Positions 1 to 64,000 of a stretch of DNA of 64,000 nucleotides are shown here, one piece after another (positions within the stretch are counted from its first letter, which is position 1; each line of letters opens with the position of its first letter). This stretch comes from an uncultured Methanosarcinales archaeon (GTDB taxonomy: Archaea > Nanobdellota > Nanobdellia > Woesearchaeales > GW2011-AR4), in contig CAZYSP010000003.1 of assembly GCA_964650285.1 (NCBI GenBank), positions 6,364 through 70,363 on the forward strand, written 5' to 3'. Below the pieces are notes generated by a model. That model did no database searches and was not told the DNA's origin. It saw nothing but the letters and a program-made list of their open reading frames with translations. The position numbers and the translations under genes are program-made.

Positions 1-2
1 CA

Positions 3-941
3 GCAAATTATGCACTTAGAGATGCTGATTTTATTCTTGCGATTGGAAGCAGGTTCGATGATAGAGTTGCTGTAAAGGATTTTGGAAAAGGAAAAGTAAT
101 TGCACATGTTGATTTAGATGAAGCAGAGTTAAACAAGAGAGTAAATACAAATCATGCTCTTAATGCAAATGCTAAAGATTTTTTAATATATGCTTTAAAT
201 TATAACTCAAATAGTACTAATGATACTTCAGAATGGCTTAAAACAATTAACCAGTGGAAAAAGAATTTTCCTTTAAGGTACTCAAATGATGGGAAAAGCA
301 TAAAGCCTCAATATGTAATTCAACAAATATCTGAGTTAGCAAATGGGGATGCAGTAGTCACTACAGGAGTTGGCCAACACCAAATGTGGGCTGCTCAATT
401 TTATAGTTTTAAATATCCAAGGCAATGGATAAGTTCAGGAGGTTTAGGAACAATGGGTTTTGGGCTTCCTGCTGCAATAGGAGCATACTTTGCTGATCCA
501 TCCAAGCAGATTATATGTATAGACGGAGATGGCAGTTTCCAGATGAACATACAGGAACTAGCTACAATAAATGAACATAATATTCCAATAAAAGTTTTTA
601 TAATTAACAATGGCTATTTAGGCATGGTAAGGCAATGGGAAGATGAATTTAATGATGGCTACCATAGTGAAACTTGTTTAAGTCGAAAAACTGATTGTAA
701 ACCTGTATGTTTATCTGATGGAAATGAATGTCAAAACAATAATCCTAACTTTCCAGGATTAAGTTATGTTTATCCAGGCATCAGTACATTAAGAATAACA
801 AAAAAAGATAAAGTAAGGGAAGGAATATTAGAAGCTTTACAGTCGCCTGGACCTTATCTAGTAGATATATGGACAAACAAAAGAGAAAATGTAAAACCAA
901 TGATTCCCCCCGGAAAAACACTTAATGATATAATCAAGTAA
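3..941 (+). CDS. ilvB: acetolactate synthase large subunit, C-terminal part (5' end outside the window)
   Basis: Frame 3 is open from base 3. QHQMWAAQ...SSGGLGTMGFGLPAAIGA and a GDG(x)24N thiamine-diphosphate motif match IlvB/IlvG. The C-terminal region has a Cys-rich insertion (ETCLSRKTDCKPVCLSDGNEC). Confidence 0.75.
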   Translation, partial: ANYALRDADFILAIGSRFDDRVAVKDFGKGKVIAHVDLDEAELNKRVNTNHALNANAKDFLIYALNYNSNSTNDTSEWLKTINQWKKNFPLRYSNDGKSIKPQYVIQQISELANGDAVVTTGVGQHQMWAAQFYSFKYPRQWISSGGLGTMGFGLPAAIGAYFADPSKQIICIDGDGSFQMNIQELATINEHNIPIKVFIINNGYLGMVRQWEDEFNDGYHSETCLSRKTDCKPVCLSDGNECQNNNPNFPGLSYVYPGISTLRITKKDKVREGILEALQSPGPYLVDIWTNKRENVKPMIPPGKTLNDIIK

Positions 942-989
942 AAAACTTTAAAAACTTTAACTATTCTTTATTTCTAAAACTAAAAAAAG

Positions 990-1868
990 GTGGTTGTTAT
1001 ATTAATTTGTGGTATTGATGAAGCAGGCCGCGGTCCAGTTATAGGGCCTTTAGTGATGTGCGGTTTGCTGGTAAAAGAGGATGATGAAAAAGAATTAGTT
1101 AAATTGGAGGTTAAAGATTCCAAGTTATTGACCAAGGCAAAAAGAGAGTTTTTGTTTGATAAAATAAAAGATATTTCTTACAAATCTGAGATTATTGTAA
1201 TATATCCGGATGAAATAGACCATGCTGTTAATAATCATAATGGCTTAAATTTAAACAGATTAGAAGCAAGAAAATCAGCAGAGATAATTAATCTGTTGAA
1301 TCCTGATAAGGTAATTATAGATGCGCCAAGCAATAACATAGGAAGTTATAAAAATTATTTAATGGGATTTATAAAAAATAAAAAAATTAAATTGGTTCTT
1401 GAGCATAAAGCTGATTTAAATTATCCTATTGTAAGTGCTGCCTCGATTCTTGCAAAAGTAACAAGAGATGCAGAGATTGAGAAAATAAAGAAGAAAATAA
1501 AGATAGATTTTGGTTCTGGTTATATGACAGACCCTAAAACAACAGAATTTTTAGAAAAAAATTATGAAAAATACCCTGATTTATTCAGAAAAAGCTGGTT
1601 TCCTTATCAAGATGTTTTGAATAAAAAATTCCAGAAAAAACTAGAAGATTTTTCACAATTTATAGAGAAAGTTGAACATAAAAATAAGAATGTTATTGAA
1701 AAATTAAAAAAGCTGCAGGACTTTGGATATAAATTTGTTCCAACATCAACAGAGCATGAGCATGTAAGGATGAAAGGCCCCTGCACTATAACTTTGTATA
1801 ACAACGGCAAATTGTTGGTGCAGGGCAAAGAAGAGCATAAGAAATTAATTGAGAAGATGGTTTCTTAA
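990..1868 (+). CDS. rnhB: ribonuclease HII with a ~70-aa C-terminal extension
   Basis: GIDEAGRGPVIGPLV active-site motif. Body is collinear with RNase HII. Extra C-terminal domain of unknown function. Confidence 0.8.
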   Translation: MVVILICGIDEAGRGPVIGPLVMCGLLVKEDDEKELVKLEVKDSKLLTKAKREFLFDKIKDISYKSEIIVIYPDEIDHAVNNHNGLNLNRLEARKSAEIINLLNPDKVIIDAPSNNIGSYKNYLMGFIKNKKIKLVLEHKADLNYPIVSAASILAKVTRDAEIEKIKKKIKIDFGSGYMTDPKTTEFLEKNYEKYPDLFRKSWFPYQDVLNKKFQKKLEDFSQFIEKVEHKNKNVIEKLKKLQDFGYKFVPTSTEHEHVRMKGPCTITLYNNGKLLVQGKEEHKKLIEKMVS

Positions 1869-1983
1869 ATTAAAACTCAATTTCAATATAAAAACCCCGC
1901 GAAAAACATCCATTTTCCTGGGCTTTGAAAACCAAAGCTTTTTCAAAACCTTTAAATATTACTAAGATGTGGGTTTTATTACT

Positions 1984-4900
1984 ATGTACGGACAAGAGCA
2001 GGTTGCAGTAGAAGCGCAAAAAGAGACAAAGATAAACAAGATTGTAATGAGTGGTTTCAAGAGTTTTGCCAAGCATACTGAGATTTTCTTTAATAGCAAT
2101 TTCAATTGTATTTTGGGGCCAAATGGCGCTGGAAAAAGCAATATACTGGATGCTTTGTGCTTTGTTTTGGGAAAAAGCTCTTCAAAATCATTAAGGGCAG
2201 AAAGAGCAGCTAATTTAATCTATAACGGTGGTAAATTAAAAAAACCAGCTAAGCAGGGAGAAGTTTCAATTTTCTTTGACAATAACAAAAAAACATTTCC
2301 TACAGAAGATAATGAGGTTAAGATTACAAGAATTGTAAGGCAAAGCGGCCAGTCAGTTTACAAGATAAATGATGAAACCAGAACAAGGCAGGAAATTCTT
2401 GATTTACTATCAATTGCAAAGATAAACCCTGATGGCTATAATATAATCTTACAGGGAGATATAGTAAAATTTGTGGAGATGCATCCTGACCAAAGACGCG
2501 AACTTATTGGAGAAATTGCAGGCATTTCTGTTTACGAGGAAAAAAAACATAAGGCCTTGTTGGAACTGCAGAAGGTTGATGAAAGTCTCAGAGAAACAGG
2601 AATAGTGCTTACCGAAAGGAATACATATCTAAAAGAGCTTAAGAAAGACCGCGACCAAGCGTTAAAATACAGGGATATGAACGACAGAATAAAGCAAAAC
2701 AAAGCTTCTTACTTAAAACTGCAAATTGATAGGAAACAAAAAGAAAAAAATGAGCAACAGAAAAAACTGGAAGAGACAAACAATGAATTAGCCAGAATAA
2801 ATGAAAAAATTGAGAATTTAAAGAAGCTTAATGAGGAAAAAAGAGCCAAAATTGATGAAATAACCAAAGAAATAGAAGAAAAAGGCAATGTAGGGCAGAT
2901 AAAGCTGAATAAGGGAGTGGAAGAATTAAAGATAGACATTACTAAAAAAAATTCCAGGATAGACACAATAAAAAATGAGCTAAACAAAATAACCAATAGA
3001 AAGAATGACTTGCAGAACAGCATCAAGGAAACACAGGATAAGATAAAAGAGCTGGAAACAGAAAAAGAGAACATGCAGAATGAGATTTCTTCTAAAGAGA
3101 GAGAAAGAATTCTTATAACAAAAAAGACAAAGGATTTCAGGGAAAAAAATAAGCTTGACAATATTGGTGAGATAGAGAAACAGGTTGAGGATATAGATAA
3201 AAAATCAGAAGAGCTGCAAAAGGAAGTGCAGTCAGCCCGCGAACAACAACATAATCTGATAAGGGAAAAAGACAAAATAGTTCATGAAATCAGCACTATA
3301 GATGTACAGATAAATAAAGTTCTTGATATAGAAAAAGAAAACAAAAAAAGAGTTGAGGAAGTAAAAAACAAAAGAAACGAATTCAAAAAATCAACCTTGG
3401 AGCTTAACAAAAAGCTGGAAGAGGATTCATCTTCAGCTGCTCAATTATCAAATGCAAGAAAGAATATATTTAATGCAAATGAGGAGCTTGCAAAATTAAA
3501 GGCAAGGCAACTAGGGACAAGGGAATTGAGCTATGGAGAGATAGCAATCAAAAGAATACTGGACCTTAAAAAATCAGGTATTTACGGGACAGTTGCAGAA
3601 CTAGGCAATGTCAAATCAACATATGCTTTGGCTTTGGAAATTGCCGCTGGAGCAAAGCTGAAAGGTGTTGTTGTAGAGGATGATAAGACATCTTCAGAGT
3701 GTATTAAATATCTGAAAGAAAACAAGTTAGGAGTTGTGACTTTCTTTCCGTTAAATAAAATCAAGTCAAATCCTGCCAAGGTAGAAATAAAAAAGATTTC
3801 CAGGTCAAAAGGAAGCCACGGACTGGCCATAGACCTGATATCCTTTGATGCTAAATTCAAAAAAATCTTTGAATATGTTTTTGCAGACACGCTTGTAGTG
3901 GACAATATAGATGTCGCAAGAAGGCTTGGAATTGGAAGTGCAAAATATGTTACATTAGATGGTGACCTAGCAGAGAAAAGCGGGGCAATGCGTGGTGGCT
4001 TCAGACTAAAAAGAAAGCACAGCATGGGCTTTAAAGAGCAAGATGTTGTCAAGGAAATTGATAAATATGAAAATGAACTCAAAGATCTGAAAAACACAAT
4101 AGATATTCTGGAAAAAACAAGAATTGAAAATGAGGAATTAATAGCAAACTTAAGGATCAAAAAGGCAAAATTAGAAGGGGAAATAATAAAGACAGAAAAG
4201 TCCTTACATCTTGAGGCAACCGACCTTGAAGCATCAGAACAGAAAAAAGCATCTCTCATGGAGCAGGAAAAAGAAGCTGGCCAAAAAATAAAGCTTGTTG
4301 AGGAAAAAGTTGCTTCTTTAAATAATGAGCTTGCAACAATAAAAACAGAAAAGCAAAAATTAAGAGCTAACATATCGCAATTAAGCAATCCCACACTGCT
4401 TGCAGAGCTGAATGCATTTGAAGAAAAACTAAAAGAGTTGGATGAGGATGTAATAAGGATTGACTCTGAGATAAAAAATATAGATGACCAGGCAGAAAAC
4501 ATATATAAAAGCGAGTTGGGAAAGACGGATAAGATAATAAAGCAGCTTGAGAAAGATGATGAGGAGTTTAACAATGAGTTGAAAAATCTGACAGAAATAG
4601 TAAAAGATAAAAACAATGAATTAAAGAAAAAGGAAGACCTGGCTCAGGATTTCTATGCAAAGTTTAAAGGTCTATTCCATAAAAGGGATGAAATAGACAA
4701 AGAAATACAAAGAAACCAGGCAACAATGAACAACAGGCAGGATGACAGCAGAAAGGTTGAGGTCAGGGCCAATACCTTATCATTGAAATTGGCAGAGATA
4801 GAATCAGTACTTTCTGGATTGAATTTGGAATTCCAGCAATATGAAGGAGTTAAATTAGACTTAAGCAAAAATGAAGACCAGCTCAAATATGAAATAAAAA

Positions 4901-5514
4901 AATTTGAAAATATGAGAGAACAGATAGGTTCTGTAAATATGAGGGCTCTTGAAATATATGAAGATGTTGAAAAGCAATATAATGAGCTGGTTGGAAAGAA
5001 AGACAATCTGGGTAAGGAAAAAGAAGATGTACTTAAAATGATGAATGAAATAGAAGGTAAGAAAAAAGATCTGTTTATGAAAGTATTTGAAGTTGTTAAT
5101 GGAAACTTTAAGAAATTCTTTTCAATGCTAACTACAAAAGGTGAGGCAAATTTAATCATTGAGAATGAGGAAAATCCTTTTGAGGCTGGATTAAGGATTA
5201 ATGTTAAAATAACCGGCAGCAAGTTCCTTGACATAAGAAGCTTATCTGGAGGTGAAAAAACTCTGACCGCATTAGCATTTATCTTTGCAATCCAGGAGCA
5301 TGAGCCAGCTTCATTCTATATTTTAGATGAGGTAGATGCTGCTCTTGACAAGCATAATTCAGAGAAATTTGCTAAATTAATAAGGAAATATTCAGATAAT
5401 GCACAATATGTGACAATGAGCCATAACGATGCAGTAATATCAGAAGCAGACAGTCTTTATGGGATTTCAATGAACGAGCAGGGGATAAGCCAGGTTGTTA
5501 GTTTGAAGATATAA
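1984..5514 (+). CDS. smc: chromosome segregation protein SMC
   Basis: Walker A GPNGAGKSN. Long K/E-rich coiled coils with a central hinge. Signature LSGGEKTLTALAF and Walker B ILDEVDAALD. ATG at 1984 is preferred over GTG at 1969. Confidence 0.85.
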   Translation: MYGQEQVAVEAQKETKINKIVMSGFKSFAKHTEIFFNSNFNCILGPNGAGKSNILDALCFVLGKSSSKSLRAERAANLIYNGGKLKKPAKQGEVSIFFDNNKKTFPTEDNEVKITRIVRQSGQSVYKINDETRTRQEILDLLSIAKINPDGYNIILQGDIVKFVEMHPDQRRELIGEIAGISVYEEKKHKALLELQKVDESLRETGIVLTERNTYLKELKKDRDQALKYRDMNDRIKQNKASYLKLQIDRKQKEKNEQQKKLEETNNELARINEKIENLKKLNEEKRAKIDEITKEIEEKGNVGQIKLNKGVEELKIDITKKNSRIDTIKNELNKITNRKNDLQNSIKETQDKIKELETEKENMQNEISSKERERILITKKTKDFREKNKLDNIGEIEKQVEDIDKKSEELQKEVQSAREQQHNLIREKDKIVHEISTIDVQINKVLDIEKENKKRVEEVKNKRNEFKKSTLELNKKLEEDSSSAAQLSNARKNIFNANEELAKLKARQLGTRELSYGEIAIKRILDLKKSGIYGTVAELGNVKSTYALALEIAAGAKLKGVVVEDDKTSSECIKYLKENKLGVVTFFPLNKIKSNPAKVEIKKISRSKGSHGLAIDLISFDAKFKKIFEYVFADTLVVDNIDVARRLGIGSAKYVTLDGDLAEKSGAMRGGFRLKRKHSMGFKEQDVVKEIDKYENELKDLKNTIDILEKTRIENEELIANLRIKKAKLEGEIIKTEKSLHLEATDLEASEQKKASLMEQEKEAGQKIKLVEEKVASLNNELATIKTEKQKLRANISQLSNPTLLAELNAFEEKLKELDEDVIRIDSEIKNIDDQAENIYKSELGKTDKIIKQLEKDDEEFNNELKNLTEIVKDKNNELKKKEDLAQDFYAKFKGLFHKRDEIDKEIQRNQATMNNRQDDSRKVEVRANTLSLKLAEIESVLSGLNLEFQQYEGVKLDLSKNEDQLKYEIKKFENMREQIGSVNMRALEIYEDVEKQYNELVGKKDNLGKEKEDVLKMMNEIEGKKKDLFMKVFEVVNGNFKKFFSMLTTKGEANLIIENEENPFEAGLRINVKITGSKFLDIRSLSGGEKTLTALAFIFAIQEHEPASFYILDEVDAALDKHNSEKFAKLIRKYSDNAQYVTMSHNDAVISEADSLYGISMNEQGISQVVSLKI

Positions 5515-5564
5515 GTGTGAAGATTTCAAATAGTGTTCTTTGCAGTCTGATGGAACTCTAATAA

Positions 5565-6614
5565 TTAATGTGTTTTTAATTTGGCAATTGTTTTCTCCAG
5601 TTCATTAAATAAACGGGAATTGCCTTCTTTCTTGTATTTATTTAAGTTATCCCTGTACATATTGATATTAGATAAAAATTTTCTGAAGACATGTTTACTT
5701 ATCCTCTTTGAAAATAGTCCATAGCCAAATTTCTTTAAGTAAAGTGCATTTGCTATTTGTTCAAACTGCTTACCTAGGGGTATGGAAAGTATTGGTTTAT
5801 TCAAATACAAAGCTTCTCCTATCAGTGAAAAACCGCCGTTTGTAATAACTGCTTTACAGTCTTTCAAATCATTAAAGAACTCTTTTTCATTAAACTTTTT
5901 ATAAATTATATTATGGTCCCTTGCCTTGTCTTTTATAGAGTAAACGATAAAATTTTCATCAATTTTTTTCAGGGTAGATATCAACCTAATATTAGGTTTA
6001 GATATTTGGTAAACAAGTATGTGGTCTTTGATAGATGGTTTTAAGCTTAGAATTTCTTTTCTTAATATTGGCGGGAAGAGATGGACATTCTTTTCTTTTG
6101 TAGGAGGGTAAAAGAAAGTCGTAAGGAAAAAATAATCTGCCTTTCTTGTTATTACATTAGCTATAAGCTTGCTAACCAAGAAATCTTTTACGTACCTCTT
6201 CGGGATGCTTACTTTTGTTTTGCTTGTTATATGATTGTTGTCGATCACAATCAAAGGCAACTTATGTTTCTTAGCCAAGAAAGAGGAAAAATATTCAAAA
6301 TCTGATATAACTACATCTGGCTTAAAATCCCTTATGATATCTTCTACTATTTTTATTGAACGTCTTCTACCTCTTTTGAGATGTTTTATATTGTAGATTA
6401 TTGTTTTTATGTTGGAAACCTTGTTCCTAAGGTACATCAACCTTAAGGCGCGTATCTTCTCTATATCCTTTATCTTTATCGACAAGAAGTCATAGGCGTT
6501 ATCACCGCATACCACCTTTACCTTGTGTTTTTTCATCAATTCTTTTATCACTACCCAACTTCTAGTAGCATGACCCATTCCCTCTCCTGCAACACCATAG
6601 AGAATTTTTACCAT
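5565..6614 (-). CDS. GT-B fold glycosyltransferase (MurG/UGT-like, GT1/GT28)
   Basis: N-terminal G-rich loop YGVAGEGMGHATR is typical of GT-B UDP-sugar transferases. Length 349 aa. Confidence 0.5.
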   Translation of the reverse strand: MVKILYGVAGEGMGHATRSWVVIKELMKKHKVKVVCGDNAYDFLSIKIKDIEKIRALRLMYLRNKVSNIKTIIYNIKHLKRGRRRSIKIVEDIIRDFKPDVVISDFEYFSSFLAKKHKLPLIVIDNNHITSKTKVSIPKRYVKDFLVSKLIANVITRKADYFFLTTFFYPPTKEKNVHLFPPILRKEILSLKPSIKDHILVYQISKPNIRLISTLKKIDENFIVYSIKDKARDHNIIYKKFNEKEFFNDLKDCKAVITNGGFSLIGEALYLNKPILSIPLGKQFEQIANALYLKKFGYGLFSKRISKHVFRKFLSNINMYRDNLNKYKKEGNSRLFNELEKTIAKLKTH

Positions 6615-6655
6615 TATAAAAAATAATTAATCCCAATATATAAAATTAATTAAAA

Positions 6656-6796
6656 TGCGTCGGCCGGGACTTTCACCAATCTTTCCGAAGGAAAGCCTGA
6701 TTTTGGTCAAGCTTTTGCGCGTAAGCGGAAAAGATTGTTTTGAACCCGGATAGCGGGCTTGGAAGGCCCGAGTCATAGCCATTAGACCACCGACGC
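6656..6796 (-). tRNA. tRNA-Gly(UCC) with a 69-nt intron at T-loop position 59/60
   Basis: Minus strand: acceptor GCGTCGG/CCGACGC. D-arm GTCT-AATGGCTA-TGAC. Anticodon arm CGGGC-CTTCCAA-GCCCG. T-stem CCGGG + TTCAAA | intron | T + CCCGG, discriminator A. Intron ends pair (CAATCTTT/AAAGATTG) and it contains a UUCG hairpin. Confidence 0.65.
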
Positions 6797-7028
6797 ATTA
6801 AAAGTTTAAGATTGGTATTATATTTATAAATTTAATTATTTAGGGTCTGCGCCAGAGCGGACTTTAGGCAAAATACTAATTTTTATTGTAGTCGTTGCTT
6901 TATATTTCCCACCCGCCTCCCCCTAAATTAGGCACAGACCTATTTCTTAAACATAATCTATTTTGCCTATAAAATACCGAAATCCTTAAATAATGCTATA
7001 TACCTATAAGGTTATTTGGGGGTGTTAG

Positions 7029-7493
7029 ATGGACATAGAAGGTCCTATTTATAAGAATCTTATTTCTCATATTGATATTGACAGGAGTATAAACTCTATT
7101 GAATACATTAATTCCAGAGACATTAACAGTGAATTTACTTTTAAAGAATTTATCAATGATATAAACCCGAATAATGATGCAATAGAGTTGAACTTAATAA
7201 AAAATAGGGCTTACAAGGAAGCTGTTATTATGTCTTTAAACATAGATATAAGGAAAAATGACCTTTTGGTGGAGATGCTCAGAAGCGAGCAGAAAACATT
7301 CGGAGGCAGCAAGTTGTTTTATCTGAATGCTGCATTTGACAGGCTTCTTGTCATTTCAGTTTCCAGGAATCTGGAAGGAAAGCTCAATATGGTAATTAAC
7401 AGGCTAAACAAGATAAACGAGAAGATAAGCAGGCTTAATGCCAGAATAAAAAAAGAGAATTTGGAAATCTATATGAAAAGATATTGTAGTTAA
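7029..7493 (+). CDS. hypothetical protein (154 aa)
   Basis: ORF with GGTG-like ribosome-binding site (gggggtg) just upstream. No recognisable motifs. Confidence 0.4.
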   Translation: MDIEGPIYKNLISHIDIDRSINSIEYINSRDINSEFTFKEFINDINPNNDAIELNLIKNRAYKEAVIMSLNIDIRKNDLLVEMLRSEQKTFGGSKLFYLNAAFDRLLVISVSRNLEGKLNMVINRLNKINEKISRLNARIKKENLEIYMKRYCS

Positions 7494-7517
7494 TATAATA
7501 AACAGGAATTTGAAAGT

Positions 7518-8543
7518 TTAGCTTATACTCTCCCTCATCCTCTCAACAAACTCCTTGAAATCCCTTTCTTTAACATTTGCGCCGCATGCAAATTCATGAC
7601 CGCCACCGTAGCCTTCAAGGCCGGCTAATGATTTTTCCAGGATAGGGGGTATTAAAGTGTTTTTGCTCCTTATACTCATCCTGACATCATCGTCTTTCTT
7701 TCTTCCTACAATAATTATTCTCTTAGGGAATTTGTATAATAACTCATTTGATAAATCGCTAGTAAAGCTCATCTTATCATCTGCATAAGTAAAAACAAGA
7801 AGCTTTTCCCTGCCAGCTTCTTTTAGTGCGCTTTTTAATAAGCTGTCATATAACGTATTTATCTTTTCATACCTCTGGAATATAAACTTGCCTTTTGAAG
7901 TTTCCTGGTTAAGAATTTCATAAGGGCTCTCTATTCTTGTCAGGACCTTCATGCTCTTCATAATACCGCTTGTTTTTCCTTTAAGAGAGAATGAAAAAAT
8001 CTTTATGAGTTTTCCTAATTTAGTTTTGAAATAAATCTCTTCTACTAATTTTTCATTGTTCATTAAATCAGGATAAGTTTTTTTAAATTCATCAACAAAA
8101 TCAGGCATATAATAATCAGCAACACATCCCAGCATTGCAATCCATAAATCCTGCTGGGTAACTTTATAGCACATGTATGTTGTAGGTATATTTTCATCTT
8201 TTTTAGCCAGCCTTGGGTTAAAATATTTTACATTATGCCTTTCATACGGCCCATGATGGTCTATCCATATCAATGGAACCTTGCATTCATCTATGAAATC
8301 CTGCTCAAGCTTTGCAACATCAAGAACAAAAACCTTGTCAGCATCATACTGCTCTATTTTCGGTACAGACCTTGCATCAAGTTTTGGGTGCGTTTTTACG
8401 ACAAAGCCATGGCCTTCTTTTTTATATCTATATAACAACAGAAATGCACACAACCCATCAGGATCATCATCAAAAAAGAATAATGGATTCTGGCAATTAT
8501 CTAATTCTTCTTTTATTTGTTGATATTGTTTTTCTGTTAGCAT
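7518..8543 (-). CDS. DHH/DHHA1 family phosphoesterase (NrnA/RecJ-like)
   Basis: DHH motif (LIWIDHHGP) and DHHA1 motif GGGHEFACGA. Confidence 0.65.
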   Translation of the reverse strand: MLTEKQYQQIKEELDNCQNPLFFFDDDPDGLCAFLLLYRYKKEGHGFVVKTHPKLDARSVPKIEQYDADKVFVLDVAKLEQDFIDECKVPLIWIDHHGPYERHNVKYFNPRLAKKDENIPTTYMCYKVTQQDLWIAMLGCVADYYMPDFVDEFKKTYPDLMNNEKLVEEIYFKTKLGKLIKIFSFSLKGKTSGIMKSMKVLTRIESPYEILNQETSKGKFIFQRYEKINTLYDSLLKSALKEAGREKLLVFTYADDKMSFTSDLSNELLYKFPKRIIIVGRKKDDDVRMSIRSKNTLIPPILEKSLAGLEGYGGGHEFACGANVKERDFKEFVERMRESIS

Positions 8544-8558
8544 TTTGGTTAAGGAAAT

Positions 8559-9833
8559 GTGCTTGTTTATAAATGTTGCATTACAGTTAATTCAAAACCT
8601 TTAAATTTAACCAAATTCTTTGCCATGATTATGCGCCTTCCAAAATCTAAGCATCCATTATTTAATTGTGGAAATCCTAATTGTGCTATATGCAATAAGG
8701 CTTATTCCAGGTTAAAAATACAGAATAAAATAATAAAAAAGGATTTTGAAAGCGAGGCTGTTGCTCCTTTTGTTGGAAGGTTTAACTATCCAAATATTAA
8801 TGTTGGAATTTTAGCTCCACCTAATGAGGATGAGAATTCATGGCTATATGATGCTCCAAAATACTGGGCTGTCCATAATTTTCAGATTCCAAAAATAATT
8901 GATTTTAGGTCTTCTTTAATAAACTCGAGCTTCAAAGCCGATATAAGACAAAGAAATAAATTTCTTGAACTAAGCCAGGAAACAGCAATGGCTTCTGATC
9001 CAACAGATATTGAAATCAATTTGCAAGAAAAACCAAGCTTTAGGTTAAATGTTGACAATTTTGCTGCTCCTACTGGCCCAAATGCAAAGTTAAAGCACGC
9101 AAAATTAACTTCCAATCCCAAAATCCATACTAAAGTGCAGAAGGTTTATTATGATACTGATTTAAAAGCAAACGACGCTATAATTTATTTATATAAAAAT
9201 AGGTTTGATGAAAATTTTCTGTCAAGAATTTTAAGTGTTGGTAATGTTGGTGTGGGCAAAAATAGAAAGCTTGTACCAACAAGATGGTCTATTACAGCAA
9301 CTGATGATTTACTGGGAAAACATTTGACCAATGAAATAAAAAAATATAATGAAACAAACTATACAGCTTTTTTTAGTTCTTATTTAGGAAATTATTACTT
9401 AATTTTGTGTTTTCCAGAAGTTTGGAGCTATGAATTATTTGAGATGCATGTTTCCAATCCAAATAATTTTATGACTGATTACGAGCCTTATGAAGGAAGA
9501 AAGTATTATGCAGAAGAAACAGCTGGTGGCTATTACACTGTAAGGCTTGCTATTCTGGAAAAATTGAATGAAATAAAAAAACAAAGTAGTATCTTGGCTT
9601 TGAGATTCATTACTGGTGATTATACATTGCCATTAGGTGTTTGGGTTACCAGGGAAAGTGCAAGAAAAGCCATGAGTGCAAAACCAATTCATTTTTCTTC
9701 AAAAGAGTTGATGTTAGAATATGCAAAGAAATTAGTTAAGAAAAAGTTTAATTTTGATTTGGATAATATATTAAAAAAGAGTGTTCTTTTAAGGAATATG
9801 AAAGAGCAGTCTAAATTAGTTAGATTTCTATAG
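8559..9833 (+). CDS. zinc-ribbon protein, possibly NreA-like DNA repair factor, with a C-terminal PIP-box-like motif
   Basis: N-terminal CGNPNC-AICNK zinc ribbon. Extreme C-terminus QSKLVRFL fits the PCNA-interacting Qxx[LIM]xxF[FYL] pattern. True start is probably an internal Met near 8625. Confidence 0.4.
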   Translation: MLVYKCCITVNSKPLNLTKFFAMIMRLPKSKHPLFNCGNPNCAICNKAYSRLKIQNKIIKKDFESEAVAPFVGRFNYPNINVGILAPPNEDENSWLYDAPKYWAVHNFQIPKIIDFRSSLINSSFKADIRQRNKFLELSQETAMASDPTDIEINLQEKPSFRLNVDNFAAPTGPNAKLKHAKLTSNPKIHTKVQKVYYDTDLKANDAIIYLYKNRFDENFLSRILSVGNVGVGKNRKLVPTRWSITATDDLLGKHLTNEIKKYNETNYTAFFSSYLGNYYLILCFPEVWSYELFEMHVSNPNNFMTDYEPYEGRKYYAEETAGGYYTVRLAILEKLNEIKKQSSILALRFITGDYTLPLGVWVTRESARKAMSAKPIHFSSKELMLEYAKKLVKKKFNFDLDNILKKSVLLRNMKEQSKLVRFL

Positions 9834-9926
9834 GTATTTAAGTTTCCAAAACATTTATATATATAAACATATATTAATATACGAAATAGTATACTGAGTA
9901 TAAGGAAAAAGAGGTTCAAGTTAGTT

Positions 9927-11336
9927 ATGACCACAACAGCTGACTTAAAGAAATTTGGTTTTGAGAAAGAAGAGATAGCAGAGCAGACAAGACAACAGTA
10001 TATTAAAACAGGCTTTCCAAAACCAGCAAGAAGATACAGATTACATTATGAGGGCTATAATATTTCTATTGAAGAACCGTATTTCTACATTCTGCATTAT
10101 TTAAGATATTTTTCTGGTTTTCCGCATATAGACAAGATATCAGATGTGTTTGCTGCTACTGAAAACAGCGCTTTTTTTGGAGCATCTCAGCAAAGACTAG
10201 GTTTGCAGCAAGACAAAGTAAGCCAGTTTTTAGCAACAATAGGGAAAATGGTTCGAGAGTTATTTCAGTTAGTAAGAGAATTAAGAATTCTGGATGAAAG
10301 GTTAAGCTATTATTATGACAGTTTTACCACAAGCAAAAGTTCTGAAAGTGCTGAAATTACATTAAAAGGCATATGGGTGGATTTAGTTGAGCAAGGAGCA
10401 AAAAATCCTGCATCTGTTTATGGTATGGCAAGAGAAGTGCAATTTACAACTTTGCCGGATTTGTTTTTCTCAACACACCCTAAAAAACAGGAGGATGTTG
10501 ATGAGGTTGTTGAAAGAGAAAGAGGAGCATTTAACCGCAAAGTAAGGGAAGTTCTTAAAAGAAAATTAAGGACATTCTTAGCTTGGAAAGAGCATACTTT
10601 TGAAGAGATGAAAAACAGGAGAAAATTCACATTAAAATTTTTAAGGCAGCATTATGAAGTCATAAGAATGTATATACACTGGGTAAGACCTTACTTAAGG
10701 AACATACAACGCTTGCAATTAGACCAGAGCAAGACAGAAACTCCGGATTTACTTGTTGCTTTTGAAAGCTCAATGATAGAAGTGGAACTACTAGCAAGAA
10801 TACCTGGAAAAGTAAGCCAGTGTTTGCTTATACATTATTTATTCAGAACAAGGCCTGAAATGTCTTATGTGCAGGAATATCAAAGAGGGCCATTACATCT
10901 TGGCAGGGTTGAAATAGATTTTAGGATGTATGCATGGACTGTTGAAGAAATTGAAAATTATAAAAGGATGAGGGAGCAAGAAGATTTCCAGCTTTTAGGA
11001 ATCATAGACACTTCTGTTAAAGCTGCAATGGAATCTTTAGGAGATGAATTAATGAGATACTTAAAAGAGGCTGGTGAAGAGTTTGGGCCAAAAACTGAGA
11101 AAAAAATTGAGAAAAAGCGTTCTTCATTTTTAAGTCCCTATACCTCAATTTTTAAGGGTTTTTCTGAACTTTTCAGTGCCCAAAAAACAAAAAAGCAGGC
11201 AAGGCAAAAAAAACCAAGCAAGACAGATGTTATGAAGTTGAGTTTGGCAAGAACAGAGGCTGAGAAAAAGGTAAAGGCAACTGCGTGGACAATTTATCAT
11301 CACTTCAAAAAACACCACCACATGCTAAACTGGTAA
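9927..11336 (+). CDS. hypothetical protein (469 aa), compositionally atypical
   Basis: Long ORF. GC and amino-acid usage (R/Q/E/F/Y-rich) differ from the K/I/N-rich neighbours. No recognised motif. Confidence 0.5.
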   Translation: MTTTADLKKFGFEKEEIAEQTRQQYIKTGFPKPARRYRLHYEGYNISIEEPYFYILHYLRYFSGFPHIDKISDVFAATENSAFFGASQQRLGLQQDKVSQFLATIGKMVRELFQLVRELRILDERLSYYYDSFTTSKSSESAEITLKGIWVDLVEQGAKNPASVYGMAREVQFTTLPDLFFSTHPKKQEDVDEVVERERGAFNRKVREVLKRKLRTFLAWKEHTFEEMKNRRKFTLKFLRQHYEVIRMYIHWVRPYLRNIQRLQLDQSKTETPDLLVAFESSMIEVELLARIPGKVSQCLLIHYLFRTRPEMSYVQEYQRGPLHLGRVEIDFRMYAWTVEEIENYKRMREQEDFQLLGIIDTSVKAAMESLGDELMRYLKEAGEEFGPKTEKKIEKKRSSFLSPYTSIFKGFSELFSAQKTKKQARQKKPSKTDVMKLSLARTEAEKKVKATAWTIYHHFKKHHHMLNW

Positions 11337-11640
11337 AAATACAATAATAAAGAAAACAATGGAGTAAGAAATACAAAAACAATTATTTGATTAATATTAA
11401 TTTACAATTAAAATAAAAAACTCAATAAAAAAATAATTCCAATAAACAAATAAAAAACAAAAACAATCAATAGCGACGCAATGCAAAACAACGACGCAAA
11501 AATGCTTGTTTTTTTATTAATAATAAATTTTTCAATGAATAATGATATCAAGTGTAAAATAAAAAATAACTGAACAAATAATTGTGAATCATAAGATAAA
11601 AAATTAATGGAAAAATAAAAAATGATACACTGCGATTAAA

Positions 11641-13821
11641 ATGGACTTTGGAGACCTTAATTATGGACATCATCCAATGGTTGATTATTTCAATGCCATG
11701 GAACCGGAATCTTATGGCATGCAAGTAGCTAATAAACCTGATGTAAATTTAAGCGTGCAAGACATTGGAATGAGCGTTCCTATGGGAATTTCTGCTGCAA
11801 ATGTTGCTGGAATATATTCAAAAATAAGAATGGGTGCAGGTAAATTAGAAATACAATTCCCAGGCTATAGGATAGGGAACAGAAACCAGCAGACACCTGA
11901 GATGTTAGGAGAGGACCAAAGACAGGCTTTAAGGGAAATGCAACTTGCTAATGAAGTAAGGTTTAACACACATGCCAGCTTTGGCCTTATGGGAATGATG
12001 GGCAGAGATGAGAGGGGAAATTTTTCAATTCACGGAGCATACCAGGACCTACTTGAATTGAAAAGATCAATTGATTTCCAGGCAGATATGGGTAGTGGTT
12101 CTGTTGTAATGCACTCTGGAGAATTTGAAAGACCAATGACAGATATGCACTTGGATGATGAAACACATCATTTAAACTTAGCCAGGGATGAGTCAGGAAG
12201 ATTAATGGTCAGAATGGGGCATACCCAGGAATTTGATGCAAAGTTTGACTTAATGGATGCAAGGACAAGCCAGAAAATGGAAACTGTGCAGAAAGATAGA
12301 TTAGTTTCATATCCTGATTGGTTAAAGTCAAAAGAAGATTACTCAGGAATTGATGTAGATGGAAAATCTACTACAATAAAAAAAGGTGATTTTATTGATT
12401 ATCAAGGCAGAAAAATATTGGACCCTTATGATGCTGTAAAAGGAAGAGTTCCAGAATATGATAAAGAAAGAGGAAGATTTTCTGTTAAACTAAAACATTT
12501 TGATTATTTTAAGAAAGAAGCAGAAAAATATAATGAATATCAAAGACAAAAACTAGGCAGAGAGCCAAATTATTATGAAAAAGTATATCCAGAAGAAATG
12601 TTCTTGCGAGCAACCTTAGAGACACAGGAAGGCCATGCAAGAGGTTGGGCACTGCAATATGGCCTAGAGACTCAAAAGCATATTGACCGGTTAAATAAAA
12701 TCGATAAAGCTACGGAATTCTACAAAAAATTAGATGCCTCAATACCGCCAGAAGAAAAATGGAAAATTATGAAAGAAGAGCGTGCTGAGTTCATTTATCC
12801 AGAGTTAATACCGTTAGACACAAAACATCCTTTAGAATTGCTACGGAAAATGAGAAGGACGGAAGAAAGAGGTCTTGAATTTGCAAGGCAATCTTCAGGA
12901 GCCCAAGAGCAGCAGGCAGTTGACACTAAGGAAACAAAAGAAAACCTAATAACACCAATAAAGAGGCTTGAGCAGCATGGTGTCAGGATGTATGCTGAAG
13001 CTGGACTACATGCTATGAATAAAACAAAGGATCCTAATAACCCGGTTGTCGTTGCTATTGAAAACCTGTTTCCGGAAAGGTTTGGAGGCCATTTAGAAGA
13101 ACTAAAATGGACTATCAAAAAATCCAGGGATAGAATGGTTAAGCTGCTTACAGAGCCTAAGATACAGCTAGGTGTTAGCAGAATGCCTACTGAGATGGAT
13201 GAAAAAAAGTTATCTGAAGCTACGATGCCTGGAAAAAAAGGAATGTTGCAGGAAAATCCTTTTTATATGGGGATAGGCAAAGAGGAAGCAGAAAAAATTG
13301 CTGAAAGGCACATTAAAGCTACCTTAGACACAGGACATTTGAATATGTGGAAGAAGTTCTGGCAGGACGACCCAAAACTTAACCGTGAGCAGAATGACGG
13401 AAAATTTAAACAATGGTACTTAAATCAGGTTGAGAGCCTGGCAAAAGAGAATATGGTTGGAAATGTGCATCTTGCTGATAATTTTGGATACCAGGACGAC
13501 CATCTAAGCCCTGGCCAGGGAAATGCGCCAATAAAAGAAGCTGTTGCAATACTAAAAAAACACGGCTATGACCGCGCATTAACTGTCGAGCCAGGTGCAG
13601 ATGCTGCAACTGATTTAAGCGATTTCCATGGATTAATGAAAACCTGGAAACTATTTGGCAGCCCTATGTATGGTGTGGGAATGGGAAGCCCGCAAGTACC
13701 TCAAAACTGGACAGATGTTCAATACTCATATTTCGGCCAGAACAGACCTCCTTATTTTGTATTCGGGCCTTATGCGCCAAGCAATGACTGGACATTATGG
13801 TCAGCAGTACCTATGGAGTAA
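11641..13821 (+). CDS. endonuclease IV (Nfo)/xylose-isomerase-like TIM-barrel protein with ~300 aa of insertions
   Basis: Nfo-like blocks: EVRFNTHASFG (~HAPYLINLG), VVMHSG (~NFHPGS), AIENLFPE (~VIENTAGQ), ATLDTGH (~CIDTCHAF), VHLADNFGYQDDHLSPGQGN (~[24 protein letters not shown]). GC is about 40-45%, above neighbours. Confidence 0.5.
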   Translation: MDFGDLNYGHHPMVDYFNAMEPESYGMQVANKPDVNLSVQDIGMSVPMGISAANVAGIYSKIRMGAGKLEIQFPGYRIGNRNQQTPEMLGEDQRQALREMQLANEVRFNTHASFGLMGMMGRDERGNFSIHGAYQDLLELKRSIDFQADMGSGSVVMHSGEFERPMTDMHLDDETHHLNLARDESGRLMVRMGHTQEFDAKFDLMDARTSQKMETVQKDRLVSYPDWLKSKEDYSGIDVDGKSTTIKKGDFIDYQGRKILDPYDAVKGRVPEYDKERGRFSVKLKHFDYFKKEAEKYNEYQRQKLGREPNYYEKVYPEEMFLRATLETQEGHARGWALQYGLETQKHIDRLNKIDKATEFYKKLDASIPPEEKWKIMKEERAEFIYPELIPLDTKHPLELLRKMRRTEERGLEFARQSSGAQEQQAVDTKETKENLITPIKRLEQHGVRMYAEAGLHAMNKTKDPNNPVVVAIENLFPERFGGHLEELKWTIKKSRDRMVKLLTEPKIQLGVSRMPTEMDEKKLSEATMPGKKGMLQENPFYMGIGKEEAEKIAERHIKATLDTGHLNMWKKFWQDDPKLNREQNDGKFKQWYLNQVESLAKENMVGNVHLADNFGYQDDHLSPGQGNAPIKEAVAILKKHGYDRALTVEPGADAATDLSDFHGLMKTWKLFGSPMYGVGMGSPQVPQNWTDVQYSYFGQNRPPYFVFGPYAPSNDWTLWSAVPME

Positions 13822-13935
13822 ATTCTTATAAAAATAAAATAATAATTAGTAATAAAAAATTTAAAAAATAGATAAAGTTTAAAAATAATCAGTATAATGA
13901 TTAGTATTAATTAGGGGTAAACATAAAAAAGAGGT

Positions 13936-15396
13936 GTGAATTTGGAAGCTGAAAAAAAACTTATAGATTCTTATGAGTTAAACGTAAATGATATAGTAAT
14001 TGATGTTTCTATTTATTCTGATGAAAATGAGCCTGTTCCTGTTTATAGCATCTCTATAACAAATATAAGCGAAACTACGAAGATAATTCTTGAGAAAATC
14101 AGGGAGGAGTTTGTATCCCAGGAAATGAAAACATTTGAACAAGGGTCGCTTGAATCATCAACTATACAAAAACAATTTAAAAAAGGTATATTGGTATTAT
14201 TGCGCAAGTACTTTCCAACTGCTAATAAAAAAACCATGGATATGCTTATAAATTATATTTTGCAACAGAACATAGGGCTCGGAAATATTGAAGTGCTGCT
14301 TAAAGATAAAAATCTCGAGGAGGTTGCAATCAATAATGCAAATGAGCCAATCTGGATCTACCATAGGAAATATGGCTGGCTTAAAACAAATATAATGATC
14401 CCTAATGAAAGCAGAATAAGATATTACTCAACAGTTATAGGGAGAGATGTAGGCAAAGAAATAACTACATTAAATCCTTTGATGGATGCTCATCTAAAGA
14501 CAGGCGACAGGGTAAATTCAACTTTAAGTCCGATATCCTCAAAAGGGAATACACTAACAATAAGAAAGTTTGCGGTAAAACCCTGGACAATAACAGACTT
14601 CATCAAGGAAAAAACCATCTCGTATGAAGCTGCTGCTCTTTTATGGATGGCTGTTCAAAATGAGCTTTCTGTAATCATAACAGGAGGAACAGCTTCTGGT
14701 AAAACTTCTATGCTAAATGTTGTTGCAAATTTCTTCCCTCCAAATCAAAGAATACTGTCTCTGGAGGATACTAGGGAGCTAATGCTTCCTAAGATTCTTC
14801 ATTGGGTTCCTCTTGAAACAAGATTACCAAATCCAGAAGGCAAAGGAGGAATAACAATGCTTGACTTAATAGTAAACTCATTGAGAATGAGACCTGACAG
14901 GATTTTGGTAGGGGAAATTAGAAGAAAAAGGGAAGCTGAAGTTATTTTTGAGGCAATGCATACGGGTCATAGTGTTTATGGAACTTTGCACGCAAATAAT
15001 GTAAGAGAAACCATAAACAGACTAACACAACCACCAATAGGATTGTCAAAGCAGATTCTTTCAGCTTTATCATTAATAGTGGTTCAGCACATAAATAGGA
15101 GAAATGGCAGAAGGAGGACATTGCAGATAGGGGAGGTAATGTACAATGGTGATGCAAAGCCAATTATGCAACTCAATATTATGAAGGATACGCTTGAAAA
15201 GGTTAACGATCCGACTACAATTTTTGAAACACTAAATCTTTATACAGGACTTTCAAAAGGAGACATTGAGAAGGATATTAACGAAAAAGTCGATATTTTA
15301 AAATGGATGGTAAAGAATAATATAACCGACATCAACAAGATAGGAATGATTATGTCTAAACATTACAGGAAAAAACCTTTTAAACATATGGTCTAA
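13936..15396 (+). CDS. archaeal type IV pilus/archaellum assembly ATPase (FlaI/PilB/TadA family)
   Basis: Walker A TGGTASGKTS. Collinear with secretion NTPases. GTG start preceded by AGAGGTG. Confidence 0.8.
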   Translation: MNLEAEKKLIDSYELNVNDIVIDVSIYSDENEPVPVYSISITNISETTKIILEKIREEFVSQEMKTFEQGSLESSTIQKQFKKGILVLLRKYFPTANKKTMDMLINYILQQNIGLGNIEVLLKDKNLEEVAINNANEPIWIYHRKYGWLKTNIMIPNESRIRYYSTVIGRDVGKEITTLNPLMDAHLKTGDRVNSTLSPISSKGNTLTIRKFAVKPWTITDFIKEKTISYEAAALLWMAVQNELSVIITGGTASGKTSMLNVVANFFPPNQRILSLEDTRELMLPKILHWVPLETRLPNPEGKGGITMLDLIVNSLRMRPDRILVGEIRRKREAEVIFEAMHTGHSVYGTLHANNVRETINRLTQPPIGLSKQILSALSLIVVQHINRRNGRRRTLQIGEVMYNGDAKPIMQLNIMKDTLEKVNDPTTIFETLNLYTGLSKGDIEKDINEKVDILKWMVKNNITDINKIGMIMSKHYRKKPFKHMV

Positions 15397-15398
15397 AG

Positions 15399-16223
15399 AT
15401 GAAAATAGCCATAAGCAAGCTGGTGCAGAGGATAAGTTCATTCTTTCCAAATCTTAAGAAGGAAATCAGGATTGCTCATATAAAAACAACCCCCCAGGAA
15501 TTTATTTATAAAAATTTGAAATTCTCTTTACCATTTTCATTAGGATTGACTATTCTTTTTTTTTTCGTAGCGGACAAAGCAGAACTTCCCTTGATTTTAA
15601 TTCCAGTTGCTTTTATTATCCTCTTTATCCTGGTATTTAATTTTGGGTTCTTAAAACTTAAAGCGAAAATAATCCGAAGACAAAAAGAAATTGATCGCGA
15701 GGTTTTATTTGTAGGGCAGTACCTGCTTATTAAGCTTTATTCTGGCAGACCATTGCTTAATGCTTTAATTGATACAACCAAAAGTTATGGAGTCGCAGCA
15801 AAATACATTGAAGAGATTGTCAATGATATTGATACTGGAAGTTCTTTGGAAAAGGCATTGGAAAATGCCATGACTTACTCCCCATCAGGAAAGTTCAGGA
15901 AAATATTATTTCATATAAATAATGCATTGAGACTTGGAATAGATGTTAGTAAGCCGTTAAGTGCTGTTTTGGATGAGATAACAAAGGAACAGGAGATTGA
16001 GGTCGAAAGGTATGGTAAAAAACTAAACACTATTGTCATTTTTTACATGCTTGCTGCTGTAGTTATACCATCAATTGGTATGACTCTGTTTATTGTTTTA
16101 TCAAGCTTCATCAACTTTACTGTAAGCATAAATTATTTTTTAGTTGTTATGCTGTTTATGATTATAATACAATTCTTGTTTATATCTGTATTTAAGACAA
16201 TAAGACCAACTGTAAACTTATGA
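15399..16223 (+). CDS. pilus assembly membrane platform protein, FlaJ/TadB-like half
   Basis: Type II secretion system F-like domain followed by transmembrane helices. Starts 3 bp after the ATPase stop. Confidence 0.6.
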   Translation: MKIAISKLVQRISSFFPNLKKEIRIAHIKTTPQEFIYKNLKFSLPFSLGLTILFFFVADKAELPLILIPVAFIILFILVFNFGFLKLKAKIIRRQKEIDREVLFVGQYLLIKLYSGRPLLNALIDTTKSYGVAAKYIEEIVNDIDTGSSLEKALENAMTYSPSGKFRKILFHINNALRLGIDVSKPLSAVLDEITKEQEIEVERYGKKLNTIVIFYMLAAVVIPSIGMTLFIVLSSFINFTVSINYFLVVMLFMIIIQFLFISVFKTIRPTVNL

Positions 16224-16251
16224 TGCATAGTAGCATGATTAATCAACAAAC

Positions 16252-17280
16252 ATGGCATTCAGAATTATATTTTTGGAGGAATTTGGCAAAGCATTTGTAC
16301 CTAAACGAGCAATTCCGCATTTGAGGCTGTTTTTGCTTAAAGCGGGCATTTCTTATGTCCCTTATAAATTCTTTGGTGTATTATTTTATCTTACAGCACT
16401 CATAACTGCAATTATTTACCTATTTTTTGTATATCCATTTCTTTTACAATACTCCCAATTAGTCTTGTTAGTTGCATCTGCAATATTCTGGTTTATAATC
16501 CAGATTTCATTAGCAACTTTTTTCATTTTGCTGGTTTATTTTTATGTAGATCTGCGTATATATCGAAGAACAAAGAAAATGGAAGAGGCGCTTCCGGATT
16601 TTTTACAGGTAGTTGCCTCTAACTTAAAAGGTGGCTTATCATTCGAGAAAGCTCTGCTAGGGGCCATTAAACCAAGATTTACAATCTTGGCCAATGAAAT
16701 GGCTGAGGTATCAAAAAAAGTAATGACTGGCCACGATGTTAGTATTGCATTATACGAATTAGGACAAAAATATGACAGTCCTATGTTAAAGAGGTCGATA
16801 GACTTAATGGTGGGTGAGCTTGAAAGCGGAGGGCAAATAGCCAATCTAATAGACAAAATAGTTCAGCGTATCAAAGAAACCAAAGTTTTGAAGGAGGAAA
16901 TATCTGCTTCGGCTGTAGCTTATATGATTTTTATGGCAGCAATAGTAATTTTTATTGCTCCTTTGCTGTTTGCCTTATCCTATAATCTTTTAATAGTTAT
17001 TCTTAGCTTTATATCCAAGCTGTCAGTTGCAACAGCTAGAGCAGGAACTTTGCCTTTTAGTGTTAGTGGAGTGGCTATAGAACCTGACAATTTTAAATAC
17101 TTTTCAATAGCAGCTTTAGCAGTAATTTCATTTTTTTCTTCCCTTATTGTCTCTATTGTAGAAAAAGGCAACATTAAAAGTGGTCTAAAGTACATTCCAA
17201 TCTTTTTGATTGGCTCTTTAGCTTTTTATTTTATATTTATGAAAGTTTTAAGTTTTGTATTCTCCGGACTTACATTTTAA
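16252..17280 (+). CDS. pilus assembly membrane platform protein, FlaJ/TadC-like half
   Basis: Second T2SS-F-like domain (VVASNLKGGLSFEKALLGA...) flanked by transmembrane segments. Together with the previous ORF it forms a split FlaJ. Confidence 0.6.
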   Translation: MAFRIIFLEEFGKAFVPKRAIPHLRLFLLKAGISYVPYKFFGVLFYLTALITAIIYLFFVYPFLLQYSQLVLLVASAIFWFIIQISLATFFILLVYFYVDLRIYRRTKKMEEALPDFLQVVASNLKGGLSFEKALLGAIKPRFTILANEMAEVSKKVMTGHDVSIALYELGQKYDSPMLKRSIDLMVGELESGGQIANLIDKIVQRIKETKVLKEEISASAVAYMIFMAAIVIFIAPLLFALSYNLLIVILSFISKLSVATARAGTLPFSVSGVAIEPDNFKYFSIAALAVISFFSSLIVSIVEKGNIKSGLKYIPIFLIGSLAFYFIFMKVLSFVFSGLTF

Positions 17281-17287
17281 AGAAATA

Positions 17288-17408
17288 TCCCCACCGCCGG
17301 ATTTGAACCAGCAACCTTTCGGTAACGGCTGAGTGTTTTTCATTCACAGCAAAATGCTTTGTCAAACACTTTCTACAGCCGAACGCTCTGCGGTTGAGCT
17401 AGATGGGG
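17288..17408 (-). tRNA. tRNA-Tyr(GUA) with 49-nt canonical (37/38) intron
   Basis: Minus strand: CCCCATC-TA-GCTC-AACCGCA-GAGC-G-TTCGG-CTGTAG[intron]A-CCGAA-AGGTT-GCTGG-TTCAAAT-CCGGC-GGTGGGG-A. C1:G72 is the archaeal/eukaryal Tyr identity pair. Confidence 0.65.
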
Positions 17409-17429
17409 GCATATAAAGAAATATATTAT

Positions 17430-17912
17430 TCATTTAAAAACCTTACTACAAATAAAGACCCAATCTTTTTTCCCATCAATTATTTTTCTAATATTAAAGT
17501 TTTCATTGATTTTTCTTTTAATTGAATCAAATAATACGCTCTTTTTCAAAATGCTAAATGCAAAATCTTTTTTTCCAACTCTTTTTATTTCTTTTATGCT
17601 TTTTTCTATATTATCGAAATTATGCATAGAGGTGACTGAAATGATTTTATCAAAAATGTTGTCCTTGAAAGGTATGTTTTCTGCTTTTGCTTGTATTTTT
17701 TGATTATTGCTATTTTGTTGTAAAAGTTCTATTGATGAGTCTATGCCAATAATATTACAATTAAAGTCTAAAAGGCCCGTACCGCATCCGACATCCAGCA
17801 GTAAATCAGTATTTTTTATATCAAGATTTTCTTTTATTAGTTTATGCTTTATTTTCTGTTCTCCTCCATAGAGTTCATTGTATCCTTTTGCTGTTAATTT
17901 GTAAAAATCCAT
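17430..17912 (-). CDS. small class I SAM-dependent methyltransferase
   Basis: Motif I LLDVGCGTGLL. 160 aa. Confidence 0.65.
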   Translation of the reverse strand: MDFYKLTAKGYNELYGGEQKIKHKLIKENLDIKNTDLLLDVGCGTGLLDFNCNIIGIDSSIELLQQNSNNQKIQAKAENIPFKDNIFDKIISVTSMHNFDNIEKSIKEIKRVGKKDFAFSILKKSVLFDSIKRKINENFNIRKIIDGKKDWVFICSKVFK

Positions 17913-18014
17913 GCATCATGGACAATTAGTACTATATATAATTTTTTTGTTATAGTGAGCAATATTTTCGAAAAGAATAAAAATAGTTGTTAAATTCCAA
18001 TGTTGTGAGAGAAA

Positions 18015-18608
18015 TTGAATAAATTAATGATTTTCGGTATTGTTTCAATCTTGATAATTTTGTATGGGTGTGCATCTAGTTCTAAAACTATAACTTTTGA
18101 GCAAGGTGTTAAAAGAATAAATGAGATAGATAAGGAATATGGGGTTGATATGAAAACATTGCCAAATTCAACAGAAAAAATAAGTGGATTACTGACACAA
18201 ATTACTGGCTTTGCTGCATTAAATAAAAATATGCCCAAATCCCTTGAATATCTTCTTGACTTCAGGATAAAAACCCTGGAAGCAGAGTTGCTGCATATAG
18301 AAGGATGGCAGTGGGGCAGAGGCAGCACAACTGACTGGGGCTTTGGCTGCAAAAAAGGATCTGTAAGGATATTGAATTCATCAAGTATAAGGGGTAGTTC
18401 AGCACAAAGGGGTTTTGAGGCTCTGGAAGCTTTACAACTATTTGTAGATGATTTTCCTACTGAAGCAAAAAGCTTGGATTTCTCACAAAAAGATATTTTG
18501 TTCCTTAATGCTGCTTACCAGCAGGTAGAAGATAAAGCAGCAAAAGATTCAAGAACTATCAGGAGTGTTTGCAAAAAGCAGATAAAAGAGCTTAATATAA
18601 AGGGGTAA
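18015..18608 (+). CDS. hypothetical secreted protein/lipoprotein
   Basis: N-terminal hydrophobic signal followed by Cys (ILYGCASSS). Confidence 0.45.
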   Translation: MNKLMIFGIVSILIILYGCASSSKTITFEQGVKRINEIDKEYGVDMKTLPNSTEKISGLLTQITGFAALNKNMPKSLEYLLDFRIKTLEAELLHIEGWQWGRGSTTDWGFGCKKGSVRILNSSSIRGSSAQRGFEALEALQLFVDDFPTEAKSLDFSQKDILFLNAAYQQVEDKAAKDSRTIRSVCKKQIKELNIKG

Positions 18609-18612
18609 TTGT

Positions 18613-19011
18613 ATGTCACTAAAAAAGCCTAACAGCATGGAAGAATGCTTGTACTTTACTAACAGGTCAATAGGAGATGGATTTGCAACTGCATGGGTCT
18701 ACAGAAAAGAATGCCCTAAATGCAAAAAAGGAAGATTAGGTAAGCCAATAAAGAAAAACGGAAAAGTTGACAAAAAAGCAGAATATTATGAATGTCCTCT
18801 TTGCAAGCACCAGGAAAGCAATGAAGAAATAGAAAAAGACTTAAAATTAGAAGTCCAGTATAAATGCCCTTATTGCAGAAATGAGTCAGAAACAACAACA
18901 GAATACAAAAGAAAAGTCTTTGAAGGAATTCCTTCCTATGTTTTTGAATGTGCAAAATGCAGTAAAAAAATAGGCATAACCAAAAAGATGAAGAAAAGTA
19001 AGAAGAAATGA
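18613..19011 (+). CDS. zinc-ribbon protein (4x CxxC) with a Lys-rich tail
   Basis: CPKCKKG, CPLCKHQ, CPYCRNE, CAKCSKK. Starts 5 bp after the upstream ORF. Confidence 0.5.
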   Translation: MSLKKPNSMEECLYFTNRSIGDGFATAWVYRKECPKCKKGRLGKPIKKNGKVDKKAEYYECPLCKHQESNEEIEKDLKLEVQYKCPYCRNESETTTEYKRKVFEGIPSYVFECAKCSKKIGITKKMKKSKKK

Positions 19012-19070
19012 GAAAATTTATGATTAATTAATAATAATCTTTTTAAAGCAAAACTTTATTCTCAGTATAG

Positions 19071-21137
19071 GTGGTCAAGTTCAAGGAGAAAATAATTATA
19101 ACAAGCGCTTTGCCGTATGCCAATGGACCTATACATATAGGGCATTTAGTAGAATACATCCAAACAGATATATTTGTAAGATTCTTGAGGTTAATAGACA
19201 AGGATATTGTTTATTGTTGTGCGGATGATACTCATGGAACTCCTATAGAGATAAAAGCCAAGGAATTGGGGATAAAGCCAGAGCAGTTAATTGCAAGATT
19301 CTTTAAGGAGCATCAGGAAGATTTCAAAAATTTCCATATAAAATTTGATAGTTATTATACAACAAACAGCCGCGAGAATAAGCATTTTTCTGATTTGATT
19401 TTTGAAAAAATAAAGAAAAAAGGACTAATTTATAAAAAAGAGATAGAAGTTACTTATTGTGAGAATTGCAAAAGAACTTTACCAGACAGATATGTTAAGG
19501 GTAAATGCCCAAAATGTAATGCTCCTGACCAGTATGGCGATGTATGCGAAGTATGTAATGCAACATACAAAACAGTTGATTTAATAGATTCTTACTGCAC
19601 AATATGCAAAAACAAGCCTGTAAGAAAGAAATCAGAGCATTACTTCTTTAAGTTAAGTGCACTTTCAGGATTTCTGGAAAAATGGATCAAAAAAAATAAA
19701 AATTTACAACAGGAAACAAAAAATTTTGTTTTAAACTGGATTAAACAAGGTCTGGAAGACTGGAACATATCAAGAGATGGCCCTTATTTTGGCTTTAAAA
19801 TCCCAAATGAAGAAAATAAATATTACTATGTCTGGCTGGATGCGCCAATTGGATATATTTCGAGTTTAGCAAATTATCTAAATAATGATACAAAAAAAGC
19901 AGAAAAAGCATGGAACAATAGCAAAATAATACATTTTATTGGAAAAGACATAACTTATTTCCATTTTCTTTTCTGGCCGGCCATGCTGCATGCTGCTGAC
20001 TTTAAGCTTCCGGAAGACATTGTAGTGCATGGATTTTTGACTGTAAACAATGAAAAGATGTCAAAATCAAGAGGAACTTTTTTTACTGCAAAGGATTTCC
20101 TTAAAAAATATGATGCAGAACATTTAAGGTATTATTATGCCAATGTTTTATCAAAAAAACTTGCAGATATTGACCTCAACCTTAATGAATTCAAGGAGAG
20201 GATAAACAATGAGTTAGTTGGCAATCTGGGGAATTTCTGCTACAGGATAACTAGTTTTGTCAATAAAAATTTCAATGGTGAAATTAAAAATATAGATAAC
20301 AATAAAACAATAATAAATGAAATTAATAATAGAATTAATAAAATAAAAGATTATTATAATGATTTAAACTTTAATGCTGCAGTTAACGGAATATTACAAA
20401 TTTCTGATATAGGCAATAAATACTTCCAGGAAAATGAGCCCTGGGCTTTAATTAAGAAAGATAAGAAGAAAGTGCAGGAAATTTGTGCATTATGCGTTAA
20501 TATCGCAAAAAACCTGAACATTTTGATACAACCAGTATTGCCAAAATTCTCAGAAGAACTGCAAAAACAATTGAACTTGAAAGAGCTAAAATGGAAAGAT
20601 ATTGGTTTTGAGCTGAAAAACCATAAAATTGGAAAAGAGAAGCTTTTAGTAAGAAAGATTGAGGAAAGCAAAGAAGAGTTATTTCCATTAAACCTTAAGG
20701 TTGCTAAAATTGCTGAAGTTGAGGACCATCCTAATGCTGACAAACTCTATGTTATACAGATTAATCTTGGAACAGAAAAAAGGCAGCTTGTTGCAGGGCT
20801 GAAAGATTTTTATAATAAAGAAGAGCTGAAAAACAAAAAAATAATTGTTGTTACAAATTTAAAGCGTGCAAAGTTAAGAAATGTAGAAAGCCAGGGAATG
20901 TTATTGGCAGCAGAAGATAATAAAGGAAATGTAGGCTTACTGACAACAAAATCAGAACCAGGAGATGAAGTTAAATTCGGCAATCTAAAAAACTCCAACA
21001 AGGAAATAAGCTTTGATAATTTTAAAAAATTGAAAATAACAGCCAAAAATAAAAAAGTATATTTCGATGATTTAGAGCTAAAAACAGATAAAGATACTGT
21101 TTCTTATGAGAATATTAAGGATGGGAAGGTTTGTTAG
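19071..21137 (+). CDS. metG: methionyl-tRNA synthetase with C-terminal tRNA-binding (EMAP/Trbp111-like) domain
   Basis: HIGH (PIHIGHLVEY), KMSKS, zinc knuckles CENCK..CPKCN..CEVCN..CTICK. C-terminal LNLKVAKIAEVEDHPNADKLYV. Confidence 0.9.
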   Translation: MVKFKEKIIITSALPYANGPIHIGHLVEYIQTDIFVRFLRLIDKDIVYCCADDTHGTPIEIKAKELGIKPEQLIARFFKEHQEDFKNFHIKFDSYYTTNSRENKHFSDLIFEKIKKKGLIYKKEIEVTYCENCKRTLPDRYVKGKCPKCNAPDQYGDVCEVCNATYKTVDLIDSYCTICKNKPVRKKSEHYFFKLSALSGFLEKWIKKNKNLQQETKNFVLNWIKQGLEDWNISRDGPYFGFKIPNEENKYYYVWLDAPIGYISSLANYLNNDTKKAEKAWNNSKIIHFIGKDITYFHFLFWPAMLHAADFKLPEDIVVHGFLTVNNEKMSKSRGTFFTAKDFLKKYDAEHLRYYYANVLSKKLADIDLNLNEFKERINNELVGNLGNFCYRITSFVNKNFNGEIKNIDNNKTIINEINNRINKIKDYYNDLNFNAAVNGILQISDIGNKYFQENEPWALIKKDKKKVQEICALCVNIAKNLNILIQPVLPKFSEELQKQLNLKELKWKDIGFELKNHKIGKEKLLVRKIEESKEELFPLNLKVAKIAEVEDHPNADKLYVIQINLGTEKRQLVAGLKDFYNKEELKNKKIIVVTNLKRAKLRNVESQGMLLAAEDNKGNVGLLTTKSEPGDEVKFGNLKNSNKEISFDNFKKLKITAKNKKVYFDDLELKTDKDTVSYENIKDGKVC

Positions 21138-21227
21138 TTTTTTGTGTATAGTTTTGTAAAAAGTTTGCTCAATAGTTATGATACCAAAACCATAACCTTT
21201 AAATAACAACTAAGCACTACATTTTTC

Positions 21228-22070
21228 ATGGCTTCGGTACTACAAGACATGTGGAATGGGCTTTTAGACAAGGCTGCTGGTTATGCACCAAAACTTATAA
21301 CTGTGGCCATAATATTAATTATTGGATTTATAATCATAAGGATTTTGATTCACTTAATAGATAAATTCTTCAATAAGGTGAATTTTGATAGAAGTGTTGA
21401 GACCTTTCTTGAGAATGTAGCAAGAGTTATTTTATGGTCTATTCTGATAATAATTATATTGGCAAACTTAGGTGTTGATGTTACCGGCCTTATTGCAGGT
21501 CTTGGTATAATGGGATTTATTGTTGGTTTTGCACTTAAGGATACTTTAGGGAACTTGGCCTCTGGTGTATTTATTCTCTTCCATAAGCCCTTTAAAGTAG
21601 GAGACTGGATAAAAGTAGGTGGTATTGTAGGCGGTGTTGAAAGGATGGGCATTGCAGCCTGTGTTCTAAAGAGCCCAGATAATATTAAAATAACCATACC
21701 AAACAGCAAGATATGGGGGGATGTTATACAGAATTTCCATGGAAATCCAACAAGAAAATTGTTTAATCTAGAAATAGGTATAAGCTATGATTCCAACATA
21801 GACAAAGCAATCAAGATAATTACTGACATATTGAAAAAAGATGAAAGAGTTCTTAAGGATCCTGAACCACAAATTGTAGTTAAAAGCTTAAGAGATAGTT
21901 CTGTTAATATTGCTATAAGGCCTTCGATGAAAAAGGAAGACTATTGGAATGTTTATTTCGACACAATCAAGAATATCAAGGAAGAGTTTGACAAGAATGG
22001 GATAAGCATTCCATTCCCGCAAAGAGATGTCTGGATCAGGGAAATGTCAAAACGTCCTAAGAAAAAATGA
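21228..22070 (+). CDS. small-conductance mechanosensitive channel (MscS family)
   Basis: Transmembrane helices plus MscS beta-domain GDWIKVGGIVGGVERMGIAACVL. Confidence 0.8.
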   Translation: MASVLQDMWNGLLDKAAGYAPKLITVAIILIIGFIIIRILIHLIDKFFNKVNFDRSVETFLENVARVILWSILIIIILANLGVDVTGLIAGLGIMGFIVGFALKDTLGNLASGVFILFHKPFKVGDWIKVGGIVGGVERMGIAACVLKSPDNIKITIPNSKIWGDVIQNFHGNPTRKLFNLEIGISYDSNIDKAIKIITDILKKDERVLKDPEPQIVVKSLRDSSVNIAIRPSMKKEDYWNVYFDTIKNIKEEFDKNGISIPFPQRDVWIREMSKRPKKK

Positions 22071-22078
22071 GTTCTGAA

Positions 22079-22687
22079 TTACCTAGAAGCATCTGCCTGT
22101 CTTTCCACTTCTAATTTCTTTGCTATTGCATTTGAAGCATTACTTAACCTGTAGGCATTGATTATTTCTTCTGTGAGTGTGCTTTCTATGGATTTTTTTG
22201 AGTTAAAGGATTTATGGTAAGCACCTTGAGCCATGTGCCTCAAAGCTATATCTATACGTCTTTGGGGTGCACATTCAACTGCTTTAGGATATCTTGCTCC
22301 ACCATACTCAATAGTTATTATTTCCTCTCTCTGAGCAGCATTTTCCAGGGCTTTTACAAAAACCATTATTGGATTCTCTTTTGTCTGCTTTTCTATTGCA
22401 GCAAAAACATTTTCCACAATGGAAAAAGACTTGTTGGCTTTTCCTGTTGTATGATAGCTTGTCTTAAAATGCTTCTTGGATTTATGCCCTGGTATCATCA
22501 GTTTATTAATCAACCTTTCAACTATGAAAATCTTGCTTTTGTGGAAGCGGTTTTTTGCATATCTGGCCCCTGTCTTAGGAACAATTCTGGGCTCTAGTGT
22601 AATGTATGACTTTAGTCCAGGATCATCTACATTAATTCCGCTCACATCCCATCTGTTGAAAGCTTTTATTTGAGATTGCATTTTCAA
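22079..22687 (-). CDS. rps7: 30S ribosomal protein S7 (uS7)
   Basis: Collinear with archaeal S7. Lies downstream of S12. Confidence 0.9.
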   Translation of the reverse strand: MKMQSQIKAFNRWDVSGINVDDPGLKSYITLEPRIVPKTGARYAKNRFHKSKIFIVERLINKLMIPGHKSKKHFKTSYHTTGKANKSFSIVENVFAAIEKQTKENPIMVFVKALENAAQREEIITIEYGGARYPKAVECAPQRRIDIALRHMAQGAYHKSFNSKKSIESTLTEEIINAYRLSNASNAIAKKLEVERQADASR

Positions 22688-22762
22688 AAATTATTTTATT
22701 TCCTAGCCTTTTCTATTATAAGTGTTGGGGGGGTGGGAGGAAAATATGAAAAAGCGAGTAAT

Positions 22763-23200
22763 TTATTTACGAGCTTTTTCTATTATACCCTTTAGTAATG
22801 CGTCCAGGCTTTGATCATTTACTTTAATGACCTGCCATCTTACGCCAGGAATGTCACCTTTACTTTTTCCCATTGCGCCTCCTATACATTCAATCATAAC
22901 TTTATCGTGCTCATCAATAAGCTTTGTTGCTCCATCTCCCGGGCAGAATGCTGTTATTTGTCTGCCATTCTTAATTAATTGAATTCTTACGCATTTCCTC
23001 ATTGCAGAGTTTGGCTGTTTAGCTTCCAGTTGTACTTTCTCCAAAACAATCCCTTCTGCCTGAGAAGCACCTTCCAGAGGGTCAGATTTAGCTTTCAGCC
23101 TTCTAACTCTCCTTACAAACCATTTATCCTTCCATTTGCTCTTATGCCTTCTAGCTTTAAGCTTCTTTCCTGCATTTAATCCCCTGCTTTTCTTTCCCAT
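22763..23200 (-). CDS. rps12: 30S ribosomal protein S12 (uS12)
   Basis: [29 protein letters not shown] core. Confidence 0.9.
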
Positions 23201-23314
23201 ATACGTTTTAGAAATTATTCTTGGTTTTTAAATGTTGTGCATCTGTTATGGAAAAAAAGAAACTTTTAAATAATAAAGGATTTAAAGTTAGTACAATCAT
23301 AAAAGAGGGAATAA

Positions 23315-23578
23315 ATGGCTAATACTAAAGTTAGTGCTTTTGAAATTGTTCTTTTAATGGTAGGCCTTACTGCCGCTGTTTTGGGCTTTCAGTTCATAAA
23401 CCAGGTTTATATTACAGAAGGAAAGATAAGCTGGTTAATGGTAATAGCAATATTCAACTGGCTTATGCTTCTTGTTGTGTTTGTATCATTAAGCGTGGGT
23501 GTTGATGTCACCAAAAAAGAGCTTGTTGAACTGAAGAAGATAGTTGACCTGCTCAGCCAGAGGAAAGGCAAGAAATAA
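23315..23578 (+). CDS. small membrane protein (2 TM)
   Basis: Two hydrophobic helices, 87 aa. Confidence 0.35.
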   Translation: MANTKVSAFEIVLLMVGLTAAVLGFQFINQVYITEGKISWLMVIAIFNWLMLLVVFVSLSVGVDVTKKELVELKKIVDLLSQRKGKK

Positions 23579-23591
23579 TGTCTTATCAATT

Positions 23592-24824
23592 CTAAAGTGC
23601 CAGGATATCCAGTATCTTGTTTCCAATAATCCTTTTATCTGCTAAATTTATATGTTTAACCTTTTTATTTTTATCAACAATATAAACCTCGTTTGTCTCT
23701 GTATTAAAGCCAGCACCTTTTTTCCCAACATCATTTGCAACAACAATATCCGCATTCGCACTTTTTAAAAGCCAATATGCCCTGTTTATTAATTCCTGTT
23801 TGCTTGTCCTGTATTCTGCCTTAAAGCCAGCTAATACAATATTTTTTTTGAGGATTTTAATATTCTCAAATATTTTTGTTGCTGGAGTTAGCTCTAAATG
23901 CATACTTTTGTTGCTTTTTATCTTAGTTTTATTTTTGTTATTAATTGTAAAGTCAGAAACAGCAGCAGCATGAATCATTATATCTTTATTTTTAATATTT
24001 TTTTTGATTTCATTGAATAATTCTTTCACAGTATTAATTTTGATATCTTTAAAATGATAATTTGGCTCTACTGAATTAGCACCCCTGATTAATGTAACTT
24101 CTGCGCCACGTAAGAAAGCTTCTTCAGCAAGATAAACTCCCATTTTTCCAGAACTTTTATTTGTGATGACCCTTATAGGATCAATTTCTTCAGATGTTGC
24201 ACCTGCAGTTACTAAAATCTTTTTACCTGCTAAATCAGATTTTCTTTGGATAGTTACTTCTATTCTTTTTACTATTTCATCTAAATTAGCTAATCTTCCA
24301 ATTCCCTTATAACCGCAAGCTAAGATGCCATATTCCGGAGCAACAAACTCATATCTTAACTTCTTTAATTTATCCACATTTTCCTGCATAATGGAATTTT
24401 TCCACATCTTTACATTCATTGCAGGGCATATAAGAACTGGAGCATTAGTTGCCATTATGCTTGAAGTCAATAGATTGTCTGCTATGCCATTTGCTATTTT
24501 ACCTATTGTATTTGCAGTTGCAGGGCATATTAAAAATAAATCAGCTTTATCTGCCAAAGAAATATGTTTTATTTGTTTGTCTTTTTTTATGAAATCAATA
24601 TAATTTACTTTTTTATTGAAAGAGTGCACTGAAACTTCATTGTTGCTTGCTTTTTCAAAATCTTTTATATCAACTAGTTTTGTAGCACTTTCTGTCATAA
24701 TTACATGGACATTTGCATTTAATTTTCTTAGTTTTTTAATTAGCCCAAGAACTTTATAGCATGCAATGCTGCTTGTTACTCCAATAACTATATTTTTTTT
24801 GTAGAATATATTTTTATTTTTCAT
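23592..24824 (-). CDS. coaBC: bifunctional phosphopantothenoylcysteine decarboxylase/synthetase
   Basis: N-terminal flavoprotein (IVIGVTSSIACYK, PATANT), C-terminal DFP/CoaB domain. Confidence 0.85.
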   Translation of the reverse strand: MKNKNIFYKKNIVIGVTSSIACYKVLGLIKKLRKLNANVHVIMTESATKLVDIKDFEKASNNEVSVHSFNKKVNYIDFIKKDKQIKHISLADKADLFLICPATANTIGKIANGIADNLLTSSIMATNAPVLICPAMNVKMWKNSIMQENVDKLKKLRYEFVAPEYGILACGYKGIGRLANLDEIVKRIEVTIQRKSDLAGKKILVTAGATSEEIDPIRVITNKSSGKMGVYLAEEAFLRGAEVTLIRGANSVEPNYHFKDIKINTVKELFNEIKKNIKNKDIMIHAAAVSDFTINNKNKTKIKSNKSMHLELTPATKIFENIKILKKNIVLAGFKAEYRTSKQELINRAYWLLKSANADIVVANDVGKKGAGFNTETNEVYIVDKNKKVKHINLADKRIIGNKILDILAL

Positions 24825-24989
24825 ATTTTTAATATTATTTTTTAATTTATTATTGTTTTTAAAATGAATTTTAATTATTTTTTAATTTGGATTATTATTT
24901 TTATTATTGAAAATTATTTTATTAATTTTTATTTATTTTTATTGAATTATTAAATTATTGGAAACATTATTTATTGATTTTTAATGTTG

Positions 24990-25760
24990 TCAATGAAAAC
25001 TATGCTCATCTGCTGGAAACTTCCCTTCTTTCACGTCTTTGATATAATTTTCAAAAGCATTCTTCATTTCTTTTCCTAGCTCAGCATATTTTTTTACGAA
25101 TTTTGGGCTGAATTTGTCGTATAGGCCTAAAATGTCATTTGATACTAAAACCTGGCCATCACAATATGGACCAGCACCTATACCAATAGTTGGTATTGAA
25201 ATAATTTCTGTAATTCTTTTTGCAAGCTGCATTGGAACACACTCTAAAACAACACTGTAACAGCCTGCTTCTTCCAGTTGTTTTGCTAGCTTAAGCAATT
25301 TATTTGCAGTTTCTTCGTCCTTGCCTTGCACCTTAAAATCAGTAATAGTTTGTGGAGTCAACCCAATATGCCCCATAACTCCCATGCCATTATCAACTAA
25401 AAATTTTGCAATTTCCGGTTTATTCTCAATTTTTACATTATCTGCTCCTGCTTTGATAAATGCTTTTGCATTCAAAACAGCACTTTCATTGTCATTATAG
25501 CTATTAGCAGGCATATCGCCAACAATCATGGTATTTTTTGCGCCTCGTGCAACAGCTCCAGTATGCCTTAGCATATCATCCATAGTAACGCTTAATGTAT
25601 TCTCATAACCCAAAACAACCATTCCTAAGCTGTCTCCAATCAATATTATATCAACACCCACTTCATCCATGTACTTTGCAGTACTGCAATCATAAGCAGT
25701 AAGCATAGTTATTTTTTCCTTGCTCTTCATGGATTTTATTTTGTCAACTGTGGTTTTCAT
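24990..25760 (-). CDS. panB: 3-methyl-2-oxobutanoate hydroxymethyltransferase
   Basis: MLTAYD ... GIGAGP pattern. 256 aa. Confidence 0.85.
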   Translation of the reverse strand: MKTTVDKIKSMKSKEKITMLTAYDCSTAKYMDEVGVDIILIGDSLGMVVLGYENTLSVTMDDMLRHTGAVARGAKNTMIVGDMPANSYNDNESAVLNAKAFIKAGADNVKIENKPEIAKFLVDNGMGVMGHIGLTPQTITDFKVQGKDEETANKLLKLAKQLEEAGCYSVVLECVPMQLAKRITEIISIPTIGIGAGPYCDGQVLVSNDILGLYDKFSPKFVKKYAELGKEMKNAFENYIKDVKEGKFPADEHSFH

Positions 25761-25841
25761 AAGTTTATGTATACTATAATTGTTTATAAAGGTTCTTTTT
25801 TGTAAATAACAATCTTTTTAAATGTAATAACGGTATCTATT

Positions 25842-26852
25842 TTGTCTATGAAAGTCGCAGAATGGTTTGATAAAAACAGGTACAAAGCATCAAGTTTTTC
25901 AAACATAAAAAAACTGGTGGAATTGAAGAGAAAACAGAAAACTGCAATTAGTGTAGTTATTCCAACTCTTAACGAAGAATCAACCATTGGAAAGATAATA
26001 GAAGTTCTAAAAGAAAATTTAATGCAGAAATACAAGCTAGTGGATGAAATAGTTGTTATTGATTCTGGCAGCACTGACAAGACAAGAGACAACGCAAAAA
26101 AAGCAGGTGCAAACGTATATCTGGATTCTGAAATTCTAAAAAGAAAAGGAAATTACAAAGGCAAAGGTGAAAATTTATGGAAGTCCTTGTATGTAACAAA
26201 AGGTAATATAATATGCTGGATTGATGGTGATATAAAGAATATACATCCCAGATTTATTTACGGGCTTGTTGGGCCATTATTGACAAACAAGAATATTTAT
26301 TACACTAAAGCTTTTTATCAGAGAGTATCAAAAAAAGCCAATGGGACGACCCCTCTTGGAGGGGGAAGAACTACAGAACTGTGCTTTAGGCCTCTCATTA
26401 ATATGTTCTTTCCATTGCTAAGCGGCTTTATCCAGCCATTGAGTGGGGAATATGCTGGCAGGAGAAAACATCTGGAAAGACTTCCATTCTTCACTGGATA
26501 TGGTGTAGAAACAGGATTATTGATAGACATGCAAAAGAAATTTGGATTAAAAAGAGTTGCCCAGGTAGACCTTGTATCAAGGATACATAAGCACCAGAGT
26601 TTAAGAGGCCTAAGCAAACAGGCTTTTGCAGTTTTACAAGTAATATCAAAAAGAGCAAATACACTTGGGAAGTTCATACTTGTAAATGACATCAGGAGAA
26701 AAATAAAAATCATTGAAAGGGCCACTGAAGGCAAGAAAGTAGATTACAAACTTATTGATTCTCCGATTGAGCAAATACAAAGACCGCCAATAATTACATT
26801 AGAGGAATACAGAAAAAAATTCAAAAAAGAGCCTAAGTGGGTTTATGATTAA
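25842..26852 (+). CDS. GT2/GT81 glycosyltransferase, glucosyl-3-phosphoglycerate synthase-like
   Basis: ISVVIPTLNEESTIGKIIEVL ... VDEIVVIDSGSTDKT and a DGD (DxD) motif, resembling GpgS. Confidence 0.55.
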   Translation: MSMKVAEWFDKNRYKASSFSNIKKLVELKRKQKTAISVVIPTLNEESTIGKIIEVLKENLMQKYKLVDEIVVIDSGSTDKTRDNAKKAGANVYLDSEILKRKGNYKGKGENLWKSLYVTKGNIICWIDGDIKNIHPRFIYGLVGPLLTNKNIYYTKAFYQRVSKKANGTTPLGGGRTTELCFRPLINMFFPLLSGFIQPLSGEYAGRRKHLERLPFFTGYGVETGLLIDMQKKFGLKRVAQVDLVSRIHKHQSLRGLSKQAFAVLQVISKRANTLGKFILVNDIRRKIKIIERATEGKKVDYKLIDSPIEQIQRPPIITLEEYRKKFKKEPKWVYD

Positions 26853-26905
26853 TCTTTTATAAATTAAAGGAAAACTTAATAACATCTAAAACATTTATAT
26901 TCTTA

Positions 26906-28087
26906 ATGCTTATAAAAAACTATAAAAAATTGTCTAGGACTAACTTAAGAAGAAAAGCGCTTCAAATTATTAATTCTGGACTTTTAGCAATAAAAACAGA
27001 AAAAATAATAAAAAACAATATCAAATTAAAAGGTAATTCTCTGATAATAAAAAATAATAAATTCGATTTAAATAACTATAAAAGGATTTTTGTTATAGGT
27101 TTTGGAAAGGCCTCTTCTCTAATGGCAAAAGAACTAAAAAATATACTGAAAAACAGGATAAACAATGGACTAGTAATATCAACAAAGAAAATAAAGTTAA
27201 ATAAGATAAAAATCATAAAAGGAACTCATCCTCTTCCAACTGAAAAGAATATTTATGCCACAAAGAAAATGATAAACCTATTAAAAAGCCTGAATAAAGA
27301 TGATCTGGTGATTTCTCTTATTTCAGGAGGGGGTTCTGCTTTATTGTTTTATCCTAATATTAAATATTACAAATATATGGAAATATTCAACAAGGCATTC
27401 AAATCAGGAATTGGCATTTATGGATTAAATAAACTTAGGAAGAAATATTCTAATGTTAAAGGAGGCAAGCTGGCAAGACATACAAAAGCAAGAATAATTT
27501 CCTTGATATTCTCAGATGTTGTTGGTGATGATCTGGCTACTATTGCATCTGGACCAACATACGGGAAAGGGTTAAAGAATGTGGACAATATTCTGTTATT
27601 GAACAATGAAGTTGCTTTAGATGCCATGAAAAAGAAATCAGTTTTATTAGGACTAAAACCAATTATAGTTACAAATAAATTAAAAGGAGAAGCAAGATTG
27701 ATTAGGAAAAATCTGTTGAAATCAGTTAATAAGTATAAAAATAAGAATTGTTTTTTATTTGCAGGAGAAACAACAGTTACAGTTAAGGGTAATGGAAAAG
27801 GAGGAAGAAACCAGGAGTTGTGTTTAGGAGCTATAAAAGAGGTTGGGAAATTAAAAGATACTGTTATTGCTTTTGTAGGAACTGACGGCATAGACGGTCC
27901 AACAGATGCGGCAGGAGCGATAGTAGATAGTAACTCTTTAGAAAAAGCCCGAAAACTAGGATTAGATCCCACAGAATATTTAGATAAGAATGACTCTTAC
28001 AATTTCTTTAAAAGAATAAAAGATTTAGTTTTTACTGGAGCAACTGGTAGTAATGTGGCTGATATCGGGCTTATAGTTAAGAAATAA
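26906..28087 (+). CDS. glycerate kinase (MOFRL family)
   Basis: GTDGIDGPTDAAGAIVD signature and MOFRL N-terminus. Confidence 0.75.
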   Translation: MLIKNYKKLSRTNLRRKALQIINSGLLAIKTEKIIKNNIKLKGNSLIIKNNKFDLNNYKRIFVIGFGKASSLMAKELKNILKNRINNGLVISTKKIKLNKIKIIKGTHPLPTEKNIYATKKMINLLKSLNKDDLVISLISGGGSALLFYPNIKYYKYMEIFNKAFKSGIGIYGLNKLRKKYSNVKGGKLARHTKARIISLIFSDVVGDDLATIASGPTYGKGLKNVDNILLLNNEVALDAMKKKSVLLGLKPIIVTNKLKGEARLIRKNLLKSVNKYKNKNCFLFAGETTVTVKGNGKGGRNQELCLGAIKEVGKLKDTVIAFVGTDGIDGPTDAAGAIVDSNSLEKARKLGLDPTEYLDKNDSYNFFKRIKDLVFTGATGSNVADIGLIVKK

Positions 28088-28160
28088 CTTATTCTTTTAG
28101 TAAGTCTAAAAAAACAGCCATCTATATCTGTTGTGATTACAAGTTGCTCTAGCCTCATTT

Positions 28161-29210
28161 TTATTTATACACTTTGTCGTATATTGTGTTCGGGTCTATT
28201 AGCATTGGATTGTTCCTTAGAATGTGTTCAAGGTCTCCTGGCTTTTTAATAACACCTATACTCTGGCTGATGTTACCATTAACTTTATCAATCCTTGATT
28301 TGTATTTGCTGTCGTAAACAACAATTTTGCCATCAATAGGCCTTAGAACCAGTTCGGGCTCTTTTGAGATTTGGGGATCTCGCGCATTTGGCCAGTTAGA
28401 AGCATGACCATATCCAAAGAGTGGGCTTCTTCTTGCAAGCTGTTCTTCAATACCAAATATTTGCATCACTGCATTTTGGTTTTTTTCAACAGTCTTTGGC
28501 TCTAACCCTGCACCAACTATTACAAAATACAGAATCACTTCTGGTTTTTTTGGGTCTATTTTATATTCTTCCCTTAACTGCCAGTCTGCTTCTTTTAAGA
28601 CTTGGACTCTCTTATAAAGGCTTGATGCCTGCATTAATCTTACAAGAGGGTCTTCTTCATTTTCTACTCTTTGATAAAGGTCATTGCTATGCAATAATTC
28701 TTGTTCAGAAACTCCTGCTTCCTCTAGTATTGCAAGCTTTTTATCAGGGTCAATATCTGAAAGAGGGATGTAATGGTTAGCAGGTAAACTTAATCTTACA
28801 ATTTTTTCACCATCTTGATGTATTAATTGTCTCACAATATCTTTTGTTTTATCAACAACTTTACTAAAGGAACTATTTGTTTCATAATCTGGATTATCGC
28901 TATATGTAGGTGTAAAAGTACTACCATTTGTACATATTAAAACATCTTCAAATCCATTAAATTAAAAGGTAAATTCATTATTAAAGTCCGGATGAAGATA
29001 AGATTCCCCGCCACTAAACATGAGAGGCGCCCTTTTACTTCCTTTTAAGCCAGCAAATTCTTCTTTTAACAAGTGTAAGTCTAAAAATCCGGCAGTATTT
29101 CTCTCATTTGCAGCACTTTCTGAGCAGGGCCCGCACATCTTGTTACAGTAATCAGTAACAATAACTGTTATGGGGACCTGAATTTCAGTCTTATTTGTTG
29201 AATTTGTCAT
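28161..29210 (-). pseudogene. radical SAM protein interrupted by one in-frame TAA (28962-28964)
   Basis: Upstream part has CNKMCGPC (Cx3Cx2C) and FSGGESYLHPDF (GGE SAM motif). The frame continues in phase through the TAA into ...LICTNGS... and the 224-aa downstream ORF. Confidence 0.6.
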
Positions 29211-29289
29211 ATTATAGCTGTCTATGTAAAAATAGTATATACATCTTTCTGTTTTTACTACTATAAAGTGAATTATAATATTAATTTAA

Positions 29290-31002
29290 CTACTGAAGAC
29301 AATAAGCACCATATGGCTCAACTTGACCATTAAACTGTTTTTTAGAAATCAAATCAAATTTTTTTGTATATTTTGGCAAGGTTATTTTATCTTCACTAAC
29401 ATTAACAATGGCAATTATTTTTTTACCTTTGTATTTACGTTCGGTAATAAGCAATATTTTGTCTGATTTAACTGGTTTTTCCTTACAATAAGGGTCTAAT
29501 GCACTTATTCTTTTTCTGGCATTAAGAAGATGCAAATAGCTTGCCAGCACTTTATGCCTTATTGAATTTTTGTCTCTAATTTCTTGCTCTATTTTTTTAT
29601 AGTGTAATTTTCCCCTGTTAATTTCTCTATTGATGCCTGTTTTTTCAACGCCTCGCGAATAATTCCTAGAACCAAGCAAGCTGTGTATGTAAATTCCTGG
29701 AATTCCTTTGCTCAAAAGAATAATAACTTGGGAAGCCATAAATCTTTTAACTTTTTTTTCAATAGCTATTTTTTTGTTGGGATTATTAATCGCATCAAAA
29801 TAAGTTATATTTAGTTCATAAGGTGCTATCTTTCCATTCTTGGCTAATTTGTAAGATATAAGGCCATTATGTTTCTTTGTAGTAGCTAACAGACTGTTAA
29901 AATCTTTTGGAGAAATCATTCTCCTTGCACCCAAAATTCCTATACCATCATGCGAAGCTAAAAAATTGAAGAATAATGAATTCTTATTTAAAGCCCAAAA
30001 TATTTTATATGCTTTCTGTAAATAAGATGTGTCTTTCCTTGTAAATGCGTCAAAGACGAGGGGTGGCAACAGGAATTTATAGATCAACTGCGATTCGTCA
30101 TAGCCATTCCCAAAATAAGACATGTTTTCCTTAGGTGGTACATTAGTCTCGGTTATAATAATCGTATATGGTGCAACGTAATTTAGGACATCACGCATAA
30201 GCTTGACTATTTTATGAGTTTGCTTAAGATGAATGCATCTTGTCCCTAGTTCTTTCCATAAGTAAGCAATTGCGTCTAACCTGATTATTTCTACACCTTT
30301 TGAAACATAGAACAATAATATATCAATCATATCTATTAGTACATCAGGATTCTTATAATTAAGATCAATCTGATCGTTACTAAATGTTGTCCATATGTAT
30401 TTTGTTCCATTTTTAGTTTTGAATTTAGTCAATAAAGGATTTGTCCTAGGCCTGAACACAGAAGAAGTGTCTACTCTTTTATCAAAATTAATAAAATAAT
30501 TTTTGTATTTTTCATCTCCTTTCAGAAAACCCTTAAACCACTTAGATTCTCTAGAGATATGATTTACAACAAGGTCGACCATCAAACGGTAATCTTTGCA
30601 TATCCTTACAACATCCTCCCAATCTCCAAGCTTTGAGTTTACCTTCTTGTAATCAATGACTGAGAAGCCATCATCAGAGCTATAATAGAAAAATGGCAGT
30701 ATATGGACTCCTGATATGGATTTTTTAACATACTTCTTTAGGAATTTATGGAGAGTTTTTAATGGCTTTTCTCCTTCTTGCCTTATTGTGTCACCATATG
30801 TAATAAGAATAACATCTTTGTTTGTTAGTGAAATTTTACTATTGTATTTTTTCCTTTTAGCACGGACAATATTATTTTTTCTGTAATAATCCATTGTAGA
30901 TTTTAACTTTAGAATAATTTTATCAGTGTCTTTGTTTGGATAAAGGTATGCTATTTTCTTCCGTATCTTAGCCAGATTCTTTCTATCACTTGATTTTCCC
31001 AT
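29290..31002 (-). CDS. GH13 sucrose phosphorylase-family enzyme (possible glucosylglycerate phosphorylase)
   Basis: HILPFF..SDDGFSV, LMVDLVVNHIS and IRLDAIAYLWK blocks typical of sucrose phosphorylase. Confidence 0.75.
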   Translation of the reverse strand: MGKSSDRKNLAKIRKKIAYLYPNKDTDKIILKLKSTMDYYRKNNIVRAKRKKYNSKISLTNKDVILITYGDTIRQEGEKPLKTLHKFLKKYVKKSISGVHILPFFYYSSDDGFSVIDYKKVNSKLGDWEDVVRICKDYRLMVDLVVNHISRESKWFKGFLKGDEKYKNYFINFDKRVDTSSVFRPRTNPLLTKFKTKNGTKYIWTTFSNDQIDLNYKNPDVLIDMIDILLFYVSKGVEIIRLDAIAYLWKELGTRCIHLKQTHKIVKLMRDVLNYVAPYTIIITETNVPPKENMSYFGNGYDESQLIYKFLLPPLVFDAFTRKDTSYLQKAYKIFWALNKNSLFFNFLASHDGIGILGARRMISPKDFNSLLATTKKHNGLISYKLAKNGKIAPYELNITYFDAINNPNKKIAIEKKVKRFMASQVIILLSKGIPGIYIHSLLGSRNYSRGVEKTGINREINRGKLHYKKIEQEIRDKNSIRHKVLASYLHLLNARKRISALDPYCKEKPVKSDKILLITERKYKGKKIIAIVNVSEDKITLPKYTKKFDLISKKQFNGQVEPYGAYCLQ

Positions 31003-31093
31003 ATTATGAATCCAGATTGGGTATTTTATTAAGGTTTCTATAAAATCCCATAAAACTAAAGATTTATATAATACTTTATTTCTGGGAATACAA

Positions 31094-32461
31094 ATGAAAA
31101 TAAAAAAAATAGAGGTTTTCTCAACTCACGAGCCTTACAAAAGGCCTATTCCAATTGCAGTGGGAACGCATGACAATAGGAATAATATATTGGTTAAAAT
31201 AACTGCAGACAATAGTTTATCTGGATGGGGAGAAGGATCTCCTTTAATTCCTTCTTACTCTGGTGAAGTTAGGGACCAAATGGTTGATGATATTGTAAAA
31301 AGAATAGCTCCGGACATTCTTGAGCAAAAAATAACAACTGTAGATGACATCTTGGTATTAATTCAACATATTAGACACAATAAATACTATTTTCAATGCG
31401 CTATAGCTGCAGTTGATATCGCATTATTTGACCTTTTGGGCAAACAAAAGAAAAAACCAGTTTATGAACTTATTAGAGATTATTTAAGGCTGAAAAAATT
31501 CAATAAACTTCCGGAACTGCCTGCCAACTTTACAGTGAGTCGCAATGCAACTAGAACTGATGACAAGATTGATGAAATGATTAAAGAAGCAGATTATTAT
31601 GTTAGCCAAGGCTATTCTGTTATCAAGATTAAGATTGGTATCTTTAAAAACTCGGATGAGCGTGCAGTCAAGAAACTCTATCAGTATATGAAAAAGAATC
31701 ACCCTAACCATACTGTCAACCTGTTTGTAGATGGCAATCAAGCTTATTCAACAGTCCAAGAAGCACTTACTATTATCAATAAAATAAAGCCTTATATTGA
31801 CGGTCTGGAACAGCCATTCCACCGCAATATTCCTTATCTATCGGCGTCACTATACAAGAAGTTTAAATCAATGAAAGATGCTCCATTTTTGATTACTGAT
31901 GAAGGAAGCTCTTCTATTGAAGAAATGGAAAATGTCATGATTTCACATGCTGCTGCGGGTTCCTTGCTGAAAATGGTACGAAGTGGCGGTTTTAGCTTTG
32001 TGATTTGGCTTTCTAATCTGCTGCGCAAATATCCTAAATTCAAGCTAGAGCCCATGTCAATGACCGAGACAGGTATAGGTACTACTGCTAACTTGCACTC
32101 TGCTTTAGTTATTTATGAACATTGCAACTTAAACTCAGGCTTTGGCTTTGATGGTCCTATGCAGGTCATTGGAGACAGCTATAAAACAGGAAAAGACACA
32201 ATAATTTATAAGAATAAAAAAACTGGATTGATTATTAAAAATAAAAAAGGAGTTGCTATTTATGATGCAGAACAAATAATAGGGGATGGAGAAGGATTAG
32301 GTATTAATATTAACCAGAAATACATTGATAAGATTACTAAAGTGAGAATAGTTATTTGGCTAGAAAATAGTAATGTATTTAAAGAGGAAATAGTAGGAAA
32401 AGTAAATAAAAAAGAGATTATTGGAAAGCAGAAAACTATATTAAAGCACCCTAGATATTAA
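31094..32461 (+). CDS. enolase-superfamily (MR/MLE-type) enzyme with C-terminal extension
   Basis: KIKIG (KxK), FVDGNQAY (DxN) and EQPF metal-ligand pattern. Confidence 0.6.
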   Translation: MKIKKIEVFSTHEPYKRPIPIAVGTHDNRNNILVKITADNSLSGWGEGSPLIPSYSGEVRDQMVDDIVKRIAPDILEQKITTVDDILVLIQHIRHNKYYFQCAIAAVDIALFDLLGKQKKKPVYELIRDYLRLKKFNKLPELPANFTVSRNATRTDDKIDEMIKEADYYVSQGYSVIKIKIGIFKNSDERAVKKLYQYMKKNHPNHTVNLFVDGNQAYSTVQEALTIINKIKPYIDGLEQPFHRNIPYLSASLYKKFKSMKDAPFLITDEGSSSIEEMENVMISHAAAGSLLKMVRSGGFSFVIWLSNLLRKYPKFKLEPMSMTETGIGTTANLHSALVIYEHCNLNSGFGFDGPMQVIGDSYKTGKDTIIYKNKKTGLIIKNKKGVAIYDAEQIIGDGEGLGININQKYIDKITKVRIVIWLENSNVFKEEIVGKVNKKEIIGKQKTILKHPRY

Positions 32462-32491
32462 TTATTAAATAAAGTTTTGTAAGTATTTAAG

Positions 32492-34342
32492 ATGAAAACT
32501 ATAAAACCAAAAGCTGATTTTCTTATAGAAGTTTTACATGAAGTTGCTAATCCTATTGGTGGAGTTTATACTGTTGCTACAACCAGTTCAGGGGAAATGA
32601 GAAGATATTATGGAGAAAATTTTTATGTAGTTGGAGCATATTATCCAAAATTTGCTAAAGTTGAATTTGACGAAGAAATACCGCCACCGGAAATAAAAAA
32701 AATTTTTGAAGAATTAGAAAAAGAAAAAATAACTTGCTACTATGGTAGATGGCTAATCACCGGAAAGCCAAAAACAATTTTGGTTGATTATTCAAAATGG
32801 ATGAAAAAATTGAAAAAAATAAAGAAAGAAGTAACGAAGAAATATGGAATAGATTGTAGCAGATGCGGTCCTAATCTTAACAGACAAATAGTTTGGTCAT
32901 ATTGCCTAGTTAAGTTATTTGATAAATTATTAAGTCTTTCAGGATTTCAAAATAAAAAAGGAATTGCCCATTTTCATTTATCTGATCCAGGTTTATTACT
33001 TCTAGAACTTGCTGCTAAAAACACTAAGTTAGGGATAGTTTATACAGCACACTCTACAAGACTTGGTAGGTTCATAGCAATGAATAGTGAAGATCTAGTT
33101 ACTGAAATAAAAGAAGGCATTAAACATAAAAAAACTGTCAGAAAAGGTAGGGAGTATAAATATGGTGGTATAAGAGTAACTGTACACCAGTTTGAAAAGG
33201 CATGTGCAAAAGCAGCAGATGTGTTTACTAGTGTAAGTGAAACTACGGCTAGAGAAGCAGAGTACATATTAGGAAAAAAAACAGATGTTATAACACCTAA
33301 TGGGTTGGAATTCGAAAGATTTGTTTCTTTAGAAGAAAGAGCAATAAAACACAATAACTCCAAAGAAAGAATTTATAGATTTTTGAATGCATATTTTTTA
33401 CCATATTATCATGTAGACATACCACATTCCCTCCTATTCTTTACATCTGGAAGATACGAGCTTACCACAAAAGGTTATGATATTTTATTTAAAGTATTGG
33501 GTAAATTAAACAGCATATTAAAAAAAGAAAGGTATGAAAATAATATCTTTGTTTTTTTATTTATAATGACGGATTTAAAATCGAGTAATGAGGATATCTT
33601 AAATAATTTAAGCATATATGATACAATTGAGCATACTACGCAAGAAGAACTGCCTAATATAGAAAAAAGAATTATCGCAAATTTAATTCATGGTCATGAA
33701 ATAGCTAAAGAAAAAATATTCGATGAGCATTTTTTAATGGAGACCAAAAAGCTAATGCTGAAATTTATGAGAAAAGAAGATGAAACACCCCCTATCTCTG
33801 CATTTAAAGGTTTAAAAAAGGACGACATTATAATGAAGCTTTTGTTAAAAAGTGGGTTGGATAATAAAAAGGAGGACATAGTAAAGGTAATATTTTATCC
33901 GGCGCCAGTTTCAATTGCTGATGGTTTATTGTCCATGGAATACCATGAAGTTGTGAGTGGCATGCATCTCGGGATTTTTCCTTCTATATATGAACCATGG
34001 GGTTATACACCTCTGGAAACTGCAGCTCAGGCTGTTATGTCTATTACATCAGATGTTTCCGGATTCGGTAAATTTGTTATGAAAAACAGTAATCAAAGAA
34101 AAAAACCAGGAATTTTAGTGTTAAAGACAGAGAACAAAAAAAGAGAAGAAATAGTGGATGAGTTAACTGATATGATGTATTGGATTGCAAAGTTGCCTAG
34201 AAAACAAAGAATAGAAAAGAAATTACAAGCAAGAAAACTTTCAACCTTGGCAGATTGGGGAGAATTCTCAAAATATTATATCCAAGCACATAATTTGGCA
34301 ATAGAAAGAGCTGCTAAAAGACAAAAATCTAAAAAAAGATAA
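32492..34342 (+). CDS. GT3-family glycogen synthase-like glycosyltransferase
   Basis: N-terminal EVLHEVANPIGGVYTV...GENFYVVGAYYP parallels GT3 glycogen synthase (EVAWEVANKVGGIYTV...GDNYFLVGPY). Confidence 0.6.
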   Translation: MKTIKPKADFLIEVLHEVANPIGGVYTVATTSSGEMRRYYGENFYVVGAYYPKFAKVEFDEEIPPPEIKKIFEELEKEKITCYYGRWLITGKPKTILVDYSKWMKKLKKIKKEVTKKYGIDCSRCGPNLNRQIVWSYCLVKLFDKLLSLSGFQNKKGIAHFHLSDPGLLLLELAAKNTKLGIVYTAHSTRLGRFIAMNSEDLVTEIKEGIKHKKTVRKGREYKYGGIRVTVHQFEKACAKAADVFTSVSETTAREAEYILGKKTDVITPNGLEFERFVSLEERAIKHNNSKERIYRFLNAYFLPYYHVDIPHSLLFFTSGRYELTTKGYDILFKVLGKLNSILKKERYENNIFVFLFIMTDLKSSNEDILNNLSIYDTIEHTTQEELPNIEKRIIANLIHGHEIAKEKIFDEHFLMETKKLMLKFMRKEDETPPISAFKGLKKDDIIMKLLLKSGLDNKKEDIVKVIFYPAPVSIADGLLSMEYHEVVSGMHLGIFPSIYEPWGYTPLETAAQAVMSITSDVSGFGKFVMKNSNQRKKPGILVLKTENKKREEIVDELTDMMYWIAKLPRKQRIEKKLQARKLSTLADWGEFSKYYIQAHNLAIERAAKRQKSKKR

Positions 34343-34411
34343 TTTTTAATATTCATATTTAATGTTCCTGTTGGTCTCTTAAAATATTTAAATAAAAATG
34401 AATAATGCTTT

Positions 34412-35197
34412 TTGATGAAATCGATAATTTTTACAGATTTGGATGGAACTTTACTGGATCAATATAATTATTCTTATAAAAAAGCTATAAAAGCATTAAA
34501 CCTAATTAGGAAAAAAGATATTCCTTTGGTATTTTGTACTAGCAAAACAAGAGCAGAGATAGAATTTTATAGAAAAAAACTTAGTAATAAGCATCCTTTT
34601 ATTTCTGAAAATGGCGGTGCTATTTTCATTCCGAATAATTATTTTAATTTTAAAGTCGATTATGATAAAAAAGATAAAGATTATTTTATTATAGAATTGG
34701 GAACAGACTACGATAAACTAATATCTGTAATTAAAAAAATTAAAAATAACATTAATATTAGAAATTTCGGCAGCATGAGCGCTAAAGAAGTCTCAAAAAT
34801 TACAAATCTGCCTATAAGAAATGCTGAGCTGGCAAAAAAAAGATATTATGATGAACCTTTTATTTTAGTTGATAAAGAAAAAGATTTGGTGAAGATAGTA
34901 AGAAAAAATAACTTGAGCTATACAAAAGGAACAAGATTTTATCATTTAATGGGTGAGAGTGACAAAGGAAAAGCAGTAAGGATTTTAACAAATTTTTTTA
35001 AGAAGAAATATGGTAAAATAGTAACCTATGGTTTTGGAGATTCAAAAAATGATTTTGAGATGCTTGATAGCGTTGATAAAGGTTACTTGGTGATGAAAAA
35101 AGACAAAAAGTACGCTTCAAAAAAATATAAAAAAGCATATGGAATTGGTCCGATAGGATGGAGTAAGGTTGTTAAAGAAGTAATCCTAAATAATTGA
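34412..35197 (+). CDS. HAD-IIB phosphatase, mannosyl/glucosyl-3-phosphoglycerate phosphatase-like
   Basis: IIFTDLDGTLLD motif I, ~260 aa. Confidence 0.7.
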   Translation: MMKSIIFTDLDGTLLDQYNYSYKKAIKALNLIRKKDIPLVFCTSKTRAEIEFYRKKLSNKHPFISENGGAIFIPNNYFNFKVDYDKKDKDYFIIELGTDYDKLISVIKKIKNNINIRNFGSMSAKEVSKITNLPIRNAELAKKRYYDEPFILVDKEKDLVKIVRKNNLSYTKGTRFYHLMGESDKGKAVRILTNFFKKKYGKIVTYGFGDSKNDFEMLDSVDKGYLVMKKDKKYASKKYKKAYGIGPIGWSKVVKEVILNN

Positions 35198-35252
35198 CCC
35201 AATTAAATTTATCATTGAAATCAGAGGAATAGTATTTTTTTCTGGAATCGTT

Positions 35253-36194
35253 TCATAGACCCCTATAAAACCTAGCAGCATCTTCAGGCGTTACTGAATT
35301 TATTATTGCTCCTGTCGAAAGTTCAAATCCCCCCCATTTTGCAAGCCTGGGAGTTATTTCTATATGGAAATGCAAGTCGTGACCTTGTGGGGCGTAATGC
35401 AGGAAAAAATTATGTGACACGTTCAATTTCTTTAATTTTACAAGTATTTTTTTAAGCGCTGATGCCATATCGTACAATTCATGGTCATACATAGCTGTTA
35501 TACTCTTAACATGCCTCTTAGGGAATATCCATGCTTCAAAATTAAATCTGGACGCAAAGGGTGCAAAGGCAACTGTACTTTTGTTTGCTACTATCTTCCT
35601 TTTACTTTTTGATTCTAATCTTATTATATTACAATGTGGGCACCTTCTAAATTTCTTTGCTGCTTTAATTTCATTCATTACATCTTTTGGCAGAATAGGC
35701 AGAGCAGCTACTTGTGTATGGGAATGTATTAAAGATGTACCAGCGGAAGAGCCTTGATTCCTGAAAACAGTAACGTATTTTATATCCTTTAATTTTGATA
35801 GTGCTTTTATTCTTGATACGTATACATCAAAAATCTCTTTTATATGTTCTATGCTCAAATCTGAGAGTTGTTTTTTATGGTCTCTTGTTTCCGCTATTAT
35901 TTCATGCATGCCATAGGTCTTTCCTTCTTTGAGAAACTTATTTTTTGTTTTTATTCCAACATTTTCTTTTAATTCCACAACAGGAAATTTGTTTGGGAAC
36001 CATCTTACCCTCCAAGTGTTTTTTTCTTTAACGCGGCCTATTTCTGGCGGTGTCAAATGCTCATTTTCAGGGCAGAAAAAGCATGTTTTTGTGTTAACAG
36101 TATGATCTTCCTTAAACTCCCTAGGCCTTTTTTTTCTTTCAGTAGCGTAATAAACCCACCTGTCAAGAATATAGTCTTTCCTTAGTATTCCCAT
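35253..36194 (-). CDS. GalT-like HIT-superfamily nucleotidyltransferase/phosphorylase
   Basis: CFFCPENE zinc motif and HSHTQ (HxHxQ) active site. Confidence 0.7.
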   Translation of the reverse strand: MGILRKDYILDRWVYYATERKKRPREFKEDHTVNTKTCFFCPENEHLTPPEIGRVKEKNTWRVRWFPNKFPVVELKENVGIKTKNKFLKEGKTYGMHEIIAETRDHKKQLSDLSIEHIKEIFDVYVSRIKALSKLKDIKYVTVFRNQGSSAGTSLIHSHTQVAALPILPKDVMNEIKAAKKFRRCPHCNIIRLESKSKRKIVANKSTVAFAPFASRFNFEAWIFPKRHVKSITAMYDHELYDMASALKKILVKLKKLNVSHNFFLHYAPQGHDLHFHIEITPRLAKWGGFELSTGAIINSVTPEDAARFYRGL

Positions 36195-36331
36195 ATTAAA
36201 ATATCCTCAAAAACAAGCTATTTAAACTTTTTGAATTTATCCTTTGCTTAGTTCCCTCCTTTTTTGCCATTATAAAATTTTATAGAATTATCCATTTATA
36301 TACTTTTTTGTACTGCATTTAATTATTACAA

Positions 36332-36979
36332 CTATTTTAGAATATCCGGCAACTCGGCTTCTTCAAACTCTATAACATCTTTCCTTGTGTTTACTGTTTT
36401 CCAAAAGCCTTCGTGCTTATAAACTCTTAATTTAATTTTTGGAAAAACATCAAATTCCAGCATCCCTTTATCCGGCAGATAGTTTAGTATTTCTTCCCGG
36501 TTAAAAAGGTACCAACCGCAGCTAACCCAGTCATCAAGCAATGGCCTTTCCTCAAAAATCGCATATCCATCTTTTTCATGAATTCTTCCAAATTGCAACA
36601 CTGGGTGCGCTACACAAATTTTATTTTCCTTTTTTTCCTGTAATTTTAATAGGTCTATATCAACAAGGTCATCACAGTTTAAAACTACTACATAATCTGA
36701 TTCTGATTTTTGCAATGCTAATTTTAAACCTCCAGCAGTTCCTAAAAGTTTTTCTTCAATGGTGTAGTCAAGGGGAGCTGACGGATAATTCAATTTGACA
36801 TATTTAATCACTTCATCAGCTTTATAGCCCAAGGCCAGAATTATTTTCTTTATCCCAGACTTTAGCAAGTAATCAATCTGGCGGGCTACAATTGGTTTTC
36901 CTTTTACAATTGTTAATGCCTTCGGAAAATCACCTTCCATCCTGTTTCCCTTTCCACCAGCTATAATGACTGCGTCCAT
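36332..36979 (-). CDS. sugar-1-phosphate nucleotidyltransferase
   Basis: MDAVIIAGGKGNRM N-terminal signature. Confidence 0.75.
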   Translation of the reverse strand: MDAVIIAGGKGNRMEGDFPKALTIVKGKPIVARQIDYLLKSGIKKIILALGYKADEVIKYVKLNYPSAPLDYTIEEKLLGTAGGLKLALQKSESDYVVVLNCDDLVDIDLLKLQEKKENKICVAHPVLQFGRIHEKDGYAIFEERPLLDDWVSCGWYLFNREEILNYLPDKGMLEFDVFPKIKLRVYKHEGFWKTVNTRKDVIEFEEAELPDILK

Positions 36980-37000
36980 ATTAGGAAGTGATTTAGGAGT

Positions 37001-38038
37001 TTATTTAAATGTTTTTAGTTGTTTTTTATTTATTGTCCCTGCAACAAGCAAGGGAAATATCAATGTAGCATCTGCAACTACCTTAACGCGCTGTGCGTTT
37101 GGCTTTATCTTTGCCCAGCTTATTGCTTCTTCCTGGTTGCCTCCGGAATCAGAGCCGTCATACTCGTTAGCAGTAGTTATGTAAATAGAGTATTCGAAGC
37201 CCTCCCTGAATATTGCTGAATTTAATAAGAAATGTTTTGCAATTCCTCCACCTAAAACTATGCATCCTGCTTTGTCTGTGTTCTGCAGCATTTTTGTAAG
37301 CGTAAAATTATCTTTTGTGACATCTATTGCAAATTTTGGATTTTTTCTTTTAAAGAAAGTCGTTAAATCTCCCATTGCGCCATCTGTAATGCCCGGGCAA
37401 AAAACAGGGATGTTGTTTTTTGCAGCCCAATATACAAACGACTGCTCGTGAGCTTTCTTTGTCAGTTTATGCTTTTTTACATATTTTCCCATTTCTCTTA
37501 CGACTTCATAAGTACCTGGGATCCCTTTGAATTCTTTCATTAGCTTCTTAAAAAAATCATTAAAGAACCTTTCAAAATATAGATATCGGTCCATTGGAGC
37601 CAGAATATTGCCTATTCTGCCTATTGACTCATCTAATAAAAATTTTCCCTTTATATCAAAAGTACCTAAGTGGAATGGCTTTATGCATTTGATTATGTCT
37701 TCTTCTAATGAAGCAGCAGTTGTTGTTATGCCGTCAACAAGCTTGTTTTTTACTAAATAAGCTATAATTTCCCTGTTGCCAGAGCTTATCATATTTCCTG
37801 TAAAAGATATCCATATTGCAAGCTTGTTTTTCTTTTTTTCCTCAAGCATTTTTGACAGAATATTGAAAGCTGCACCAAGGTTAGAACCCTGGAAGCCCAT
37901 ATGAGTATAATTTTCTATGAATTTATTGAAGTCAAAAGGCTCTTCAAAATTATGGCCTTGTATCTCAGGAAACCTGTCCATAGACAGATAATTCTTCAAA
38001 TTCCCTTTCCATTTCCTGTTTTTGACATATATTGACAT
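37001..38038 (-). CDS. dys: deoxyhypusine synthase
   Basis: FTGNMISSGNREII...GITTTAASLEEDIIKC and GGGIAKHF blocks collinear with DHS. Confidence 0.75.
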   Translation of the reverse strand: MSIYVKNRKWKGNLKNYLSMDRFPEIQGHNFEEPFDFNKFIENYTHMGFQGSNLGAAFNILSKMLEEKKKNKLAIWISFTGNMISSGNREIIAYLVKNKLVDGITTTAASLEEDIIKCIKPFHLGTFDIKGKFLLDESIGRIGNILAPMDRYLYFERFFNDFFKKLMKEFKGIPGTYEVVREMGKYVKKHKLTKKAHEQSFVYWAAKNNIPVFCPGITDGAMGDLTTFFKRKNPKFAIDVTKDNFTLTKMLQNTDKAGCIVLGGGIAKHFLLNSAIFREGFEYSIYITTANEYDGSDSGGNQEEAISWAKIKPNAQRVKVVADATLIFPLLVAGTINKKQLKTFK

Positions 38039-38157
38039 TATATCACCAGATTGATGTATAAAACTAATAAAACCTAGAATTCCTTATGCACCGTATTTTC
38101 TGACAGTATCCATTGGTTTAGACTAATGTAACAACATTTATAAATATTTTTGTTTTA

Positions 38158-38943
38158 ATGGAAGAAATGCTCATAGACATACATTGCCATCTGGACCATT
38201 ATTATTTCAAGGATGATTTGGATAAAGTTGTTGATAATGCTAAAAAAGCAGGTTTAAGGGTAATTCTTACTGCAGGCCTTAATCCTGAAACAAACAGGAA
38301 AGTGTTGAAGATAGCGGAAAAGTATGATATAGTAAAGCCATGCCTTGGAATGTACCCTATACAAACCTTTCAGAAAGAGATTGAAGATGGAAATTTGCCT
38401 CTAAAGGAAAATAAGTTTGATGTTGATGAAGAAATAAAGTTTATAGAAGAAAATAAAGATAAAATTGCTGGTGTTGGAGAAGTAGGATTAGATTATTCTT
38501 TGGGTGAGGACTCTGGAAACCAGAAAAAAATATTTGAAAAAATGATTTCCCTTGCTGAAAAAATTGACAAGCCATTAATAGTGCATTCAAGAAAAGCTGA
38601 GCAAGATTGTGTTGAGGTTTTGGAGAGTTCTAAATCAAAGAAAATAATTATGCATTGTTTTTGCGGCAAAAAACCTTTAGTAAAGAAAATTATTGACAAT
38701 GGCTGGTTTTTAACTATACCTACCAATATTGTAAGAAGCTATCAATTTCAGTTTACAGCTAAGGAAGTTCCTATAACTCAGCTTTTTTGTGAGACAGATG
38801 CGCCTTTCCTGAGTCCTTTTAAGGACAAGAGGAATGAGCCTGCTTTTGTTGCTGAGGCATATAAAAAACTTGCAGAAATAAAAAAAATGGAATTCAGCGA
38901 AGTTGTAAATAATGTCTGGATGAATTGGCAGAATTTATTTTAA
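38158..38943 (+). CDS. tatD: TatD-family metal-dependent hydrolase
   Basis: IDIHCHLD, GEVGLDY, HSR motifs. Confidence 0.8.
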   Translation: MEEMLIDIHCHLDHYYFKDDLDKVVDNAKKAGLRVILTAGLNPETNRKVLKIAEKYDIVKPCLGMYPIQTFQKEIEDGNLPLKENKFDVDEEIKFIEENKDKIAGVGEVGLDYSLGEDSGNQKKIFEKMISLAEKIDKPLIVHSRKAEQDCVEVLESSKSKKIIMHCFCGKKPLVKKIIDNGWFLTIPTNIVRSYQFQFTAKEVPITQLFCETDAPFLSPFKDKRNEPAFVAEAYKKLAEIKKMEFSEVVNNVWMNWQNLF

Positions 38944-38947
38944 AAAA

Positions 38948-39757
38948 TTACTCAATAAGAACTTTCTCATTTACAGCAGTAATAAACCCATCTTCAGTAT
39001 CATTCAGTGTTAACCTGATGCTTTTCTTCAAATCAAGATTTATGAATTTTTTTGGACTTAAATCAATAACCCCCGTATGCTCTTTGCCAGAAGCTATGCC
39101 TGCTTCATAAGTATATTCTCCCCTGCTCCATGTTTCCCATTTTTCCTCCATTTCACTATCATACGCATAAACACGAACTAATGGCGTTAAAACCTTATCT
39201 TTACCATTATCAATAGTAAAAACAATCTTGCTTATTTCGCCCAAATCGTTATCTTCATCAATTATAGTAGTATAAATATTGTCAATATTCAATGCAATTA
39301 CTCCTGATAATTCCTTTTCTTCTACAACAGGCTCTTCTTCAACCTCTTCCACTTCTTCCACTACTTCTCCAATTTCATCAGTTTTATTCTCTTTTTGAAC
39401 AACAGCAGCAGTAATTGTCTGGTCTGTTTCTATACCAATACCCTTTCCCCAGTGGTTGGAAGACAAATCAAAAACAATATACGCAGCCAAAACAAGAATT
39501 ATTGCCATATATGCAATTTTTTCAATATTTGGAAAACTTTTGGTTGGTGCTTCACCATGCATCATTTCTTTTTTTCTTTTTTCTGCCAAGGCTTCCTTTT
39601 CTTTTTTATGCTTCTCTTTCAAATCCTGCTCTGCTTCTTGATATTTTCTTTTCAGAAGTTCTTCTTCATTAATTTCCTTCTCTTCAGCAGTATCCTCTTT
39701 ACCTTCAACTTTAGATTCAAAATCATCGAAAATGTCGTCAACGTCAGAATCTCCCAT
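38948..39757 (-). CDS. hypothetical membrane-anchored protein with acidic E/K-rich N-terminal region
   Basis: Low-complexity EEKE repeats, one transmembrane helix, ~150-aa C-terminal domain. Confidence 0.4.
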   Translation of the reverse strand: MGDSDVDDIFDDFESKVEGKEDTAEEKEINEEELLKRKYQEAEQDLKEKHKKEKEALAEKRKKEMMHGEAPTKSFPNIEKIAYMAIILVLAAYIVFDLSSNHWGKGIGIETDQTITAAVVQKENKTDEIGEVVEEVEEVEEEPVVEEKELSGVIALNIDNIYTTIIDEDNDLGEISKIVFTIDNGKDKVLTPLVRVYAYDSEMEEKWETWSRGEYTYEAGIASGKEHTGVIDLSPKKFINLDLKKSIRLTLNDTEDGFITAVNEKVLIE

Positions 39758-39879
39758 TTTTAATAATTAATTGAATAGTTTATATTTAAATTTATTGGAT
39801 TTATGCTTTTACTTTCACCACTAAATTATAGAAAACTTTATATTCTTGATTATTAAGGATAATAAAAAGAGGATATTAA

Positions 39880-40227
39880 ATGAAAATCACAATAGATACA
39901 AAAGAGGACAGTCATGATGAGTTAAGAAAAGTCATAAAGATGCTTTCTTCTTTGGTTGGGGAAGAGATCATGAGCAACCAGAGTGATATTTTTAGTGATA
40001 GTAGCAGCAATGGAAGTTCTGATATATTTGGTGATGACAGCAGCAGTAATGATTCTTCTGGAGATTCTAGCAGTTCTTCTGAAGGTTCAGGTGGTGGTGT
40101 ATTTAATATGTTCAATAGTGGTTCTGGAAGTGCAGGTTCTGAAGATACAACAGAAGACACTATTGATGATAGTAAAGAAAAAGATGATATTGGCATAGAT
40201 ATACCCGATGTAGAGGAATATCGCTAA
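39880..40227 (+). CDS. small acidic Ser/Asp-rich low-complexity protein
   Basis: ORF only. SSSNDSSGDSSSSSEGSGGG low-complexity tract. Confidence 0.3.
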   Translation: MKITIDTKEDSHDELRKVIKMLSSLVGEEIMSNQSDIFSDSSSNGSSDIFGDDSSSNDSSGDSSSSSEGSGGGVFNMFNSGSGSAGSEDTTEDTIDDSKEKDDIGIDIPDVEEYR

Positions 40228-40859
40228 ATCTCAATGATTTTGCCCTTTTTTCCAACACTAATAACTTTGGTTTTGCCTATTTTTTCCTCTATGCCTTCTG
40301 CTTCATGAACATGGCTGCAAAGCAGTATATCCGGGCTGAATTTCTCAATTGCTTTTCTAACACCTTTGCTTCCAGGGAAAAATTTTGTAAACTTTTCCAT
40401 TTTAGTGTCAGCAGGATGCACATGCGTTGCCATTATTTTTTTATGTAGATACTTAATTTTGTCAAAGCCCTTTTTTAACAGACCATAAATTTCATCCTCA
40501 TCCAATTGAAATAAACCAATATTTGCTCCTCCACATCCAAAAAATCCCACATCCTTGTACTTAACAGAATAGCCATGCAGGCTTTTTACACCATAAAGCT
40601 CAGACAGAAAATCTGTGGTAGCAACAGTTTCATGATTTCCTGGTATAAGCAGTATTTTTTCCTTTCTCTTTGCAAATGGGCCTATTAGATTCTCTGTACT
40701 TTGGTCTGCCATTGTAATATCTCCACACAAAACAACCAAATCAACATGCTCCTTCTTAGCTTTTTCAGCCAGTTTTTCAGCCAAACCTGTATCTCCATGT
40801 ATGTCAGCAGCTGCCAAAATCCTGAGTTTCTCGTGTTTCTTTTCTTCTTTGGTTTTCAT
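40224..40859 (-). CDS. calcineurin-like metallophosphoesterase
   Basis: AADIHGD, GNHE, HVH motifs. Confidence 0.7.
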   Translation of the reverse strand: MKTKEEKKHEKLRILAAADIHGDTGLAEKLAEKAKKEHVDLVVLCGDITMADQSTENLIGPFAKRKEKILLIPGNHETVATTDFLSELYGVKSLHGYSVKYKDVGFFGCGGANIGLFQLDEDEIYGLLKKGFDKIKYLHKKIMATHVHPADTKMEKFTKFFPGSKGVRKAIEKFSPDILLCSHVHEAEGIEEKIGKTKVISVGKKGKIIEI

Positions 40860-40899
40860 TGTAATAAGTATAAGAAATAGGATTTAAAAAGGTTTGGTA

Positions 40900-42615
40900 T
40901 CATTTCTCATGTCTTGGATGTTCATGACCTGCCTCTTTTCTCTTTCTTAGGTGTTCAATATGAGCAATCTTTTCTTTCAGAAATTTATTAAGATTTAATC
41001 CGTGCTCTTCAATCATTGTGGATACATGGTGCCCGCCTAAAAAATGAGGCATAAGCACATAAGTTGCGCCTGCATCATACAACTTCATTGCTTCATCAAT
41101 CTGATGAGAAACAACTGTTATAATTGCTTTTTTATTGGATTCCCTGACCTTGTTAATCAATAAAAGATTTGTATCTAAGTTATGTATTGTTGAGGCAACC
41201 ATTTTTATTTTTGAAAAGTTTAACTCATTTAGCAATTCAGAATCGCTTGCATCGCCGTACTTGCAATCAAAGCCCCCTTTTGCTAATTTTGTTATTGTTT
41301 CCGGATTATAATCTACAACAAGAAACTTCTTTTTTATTTTTTTAAAAGACTCTAGGATATCATAGCCAATTCTGTCATACCCAAAAAGAATAATATCGTA
41401 AGTTCCATCTTTATGGTGTTTATGTTCATCGACTTTTTCACCTTTTCTTTCAAATATTCCCAGATACCTTGATAAATGGGGGTATATCTTATTTGCATAA
41501 AGTATAAGGTAAGTAGAGCCAGCAATAGTTATTAAACCAATAATAGTCACGAGAGACAAGATATCAGTTGTCAGATGCCCTACTTTAACGCCTAATGCAA
41601 CAAGAATTAAAGAAAATTCACTTATCTGGGCTACGGTTAATCCTGCTAAAAAACTATTTCTTTTAGTATAGCCAAGCAAACCCATTAATACCATTACTAT
41701 TAGCGGATTCCCGATAAGTATAAATATTGAAAATATTATGATAGGAATTATATACTGGCTTATATTTGTAAATATCATTTGGGAACCCAGTAATATGAAA
41801 AACAAAATAATAAAAAAATCACGTAATGGTTTCATTTTAGAACCAATCTCATAGTGGTATGGGGATAAAGACAGAGTAATACCTGCTAATAGCGCTCCTG
41901 CTTCTATTGAAAAATTTAAATAATAAAAAAGAGAAGCTATTGCAAAACACCAGCCAATTGAAAATAATAATAAAAATTCTTGGGACTTAGCAATAGCCTT
42001 AGTTAGTTGCGGAAAAATATAAACACTTATTAGAAATAATAAAAGTAATACGCCCACACCTTTTAAAACAGTTTCAAGTGCTAAAGTAGTAAAATTTATT
42101 CCGGCTGGGATTGATGAGATGACCATCAAGATAACTATTACAATTAAATCCTGAATAATTAAAAAACCGATAGCAATCCTTCCATACAGGGTTTCTAGGT
42201 CTCCCTTATCTGATAAAAGTTTCATGATTATTATAGTGCTGCTGAATGTCAGAGCAATAGCAATATATATTGAAACTATCGTAGAAAAACCTAATAATTG
42301 ACCTATGAAAAACCCAACTAAAGAAGTGAATATAACCTGACCAACTCCAGTAACTAAAGAAACCTTGCCAACATCCTTTATTATTTTTGGATTCAAGTTT
42401 AATCCAACCATAAATAAAAGCAACACTATGCCTATCTGTGCAAAAGTTGCAATAGCATCTGTAGATTTAACTATATTGAGAAAATAAGGGCTTACTATAA
42501 TACCAGTTAGAATATAACCTATGATCAGTGGCTGTCTTAACAATCGCACTATTCCTGCAACAACAACTGCAATAAGGATAACAATGCTTAATTCAATAAA
42601 TATGCTTATAGCCAT
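40900..42615 (-). CDS. CPA2 monovalent cation:proton antiporter with C-terminal RCK/TrkA-N domain (KefB/KefC-like)
   Basis: About 12 transmembrane helices, then a Rossmann-like ILFGYDRIGYDI...VV domain. Confidence 0.8.
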   Translation of the reverse strand: MAISIFIELSIVILIAVVVAGIVRLLRQPLIIGYILTGIIVSPYFLNIVKSTDAIATFAQIGIVLLLFMVGLNLNPKIIKDVGKVSLVTGVGQVIFTSLVGFFIGQLLGFSTIVSIYIAIALTFSSTIIIMKLLSDKGDLETLYGRIAIGFLIIQDLIVIVILMVISSIPAGINFTTLALETVLKGVGVLLLLFLISVYIFPQLTKAIAKSQEFLLLFSIGWCFAIASLFYYLNFSIEAGALLAGITLSLSPYHYEIGSKMKPLRDFFIILFFILLGSQMIFTNISQYIIPIIIFSIFILIGNPLIVMVLMGLLGYTKRNSFLAGLTVAQISEFSLILVALGVKVGHLTTDILSLVTIIGLITIAGSTYLILYANKIYPHLSRYLGIFERKGEKVDEHKHHKDGTYDIILFGYDRIGYDILESFKKIKKKFLVVDYNPETITKLAKGGFDCKYGDASDSELLNELNFSKIKMVASTIHNLDTNLLLINKVRESNKKAIITVVSHQIDEAMKLYDAGATYVLMPHFLGGHHVSTMIEEHGLNLNKFLKEKIAHIEHLRKRKEAGHEHPRHEK

Positions 42616-42696
42616 CTTTTACCTCTTTGTTAATATATCCCAATGCATAATATTTAATTTTTTCGGAAGGGTTTTTCATATTTATGGCACCTTTTA

Positions 42697-42843
42697 TTAC
42701 AATATTTCTATAGTTCCGGTTTCTTTTGGTTCTTTTTTGTTATTTTCAATTAATTTCAGCTCTATTATGTCGTTTTGCTTTAGTTGTTCAATTAATTCGT
42801 CTTTTGTTATTCTCATCAATAATGCCAAATCCTCTAGTTTCAT
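42697..42843 (-). CDS. 48-aa hypothetical protein overlapping the AbrB-like ORF by ATGA
   Basis: MKLEDLALLMRITKDELIEQLKQNDIIELKLIENNKKEPKETGTIEIL. Its start overlaps the upstream stop in ATGA (translational coupling). Confidence 0.3.
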   Translation of the reverse strand: MKLEDLALLMRITKDELIEQLKQNDIIELKLIENNKKEPKETGTIEIL

Positions 42844-42992
42844 TTATTCACCTTCTTTATTTGGAGTATAAAGCCATCTTTGTGCTTCTTGAATTCAACT
42901 TCTGTACCTTTTTCCAGGCCTTCATACTCTGCAAGAATCTTAGGAATAGTTAATACAAGCTGTCCTGATGCAAGTTTTTGCACTTTTACCAT
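42840..42992 (-). CDS. SpoVT/AbrB (MazE/VapB-like) swapped-hairpin DNA-binding protein, 50 aa (not in ORF track)
   Basis: MVKVQKLASGQLVLTIPKILAEYEGLEKGTEVEFKKHKDGFILQIKKVNK matches the AbrB/MazE pattern. Confidence 0.5.
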   Translation of the reverse strand: MVKVQKLASGQLVLTIPKILAEYEGLEKGTEVEFKKHKDGFILQIKKVNK

Positions 42993-43175
42993 TTGAGACT
43001 ATATAATAGTATTTTTAATAGTTTTTTTATTGTTTTTTATATTATTTAGAATAATAGTATTTAAATGTTTTGGTTATAAATGAAAATAATGGTGTATGTT
43101 AAGAGTATTTTGTTAGATAGGTATTGTCCTAAAAAGAATTATTTTCCTGAACAAAATATCAAAAAATAGAATAAT

Positions 43176-43976
43176 TTATTTACTCAAAACACTTTTAATC
43201 TCCCAAACCATATCAGAAGCAAGGTAAGTAAATCCTTTTTTCTTTTTCAGCAGTATATCTCCAATTAGTCCATTGAAATAATCTGCATTTACTGCAGATT
43301 GTAATAAAGATAAACCCTGTCCTAAGAATCCAACACATAAGCCAGCTAAAACATCACCAGTTCCGGCTTTTGACATGCCAGGATTGCCTGTTTTGTTATA
43401 ATATGTTTTAGAAGTTGATATTATCTGATCAATAGGGCCTTTTAATATTAAGATGTTATTTTTTAGATGTTTTCTAAAATTGTTTTTGTTTAATTTTGAA
43501 TTTTTCAATAAAATGTTAAATTCTCCATGATGGGGCGTAAGTATTGAATTTTTAACGTCCTGTAGCCTTATATGCTTTAATGCGTCCGCATCAATAACCA
43601 ATGGTTTTCTTGTTTCTTTAACATATTTTTTTACAAAAGATTTAGCATGTATTCCTATTCCGTTGCCAATCAAAATAGAATCAAAGTTTTTTTCGAATTT
43701 TAAAACGTCTTTTGCATGAGAAACGCAAAAATCATCCCCTTTGTATTTTTTAACAACTAAATCTGCTGCTAAACAATTAATAGCCCATCCTACTTTTTCA
43801 GGTGCAGCAACAGTAACCCAATCTACTCCAGACCTTAAAGCAGCTAAACCAGCAAGAGCAACTGCCCCAACATAGTCTTTAGAGCCTCCAATAACTAAAA
43901 CGCGGCCATTGTCTCCCTTTTTGCTGCCCTTTTTTCTTTTTGGCAGCTTAATGTCCTTTTTTGATATGTAGTGCAT
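43176..43976 (-). CDS. nnrD: ADP-dependent NAD(P)H-hydrate dehydratase (YjeF C-terminal domain)
   Basis: GGSKDYVGA...GTGDVLAG carbohydrate-kinase-fold motifs. Confidence 0.75.
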   Translation of the reverse strand: MHYISKKDIKLPKRKKGSKKGDNGRVLVIGGSKDYVGAVALAGLAALRSGVDWVTVAAPEKVGWAINCLAADLVVKKYKGDDFCVSHAKDVLKFEKNFDSILIGNGIGIHAKSFVKKYVKETRKPLVIDADALKHIRLQDVKNSILTPHHGEFNILLKNSKLNKNNFRKHLKNNILILKGPIDQIISTSKTYYNKTGNPGMSKAGTGDVLAGLCVGFLGQGLSLLQSAVNADYFNGLIGDILLKKKKGFTYLASDMVWEIKSVLSK

Positions 43977-44095
43977 TTTATTATTAATTATTTTTTTGAT
44001 TTTTATTATTTTTTGTTGGTTTTTTTATTATTGAAATTATTATTTTTATAAATAAATTTTCATTGTATTATTTTTTATTAAACTTTTTTATTGTT

Positions 44096-44695
44096 TTATT
44101 TCTTAATCCCAATATCCGCAACAATAGTTTTACCTTTATAACTTTCTAAACCCTTTTTTATGTCGTGCATTGTTATTATTAAATCCGGATCAAAAAATAC
44201 ATTTGCCTTTTCCCCGGTATCAGGATTTATTCCTGAAGGAACATCAACAGAAACTTTATAGGCGTCTGATTTTCCGATATTTTTTATTAGTGTAACTAAA
44301 GGATCTTTTATTTCTCCTTCTATGCCTGTGCCAAAAACAGCATCTATAATAACATCATAATCAGAAAAATCAACTGCTTCCATTGATAGCATTTGAAGTT
44401 TTTCATTATTTTCTATTTTTTTGAAATTCGCTAATGCTTCTTTTGTTAATTTTGTTTCATCACCTACAAACAAAACATCAACTTCTGCATCATTGCATAG
44501 GTATCTTGCAGCAACAAAACCATCACCGCCATTATTTCCATGATATGCAACAATAAGAATTCTTTTATCCTTTAAATCAAATTTTTCTTTTAAAACATTG
44601 TATATAGCTTTGCCTGCATTTTCCATTAAGACAATTTTTGGAATGTCGCAATTGTCTTCCAAAGACCTCATTTCCTGGGTTGTTATCATTCTCAT
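44096..44695 (-). CDS. nnrE: NAD(P)H-hydrate epimerase (YjeF N-terminal domain)
   Basis: GNNGGDG motif. Encoded separately, directly upstream of the dehydratase. Confidence 0.75.
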   Translation of the reverse strand: MRMITTQEMRSLEDNCDIPKIVLMENAGKAIYNVLKEKFDLKDKRILIVAYHGNNGGDGFVAARYLCNDAEVDVLFVGDETKLTKEALANFKKIENNEKLQMLSMEAVDFSDYDVIIDAVFGTGIEGEIKDPLVTLIKNIGKSDAYKVSVDVPSGINPDTGEKANVFFDPDLIITMHDIKKGLESYKGKTIVADIGIKK

Positions 44696-44745
44696 ATGCT
44701 TAGTGTTAATTTATTTATAAATTTTGATATTTTATTGACGAATAA

Positions 44746-45540
44746 TTAGCTTTGCTGCAAAAACTCATTAATCTTAACTTTAGCATCTCTGTTTTCATCA
44801 AATTTTTTAATTAACTCTTCTTTATTATCTATGTAACCAGACTGCTCAAGAAAATCAGTAAAATCTATTTTTTCAGAATTTTCAAATCTTTTAAGGAAGA
44901 AATCATATGGATAGTTCATAGCCGGCCTTAAAAGTTTCTTCTTCATTAAGACTACTATTGTTCTGTTAACCCATTCAGTTATATAGTCAAACTGAACTGC
45001 ATTTTCAAAAGATCCATCAGGAAACGCTTTTGAAAGAAATTTAACCATATCATTATAATTTTCTGGTATTATAGGCATTAATTTCTCCATAGCATCACAT
45101 GTCCCGAACATATTTTCCTTTTTTGGTTCTTCCCCTGTTTTAAGAAAAGGACCTCTGTTAAAGGGAAATAATCTGCATACATATGCTCTTTTTGTAGTAT
45201 ATACTAAACACTTCCTGTCCTTTAAAAAAGGGCATGCATCAGAATCCATAAAATAAGTTACAATAATTGTTTTATTTGTGCTCAAATCCAAAATTGCTCT
45301 TGAGGGTTTGATTTTTGCATCTACATTCACTTCCTGCTGCCATTTTCTAAACCGCTTAGCTTCCCAGTCCCATAAAGGAAAAGACATTTTTTCTATTGGA
45401 ACCAGTTGTACTAAAGGAAGCTTTCCATAAGCCATCTCTTTCATGAATTCTTTGTCTTCTTGAGGCATCATACCTCTTATATGGCTACAGCAACTTCCGC
45501 ACTGGTTGCATTTAAAGGTTTTTTCCTGCTCTAGTTTCAT
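44746..45540 (-). CDS. YkgJ-family putative zinc/iron-chelating protein
   Basis: CNQCGSCC near the N-terminus plus CPFL..KC..C downstream. Confidence 0.55.
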   Translation of the reverse strand: MKLEQEKTFKCNQCGSCCSHIRGMMPQEDKEFMKEMAYGKLPLVQLVPIEKMSFPLWDWEAKRFRKWQQEVNVDAKIKPSRAILDLSTNKTIIVTYFMDSDACPFLKDRKCLVYTTKRAYVCRLFPFNRGPFLKTGEEPKKENMFGTCDAMEKLMPIIPENYNDMVKFLSKAFPDGSFENAVQFDYITEWVNRTIVVLMKKKLLRPAMNYPYDFFLKRFENSEKIDFTDFLEQSGYIDNKEELIKKFDENRDAKVKINEFLQQS

Positions 45541-45618
45541 TTTTTTTATTTGAATATCTTTATATTAATTTTAAAAATTTATTTGACAAATATTGAATAA
45601 TTAATTAATGGAAAAATT

Positions 45619-46449
45619 TTATTGAAAACTAAATGTACCAGCAGGCAAAGCCCTTATTATCTCATCAATATCCAAATTTCCACCTAACTTGTAGCTTATT
45701 TTCTTTGCAATGCTGCTTACTTTTTCATTTCCCTGCTTTAGTATAATATATTTTTTACAGTTCTTTTTTATTGCTTCTACCGGACCGGACATGATTGCAT
45801 TCTCTTTTGTAATCCCAACAGCTAAATTTACTTTGTTTTCTATGTAGTTAGTTTTTCCATAAATCATAAAGGCTCCTTTTCCCATGTATTCCCCTGCTTT
45901 GGTTTTTTTGCTTACCTGTTCTGGTTTAACATAGAAAACATCTGATGTCTGCAAACCTAATTTCCATGTCTTTGAGAATGTGCATACTGCATCAGCAGAT
46001 TCCTTAATTGTTGATTCAGGAATTTTTTTACCTTTTGATTTAATCACAAAGAAAGGGCTTCCTGCCATATCTGTATGCAAAACTAAGTCATTTTCATCTG
46101 TATGCTTCTTGATTGCAATTTCATTAGAAGTAGCATCTCTTCCACCTAAAACAAGAAAACCATCAGAGCTTGTGAACCATCTGAATTTTTCATACCATTC
46201 TTTTTTTCTTTCTTTTGCTTTGCTTTTTTGCTCTTCTTCTGCAGATAATTTCTCTTTTTTTGCTTCTAGCTCTTTTAACTTTTTCAGACTTTTTTGTAAA
46301 GCCTCTTCTGCACCCTTTATCTTCTTCTTTATCTTCTTGGCCTTCTCAAAATAATCAGACGCATTCTCTTCTATTGATTTCTTCAGATCCAGAACTAATC
46401 TTGCCATTAAAAGCATAATTAATGAGAAGATTTTATAAATTTTTTCCAA
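45619..46449 (-). CDS. NFACT-R (DUF814) RNA-binding domain protein with N-terminal coiled coil
   Basis: FTSSDGFLVLGGRDATSNEIAIKKH...LHTDMAGSPFFVIK. Confidence 0.5.
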   Translation of the reverse strand: MEKIYKIFSLIMLLMARLVLDLKKSIEENASDYFEKAKKIKKKIKGAEEALQKSLKKLKELEAKKEKLSAEEEQKSKAKERKKEWYEKFRWFTSSDGFLVLGGRDATSNEIAIKKHTDENDLVLHTDMAGSPFFVIKSKGKKIPESTIKESADAVCTFSKTWKLGLQTSDVFYVKPEQVSKKTKAGEYMGKGAFMIYGKTNYIENKVNLAVGITKENAIMSGPVEAIKKNCKKYIILKQGNEKVSSIAKKISYKLGGNLDIDEIIRALPAGTFSFQ

Positions 46450-46510
46450 AATCTTAAATTTCCGAATAAAAACAACAATATTTATAAAAGCTAAATCTTA
46501 GGAAAATAAT

Positions 46511-47239
46511 ATGCCAGAACAACAAGTGCCGCAACAGCAGATGAGTGGGGAGCAAATTAAGGCTCTGCAGGAGAAAATTAAGCAGATGTCTCCTGAGGAG
46601 CTTAAAGAATTTCAGAAAAAGCAATGCATTTTCTGCCAGATTGTTTCTGGAAAAGTTCAGTCAAAAAAGGTTTATGAGGATGATGATGTGATTGCAGTTC
46701 TTGATGTAAATCCAGCAAATCCAGGACATATTCTTATCATGCCTAAAGAGCATTATTCTATAATGCCACAAATACCTTATGAGGATATAGAGCATATTTT
46801 CATGGTTACTAAAGCCTTATCTAATGCTTCATTAAGAGCCTTGGGGGTACAAGGTTCTAATATTATTGTGGCTAATGGTGTTGCTGCTGGACAAAGAGCT
46901 CAACACTTCATGGTGCATTTAATCCCCAGGAAAGAAAATGACAATATACAATTTCAGGTTCCGCAAAAAACCATTCCAGAGCAGGAACTGCAAAAGGTAA
47001 GAAAAGCATTATCTGAAAGCTTAGGAGCAAAAGCAGAAGAATCTGAAGAAAAAATGACTGCTGTTCCATTAATACGAAAACAGAAGGTTGTAGAAGCAGA
47101 ATTCAAAGAAAAAAAAGAGCCAAGAAAAAGAGCCAAGAAAAAAGAAGTAAAAAAAGAAACTAAAACAAAAGGCAAGCAAAAGAAAGCTAATGAAGGTATA
47201 AATCTTGACGATATAGCAAAAGTTTTAGGACCGGGATAA
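46511..47239 (+). CDS. HIT-like protein with degenerate histidine triad (H-x-M-x-H) and K/E-rich tail
   Basis: CIFCQIV N-terminus typical of Hint. Triad region reads AQHFMVHLIP where HxHxH is expected. Confidence 0.6.
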   Translation: MPEQQVPQQQMSGEQIKALQEKIKQMSPEELKEFQKKQCIFCQIVSGKVQSKKVYEDDDVIAVLDVNPANPGHILIMPKEHYSIMPQIPYEDIEHIFMVTKALSNASLRALGVQGSNIIVANGVAAGQRAQHFMVHLIPRKENDNIQFQVPQKTIPEQELQKVRKALSESLGAKAEESEEKMTAVPLIRKQKVVEAEFKEKKEPRKRAKKKEVKKETKTKGKQKKANEGINLDDIAKVLGPG

Positions 47240-47242
47240 AAA

Positions 47243-47791
47243 ATGAAAACAAGGGAAAGCTGTTTGATATGCCAGATTGTAGGGAATAAAGTTCCATCCT
47301 ATAAAGTATATGAAGATGACTTAATCTTAGCAGTTGTAGATGTAAATGGAGCTAACCCCGGGCATTGTTTTGTGATTCCAAAAAACCATTATCCTATTAT
47401 TGAGCAAGTGCCTGACCAAGAGCTTGCAAATCTTTTTTCAGTTGCGAATAAAATTTCTTCTGCTATATTTGAAAATCTAAAAGTGCAGGGAACAAATATA
47501 TTTGTTGCTAACGGAATTCCAGCTGGCCAGACTGTAGCGCATTTTATGATTAATGTTATACCAAGAAAAGAGAATGATGGTATTAACCTGCAATGGAAAG
47601 CAAAGCAATTAAGCCAGGAAGAGATGTCCACTGTTGAGCTTAAGCTTAAAGAGCAAATACAGAATGTGGGTGTAGGAAAAATTGAAAAAACAGAGAAGCC
47701 AGAAACAGCTGCTGAGAAAGCAAAAATACCGCCAATATCAGATGATGACGAAGATGATTATTTTATGAGGCAAACAAAAAGAATACCTTAA
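47243..47791 (+). CDS. HIT-like paralogue with degenerate triad (H-x-M-x-N)
   Basis: CLICQIV N-terminus. Triad region VAHFMINVIP. Starts 4 bp after the previous gene. Confidence 0.6.
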   Translation: MKTRESCLICQIVGNKVPSYKVYEDDLILAVVDVNGANPGHCFVIPKNHYPIIEQVPDQELANLFSVANKISSAIFENLKVQGTNIFVANGIPAGQTVAHFMINVIPRKENDGINLQWKAKQLSQEEMSTVELKLKEQIQNVGVGKIEKTEKPETAAEKAKIPPISDDDEDDYFMRQTKRIP

Positions 47792-48693
47792 AGCATAAAA
47801 AACACCAGATTACCGTAAATCAAGGTGACAATATAGGCAATAAAAAAGCTCGGGACAAAAGGAATTCCTTCTTTAATTAATATTTTCTTGACTTTTCCTT
47901 TTTTATACAAGGCTGTTAGCTTATTGATTTTCTTTTTCTCAATTCCCAGGTCCTTTGGCCCAGTGATATATTTTCCATTTATTTTAACATCTTTGGCAAT
48001 CCAGTCTCCTTCTGTAAGCTGTTTGGGTGTAACATATTTGAGCATGCATGCATTTTCAACTGCTTTTATCGCAACCCAGAGATAAAATGTAATTATTGAT
48101 ATAAGCGCAAGGTAAAGAATCATTAACCTAACAAATTTATCAGGAACTAAAATAGCAAGCAAAACCAGAATTATAAATAAAACCAAAAGAAATTTTTTTG
48201 CTAACTTTGTTTTTTTACTGTTGATAGATTTTTTAAAGTTTCTGGAGAATTTCTTCTTATTCTTGAAAATATAAAAAATGCTCCACAAAATTCCATATAA
48301 GGCTCCCACAAGCAAAGCATTTATTAAAAAGTGTACAAGGAAAAAATTATTTGAAAAAATATCTATCCCTATTACAGCTCCAAGGCCCATAAGAATCTTA
48401 CTGTCACCACCACCCCACTGACCTGTGTAGAACATTATCCATGCCAGGGCAAAGAAAACTGCAAATCCTACAACACTTGCTATAATAAAATTTATTTTAA
48501 AAAAAATAATGGAAAATAACAAATTAACGCCAAAACCTATGCCTATTAAGCCAAAATTAACCCAGTCTGGGACTTCTCTTGTCTTTAGGTCTGTATATGA
48601 TGCGATTAATAGGACAAGAAATGCTATTGCATATGGGATGATTATATTTAAGGGCGCATCTATGATTTGATGAATAAGATTATCAATCACCAT
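47788..48693 (-). CDS. A24-family archaeal prepilin/preflagellin peptidase (PibD/FlaK-like)
   Basis: Polytopic membrane protein with YTDLKTREVPD and GQWGGGDSK (GxGD) aspartyl-protease motifs. Confidence 0.65.
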   Translation of the reverse strand: MVIDNLIHQIIDAPLNIIIPYAIAFLVLLIASYTDLKTREVPDWVNFGLIGIGFGVNLLFSIIFFKINFIIASVVGFAVFFALAWIMFYTGQWGGGDSKILMGLGAVIGIDIFSNNFFLVHFLINALLVGALYGILWSIFYIFKNKKKFSRNFKKSINSKKTKLAKKFLLVLFIILVLLAILVPDKFVRLMILYLALISIITFYLWVAIKAVENACMLKYVTPKQLTEGDWIAKDVKINGKYITGPKDLGIEKKKINKLTALYKKGKVKKILIKEGIPFVPSFFIAYIVTLIYGNLVFFML

Positions 48694-48725
48694 TTTAACG
48701 CTAAATTTTCACATTGTTTATTAGT

Positions 48726-49664
48726 TTATTGTTTAATCTTAACCAATGCTTTATCCTTTGCTTTATTCAGCTTATCCGCAAATTTGCAGGCATTGCACTT
48801 ATCCCTTGATGCCGGCTCTCCGCAATTCATGCAATAATTTACTGCTTCATCCTTAAATCTTTGCTTTAAGCCAGGAAGAACATGCAAAAAGGAATTTACA
48901 ATGGAATATTTTGTTCCAGGAAACTTCTGCTCAAAACCATTCATCATGTCCCTTACTTGCGCCCTGTAGCTTTTTGAAACATTGGGGCACTCCGCAAACT
49001 CATCCAATAGATTATTGACAAATGCATAAGTTGCCACTTCTTTTTCCATGCATAAATACAATGGCTTGATTCTCTGGACAAAATTTTTATTTATTTTTAC
49101 CCCGACTTTTGGGCCTAATCTGGCAGAAGCCTGTATGTTGTTCTTAAACTGGTTCATCATGATACTCTGGCACTCATCATCCAGATTATGTCCAGTTGCT
49201 AGTTTTGTAAGCCTTAGTTCTTTTGATTTTTTATTTAGAAGATAGCGCCTGAATATTCCGCATATTGTACATGGCTTTACATCAAGAACTTTTAACATAT
49301 TGTCCAAAGGCATTCCAAACTCTTCTTTGAAAGAATAAATATTTAATTTGATATTATGCTTATTGCAGAACTCTTTTGCAGTTATTAAGGATTTGTCCCT
49401 GTAATTTTTTATTCCTTCATCTATAGCTATTGCTTCTATTTTTATCTTAGGATTTCGCTTTGATAATTTATTCAAAATATATAATAATGTTAAAGAATCC
49501 TTGCCGCCAGAAATAGCAACACCCAGATTTTCTTGTTTTTCAATAAGACCAAATTTAGTTATAGTTTTGAATACTTTGTCCTCAAAATAGTTTATAAAAT
49601 GTTTTTTGCACAGCTTTTCTCCTGCCGGCAATTCAATTATCGGCTTTTCAATACAACACTTCAT
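48726..49664 (-). CDS. tRNA 2-thiolation PP-loop ATPase (NcsA/TtuA/Ctu1-like)
   Basis: SGGKDS PP-loop. N- and C-terminal CxxC zinc fingers (CMNCGEP...CNACK). Confidence 0.75.
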   Translation of the reverse strand: MKCCIEKPIIELPAGEKLCKKHFINYFEDKVFKTITKFGLIEKQENLGVAISGGKDSLTLLYILNKLSKRNPKIKIEAIAIDEGIKNYRDKSLITAKEFCNKHNIKLNIYSFKEEFGMPLDNMLKVLDVKPCTICGIFRRYLLNKKSKELRLTKLATGHNLDDECQSIMMNQFKNNIQASARLGPKVGVKINKNFVQRIKPLYLCMEKEVATYAFVNNLLDEFAECPNVSKSYRAQVRDMMNGFEQKFPGTKYSIVNSFLHVLPGLKQRFKDEAVNYCMNCGEPASRDKCNACKFADKLNKAKDKALVKIKQ

Positions 49665-49713
49665 TTTATTATTAATAATTATTATTTTTTAAATTTAATT
49701 TTTATTATTGTAA

Positions 49714-49971
49714 TTAACCTCCTGAAATAACAGATATTAGCCTTATATTATCTTTATCATTGAGTTTCTCGTCTTCTGTGACAACAGTATCATCTTTGCT
49801 TACTATTACTGTAACTGGATTTATTTTCATTTTATCTAATAGGTTTTTTACTAATGAATTGCCAGCTAACTCTATTGTTTTTTCTTTGTTTTCACGGTCA
49901 TAATATACATGTATCTCCATAGGAATGAAGAAACAAATATCAGTTTTTAAAGGTTTATATTGCTTAATCAA
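49714..49971 (-). CDS. ubiquitin-like sulfur-carrier protein (ThiS/MoaD/SAMP fold) ending in GG
   Basis: C-terminal ...IRLISVISGG. Lies immediately upstream of the thiolation ATPase on the same strand. True start may be the internal Met, giving 68 aa. Confidence 0.55.
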   Translation of the reverse strand: MIKQYKPLKTDICFFIPMEIHVYYDRENKEKTIELAGNSLVKNLLDKMKINPVTVIVSKDDTVVTEDEKLNDKDNIRLISVISGG

Positions 49972-50018
49972 ATGCTAAAACCAAAAAGCTTATAAAGTAC
50001 ATATGAATTATTATTCAT

Positions 50019-50318
50019 ATGAAGTGCAAATCATACGAGACCTTTTTCATTAATTTTTCAAATAAGAGCAAATTAGGCATAATTACAGCGCTAAGATCAG
50101 GGCCATTGAATGTAAGCACAATTGCCAAGAGGACTAAAGAAGAGCAAAGTGCTGTGTCCCACAACCTGAAAAAATTAAGCGCATGCCATATTCTGGATGT
50201 TGAAAAAGTGGGAAAAGAAAGAATATATTCATTAAATAAGGACACTGTCATGCCAATATTGAAGCTGGTTGAAAAACATGTCATAAAAAGGTGCCCTGGA
50301 GACTGCTGCAAAAAATGA
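50019..50318 (+). CDS. ArsR/SmtB-family HTH regulator with C-terminal Cys cluster
   Basis: HTH region LNVSTIAKRTKEEQSAVSHNLKKL. C-terminal CPGDCCKK. Its stop overlaps the iscS start in ATGA. Confidence 0.6.
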   Translation: MKCKSYETFFINFSNKSKLGIITALRSGPLNVSTIAKRTKEEQSAVSHNLKKLSACHILDVEKVGKERIYSLNKDTVMPILKLVEKHVIKRCPGDCCKK

Positions 50319-51469
50319 GAGCTAAGGAAATATATCTGGACAATGGGGCAACAACAAAAGTTGATCCCAAGGTTTTGGAAGCAATGATGCCCTACTTCGG
50401 CGAGAAATACGGCAATGCTTCTTCAAATCATACTTTAGGGCAAGCTTCAAAGGATGCCTTGGAAAATGCAAGAAAAATAATTGCTGAATCAATAAATGCA
50501 GAAAGTAATGAGATGATATTTACTTCTGGAGGAACAGAGTCAAATAACTTAGCAATCCAGGAAATAGCATACACAAACAGAGATAAAGGCAATCATATAA
50601 TAACAACAAAAGTAGAGCATAAAAGTATTCTAAACACTTGTAAATTTCTGGAAAAAGATGGTTTTAAAGTAACTTATCTTGGTGTTGATAAAGAAGGTTT
50701 TGTAAATCCAAAAGACTTAGAAAAAGCTATCACAAATGAAACAATTCTAGTTTCTATAATTCATGGAAATAATGAAATAGGAGCTATACAAGATTTAGAA
50801 GTTTTAGGAAAAATCTGCAAAAAAAATAATGTTTATTTTCATACTGATGCATGCCAAAGTTATACAAAAACACAGATTGATGTTAACAAGCAGAATCTTG
50901 ATCTTGTAACATTAAATTCACATAAAATCCACGGCCCAAAAGGAGTTGGTGCATTGTTTGTAAAAAAAGGAACAAATATCTACCAATTAATACATGGTGG
51001 AGGTCATGAGTTTGGATTAAGGTCAGGAACTGAAAATATACATGGAATTGTTGGTTTTGCAGAGGCTGTAAAATCAGCTGATAAAAAATATATAGAATAT
51101 ATGACGAGGTTAAGAGATAAATTAATCAATGGTGTTCCTAAGATACCATATGTAAAACTTAATGGTCCAAAAAATTCAAGATTGTGCAACAACACAAATT
51201 TTTCTTTTAAGGGAATTGAAGGAGAGGCAATTGTTGGGTATTTAGATCAGGAAAGGATTTACTCTTCAACAGGCTCTGCTTGCTCAGAAAAAACATTAGA
51301 GCCGAGCTATATTTTAAAGGCAATTGGCTTAAGTCACCAAGAAGCAAACGGAAGCCTAAGACTAGTGTTAAGCAGATTTACAACAGAAGAAGAAATTGAT
51401 TATGCTTTAAAAGTACTGCCGGGAATAGTGGAAAACTTAAGGAAAATGTCTCCATTATGGAAGGGATGA
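50315..51469 (+). CDS. iscS: cysteine desulfurase
   Basis: SGGTESNN, PLP-lysine SHKIHGPKG, SSTGSACSE motifs. Start is taken at MRAKEIYLDNGATT. Confidence 0.9.
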   Translation: MRAKEIYLDNGATTKVDPKVLEAMMPYFGEKYGNASSNHTLGQASKDALENARKIIAESINAESNEMIFTSGGTESNNLAIQEIAYTNRDKGNHIITTKVEHKSILNTCKFLEKDGFKVTYLGVDKEGFVNPKDLEKAITNETILVSIIHGNNEIGAIQDLEVLGKICKKNNVYFHTDACQSYTKTQIDVNKQNLDLVTLNSHKIHGPKGVGALFVKKGTNIYQLIHGGGHEFGLRSGTENIHGIVGFAEAVKSADKKYIEYMTRLRDKLINGVPKIPYVKLNGPKNSRLCNNTNFSFKGIEGEAIVGYLDQERIYSSTGSACSEKTLEPSYILKAIGLSHQEANGSLRLVLSRFTTEEEIDYALKVLPGIVENLRKMSPLWKG

Positions 51470-51472
51470 ATT

Positions 51473-51844
51473 ATGTACACGCAAAAAACAATCAAACATT
51501 TCAGAAGTCCTAAATTTGCAGGTGAAATAAAAAATCCTGATGCTGTTGGAGAAGTTGGAAATGCAAGATGTGGGGATGTTATGAAAATGTTCATAAAAGT
51601 AGAAAATGGTATAATTAAAGACATTAAATTCCAGACTTATGGCTGCATAGCTGCAATAGCCTCTTCAGATGTAATGTGCGAGCTGGCAATAGGAAAAACA
51701 TTAGATGATGCATTAAAAATAACCTTTAAAGATGTTATTAAAGAACTTGATGATCTGCCGCAAATAAAGTATCATTGCTCTGTTTTAGGAACTGCATCAT
51801 TAAAAAAAGCCATTCAGAATTATAAGAAAAGAATGAGTAAGTAG
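51473..51844 (+). CDS. iscU: Fe-S cluster assembly scaffold protein
   Basis: CGDVMK, GCIAAIASS, HCS cysteine and histidine ligands. Confidence 0.9.
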   Translation: MYTQKTIKHFRSPKFAGEIKNPDAVGEVGNARCGDVMKMFIKVENGIIKDIKFQTYGCIAAIASSDVMCELAIGKTLDDALKITFKDVIKELDDLPQIKYHCSVLGTASLKKAIQNYKKRMSK

Positions 51845-52004
51845 ACTAATTCAACCCAAAACAACATCAACAACATCATCAAGTAGTGGAGAAGGTGGCG
51901 GTGGTAGTGGTTCATGTTTAGAAAATTGGCAATGCACCTCCTGGTCTGATTGTATTAATAATCTGCAAACAAGGTCATGCACTGACATAAATAACTGTGC
52001 AACA

Positions 52005-52247
52005 TTGTTTAATAAACCAATAGAAACAAAACAATGCTTATTAACAGAAAAATCAATAATCAAAGACAAAGAAAAAAATAATAATAAAAAATTAAAAAAC
52101 AATGTAAAATATTCATTGCCAGACATAACTGGTTATTTATTAAATCCGCCAGAAAACACAAACTCAGGTATCAGCACTTTAATAGTCTCTGTTATTATTA
52201 TTGGGGGATTGTTTGGTTATTTCCTCTTTATCTATAAAACTGATTAA
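52005..52247 (+). CDS. small membrane-anchored protein; frame is open upstream to 51843 without an ATG
   Basis: C-terminal transmembrane helix ISTLIVSVIIIGGLFGYFLFIY. Upstream in frame: a T/S/G linker and a CLENWQCTSWSDCINNLQTRSCTDINNC cysteine motif. Only a TTG start at 52005. Confidence 0.3.
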   Translation: MFNKPIETKQCLLTEKSIIKDKEKNNNKKLKNNVKYSLPDITGYLLNPPENTNSGISTLIVSVIIIGGLFGYFLFIYKTD

Positions 52248-52286
52248 AAATATTTAAATAACCACATCAAAAACTAATTCTTATTC

Positions 52287-52439
52287 GGGGCTATAGTGTA
52301 GCTTGGTCTATCATTCCAGATCGGGGTAACCCAATTCGTAGAGTATCTGTTAAAGAGTCTGTGAAACGGAAATCTGGCGACCCGTGTTCAAATTGCTGCA
52401 TGGTCGACACCTTCGGCATTGAAATTCACGGTAGCCCCA
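52287..52439 (+). tRNA. tRNA, isotype undetermined, with two introns (~45 nt in the anticodon region, 33 nt at T-loop 59/60)
   Basis: GGGGCTA-TA-GTGT-AGCTTGGTCTA-TCAT-T-CCAGA...TCTGG-CGAC-CCGTG-TTCAAA|33 nt|T-CACGG-TAGCCCC-A. The D-arm resembles the Asp/Glu type. Confidence 0.45.
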
Positions 52440-52495
52440 CCCTTTCAAAAACATTTATATATAAGTATATTAATAGCTGAATTTGGTGGAATTCC

Positions 52496-53926
52496 ATGAT
52501 TTTAGTTAAAAAACTCGTACTTTTCGCACTTATATTCTCAATCTGTACTTCTATAGCATATGCTGCTTCATTTGATGTAAGTGTAGTTCCTATTGATGAC
52601 AGGATTGTAATTGATGAATTTGCAACTTTCCAGCTGAATATTAAGAATAACCTGCAGAAAAAAGATGAATACAGGATATATACACTTGATTTTCCAACCT
52701 GGGATGTAAGAACAGAACCTCTAGTAAACCCAATAACTCTTGAGTTAAATCCAGGAAAACAAGGCAGCGTTGAGCTTGTAGTTGATCCCTTAAAAATAAA
52801 GGACATTGGAACATACCAGGTAAATGTAAATGTAAGGTCTAAACTTACAAATAAACTTATTTCTGCCCCCCTAAAAGTCACAATATTATCAATAGGGCCT
52901 TTAATTGGTGGCTATGTTCCTACAGTTACTACCGGCATTGACGCACCAGAAAAAATAGATCCTAGAGAAGAGGTTACAATAAAAATTTCTCTTAATAACC
53001 AGAATATTATAGACTATCCAGACTTAGTTATAAAGTTAGAGAGTAATCTGATTAAAGAAACTATAAATACTCAACTGGGACCGAAAGAAGAAAAGACATT
53101 ACAGATAACAGCAAACCTTGACCCATTAACACCTCCTCAGGAAGATAGGCTGGTAGTATCAATCTTTAAAGGAAATAGAAGTATAATAAACCCAATTGTA
53201 AGGAATATAGAAATTATAGAATATACACAGCAAGAAATTGTAAAAGAAGAAAAAAAATTTTTGCTGACAAGAAAGCATTATGATTTTGTATCTAACAATA
53301 AAGATTATGAAGGTGTATCCAAGATTGAGACTACTTTGCTGGATTCAATATCCTCTTCTACAAATCCAAAAACCAGAGTTGTGAAAGAGAATGATAAAAG
53401 ATACTTTGTTTCTGATGTAAAACTAGAAAACAACAGGATGCAGATTACTGTCACCAAGAACTTGATACCCTCATTCATTGTAATTGTATTATTAATCATA
53501 TTAGTAATATCATACTACATGCTTAGGTCGCCATTGCTCATGGTAAAAGAAGCCAGTAATATAGTTAAGAAGGAAGGCGGAATCTCTGAAATAACTGTTA
53601 TTTTGCACATAAAAAACAGGTCACAGAGTAAGATAGAGCAAATAGAGATTACTGATTTTATTCCCGCTCTGGTCTCGGTAGGCGGAGATGTTCCAATAGG
53701 CTCCTTGCAGCCCAATAAAGTTCTTAAACATGAGAGGAAAGGCACCACTATAGTAAAATGGACAATAGACACTCTTGACGCTTCAGAGGAACGTGTTTTA
53801 TCTTACAGGATAAAATCAAAATTGGCTATACTTGGAAGTTTTAATTTACCTGCTGCAAAAGCAGTCTTTAAATCAAATAATAAAGGCTTTACCTCAACTT
53901 CTAACAGGTTAGGGATTGGTAATTGA
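52496..53926 (+). CDS. hypothetical surface protein with signal peptide and C-proximal transmembrane anchor
   Basis: N-terminal signal LVLFALIFSICTSIAYAAS. Beta-rich extracellular region. Transmembrane helix SFIVIVLLIILVISYYM near residue 330. Confidence 0.5.
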   Translation: MILVKKLVLFALIFSICTSIAYAASFDVSVVPIDDRIVIDEFATFQLNIKNNLQKKDEYRIYTLDFPTWDVRTEPLVNPITLELNPGKQGSVELVVDPLKIKDIGTYQVNVNVRSKLTNKLISAPLKVTILSIGPLIGGYVPTVTTGIDAPEKIDPREEVTIKISLNNQNIIDYPDLVIKLESNLIKETINTQLGPKEEKTLQITANLDPLTPPQEDRLVVSIFKGNRSIINPIVRNIEIIEYTQQEIVKEEKKFLLTRKHYDFVSNNKDYEGVSKIETTLLDSISSSTNPKTRVVKENDKRYFVSDVKLENNRMQITVTKNLIPSFIVIVLLIILVISYYMLRSPLLMVKEASNIVKKEGGISEITVILHIKNRSQSKIEQIEITDFIPALVSVGGDVPIGSLQPNKVLKHERKGTTIVKWTIDTLDASEERVLSYRIKSKLAILGSFNLPAAKAVFKSNNKGFTSTSNRLGIGN

Positions 53927-53956
53927 TTTCTATCTCAAAAGAAAGAGTTATTATTA

Positions 53957-55768
53957 TTATCTAATCAATCTTTTATGAACTTGATAAATATAACTTCTGT
54001 CAATTCTGTCCTGAGGTACTTGTAATCCTTGAAGCACATCATCAATTGATTGTGTTGGCTTAGTTAAAAGCCAGTCACACAAATCTCTACACAATGAATT
54101 ATCCCCTAACAAATATGGTAAATGAGGCGAATTTTGAGATTCTAGAATCTTCCTCGCAAATCTATAGATCAGATTACAATGTTTACCCTTCAATTCCCGA
54201 AGTTCACTTTCATGCCCAAGTTCTTTAAGCACAAAATAAGCATTCCTGACCGTATCCCCCCCTTTTCCATACTGTTCACAAAATGTATCTAACCATTCTT
54301 TTTCTTCAAACTCCCCTAATACCTTCAGCAGACCACTTCCTTTTTCATAATTCTGATTTGCTATAGCAATTAGTTCAGTGTCTTGTATTTTGCTCATATA
54401 ATCTAAAATCATATTCACTTCCAATTTAGATGCCTGAAGCCCAGCAACATCCAATATGATTCTCTGTTTATTTAACTCTTTTTCGGCACCATAACTCAAG
54501 TATGATTCGGCTATAGGTACAGAAACCCTTTGTTGTAATGCAAGCTGATAAAAATCATTAAGATGTTGATAAGTTATCCAGTCCATTGGTGTTTCAATTA
54601 ATTGTTTTGCTACTGCCTTACTGCTACCCTCATTTGCCATTGCTATATCCATAACATATACAAACGCAGTTACTTTTCTACCTCCCAAAGCTAGTTCCCT
54701 AGCTGCGTGTTCCTCTATTTCCTTAGCTGCGTGTTCCTGTAAGAACCTTGTATATTTTCCAGGTGAAACGCCATCTGACTTCATAACATCAAAACCTTGC
54801 ACATATTTCGGGTTTTCTTTAAGAAGTTCAAAAAATACAGGCTGCTGTTGAATATCATTTCCAATTAGAGTTCTGACAGTATTAAGGTTGATTCCTTGAG
54901 CAACAAGTTTTTCTAAGCCATCTTTAATCTTACATATTGTATTGTAACGGGGTGTGCCGTCAGCTACACTAGCATCAATAAGCGAAAGCATATCTGCTTC
55001 AGCAATAGCCACATAATAATCTAAACCTTTAAGTTTTGTATTAACAGCTTTGATAGCTCTTCTATTTTCAGTAGATATTTTGTCCAAATATGGTACTATA
55101 ATAGGTGGTGTCTCCTCGATAGGAATGTCCAACCCCTCCAAATCTTCTATATATTTGTTGAGACCATCTACATTCTGTTTAGCTGCTTCCCTAAGCTTAA
55201 CTACCAAACCACTCATAACATCAGAATCCCTAATAGGTTTACCACTAGAGTCATTGTTTACAATTGATAAAACTTCTAGTGTTAATGCTTTGATGCCACT
55301 AAACACAAAAGCATCATACGGAGTTCCACTTGTAGGAATTCCTTGACTCTTAAGTGCTTCTTCTAAGCTCTCCTTTGTAAAGCCCTTCTCAACTATCTGC
55401 TGCCATTCAGGAGTCTCTACAAGTTTTTTGGCTAGTTTCAAACAATCCCCAACATGTTGTAGAAGTCCCTTAGTTTTTGACGCATAATCAAGATTACCAG
55501 GCAAAAAAAGTTCAGCAAATCCATCTCCAAAACGATAACCTTCTTGGAGTAAACCCATAACAGTTGTAGTATATTGCTTAGATTGCTCTTCTGTAAATCC
55601 CATCAATCGCTGGATCCCTTGAACCATATTACCATATTTTTCTTTAAAATCAACAAATTTCTGAGGATTTGTCGCTGCAATTCTAAAGGCAATATCCGGA
55701 TGCACCTCTAACCAAGTCATTCTTTTTTTCTTCAATATACGGATTCCATTTTGTCCTTTTTGGGGCAT
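53957..55768 (-). CDS. hypothetical protein (603 aa), compositionally atypical
   Basis: Long ORF with higher GC and L/Q/G/V-rich usage. Contains a 24-nt imperfect tandem duplication at 54697-54744. Confidence 0.5.
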   Translation of the reverse strand: MPQKGQNGIRILKKKRMTWLEVHPDIAFRIAATNPQKFVDFKEKYGNMVQGIQRLMGFTEEQSKQYTTTVMGLLQEGYRFGDGFAELFLPGNLDYASKTKGLLQHVGDCLKLAKKLVETPEWQQIVEKGFTKESLEEALKSQGIPTSGTPYDAFVFSGIKALTLEVLSIVNNDSSGKPIRDSDVMSGLVVKLREAAKQNVDGLNKYIEDLEGLDIPIEETPPIIVPYLDKISTENRRAIKAVNTKLKGLDYYVAIAEADMLSLIDASVADGTPRYNTICKIKDGLEKLVAQGINLNTVRTLIGNDIQQQPVFFELLKENPKYVQGFDVMKSDGVSPGKYTRFLQEHAAKEIEEHAARELALGGRKVTAFVYVMDIAMANEGSSKAVAKQLIETPMDWITYQHLNDFYQLALQQRVSVPIAESYLSYGAEKELNKQRIILDVAGLQASKLEVNMILDYMSKIQDTELIAIANQNYEKGSGLLKVLGEFEEKEWLDTFCEQYGKGGDTVRNAYFVLKELGHESELRELKGKHCNLIYRFARKILESQNSPHLPYLLGDNSLCRDLCDWLLTKPTQSIDDVLQGLQVPQDRIDRSYIYQVHKRLIR

Positions 55769-55900
55769 AACACTGGTAATGGGGGTCTATTTTTAACTTT
55801 TTCTAAAACAATACAAATTCGTGCTATAAGAAGATTACACAATTTTTACCAATAAATTTTTAAATATCAAAAGAATGGAACTTATTTTGGGGGTGATTTA

Positions 55901-56179
55901 ATGGCTGAAGAACAAAAACCTGAAGAAAAAGCACCTGGAAAGGAAATAGGCAAAGTTACACATTTCTATACACATCTTAGTGTTGCAGTAGTTGAATTAA
56001 GCGGCACTTTGAAGATAGGCGACAAAATAAGAATCAAAGGCGCTACAAGCGATTTTGAGCAGACAATTGACAGCATGCAAATAGAGCACGACAAGATTGA
56101 GGAAGCAAAAAAAGGCCAAAGCATTGGTTTAAAAGTTAAGGAGCACGTAAGGCAGCATGATGTTGTTTACAAAATATAA
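55901..56179 (+). CDS. small EF-Tu domain-2-like beta-barrel protein
   Basis: GKVTHFYTHLSVAVVELSGTLKIGDKIRIKG...GQSIGLKVKE fits the translation-GTPase domain 2 pattern as a stand-alone protein. Confidence 0.4.
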   Translation: MAEEQKPEEKAPGKEIGKVTHFYTHLSVAVVELSGTLKIGDKIRIKGATSDFEQTIDSMQIEHDKIEEAKKGQSIGLKVKEHVRQHDVVYKI

Positions 56180-56276
56180 TTTTTATTGATTTTTCTTCAG
56201 GTTTTATGTGATTTTTGAGTTCAGGACTGTCTCTGATAGAAATTTATTTAAGGCTCCTGACAATTCTCCTCAATAA

Positions 56277-56603
56277 ATGATAAATAAAGTTGTCTTTCTT
56301 CGAGGCGAATTTAGGAGAGAAAAACGAAATACACTGCTTGATGTAATTAAGAATTGCCCAGTAGAAATTCTAGATGAAGAAGGGAATCACCCAGAACTAA
56401 ATGTTACAAGATATGGTAACAGTGGGTATAGACTTGCTTTAACCCCCATAACAGACGGAAAAGTTCGTGTAGAAGTAGACTCGAATCCTGAAACCCTATG
56501 TAAATATACAGACACTAATTTTTGGAAAGGCATACGTTATAAATACAAGCATGCGTCAGGAACAGTGAAAGAATACTGGCTTCGCATTGACAAAAAGGAA
56601 TAG
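56277..56603 (+). CDS. hypothetical protein (108 aa)
   Basis: ORF only. Confidence 0.35.
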   Translation: MINKVVFLRGEFRREKRNTLLDVIKNCPVEILDEEGNHPELNVTRYGNSGYRLALTPITDGKVRVEVDSNPETLCKYTDTNFWKGIRYKYKHASGTVKEYWLRIDKKE

Positions 56604-56626
56604 TTTTGAATTGAATATAACCATTG

Positions 56627-56863
56627 TTAAAAACCCGCTTGACAGTTTAAAATAAAAAAACCAATCAAAACAGATACAGAAAACAATATTGATGATAAAA
56701 ACAAGGGATTCCTTAGCTTTTTTATTGCCAAAAATGTTCCGGAAGCAGCAATCCCAAACAATGCAATACTCACTACCATAAATGCAAAATGATACCATTG
56801 GCTTATCGAGAAAAATCTAATTAAACTAAGTTCTAAAGCTAAAGTTGCTAAGGAAAATGCCAA
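56627..56863 (-). CDS. small membrane protein (2 TM)
   Basis: Two hydrophobic helices. Confidence 0.3.
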   Translation of the reverse strand: MAFSLATLALELSLIRFFSISQWYHFAFMVVSIALFGIAASGTFLAIKKLRNPLFLSSILFSVSVLIGFFILNCQAGF

Positions 56864-56969
56864 AATAGATTTTGTTTAAGTTTTGCATTTTTTGATTATA
56901 ATATTTTTGTTGTTTATATTTTTATTTAAAATGTTTTGTTTATTTTTTAAAATTTAAAAGAATATAGAA

Positions 56970-58739
56970 TTATTCCAACACAGCCTTAATCCTTCTTATT
57001 CCAGCAGCAGAGCTTTCTTCTTTTATTATTTTAAATTTGCCAAGTTCATTGGTATTTTTAACATGAGGTCCGCCGCATATTTCTGTTGAAAAATTTTCTA
57101 TTGAATAAACAGAGACTCTTTCAGCATATTTATGCTCAAAGACTCCCTGTGCATTCTTCTTTTTTGCCTCTTCTAAAGTCATTTCTTCCTTTTTAACTTG
57201 CAACCCGGCTTTTATTTTTTCATTAACAATGTCTTTTATCTTTTTTATTTCTCCTTCGCTTAGTTTTCTGTCAAAATTAAAGTCAAACCTTAATCTTTCC
57301 GGAGTTATGTTAGAGCCTTTCTGGATTATTTTATCATCTTTTAAAACTCTTCTTAATGCTTCATTTAACAAATGGGTAACTGTATGTAATTTTTTTGTTT
57401 GTTCGGAGCTATCAGCTAAGCCTCCTTTAAAGCGCTTTTCTGCTCCTGCCCTTGAAAGCTTTTGATGTTTTTTGAATTCTTTCTCAAAACCTTTTTTATC
57501 TACTTTGATTCCTTTTTCTTCTGCTAATTCTTCTACCATTTCTAATGGAAAGCCGTATGATTGGAATAAAAGGAAAGCTTCTTTTCCTGATATTTTTTTG
57601 TCATTTGCCATCCTTTCAAACTTACGAAGGCCTTTCTCAAGTGTTGCTCTGAATTTTTCATCTTCTTTTTTTAGTTCATTTAAGATGAAATTTTTGTTTT
57701 TTTCTAACTCATTATAATCTCCTTTATGAAGGTTGATAACTATTTTTGCCAATTCTGTTACAAATTCTTTTTCTATACCTAATAACTTTCCATGCCTTAT
57801 GGAGCGTCTTATGAATCTCCTTAGAATGTAACCTTGGTCTAGATTTGATGGTACTATCCCTAGATCGTCTCCTAAAATGAATATTGCTGCCCTTATATGG
57901 TCTGTTATTATTCTTATTGAGAGTTCTTGTTTCTCGTTAGGATTATCTATTTTTGCTAGTTCTTTTATTTTTTCTACTATTGGAGTAAAGGTTTCTATTT
58001 CATATACTGTTTTTTTGCCTTGAAGTGTTGCTATAGTTCTTTCAACACCCATTCCAGTATCAACGGTTTTTTGTTTAAAGGGAATGTATTTTCCCTCTTT
58101 TGTTTTATTGTATTGTATAAAGACATCATTCCAAATCTCAAAATATTTTCCGCAACTACATCCTGGCTTACAATCTTTACTGCATTTTTCTTTTCCAGTA
58201 TCATAAAACATTTCAGTATCTGGACCGCATGGACCTGTTGAACCAGCAGGACCCCACCAGTTATCTTTTTTTGGCAGATAAAAAATTCTTTTTTTTGGAA
58301 TTCCTAAGCTTTTCCATATTTTTGCTGATTCCTCATCTCTTGGAGCATCTTTGTCTCCTTTAAAAACAGTAATATACAGCTTGTTTTTATCCAAACCAAG
58401 CCATTTTTTTGATGTTAAGAACTCAAAGCTCCATTCAATTGCTTCTTTTTTCCAGTAATCTCCCAAAGACCAGTTACCAAGCATCTCAAAAAATGTTAAG
58501 TGGGAAGGATCTCCTATCTCATCTATATCCCCTGTTCTGATGCATTTTTGAACATCAACTAAACGCTTGCCAGCAGGATGACTTTCTCCCATTATGTATG
58601 GAACAAGAGGGTGCATACCCGCAGTTGTAAATAAAACAGTTGGATCGTGTTCAGGAATTAAAGAAGCAGAGTTAATCAATTTATGCCTCTTTTCAATAAA
58701 AAATTCAAAATATTTTTTTTTAAAATCTTTGGCTTTCAT
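56970..58739 (-). CDS. alaS: alanyl-tRNA synthetase lacking the C-terminal C-Ala domain
   Basis: TTAGM...QKCIR...HLTFFEMLGNWSLGDY catalytic core, HLLNEALRRVL and CGGPHV editing motifs. Ends about 35 aa after CGGPHV. Start is trimmed to MKAKDF so it does not overlap tRNA-Glu. Confidence 0.85.
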   Translation of the reverse strand: MKAKDFKKKYFEFFIEKRHKLINSASLIPEHDPTVLFTTAGMHPLVPYIMGESHPAGKRLVDVQKCIRTGDIDEIGDPSHLTFFEMLGNWSLGDYWKKEAIEWSFEFLTSKKWLGLDKNKLYITVFKGDKDAPRDEESAKIWKSLGIPKKRIFYLPKKDNWWGPAGSTGPCGPDTEMFYDTGKEKCSKDCKPGCSCGKYFEIWNDVFIQYNKTKEGKYIPFKQKTVDTGMGVERTIATLQGKKTVYEIETFTPIVEKIKELAKIDNPNEKQELSIRIITDHIRAAIFILGDDLGIVPSNLDQGYILRRFIRRSIRHGKLLGIEKEFVTELAKIVINLHKGDYNELEKNKNFILNELKKEDEKFRATLEKGLRKFERMANDKKISGKEAFLLFQSYGFPLEMVEELAEEKGIKVDKKGFEKEFKKHQKLSRAGAEKRFKGGLADSSEQTKKLHTVTHLLNEALRRVLKDDKIIQKGSNITPERLRFDFNFDRKLSEGEIKKIKDIVNEKIKAGLQVKKEEMTLEEAKKKNAQGVFEHKYAERVSVYSIENFSTEICGGPHVKNTNELGKFKIIKEESSAAGIRRIKAVLE

Positions 58740-58793
58740 GATTTGAATAAGGATGGGTTTATTTAAAAAGTTTGCTTTAAAAATAAATAGAAA

Positions 58794-58868
58794 TGCTCCC
58801 AACGGGATTCGAACCCGTGTCTCGGCCTCGAGAAGGCCGAATGATTGGCCGGGCTACACCATGGGAGC
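58794..58868 (-). tRNA. tRNA-Glu(CUC)
   Basis: GCTCCCA-TG-GTGT-AGCCCGGCCAA-TCAT-T-CGGCC-TTCTCGA-GGCCG-AGAC-ACGGG-TTCGAAT-CCCGT-TGGGAGC-A. 75 nt, no intron. Confidence 0.8.
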
Positions 58869-58883
58869 ATAGAAAATAAAAAA

Positions 58884-59047
58884 TGGGCCCGGAGGGATTT
58901 GAACCCCTGACCTAAAGCCAAGACATTTTATCTTTCCGGCTGGCTTAGCTCTCTAATGGCTAAAACATTTGTACCATTAGTGGTCATATAAGACCGGCGC
59001 TTTTGTCTAAGCTTGTAGCTTATCTAACCAGGCTGAGCTACGGGCCC
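58884..59047 (-). tRNA. tRNA-like locus (164 nt), canonical ends and T-arm, interior interrupted, probably by two introns; isotype unresolved
   Basis: GGGCCCG-TA-GCTC-AGCCTGGTTAGA... then ...AGGGG-TTCAAAT-CCCTC-CGGGCCC-A. TTAGA occurs twice, 73 nt apart, suggesting a D-arm intron. An AAGCC/GGCTT helix flanks a 22-nt segment in the anticodon region. Confidence 0.45.
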
Positions 59048-59097
59048 ATAGCTAGAATAGAAATTTGTTTCATATTTAAAAGTTTCTCATAAGAAAA

Positions 59098-59181
59098 TGC
59101 GGCAGCCGAGATTCGAACTCGGGTCCCAGCCTTTTTACAATGTTTGGCAAGGCCGGATCTTAACCACTGGACTACTGCCGC
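59098..59181 (-). tRNA. tRNA-Gly(GCC) with 12-nt canonical intron
   Basis: GCGGCAG-TA-GTCC-AGTGGTTA-AGAT-C-CGGCC-TTGCCA[12 nt]A-GGCTG-GGAC-CCGAG-TTCGAAT-CTCGG-CTGCCGC-A. Confidence 0.7.
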
Positions 59182-59212
59182 ATAAAAATTAGTTTATCTA
59201 AAATAAAAATGG

Positions 59213-59389
59213 TGGGCCCGACCAGACTTTCATCAGCTTTTCTGATTTTGCAAAGCAAAATCCTAGGTGAATGACCAAAGGGAAGTTCACCGCATTTTCC
59301 CAGGTTTTTTGCGTGAGCAAAAAAGCTGTTTTGAACTGGTGACCTACTCGGTGTAAACGAGTTATCATACCGGGCTAGACCACGGGCCC
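59213..59389 (-). tRNA. tRNA-Val(UAC) with a 103-nt intron at T-loop position 59/60; CCA encoded
   Basis: GGGCCCG-TG-GTCT-AGCCCGGTA-TGAT-A-ACTCG-TTTACAC-CGAGT-AGGTC-ACCAG-TTCAAA|103 nt|T-CTGGT-CGGGCCC-ACCA. Intron ends pair (CAGCTTTT/AAAAGCTG). Confidence 0.65.
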
Positions 59390-59476
59390 ATAATGTTACT
59401 AACAGAAAATTAAAGCATATAAAAATGTTTTGTTGCCATTAAATTTAAATACAACCATCACTTAAAGAATAACTAA

Positions 59477-60220
59477 ATGGATGGTCATGAACGAATATTC
59501 CAGATTCTGCATAATGAAGATGAAGTTACCTGGCAGGCTCTGCTTTATGAGCTTATTAAGAAAGAAGAGATAAATCCCTGGGATATCAATATAAGCCTGC
59601 TCACAAAAAAGTATATTGAGACTATTAAAAAACTAAAGGAACTTGATTTCCGCATTTCCGGGAAAGTTCTGCTGGCAGCCGCTATTTTACTAAAAATAAA
59701 ATCAAACAGATTAATTAACGAGGATTTATCTGAATTAGACAGGCTGCTCACACAATCAGAAGAGGAGCTTCTTGAAGAGCTTGATTTGGAAGAGCCAAGA
59801 GCTCATGATGAAGAAAAACATCCGCTTATACCAAGAACACCGCAGCCAAGAAAAAGAAAAGTCTCTGTTTTTGATCTTGTAAAGGCCCTGGAAAAGGCTC
59901 TTGAAGTAAAGCAAAGACGCGTGTTAAACTCGATTCCTCCAATGGATGTCAAGATACCCGAAAAAAAGAGAGATATAACACAAATAATAAAAGAAGTTTA
60001 TACTAGAATAAAATCTTTCGTTACCAGACAAAACAAGCTTACTTTCTCCCAACTTATACCATCCAGCACAAAAGAGGACAAAATTTACACCTTTATTCCG
60101 CTCCTCCACTTAACAAACCAAAGGAAAGTGAATCTGGACCAAAAAGAGCACTTTGGGGAAATAGAGATAATGCTTAACACCGAAAAAGAGATTGACAATG
60201 AGCTTAAGGCAGGAGGTTAA
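59477..60220 (+). CDS. scpA: segregation and condensation protein A (kleisin)
   Basis: N-terminal WQALLYELIKKEEINPWDINISLL...ELDFRISGKVLLAAAILLKIKS matches ScpA. Confidence 0.65.
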   Translation: MDGHERIFQILHNEDEVTWQALLYELIKKEEINPWDINISLLTKKYIETIKKLKELDFRISGKVLLAAAILLKIKSNRLINEDLSELDRLLTQSEEELLEELDLEEPRAHDEEKHPLIPRTPQPRKRKVSVFDLVKALEKALEVKQRRVLNSIPPMDVKIPEKKRDITQIIKEVYTRIKSFVTRQNKLTFSQLIPSSTKEDKIYTFIPLLHLTNQRKVNLDQKEHFGEIEIMLNTEKEIDNELKAGG

Positions 60221-60284
60221 TGAACAAAAATAACAATCTTTTTAAACAAAAACATAGTTCTTTTAGCCATAAGTTAGGGGTAAA

Positions 60285-61247
60285 ATGGAAGGGAAATTCA
60301 AATTAATAGCAGGAACCGCAAATAAGGGCCTTGCTTTGGAAGTAGCTAAAAAGCTAAATGTCAAGCTTACTCCAGTAGACATACGTAAGTTTAATGATGG
60401 GGAGCTTTATGTCAGAATCCTGGAAAGCGTTAGAGGTTGTAATGTATTTATCATACAGCCAACAAGCTATGATGCAAATTTGCATCTAATGGAGCTTCTG
60501 ATTATGGTAGATGCATTAAAAAGAGCGTCTCCGAAAAGGATAACTGCTGTTATTCCATACTTTGGTTATTCGAGACAGGACAGAAAAACAAAGCCTCGCG
60601 AACCAATCACATCAAAACTTGTTGCAAAACTGATAGAAGCAGCTGGTGTCGATAGAGTTATGACATTTGACTTGCATGTTGCCCAAGTGCAGGGATTCTT
60701 TGATATACCCTCTGACAATTTAGAGCTAACACCTATTTATGCAGAATATATAATGAGCAAAAAACTCAAGGACATAGTTTTTGTAGCCCCTGATGTAGGC
60801 AGCGCTCCAAGAGCACGTTCATTGGCAAGAGTGATTCATGCACCAATAGCCATTGTGGATAAAAGAAGACCAGAGCAGGGCGTTGCAAAAGTGGAGCATG
60901 TCATCGGAGACGTTAAAGATAAAACAGCCATCTTAGTGGATGACATAATAGACACAGCAGGCACTATTACAGAATCAGCATCCATGTTAAAAAAATATGG
61001 TGCAAAGGATATCTATGTCTTGGCAACACATCCTGTTCTCTCAGACCCTGCAGTAAAAAGGCTGCAAAAAGCACCTATAAAAGAAATTTTTGTTACAAAC
61101 ACCATAGAACTACCCAAGAAAAAGAAGATTAAAAAAATAAAAATAATTTCTGTAGCACCCTTGCTTTCAGAAACCATAAAAAGAGCTCATGAAGGTACTC
61201 CGATGGGCGTTGTTTATGAAAAGTTATATGAAAAACTAAAAAAGTGA
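60285..61247 (+). CDS. prs: ribose-phosphate pyrophosphokinase
   Basis: FSDGE(L)YV, PRPP-binding loop DDIIDTAGT. Confidence 0.9.
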   Translation: MEGKFKLIAGTANKGLALEVAKKLNVKLTPVDIRKFNDGELYVRILESVRGCNVFIIQPTSYDANLHLMELLIMVDALKRASPKRITAVIPYFGYSRQDRKTKPREPITSKLVAKLIEAAGVDRVMTFDLHVAQVQGFFDIPSDNLELTPIYAEYIMSKKLKDIVFVAPDVGSAPRARSLARVIHAPIAIVDKRRPEQGVAKVEHVIGDVKDKTAILVDDIIDTAGTITESASMLKKYGAKDIYVLATHPVLSDPAVKRLQKAPIKEIFVTNTIELPKKKKIKKIKIISVAPLLSETIKRAHEGTPMGVVYEKLYEKLKK

Positions 61248-61681
61248 TGTCAATGACAGAAAAAGAAGAAAACCTGCAGAAGCTTTACCTTGAATTTCAG
61301 ATGCTGGACCAGCAAATAAAGCAGCTTGAAAAGCAGAGTGCTGCCCTCAACAACCAGCTCATGGAGCTCATGGTAACAAACCAGAGCATGGATGATATGA
61401 AAAAAACAGATAAAAAAACAGAAATCCTGGTACCTTTAAGCCATGGAATATACACAAAAGCAGAGCTTAAAGACAACAAGAGTTTTATTGTGAATGTAGG
61501 CGCTAATACAGCGCTGGTTAAAGATGTGGATTCCACTAAAAAGATGATTGAAGACCAGATTACTGAAATCAAAAAACTGCAGGAAAATCTTGTAAACCAA
61601 TTGCAAAATCAAACTATGAAAGCAGCTTCTCTAGAACAGGAAATAAATAAAATTGCTTCTTCAATTCAGAATAATAAATAA
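61244..61681 (+). CDS. pfdA: prefoldin alpha subunit
   Basis: Coiled coil, central beta-hairpins (ILVPLSHGIYTKAEL...FIVNVGAN), coiled coil. Start overlaps the prs stop (TGATG). Confidence 0.6.
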   Translation: MMSMTEKEENLQKLYLEFQMLDQQIKQLEKQSAALNNQLMELMVTNQSMDDMKKTDKKTEILVPLSHGIYTKAELKDNKSFIVNVGANTALVKDVDSTKKMIEDQITEIKKLQENLVNQLQNQTMKAASLEQEINKIASSIQNNK

Positions 61682-61692
61682 GGTGTTTTACT

Positions 61693-63393
61693 ATGTTCAA
61701 CTTTTTAAAAGACAAGTTAAAAGGAGCTATCTCAAAGTTCTCCAAAAAGGTAGAGGAAGAAACCAAAGTAGAAGAACCCATAGAAAAAGAAACAAAAGAG
61801 GAAGTTATAGAACAAAAAGAAGAGTCAAGACCTGTAGAGGGACCAAAAGAGGAAATTAAAGAAGCAGAAGAATCTCGGAAAATAATATCTTCTTTACCAA
61901 TGACAAGAGCCGAAGCACTAGAGCTCGTCAAAAAATACAACAAAGATCCATCTGATTTAAACCACTACCTGGAAAGCGAAGCAATTATGAAAGCTCTCGC
62001 AAAAAAACTTGGAGAAGATGAAGAATATTGGGCTATGCTTGGATTACTTCATGATGTTGATTGGGGCATAACAAAAGATGATGCTAAAAAACACTTAACT
62101 AAAGCTCCTGAAATACTTGAACAAGCAGGATTTGATAATAGCTTCATCAACATTGTTCTCTCTCATGGCTATGGATTTAATTGCGCTGGACTAAAAGACA
62201 AACAAAGAACTCAAAAAATTGAGTATGCACTTGCATGCTCTGAAACAATCACAGGCCTTATTCATGCCTATGCTTTAATGAAGGGTTCAATAGACGATAT
62301 GGAACCAAAAGGCCTGAAAAAGAAATTTAAAGACAAAGGTTTTGCAGCCGCAGTCAATAGGGACATAATAAGAGAATGCGAAAAACTAGGCTTAGAACTA
62401 TCTGAATTTTTTAGCTTGGCAATTGATGCTGTAAAAAGCATTGCGTCAGAAGTTGGTTTAGCGAAAGAACAGCCCAGAGAAGAAGAGAAACCACTAGAAG
62501 AAATAAAGGAAGAAGAAAAAGGCTTTTTTGGAAAACTAAAGGAAAAAATAGTCACAACAAAGATTTCATATGACAAATTTGAAAATTTATTTTCTGACCT
62601 GGAACTGACACTAATGGAAAACAATGTTGCTATGGAAGTTATAGAAAAGATAAAATCAGATCTAGGGCAAAATTTGATAGAAAAACCAATAAAAAGAACA
62701 AAAATAGAGGAAACAATAAGGGAGTCATTAAAAAATTCAGTAAAAGATTTATTTGATATTGATAAAATAAATTTATTGGAAAAAATAAGAAAAGAAGAAA
62801 AGCCATTTGTTATTGCATTTTTTGGAGTTAATGGATCTGGAAAAACAACAACAATAGCAAAGATTGCAGATTTATTAAACAAAAACAAAATTTCTTGTGT
62901 ACTGGCAGCTTCTGACACCTTCCGTGCAGCTTCTATAGAGCAATTACAAATTCATGCAGACAGATTGAGAATTAAATTAATAAAGCATGGTTATGGCTCT
63001 GACCCGGCAGCAGTTGCTTTTGATGCAGTAAAGCACGCAAAAGCAAAAAACATTGATGTTGTTTTAATAGACACAGCAGGAAGATTGCACAGCAACGTTA
63101 ACCTTATGGACGAGCTCAAAAAAGTTGTTAAAGTAGCTAAACCTGATCTAAACATTTTTGTCGGAGAAAGTATTGCAGGTAACGATTGCGTTGAGCAGGC
63201 AAAAACCTTTAATGAAGCAGTTGGTATTGATGGTATAATTTTAGCTAAAGCTGATATCGACGAGAAAGGTGGTGCAGCTATTTCTGTAAGTTACGTTACA
63301 AAAAAACCCATAATATATCTTGGAATGGGCCAGGAATATTCTGATTTAAAAGAATTTGAGCCTAATTTAATTGTAGAAGGTTTGGGGATTTAA
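61693..63393 (+). CDS. ftsY: signal recognition particle receptor FtsY with N-terminal acidic region and an HD-domain-like insertion
   Basis: C-terminal NG domain (GVNGSGKTTT, DTAGR, LAKADID). Residues ~60-250 carry an H..HD..H..H..D pattern (LNHYL, LLHDVDW, LSHGYG, LIHAYA, SIDD). GGTG ribosome-binding site at 61682-61685. Confidence 0.85.
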   Translation: MFNFLKDKLKGAISKFSKKVEEETKVEEPIEKETKEEVIEQKEESRPVEGPKEEIKEAEESRKIISSLPMTRAEALELVKKYNKDPSDLNHYLESEAIMKALAKKLGEDEEYWAMLGLLHDVDWGITKDDAKKHLTKAPEILEQAGFDNSFINIVLSHGYGFNCAGLKDKQRTQKIEYALACSETITGLIHAYALMKGSIDDMEPKGLKKKFKDKGFAAAVNRDIIRECEKLGLELSEFFSLAIDAVKSIASEVGLAKEQPREEEKPLEEIKEEEKGFFGKLKEKIVTTKISYDKFENLFSDLELTLMENNVAMEVIEKIKSDLGQNLIEKPIKRTKIEETIRESLKNSVKDLFDIDKINLLEKIRKEEKPFVIAFFGVNGSGKTTTIAKIADLLNKNKISCVLAASDTFRAASIEQLQIHADRLRIKLIKHGYGSDPAAVAFDAVKHAKAKNIDVVLIDTAGRLHSNVNLMDELKKVVKVAKPDLNIFVGESIAGNDCVEQAKTFNEAVGIDGIILAKADIDEKGGAAISVSYVTKKPIIYLGMGQEYSDLKEFEPNLIVEGLGI

Positions 63394-63395
63394 GG

Positions 63396-63722
63396 TTAAT
63401 GCTTAATTACCATTTCTTCCTTGATTTTTCCATGAACTTTTTGCTTAGTTGTTTCCCAATAGAAATCCCTAAATTTTTTAACTACGGGGTTAGCTAAATT
63501 TAGCTTATACATTTTAGCTCTCCCAACTATTCTAGTTTTTACAACTATATTGCTTTCTTCCAAATTTCTCCAAAATAATTTTAATGTAGAGTAACCAACA
63601 CCAGAAAGATTGGCAATATCTGTCATGCTATAATCAAAATCTTCATTAACCACTAAAAAATCCAATACCCTTAATATAGGACTGTCTCCAAAGGTTTCCA
63701 AAAAAGCTGTTTTGTTTTCCAT
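63396..63722 (-). CDS. winged helix-turn-helix transcriptional regulator
   Basis: DIANLSGVGYSTLKLFWRNLEESNIV HTH plus wing. Confidence 0.5.
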   Translation of the reverse strand: MENKTAFLETFGDSPILRVLDFLVVNEDFDYSMTDIANLSGVGYSTLKLFWRNLEESNIVVKTRIVGRAKMYKLNLANPVVKKFRDFYWETTKQKVHGKIKEEMVIKH

Positions 63723-63807
63723 TTCAGTTATTAGATAGAGTAACTAATATATAAATCTTTCTATTTTTGGCTTATATTGGCTATAAATATTAATCAAAAT
63801 AAAAAAT

Positions 63808-64000
63808 GTTATGGGTAATAAATACAAAGCGTACCTAATGGCTAAAAAATTATCAAATCAAGATTACCAAAAAATAAAGAAAAATATAATTAGGAAATTG
63901 TATTCAAATCAAGCATTCAGCAAAGGACATCTTTTGTATGAAAGATTAACTTTAAGTATACCATCTCATTTAACTGGTTTTGTAAAAGACGTTCTTGACG
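63808..64000 (+). CDS. hypothetical protein, 3' end outside the window
   Basis: ATG at 63808, frame open to the window end. Confidence 0.25.

What the first reader, a model, noticed from the sequence alone, without database searches (positions are those of the whole stretch)
61693..63393. FtsY fused to an N-terminal HD-phosphohydrolase-like domain
The NG domain occupies roughly residues 268-566. Upstream lie a short acidic segment and ~190 residues with the spacing of an HD domain: H (LNHYL), HD (LLHDVDW), H (LSHGYG), H (LIHAYA), D (SIDD). No stop codon or plausible internal start separates it from the NG domain. Archaeal FtsY normally has only a short acidic A-region. An HD domain on the SRP receptor is not an arrangement I know of.
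Basis: partly seen in the sequence, partly recalled or inferred. Interest (0 to 1): 0.55.

Follow-up and report, generated by a model that had tools for sequence, protein, structure and literature searches.

The report
SRP receptor carrying an inserted HD hydrolase
A marine Woesearchaeota archaeon has a real, conserved FtsY (the receptor that docks ribosomes making membrane proteins) with an apparently active HD-type metal hydrolase inserted in its flexible N-terminal region; the same uncharacterised enzyme is elsewhere fused to lysyl-tRNA synthetase or ribosomal protein uS3, which ties it to translation.

Summary
The 566-aa ORF at 61693-63393 is real. It scores above curated cut-offs as FtsY (residues 296-564) and as HD/HDIG (89-163). 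It is not an artefact: the identical protein occurs on 20 independent contigs, and at least 10 diverged lineages (48-76% identity) share the architecture.

- The HD is not an N-terminal add-on. It is inserted inside the E/K-rich A-region, between the FtsY N-terminal motif and the "KKGFFxKLKEKI" motif that non-fused relatives also have.
- The proposed last ligand, D201, is not conserved; D214 is.
- A-regions in this lineage are long.

The HD belongs to a single-copy, ~194-aa HDIG family found in 289 GTDB species, mostly DPANN. Its catalytic residues are about 100% conserved. LysRS lies directly upstream in 46 of 80 genomes and is fused in about 9; other genomes fuse the HD to uS3.

Between two fused lineages the HD cassette has far lower synonymous divergence than its surroundings (pS 0.28 vs 0.65, p=4e-14), which indicates cassette exchange.

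The substrate is unknown. The candidates are an RNA end or phosphodiester, or an Ap4A-type nucleotide. I found no publication describing this arrangement. I class it as a new variant of a known kind, of moderate interest.

The parts
61693..61758 (+). FtsY N-terminal basic/hydrophobic motif (residues 1-22, MFNFLKDKLKGAISKFSKKVEE), the true N-terminus of FtsY in this lineage
   Evidence: The same motif opens all non-fused close orthologs and all fused ones. It is predicted as a helix at residues 3-25 with net charge +5. The amphipathic-moment test was not significant, so membrane binding is inferred by analogy only.
61759..61887 (+). Linker 1 (residues 23-65): acidic E/K-rich disordered A-region remnant
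   Evidence: pI 4.6, 53% E+K. pLDDT below 50 for residues 27-61. Length and sequence vary among fused orthologs.
61888..62466 (+). Inserted HD/HDIG metal-dependent phosphohydrolase module (residues 66-258), equivalent to a complete stand-alone ~194-aa gene minus its start and stop
62467..62517 (+). Linker 2 (residues 259-275): acidic disordered spacer
   Evidence: pI 4.3, 65% E+K. pLDDT below 50 for residues 264-278. Its length ranges from 17 to more than 100 aa among fused orthologs.
62518..63390 (+). FtsY proper: the 'KGFFGKLKEKI' junction helix followed by the NG domain (N four-helix bundle and SRP-type GTPase), residues 276-566
   Evidence: TIGR00064 316 bits against a cut-off of 260.7. 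SRP54_N and SRP54 are both hit. Motifs GVNGSGKT, DTFR, DTAGR, AKAD and GMGQ are intact. pLDDT is 82-98. It is 83-88% identical to the NG of non-fused Woesearchaeota FtsYs.
63391..63393 (+). Stop codon
61244..61681 (+). Upstream gene, prefoldin alpha (context: the native ftsY locus is ScpA - PRPP synthase - prefoldin - ftsY)
   Evidence: PF02996 is hit on the product in every contig that carries the gene. The same ScpA-prefoldin-FtsY(HD) synteny is present in the diverged fused ortholog P0124 and in L092.

Best explanation
This is the organism's genuine SRP receptor FtsY. A complete, catalytically competent HDIG-type metal-dependent phosphohydrolase has been inserted in frame into its intrinsically disordered, E/K-rich A-region.

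Shown:
- The protein has two independently folded modules, HD and NG, joined by flexible acidic linkers and preceded by the lineage's normal FtsY N-terminal motif.
- The arrangement is reproducible across assemblies, conserved in at least 10 diverged Woesearchaeota/Nanoarchaeota lineages, sits at the native ftsY locus, and is under purifying selection.
- The HD belongs to a single-copy, very strongly conserved ~194-aa family of DPANN (and some Asgard) archaea. Its usual genomic partner is class II lysyl-tRNA synthetase, either adjacent or fused. In other Woesearchaeota it is fused to the C-terminus of ribosomal protein uS3.

Inferred:
- The HD enzyme works on or beside the translation machinery.
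- In this lineage its only copy has been moved onto the SRP receptor. The long flexible tether would then hold it at the membrane, translocon and ribosome-nascent-chain complex, while the NG domain carries out ordinary GTP-dependent SRP docking.
- The A-region is a permissive insertion site, and the cassette has been exchanged between lineages by recombination.

The substrate is not established. My best single guess (about 40%) is a phosphodiester or phosphate on an RNA end, or an RNA backbone cleavage, as in the RNase Y and Trm56-tail HDIG subgroup. Next (about 30%) is an Ap4A-type dinucleoside polyphosphate or Np4 cap, a by-product of LysRS.
For: Real gene:
- Identical product on 20 independent contigs with conserved neighbours.
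- Fused orthologs P0121-P0128, L011, L092 and L094 at 48-76% identity with the same module order.
- Native locus: ScpA-prefoldin-ftsY in P0124, and SRP54 two genes downstream (one gene between) in P0123.

Insertion topology:
- Non-fused orthologs, up to 88% identical in NG, have the same N-terminal motif, an E/K-rich spacer and the KKGFF motif.
- The fused HD spans the whole stand-alone protein, from 'SLPxTR...' to '...EVGL'.

Independent modules:
- pLDDT is 92-98 for HD and 82-98 for NG, below 50 for the linkers; pTM is 0.58.

Active enzyme:
- HD/HDIG scores above cut-offs.
- Catalytic columns are 99-100% conserved over 208 copies, including all fused ones.
- dN/dS is 0.15.

Link to translation:
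- LysRS (NF001756 658 bits against 468) lies directly upstream on the same strand in 46 of 80 GTDB loci, and in-frame LysRS-HD fusions occur in about 9.
- uS3-HD fusions sit inside the ribosomal protein operon in three assemblies.
- The nearest curated families are the Trm56 C-terminal HD and the RNase Y HD.

Single copy:
- The 80 best GTDB loci come from 80 different assemblies. The fused MAG ARS74 appears once. The window holds no second HD.

Cassette exchange:
- HD pS is 0.277, against 0.59-0.72 for the rest of ftsY and three flanking genes (Fisher p=4e-14).
- LysRS-HD control pairs show no such bias.
- The NG and HD trees are incongruent.
Against: - No biochemical data exist for any member of this HD family, so activity, metal and substrate are all inferred.
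- Co-localisation with the translation machinery is a Rosetta-stone inference from three fusion partners. It is equally compatible with a neutral fusion that only gives co-expression.
- Only 64 kb of this genome is available. 'Sole copy' rests on one fused MAG and on the family being single-copy elsewhere; MAGs are incomplete and only the best 80 of 289 loci were kept.
- The N-terminal motifs did not pass an amphipathic-moment test, so membrane tethering is by analogy to E. coli FtsY only.
- Most close relatives do without the insertion, so it is not required for SRP receptor function.
- The trees are neighbour-joining without bootstrap support.
Confidence: 0.62

Rival explanations
1. Neutral 'parking' fusion. 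The HD gene landed in a disordered, insertion-tolerant A-region and is simply co-expressed with FtsY. It has no functional connection to SRP targeting or to the ribosome and acts as a soluble housekeeping hydrolase that happens to be tethered.
For: - Closely related FtsYs (NG 83-88% identical) lack the insertion.
- Linkers are long, disordered and variable.
- A-regions in this clade vary greatly in length and tolerate repeats.
- The same HD is fused to three different partners, so no single partner is required.
Against: - All three fusion partners, and the Trm56-type relative, are translation components and not random proteins.
- LysRS adjacency in 46 of 80 genomes is far from random.
- The FtsY fusion persists in at least 10 diverged lineages and has been re-spread or homogenised by recombination, which suggests it is at least not deleterious and may be favoured.
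Confidence: 0.25
2. The HD module is an Ap4A/Np4N (dinucleoside polyphosphate) hydrolase working like bacterial YqeK. It would remove the Ap4A made as a side product by LysRS. On FtsY it would protect the SRP GTPases or clear Np4-capped mRNAs at membrane-bound ribosomes. This is a rival on the substrate question only.
For: - Class II LysRS, the classic Ap4A producer (PMC10148737, PMC10249747), is adjacent or fused in 46 of 80 genomes.
- The only PDB sequence-profile hits are YqeK proteins 2ogi and 8jja.
- Ap4A is abundant in archaea and no archaeal hydrolase is assigned in the review read (PMC10249747).
Against: - The YqeK hits have E of about 0.3 and cover only the H...HD region.
- The curated YqeK model is hit by none of the 59 members, and the NadD-YqeK fusion model by only 1, while RNase Y HD, Trm56-HD and TIGR00295 are hit by 57-59 of 59.
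- An Ap4A role does not explain the uS3 and Trm56 associations.
Confidence: 0.3
3. Artefact: two separate genes (a small HD gene and ftsY) joined by an assembly, indel or gene-calling error.
For: - Fusions seen in a single metagenomic contig are often artefacts.
- One database entry (P0002) calls only a 452-aa product starting inside the HD.
- NCBI mis-called the analogous uS3-HD gene in B3_Woes.
Against: - The identical 566-aa ORF occurs in 20 contigs from different projects and assemblers.
- There are at least 10 diverged orthologs with compensating, in-frame variation in both linkers.
- The FtsY N-terminal motif lies upstream of the HD, which no read-through model explains.
- There is no internal start between the HD and NG.
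- Selection is purifying across the junctions.
- P0002 starts at the internal Met115 ("MLGLLHD...") and is 100% identical to the window protein from there to the end, so it is the same gene called from an internal start or cut short.
Confidence: 0.02
4. The inserted HD is a catalytically dead structural or RNA-binding domain, like the HD domain of bacterial GlyRS beta-subunit. It would serve as a spacer or an SRP-RNA/ribosome-binding module of the receptor.
For: - That domain binds the tRNA acceptor arm and has lost the HD doublet (PMC8464048).
- All fusion partners bind RNA.
Against: - The H...HD...H...D metal-ligand columns are 99-100% conserved in all 208 copies, including every FtsY-fused one. 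This differs from GlyRS-beta, where HD has become SK.
- The module pI is 5.8, so it is not a basic RNA-binding surface overall.
Confidence: 0.06

Closest known systems
Canonical FtsY with an A-domain (E. coli FtsY, and archaeal FtsY such as Pyrococcus furiosus, PMC2572998)
   Same: - The NG domain scores as a TIGR00064 equivalog with all GTPase motifs.
- A charged N-terminal A-region precedes the N domain.
- There is a basic/hydrophobic N-terminal motif and a second motif at the A/N junction. This is analogous to the two lipid-binding helices of E. coli FtsY (PMC2928010, PMC3128533; analogy from the literature, not tested here).
- The gene follows prefoldin alpha, as in the fused orthologs L092 and P0124.
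   Different: A folded 193-residue enzyme domain sits in the middle of the A-region. Known A-domains are low-complexity and unstructured, with no catalytic domain. I found no paper describing an HD, or any other enzyme, in FtsY.
Stand-alone DPANN/Asgard 'HDIG domain-containing metalloprotein' (~194 aa; e.g. P0004, P0116, P0106)
   Same: It is 65-75% identical over the whole length, with the same invariant residues and the same predicted fold. The fused module is this gene.
   Different: The stand-alone form is a separate gene, usually directly downstream of lysS. Here it has no start or stop of its own and is embedded in ftsY.
LysRS-HD and uS3-HD fusion proteins
   Same: They carry the same HD family, joined through an acidic linker to a core translation protein. 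The HD is intact and catalytic residues are kept.
   Different: There the HD is a C-terminal appendage. In FtsY it is an internal insertion flanked on both sides by host sequence. The partner differs (aminoacylation or the small ribosomal subunit, as opposed to co-translational targeting).
RNase Y (membrane-anchored KH + HD endoribonuclease of Gram-positive bacteria) and the C-terminal HD of Trm56 (NCBIfam PRK12703)
   Same: These are the nearest curated sequence families to the HD module: 57 of 59 and 58 of 59 members hit, best E 6e-8 and 7.6e-8. There is also an architectural echo. RNase Y is a membrane anchor, then a disordered or coiled region, then KH-HD. Here there is a membrane-proximal FtsY tether then HD, or a KH-containing uS3 then HD.
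   Different: Scores are far below the family cut-offs (about 20 bits against 454 and 434), and only the HD core aligns. The FtsY fusion has no KH domain. Nuclease activity is untested.
YqeK / COG1713 symmetrical Ap4A hydrolase (PDB 2ogi, 2o08, 3ccg, 8jja, 8wmy)
   Same: It is a small HD protein of about 190 aa with an H...HD...H...H...D ligand pattern. The only PDB profile hits are to it, and there is a functional link to an Ap4A-producing enzyme (PMC10148737).
Eukaryotic SR-alpha (SRX domain + NG)
   Same: It shows that the region N-terminal to NG in SRP receptors is evolutionarily plastic and can hold a folded domain used for membrane or partner anchoring (established knowledge, not tested here).
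   Different: SRX is a longin-like interaction domain that replaces the A-region. It is not an enzyme and is unrelated to HD.

Membership tests
FtsY / SRP receptor (NCBIfam TIGR00064; Pfam SRP54_N + SRP54) | NG domain scoring above the curated equivalog cut-off | tested here: met
   TIGR00064 316 bits against a cut-off of 260.7, residues 296-564. The Ffh and SRP54 models score far below their cut-offs. PF00448 241.6 bits, PF02881 24.5 bits.
FtsY / SRP receptor (NCBIfam TIGR00064; Pfam SRP54_N + SRP54) | Intact SRP-type GTPase motifs G1-G5 | tested here: met
   GVNGSGKT, DTFR, DTAGR, AKAD and GMGQ are present and nearly invariant in fused orthologs.
FtsY / SRP receptor (NCBIfam TIGR00064; Pfam SRP54_N + SRP54) | Orthologous locus and N-terminus shared with undisputed FtsYs of related genomes; no M domain | tested here: met
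   The N-terminal motif and the KKGFF motif are identical in type to non-fused Woesearchaeota FtsYs. Prefoldin-ftsY synteny holds. No SRP_SPB domain is present. In P0123's genome a separate SRP54 lies two genes downstream, with one gene between.
FtsY / SRP receptor (NCBIfam TIGR00064; Pfam SRP54_N + SRP54) | GTP-dependent heterodimer with SRP54 and membrane/translocon binding | not testable with these tools
   This needs biochemistry. The amphipathic-moment test of the two N-terminal helices was not significant.
HD superfamily / HDIG (Pfam PF01966; NCBIfam TIGR00277) | Profile score above the curated cut-off | tested here: met
   PF01966 32.2 bits in the full protein and 35.3 bits in the N-terminal part alone, against a cut-off of 22. 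TIGR00277 42.5 and 45.1 bits against 27.6.
HD superfamily / HDIG (Pfam PF01966; NCBIfam TIGR00277) | Conserved H...HD...D metal-ligand residues | tested here: met
   H91, H120, D121, D123, H158 and E184 are 100%, H134 99.5%, D214 94% and H191 88% conserved over 208 sequences. They are invariant or near-invariant in the fused set.
HD superfamily / HDIG (Pfam PF01966; NCBIfam TIGR00277) | All-alpha HD fold | tested here: met
HD superfamily / HDIG (Pfam PF01966; NCBIfam TIGR00277) | Metal-dependent phosphohydrolase or phosphodiesterase activity | not testable with these tools
   No member of this subfamily has been assayed, as far as the literature searches show.
YqeK / COG1713 Ap4A hydrolase | Significant sequence match to YqeK models or structures | tested here: not met
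   PDB profile hits to 2ogi and 8jja have E of only 0.28-0.36. The YqeK model is not hit by any of 59 members; 1 of 59 hits the NadD-YqeK fusion model at E 0.027.
YqeK / COG1713 Ap4A hydrolase | Closest structural neighbour is YqeK | tested here: not met
YqeK / COG1713 Ap4A hydrolase | Symmetrical hydrolysis of Ap4A | not testable with these tools
   Only the genomic association with LysRS speaks for it.
RNase Y (NCBIfam TIGR03319) | Full architecture (TM anchor, KH, HD) and a score above cut-off | tested here: not met
   17-20 bits against a cut-off of 454, and only profile positions 331-400 (the HD core) align. No KH or TM is present in this protein.
GlyRS beta-subunit HD domain | Degenerate HD doublet, embedded in GlyRS beta | tested here: not met

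The most novel reading that the evidence does not exclude
The ~194-aa HDIG family is a so far unrecognised archaeal RNA-processing enzyme of the translation apparatus. It could be an RNase Y-like endonuclease or phosphodiesterase, or an Np4-cap/RNA-end hydrolase. DPANN and some Asgard archaea would deliver it to its substrates by physically attaching it to different translation components: LysRS, the uS3 tail at the mRNA entry channel, or the membrane-tethered SRP receptor. On this reading the FtsY version is a membrane- and translocon-localised mRNA or tRNA surveillance nuclease, functionally analogous to membrane-anchored RNase Y. The cassette moves between lineages and host genes as a modular unit.
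Probability: 0.15. Interest if true: 0.8.

Novelty: new variant of a known kind. Interest (0 to 1): 0.58.

Why it matters
- SRP receptors are among the most conserved proteins known, and their A-regions are regarded as featureless membrane tethers. A catalytic domain embedded there, conserved across at least 10 lineages, shows the tether can be used as a scaffold for an enzyme.
- The three alternative attachments of one single-copy enzyme (LysRS, uS3, FtsY) are a clear Rosetta-stone signal. They give an uncharacterised but extremely conserved family (289 GTDB species; about 70% identity across DPANN phyla and into Asgard) a testable functional context: it works at the translation machinery.
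- These archaea lack the usual bacterial Ap4A hydrolases and RNase Y/E (general knowledge, not tested here), and (p)ppGpp has not been detected in archaea (PMC10249747). Identifying the substrate could therefore fill a gap in archaeal nucleotide or RNA metabolism.
- The recombinant-island signature shows a protein-domain cassette being exchanged between divergent uncultivated lineages.

Tried and rejected
- Sequence search of the HD module against the PDB found nothing with a single sequence. With a profile it gave only E of about 0.3 to YqeK. Neither is enough to name a family.
- An Eisenberg hydrophobic-moment test of residues 2-19 and 276-290 against shuffles was not significant (12% and 68% of shuffles reach the observed value). 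I dropped 'amphipathic membrane-targeting helix' as a shown feature.
- I looked for a second HD, a second FtsY, lysS or rps3 in the 64-kb window and found none. What follows lysS in this genome could not be checked.
- Neighbour-joining trees of NG and HD were meant to decide between a single and multiple origins of the fusion. Fused proteins are not monophyletic in either tree. However, the deep fused sequences were sampled with a bias (they ranked because of their HD score), there is no bootstrap support, and recombination violates the tree model. The question is unresolved.
- I considered whether low dS in the HD is intrinsic (codon bias or RNA structure). I rejected this because LysRS-HD pairs show equal pS in the HD and the host gene, and the uS3-HD pair L007/L093 shows the opposite bias.
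- The search for homologous proteins with the N-terminal query failed to list P0121, although its HD is 90% identical. The absence of a close stand-alone HD in that list is therefore not evidence.
- The representatives search collapsed nearly all fusions into one representative (P0128) and added little.
- Five literature searches found no description of HD-FtsY, LysRS-HD, uS3-HD or Trm56-HD.
Full report
**1. The observation**

The window has a 566-codon ORF at 61693-63393 on the + strand, starting with ATG, 11 nt after the stop of a prefoldin-alpha gene.
- Pfam finds HD (PF01966, 32.2 bits, cut-off 22, residues 89-163), SRP54_N (288-346) and the SRP54 GTPase domain (371-564, 241.6 bits).
- NCBIfam finds the FtsY equivalog TIGR00064 (316 bits, cut-off 260.7, residues 296-564) and HDIG TIGR00277 (42.5 bits, cut-off 27.6).
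- The GTPase motifs GVNGSGKT, DTFR, DTAGR, AKAD and GMGQ are intact.
- There is no in-frame ATG/GTG/TTG between residue 242 (inside the HD) and residue 308 (inside the N domain).

One motif assignment is wrong. The 'D' of SIDD (D201) is conserved in only 13% of 208 family members. H91, H120, D121, D123, H158 and E184 are 100% conserved, H134 99.5%, D214 94% and H191 88%.

**2. Not an artefact**

- The exact 566-aa product is encoded on 20 contigs from independent projects and assemblers (JGI 3300022227 and 3300005520, ENA ERZ27286507, TARA SAMEA2623390, NCBI GCA_001040505.1). The neighbours are always the same: ScpA, PRPP synthase, prefoldin, the fusion, and a 108-aa ORF on the other strand.
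- A full-length search found diverged proteins with the same architecture: P0121 (568 aa, 76% identity, named simply 'FtsY' by NCBI), and P0122-P0128 (585-707 aa, 48-68% identity).
- P0001 is an N-terminal fragment of another fused protein. L011 (MAG ARS74), L092 and L094 add genomic copies.
- P0124 keeps the ScpA-prefoldin-ftsY synteny. P0123 lies two genes upstream of SRP54, with one gene between.

These are the native ftsY genes of their genomes.

**3. Anatomy: an insertion, not an N-terminal fusion**

The alignment of ten fused proteins (A1) shows a constant order:
- MFxFLKxKLKxxISKFSKKVEEE;
- a variable acidic spacer;
- the HD;
- a variable acidic spacer;
- KKGFFxKLKEKIxTKKI;
- NG.

The closest non-fused FtsYs (P0132, P0134, P0140 and others; NG 83-88% identical) have the same first motif, a 70-140 aa E/K-rich A-region, the same KKGFF motif and NG. 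The HD is therefore embedded inside the A-region. The inserted segment corresponds to the entire stand-alone protein, from 'SLP(I/M)TR...' to '...EVGL'.

AlphaFold2 on a mixed alignment gives confident HD (pLDDT 92-98) and NG (82-98) modules. Residues 27-61 and 264-278 have pLDDT below 50. Helices are predicted at 3-25 and 278-287, and pTM is 0.58. This means two beads on a flexible string. Linker 1 has pI 4.6 and linker 2 has pI 4.3. A hydrophobic-moment test of the two short helices was not significant, so their membrane-binding role is only an analogy to E. coli FtsY (PMC2928010, PMC3128533).

**4. What the HD is**

The N-terminal query retrieved 1903 proteins. Almost all are stand-alone proteins of 188-200 aa from Woese-, Pace-, Micr- and Nanoarchaeota and Promethearchaeota, 65-75% identical to the window's module.

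A scan of GTDB species genomes found 289 loci. The best 80 come from 80 different assemblies, so the gene is single-copy.

The module alone models at pLDDT 95.9 as an all-helical HD fold.
- PDB sequence searches give nothing, or only E of about 0.3 to YqeK.
- Foldseek is weak.

This is a generic nucleotide or nucleic-acid phosphohydrolase fold with no clear nearest neighbour.

At the sequence level the nearest curated families, over 59 members, are:
- HDIG (59/59);
- TIGR00295 (59/59);
- the HD tail of Trm56, PRK12703 (58/59);
- the RNase Y HD (57/59).

The YqeK model is not hit. Unlike GlyRS-beta, whose HD doublet is Ser-Lys (PMC8464048), the ligands here are invariant, and dN/dS in the fused context is 0.15. 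The module should be an active enzyme.

**5. The family's partners**

Classifying the 80 GTDB loci showed the following.
- One is fused to FtsY (L011).
- About nine carry an in-frame ~520-aa N-terminal extension. This is class II lysyl-tRNA synthetase (NF001756 up to 658 bits against 468; TIGR00499 up to 617 against 427.6).
- Counting adjacency, LysRS lies directly upstream on the same strand in 46 of 80 loci: 29 within 150 nt, 15 within 1.5 kb, and 2 farther away.
- The metagenome scan repeats this (L095, L097-L101, L107, L110) and extends LysRS-HD fusion to an HD only 37% identical (L170).

Separately, the HD is fused to the C-terminus of ribosomal protein uS3 inside the L22-S3-L29-SUI1-S17-L14 operon. 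This occurs in L007, in the 1-Mb B3_Woes contig (L008, a continuous 418-aa ORF that NCBI annotates only as a 235-aa HD piece) and in L093. L093's HD, at 77%, is the closest non-FtsY relative of the window's HD.

So one single-copy enzyme is attached, in different lineages, to LysRS, uS3 or FtsY, and a related HD to Trm56. All of these are translation components. I take this as evidence (an inference) that the enzyme acts at the translation machinery.

**6. A recombinant island**

Between the window and the other well-sampled fused lineage (L092/L011) the loci are syntenic at 74.5% nucleotide identity.

Synonymous differences per synonymous site:

| Region | pS |
|---|---|
| ScpA | 0.72 |
| PRPP synthase | 0.59 |
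| Prefoldin | 0.68 |
| Non-HD parts of ftsY | 0.65 |
| HD | 0.277 |

The HD has 34 differences in 121 sites, against 433 in 665 for the rest (Fisher p=4e-14). Third-position identity rises to 0.75-0.95 over residues ~75-260 and falls to 0.45-0.65 outside.

Controls show the HD has no intrinsic dS deficit. LysRS-HD pairs give equal pS (0.55 against 0.59, and 0.42 against 0.49). The uS3-HD pair L007/L093 is mosaic in the opposite direction (S3 0.008, HD 0.12).

This agrees with the incongruent NJ trees. The window's NG groups with non-fused P0132 and P0121's NG sits elsewhere, yet their HDs are sisters.

The HD cassette of these two lineages therefore shares a much more recent ancestor than the host genes. 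It could have been transferred, gene-converted, or recently inserted twice from near-identical donors. I could not tell which.

**7. Mechanism**

Shown: a bona fide FtsY, an intact HD enzyme module inserted in the disordered A-region, conservation, purifying selection, and cassette exchange.

Inferred: the HD is the genome's only copy of a translation-associated hydrolase. The A-region tether places it at the membrane, the translocon and the ribosome-nascent-chain complex, while NG works normally.

Two readings of the substrate remain open.
- An RNA-directed phosphoesterase. This fits the sequence proximity to the RNase Y and Trm56 HDs, and all partners bind RNA.
- An Ap4A/Np4N hydrolase. This fits because LysRS is the classic Ap4A source, YqeK is an HD Ap4A hydrolase, and Ap4A is abundant in archaea while (p)ppGpp has not been detected (PMC10148737, PMC10249747).

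Membership in YqeK or RNase Y was tested and not met. 'Works like' either remains open.

The main rival is a neutral fusion in a permissive linker. The artefact and dead-domain explanations are effectively excluded.

**8. Novelty and verdict**

Five full-text searches found no description of an HD in FtsY, or of the LysRS-HD or uS3-HD fusions. Public annotation calls these proteins plain 'FtsY'.

It is a new variant of a known kind (an SRP receptor with an embedded enzyme), and not a new kind of system. I score interest at 0.58. The fusion itself is a moderate surprise. Its main value is the functional lead it gives for a widespread, uncharacterised archaeal enzyme, together with the cassette-mobility signal.

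Noticed in passing
L007 25-1284; L008 3452-4708; L093 1246-2523: Ribosomal protein uS3 (KH_2 + S3_C) is fused through an acidic linker to the same HD family, inside the L22-S3-L29-SUI1-S17-L14 operon, in three independent Woesearchaeota assemblies. In B3_Woes (GCA_005222965.1) the public annotation calls only a 235-aa HD piece and no S3 gene, although the 418-aa ORF is continuous.
   Followed up: partly
L012 3417-5573; L017 3471-5594; L029; L044; L056 3381-5570; L060 3396-5579; L078; L080; L089 3405-5576; L100; L170: In-frame class II LysRS-HD fusion proteins of about 700-730 aa occur in Pace-, Woese- and Nanoarchaeota and Diapherotrites. LysRS lies directly upstream on the same strand as the HD in 46 of 80 GTDB species loci.
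   Followed up: partly
L007 vs L093 (uS3-HD genes): These genes show mosaic divergence in the opposite direction to the FtsY case. The S3 part is almost identical (pS 0.008) while the HD part is diverged (pS 0.12). This again suggests the HD segment has its own recombination history.
   Followed up: no
L018, L054, L069, L080, L082, L089: HD (and LysRS-HD) loci sit on contigs whose record titles name bacteria: 'delta proteobacterium', Gracilibacteria, Parcubacteria, Bacillota. Either these are mis-binned DPANN contigs or CPR bacteria really carry the family.
   Followed up: no
L163 4881-6362; L061 4539-5549; L112 4638-5555: Other HD architectures have unidentified partners: the HD followed by a 265-aa C-terminal extension (L163), and N-terminal extensions of 145 aa (L061) and 121 aa (L112).
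   Followed up: no
P0212, P0210, P0122, P0127, P0308 and the list: DPANN FtsY proteins are commonly 400-940 aa, with very long E/K-rich A-regions. Several carry extra internal copies of the 'KKGFFxKLK' motif, which suggests repeated membrane-binding elements.
   Followed up: no
window 63396-63722 (-): A 108-aa ORF converges on ftsY, with its stop codon ending 2 nt after the ftsY stop. It is conserved in all contigs carrying the gene and has no Pfam hit on record.
   Followed up: no
L009 / L010 and the neighbour clusters: Recurrent neighbours of the stand-alone HD, besides LysRS, are acylphosphatase (28 loci), a 193-aa protein that looks like TrmY (26 loci; by eye, not tested), an MJ0538-family protein (25 loci), a ComEA-like HHH protein (23 loci), and a PIN-domain gene immediately upstream in some Pacearchaeota.
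   Followed up: no
The word-indexed protein search with the N-terminal query did not return P0121, although its HD is 90% identical to the query. Negative results from that tool should not be read as absence.
   Followed up: yes
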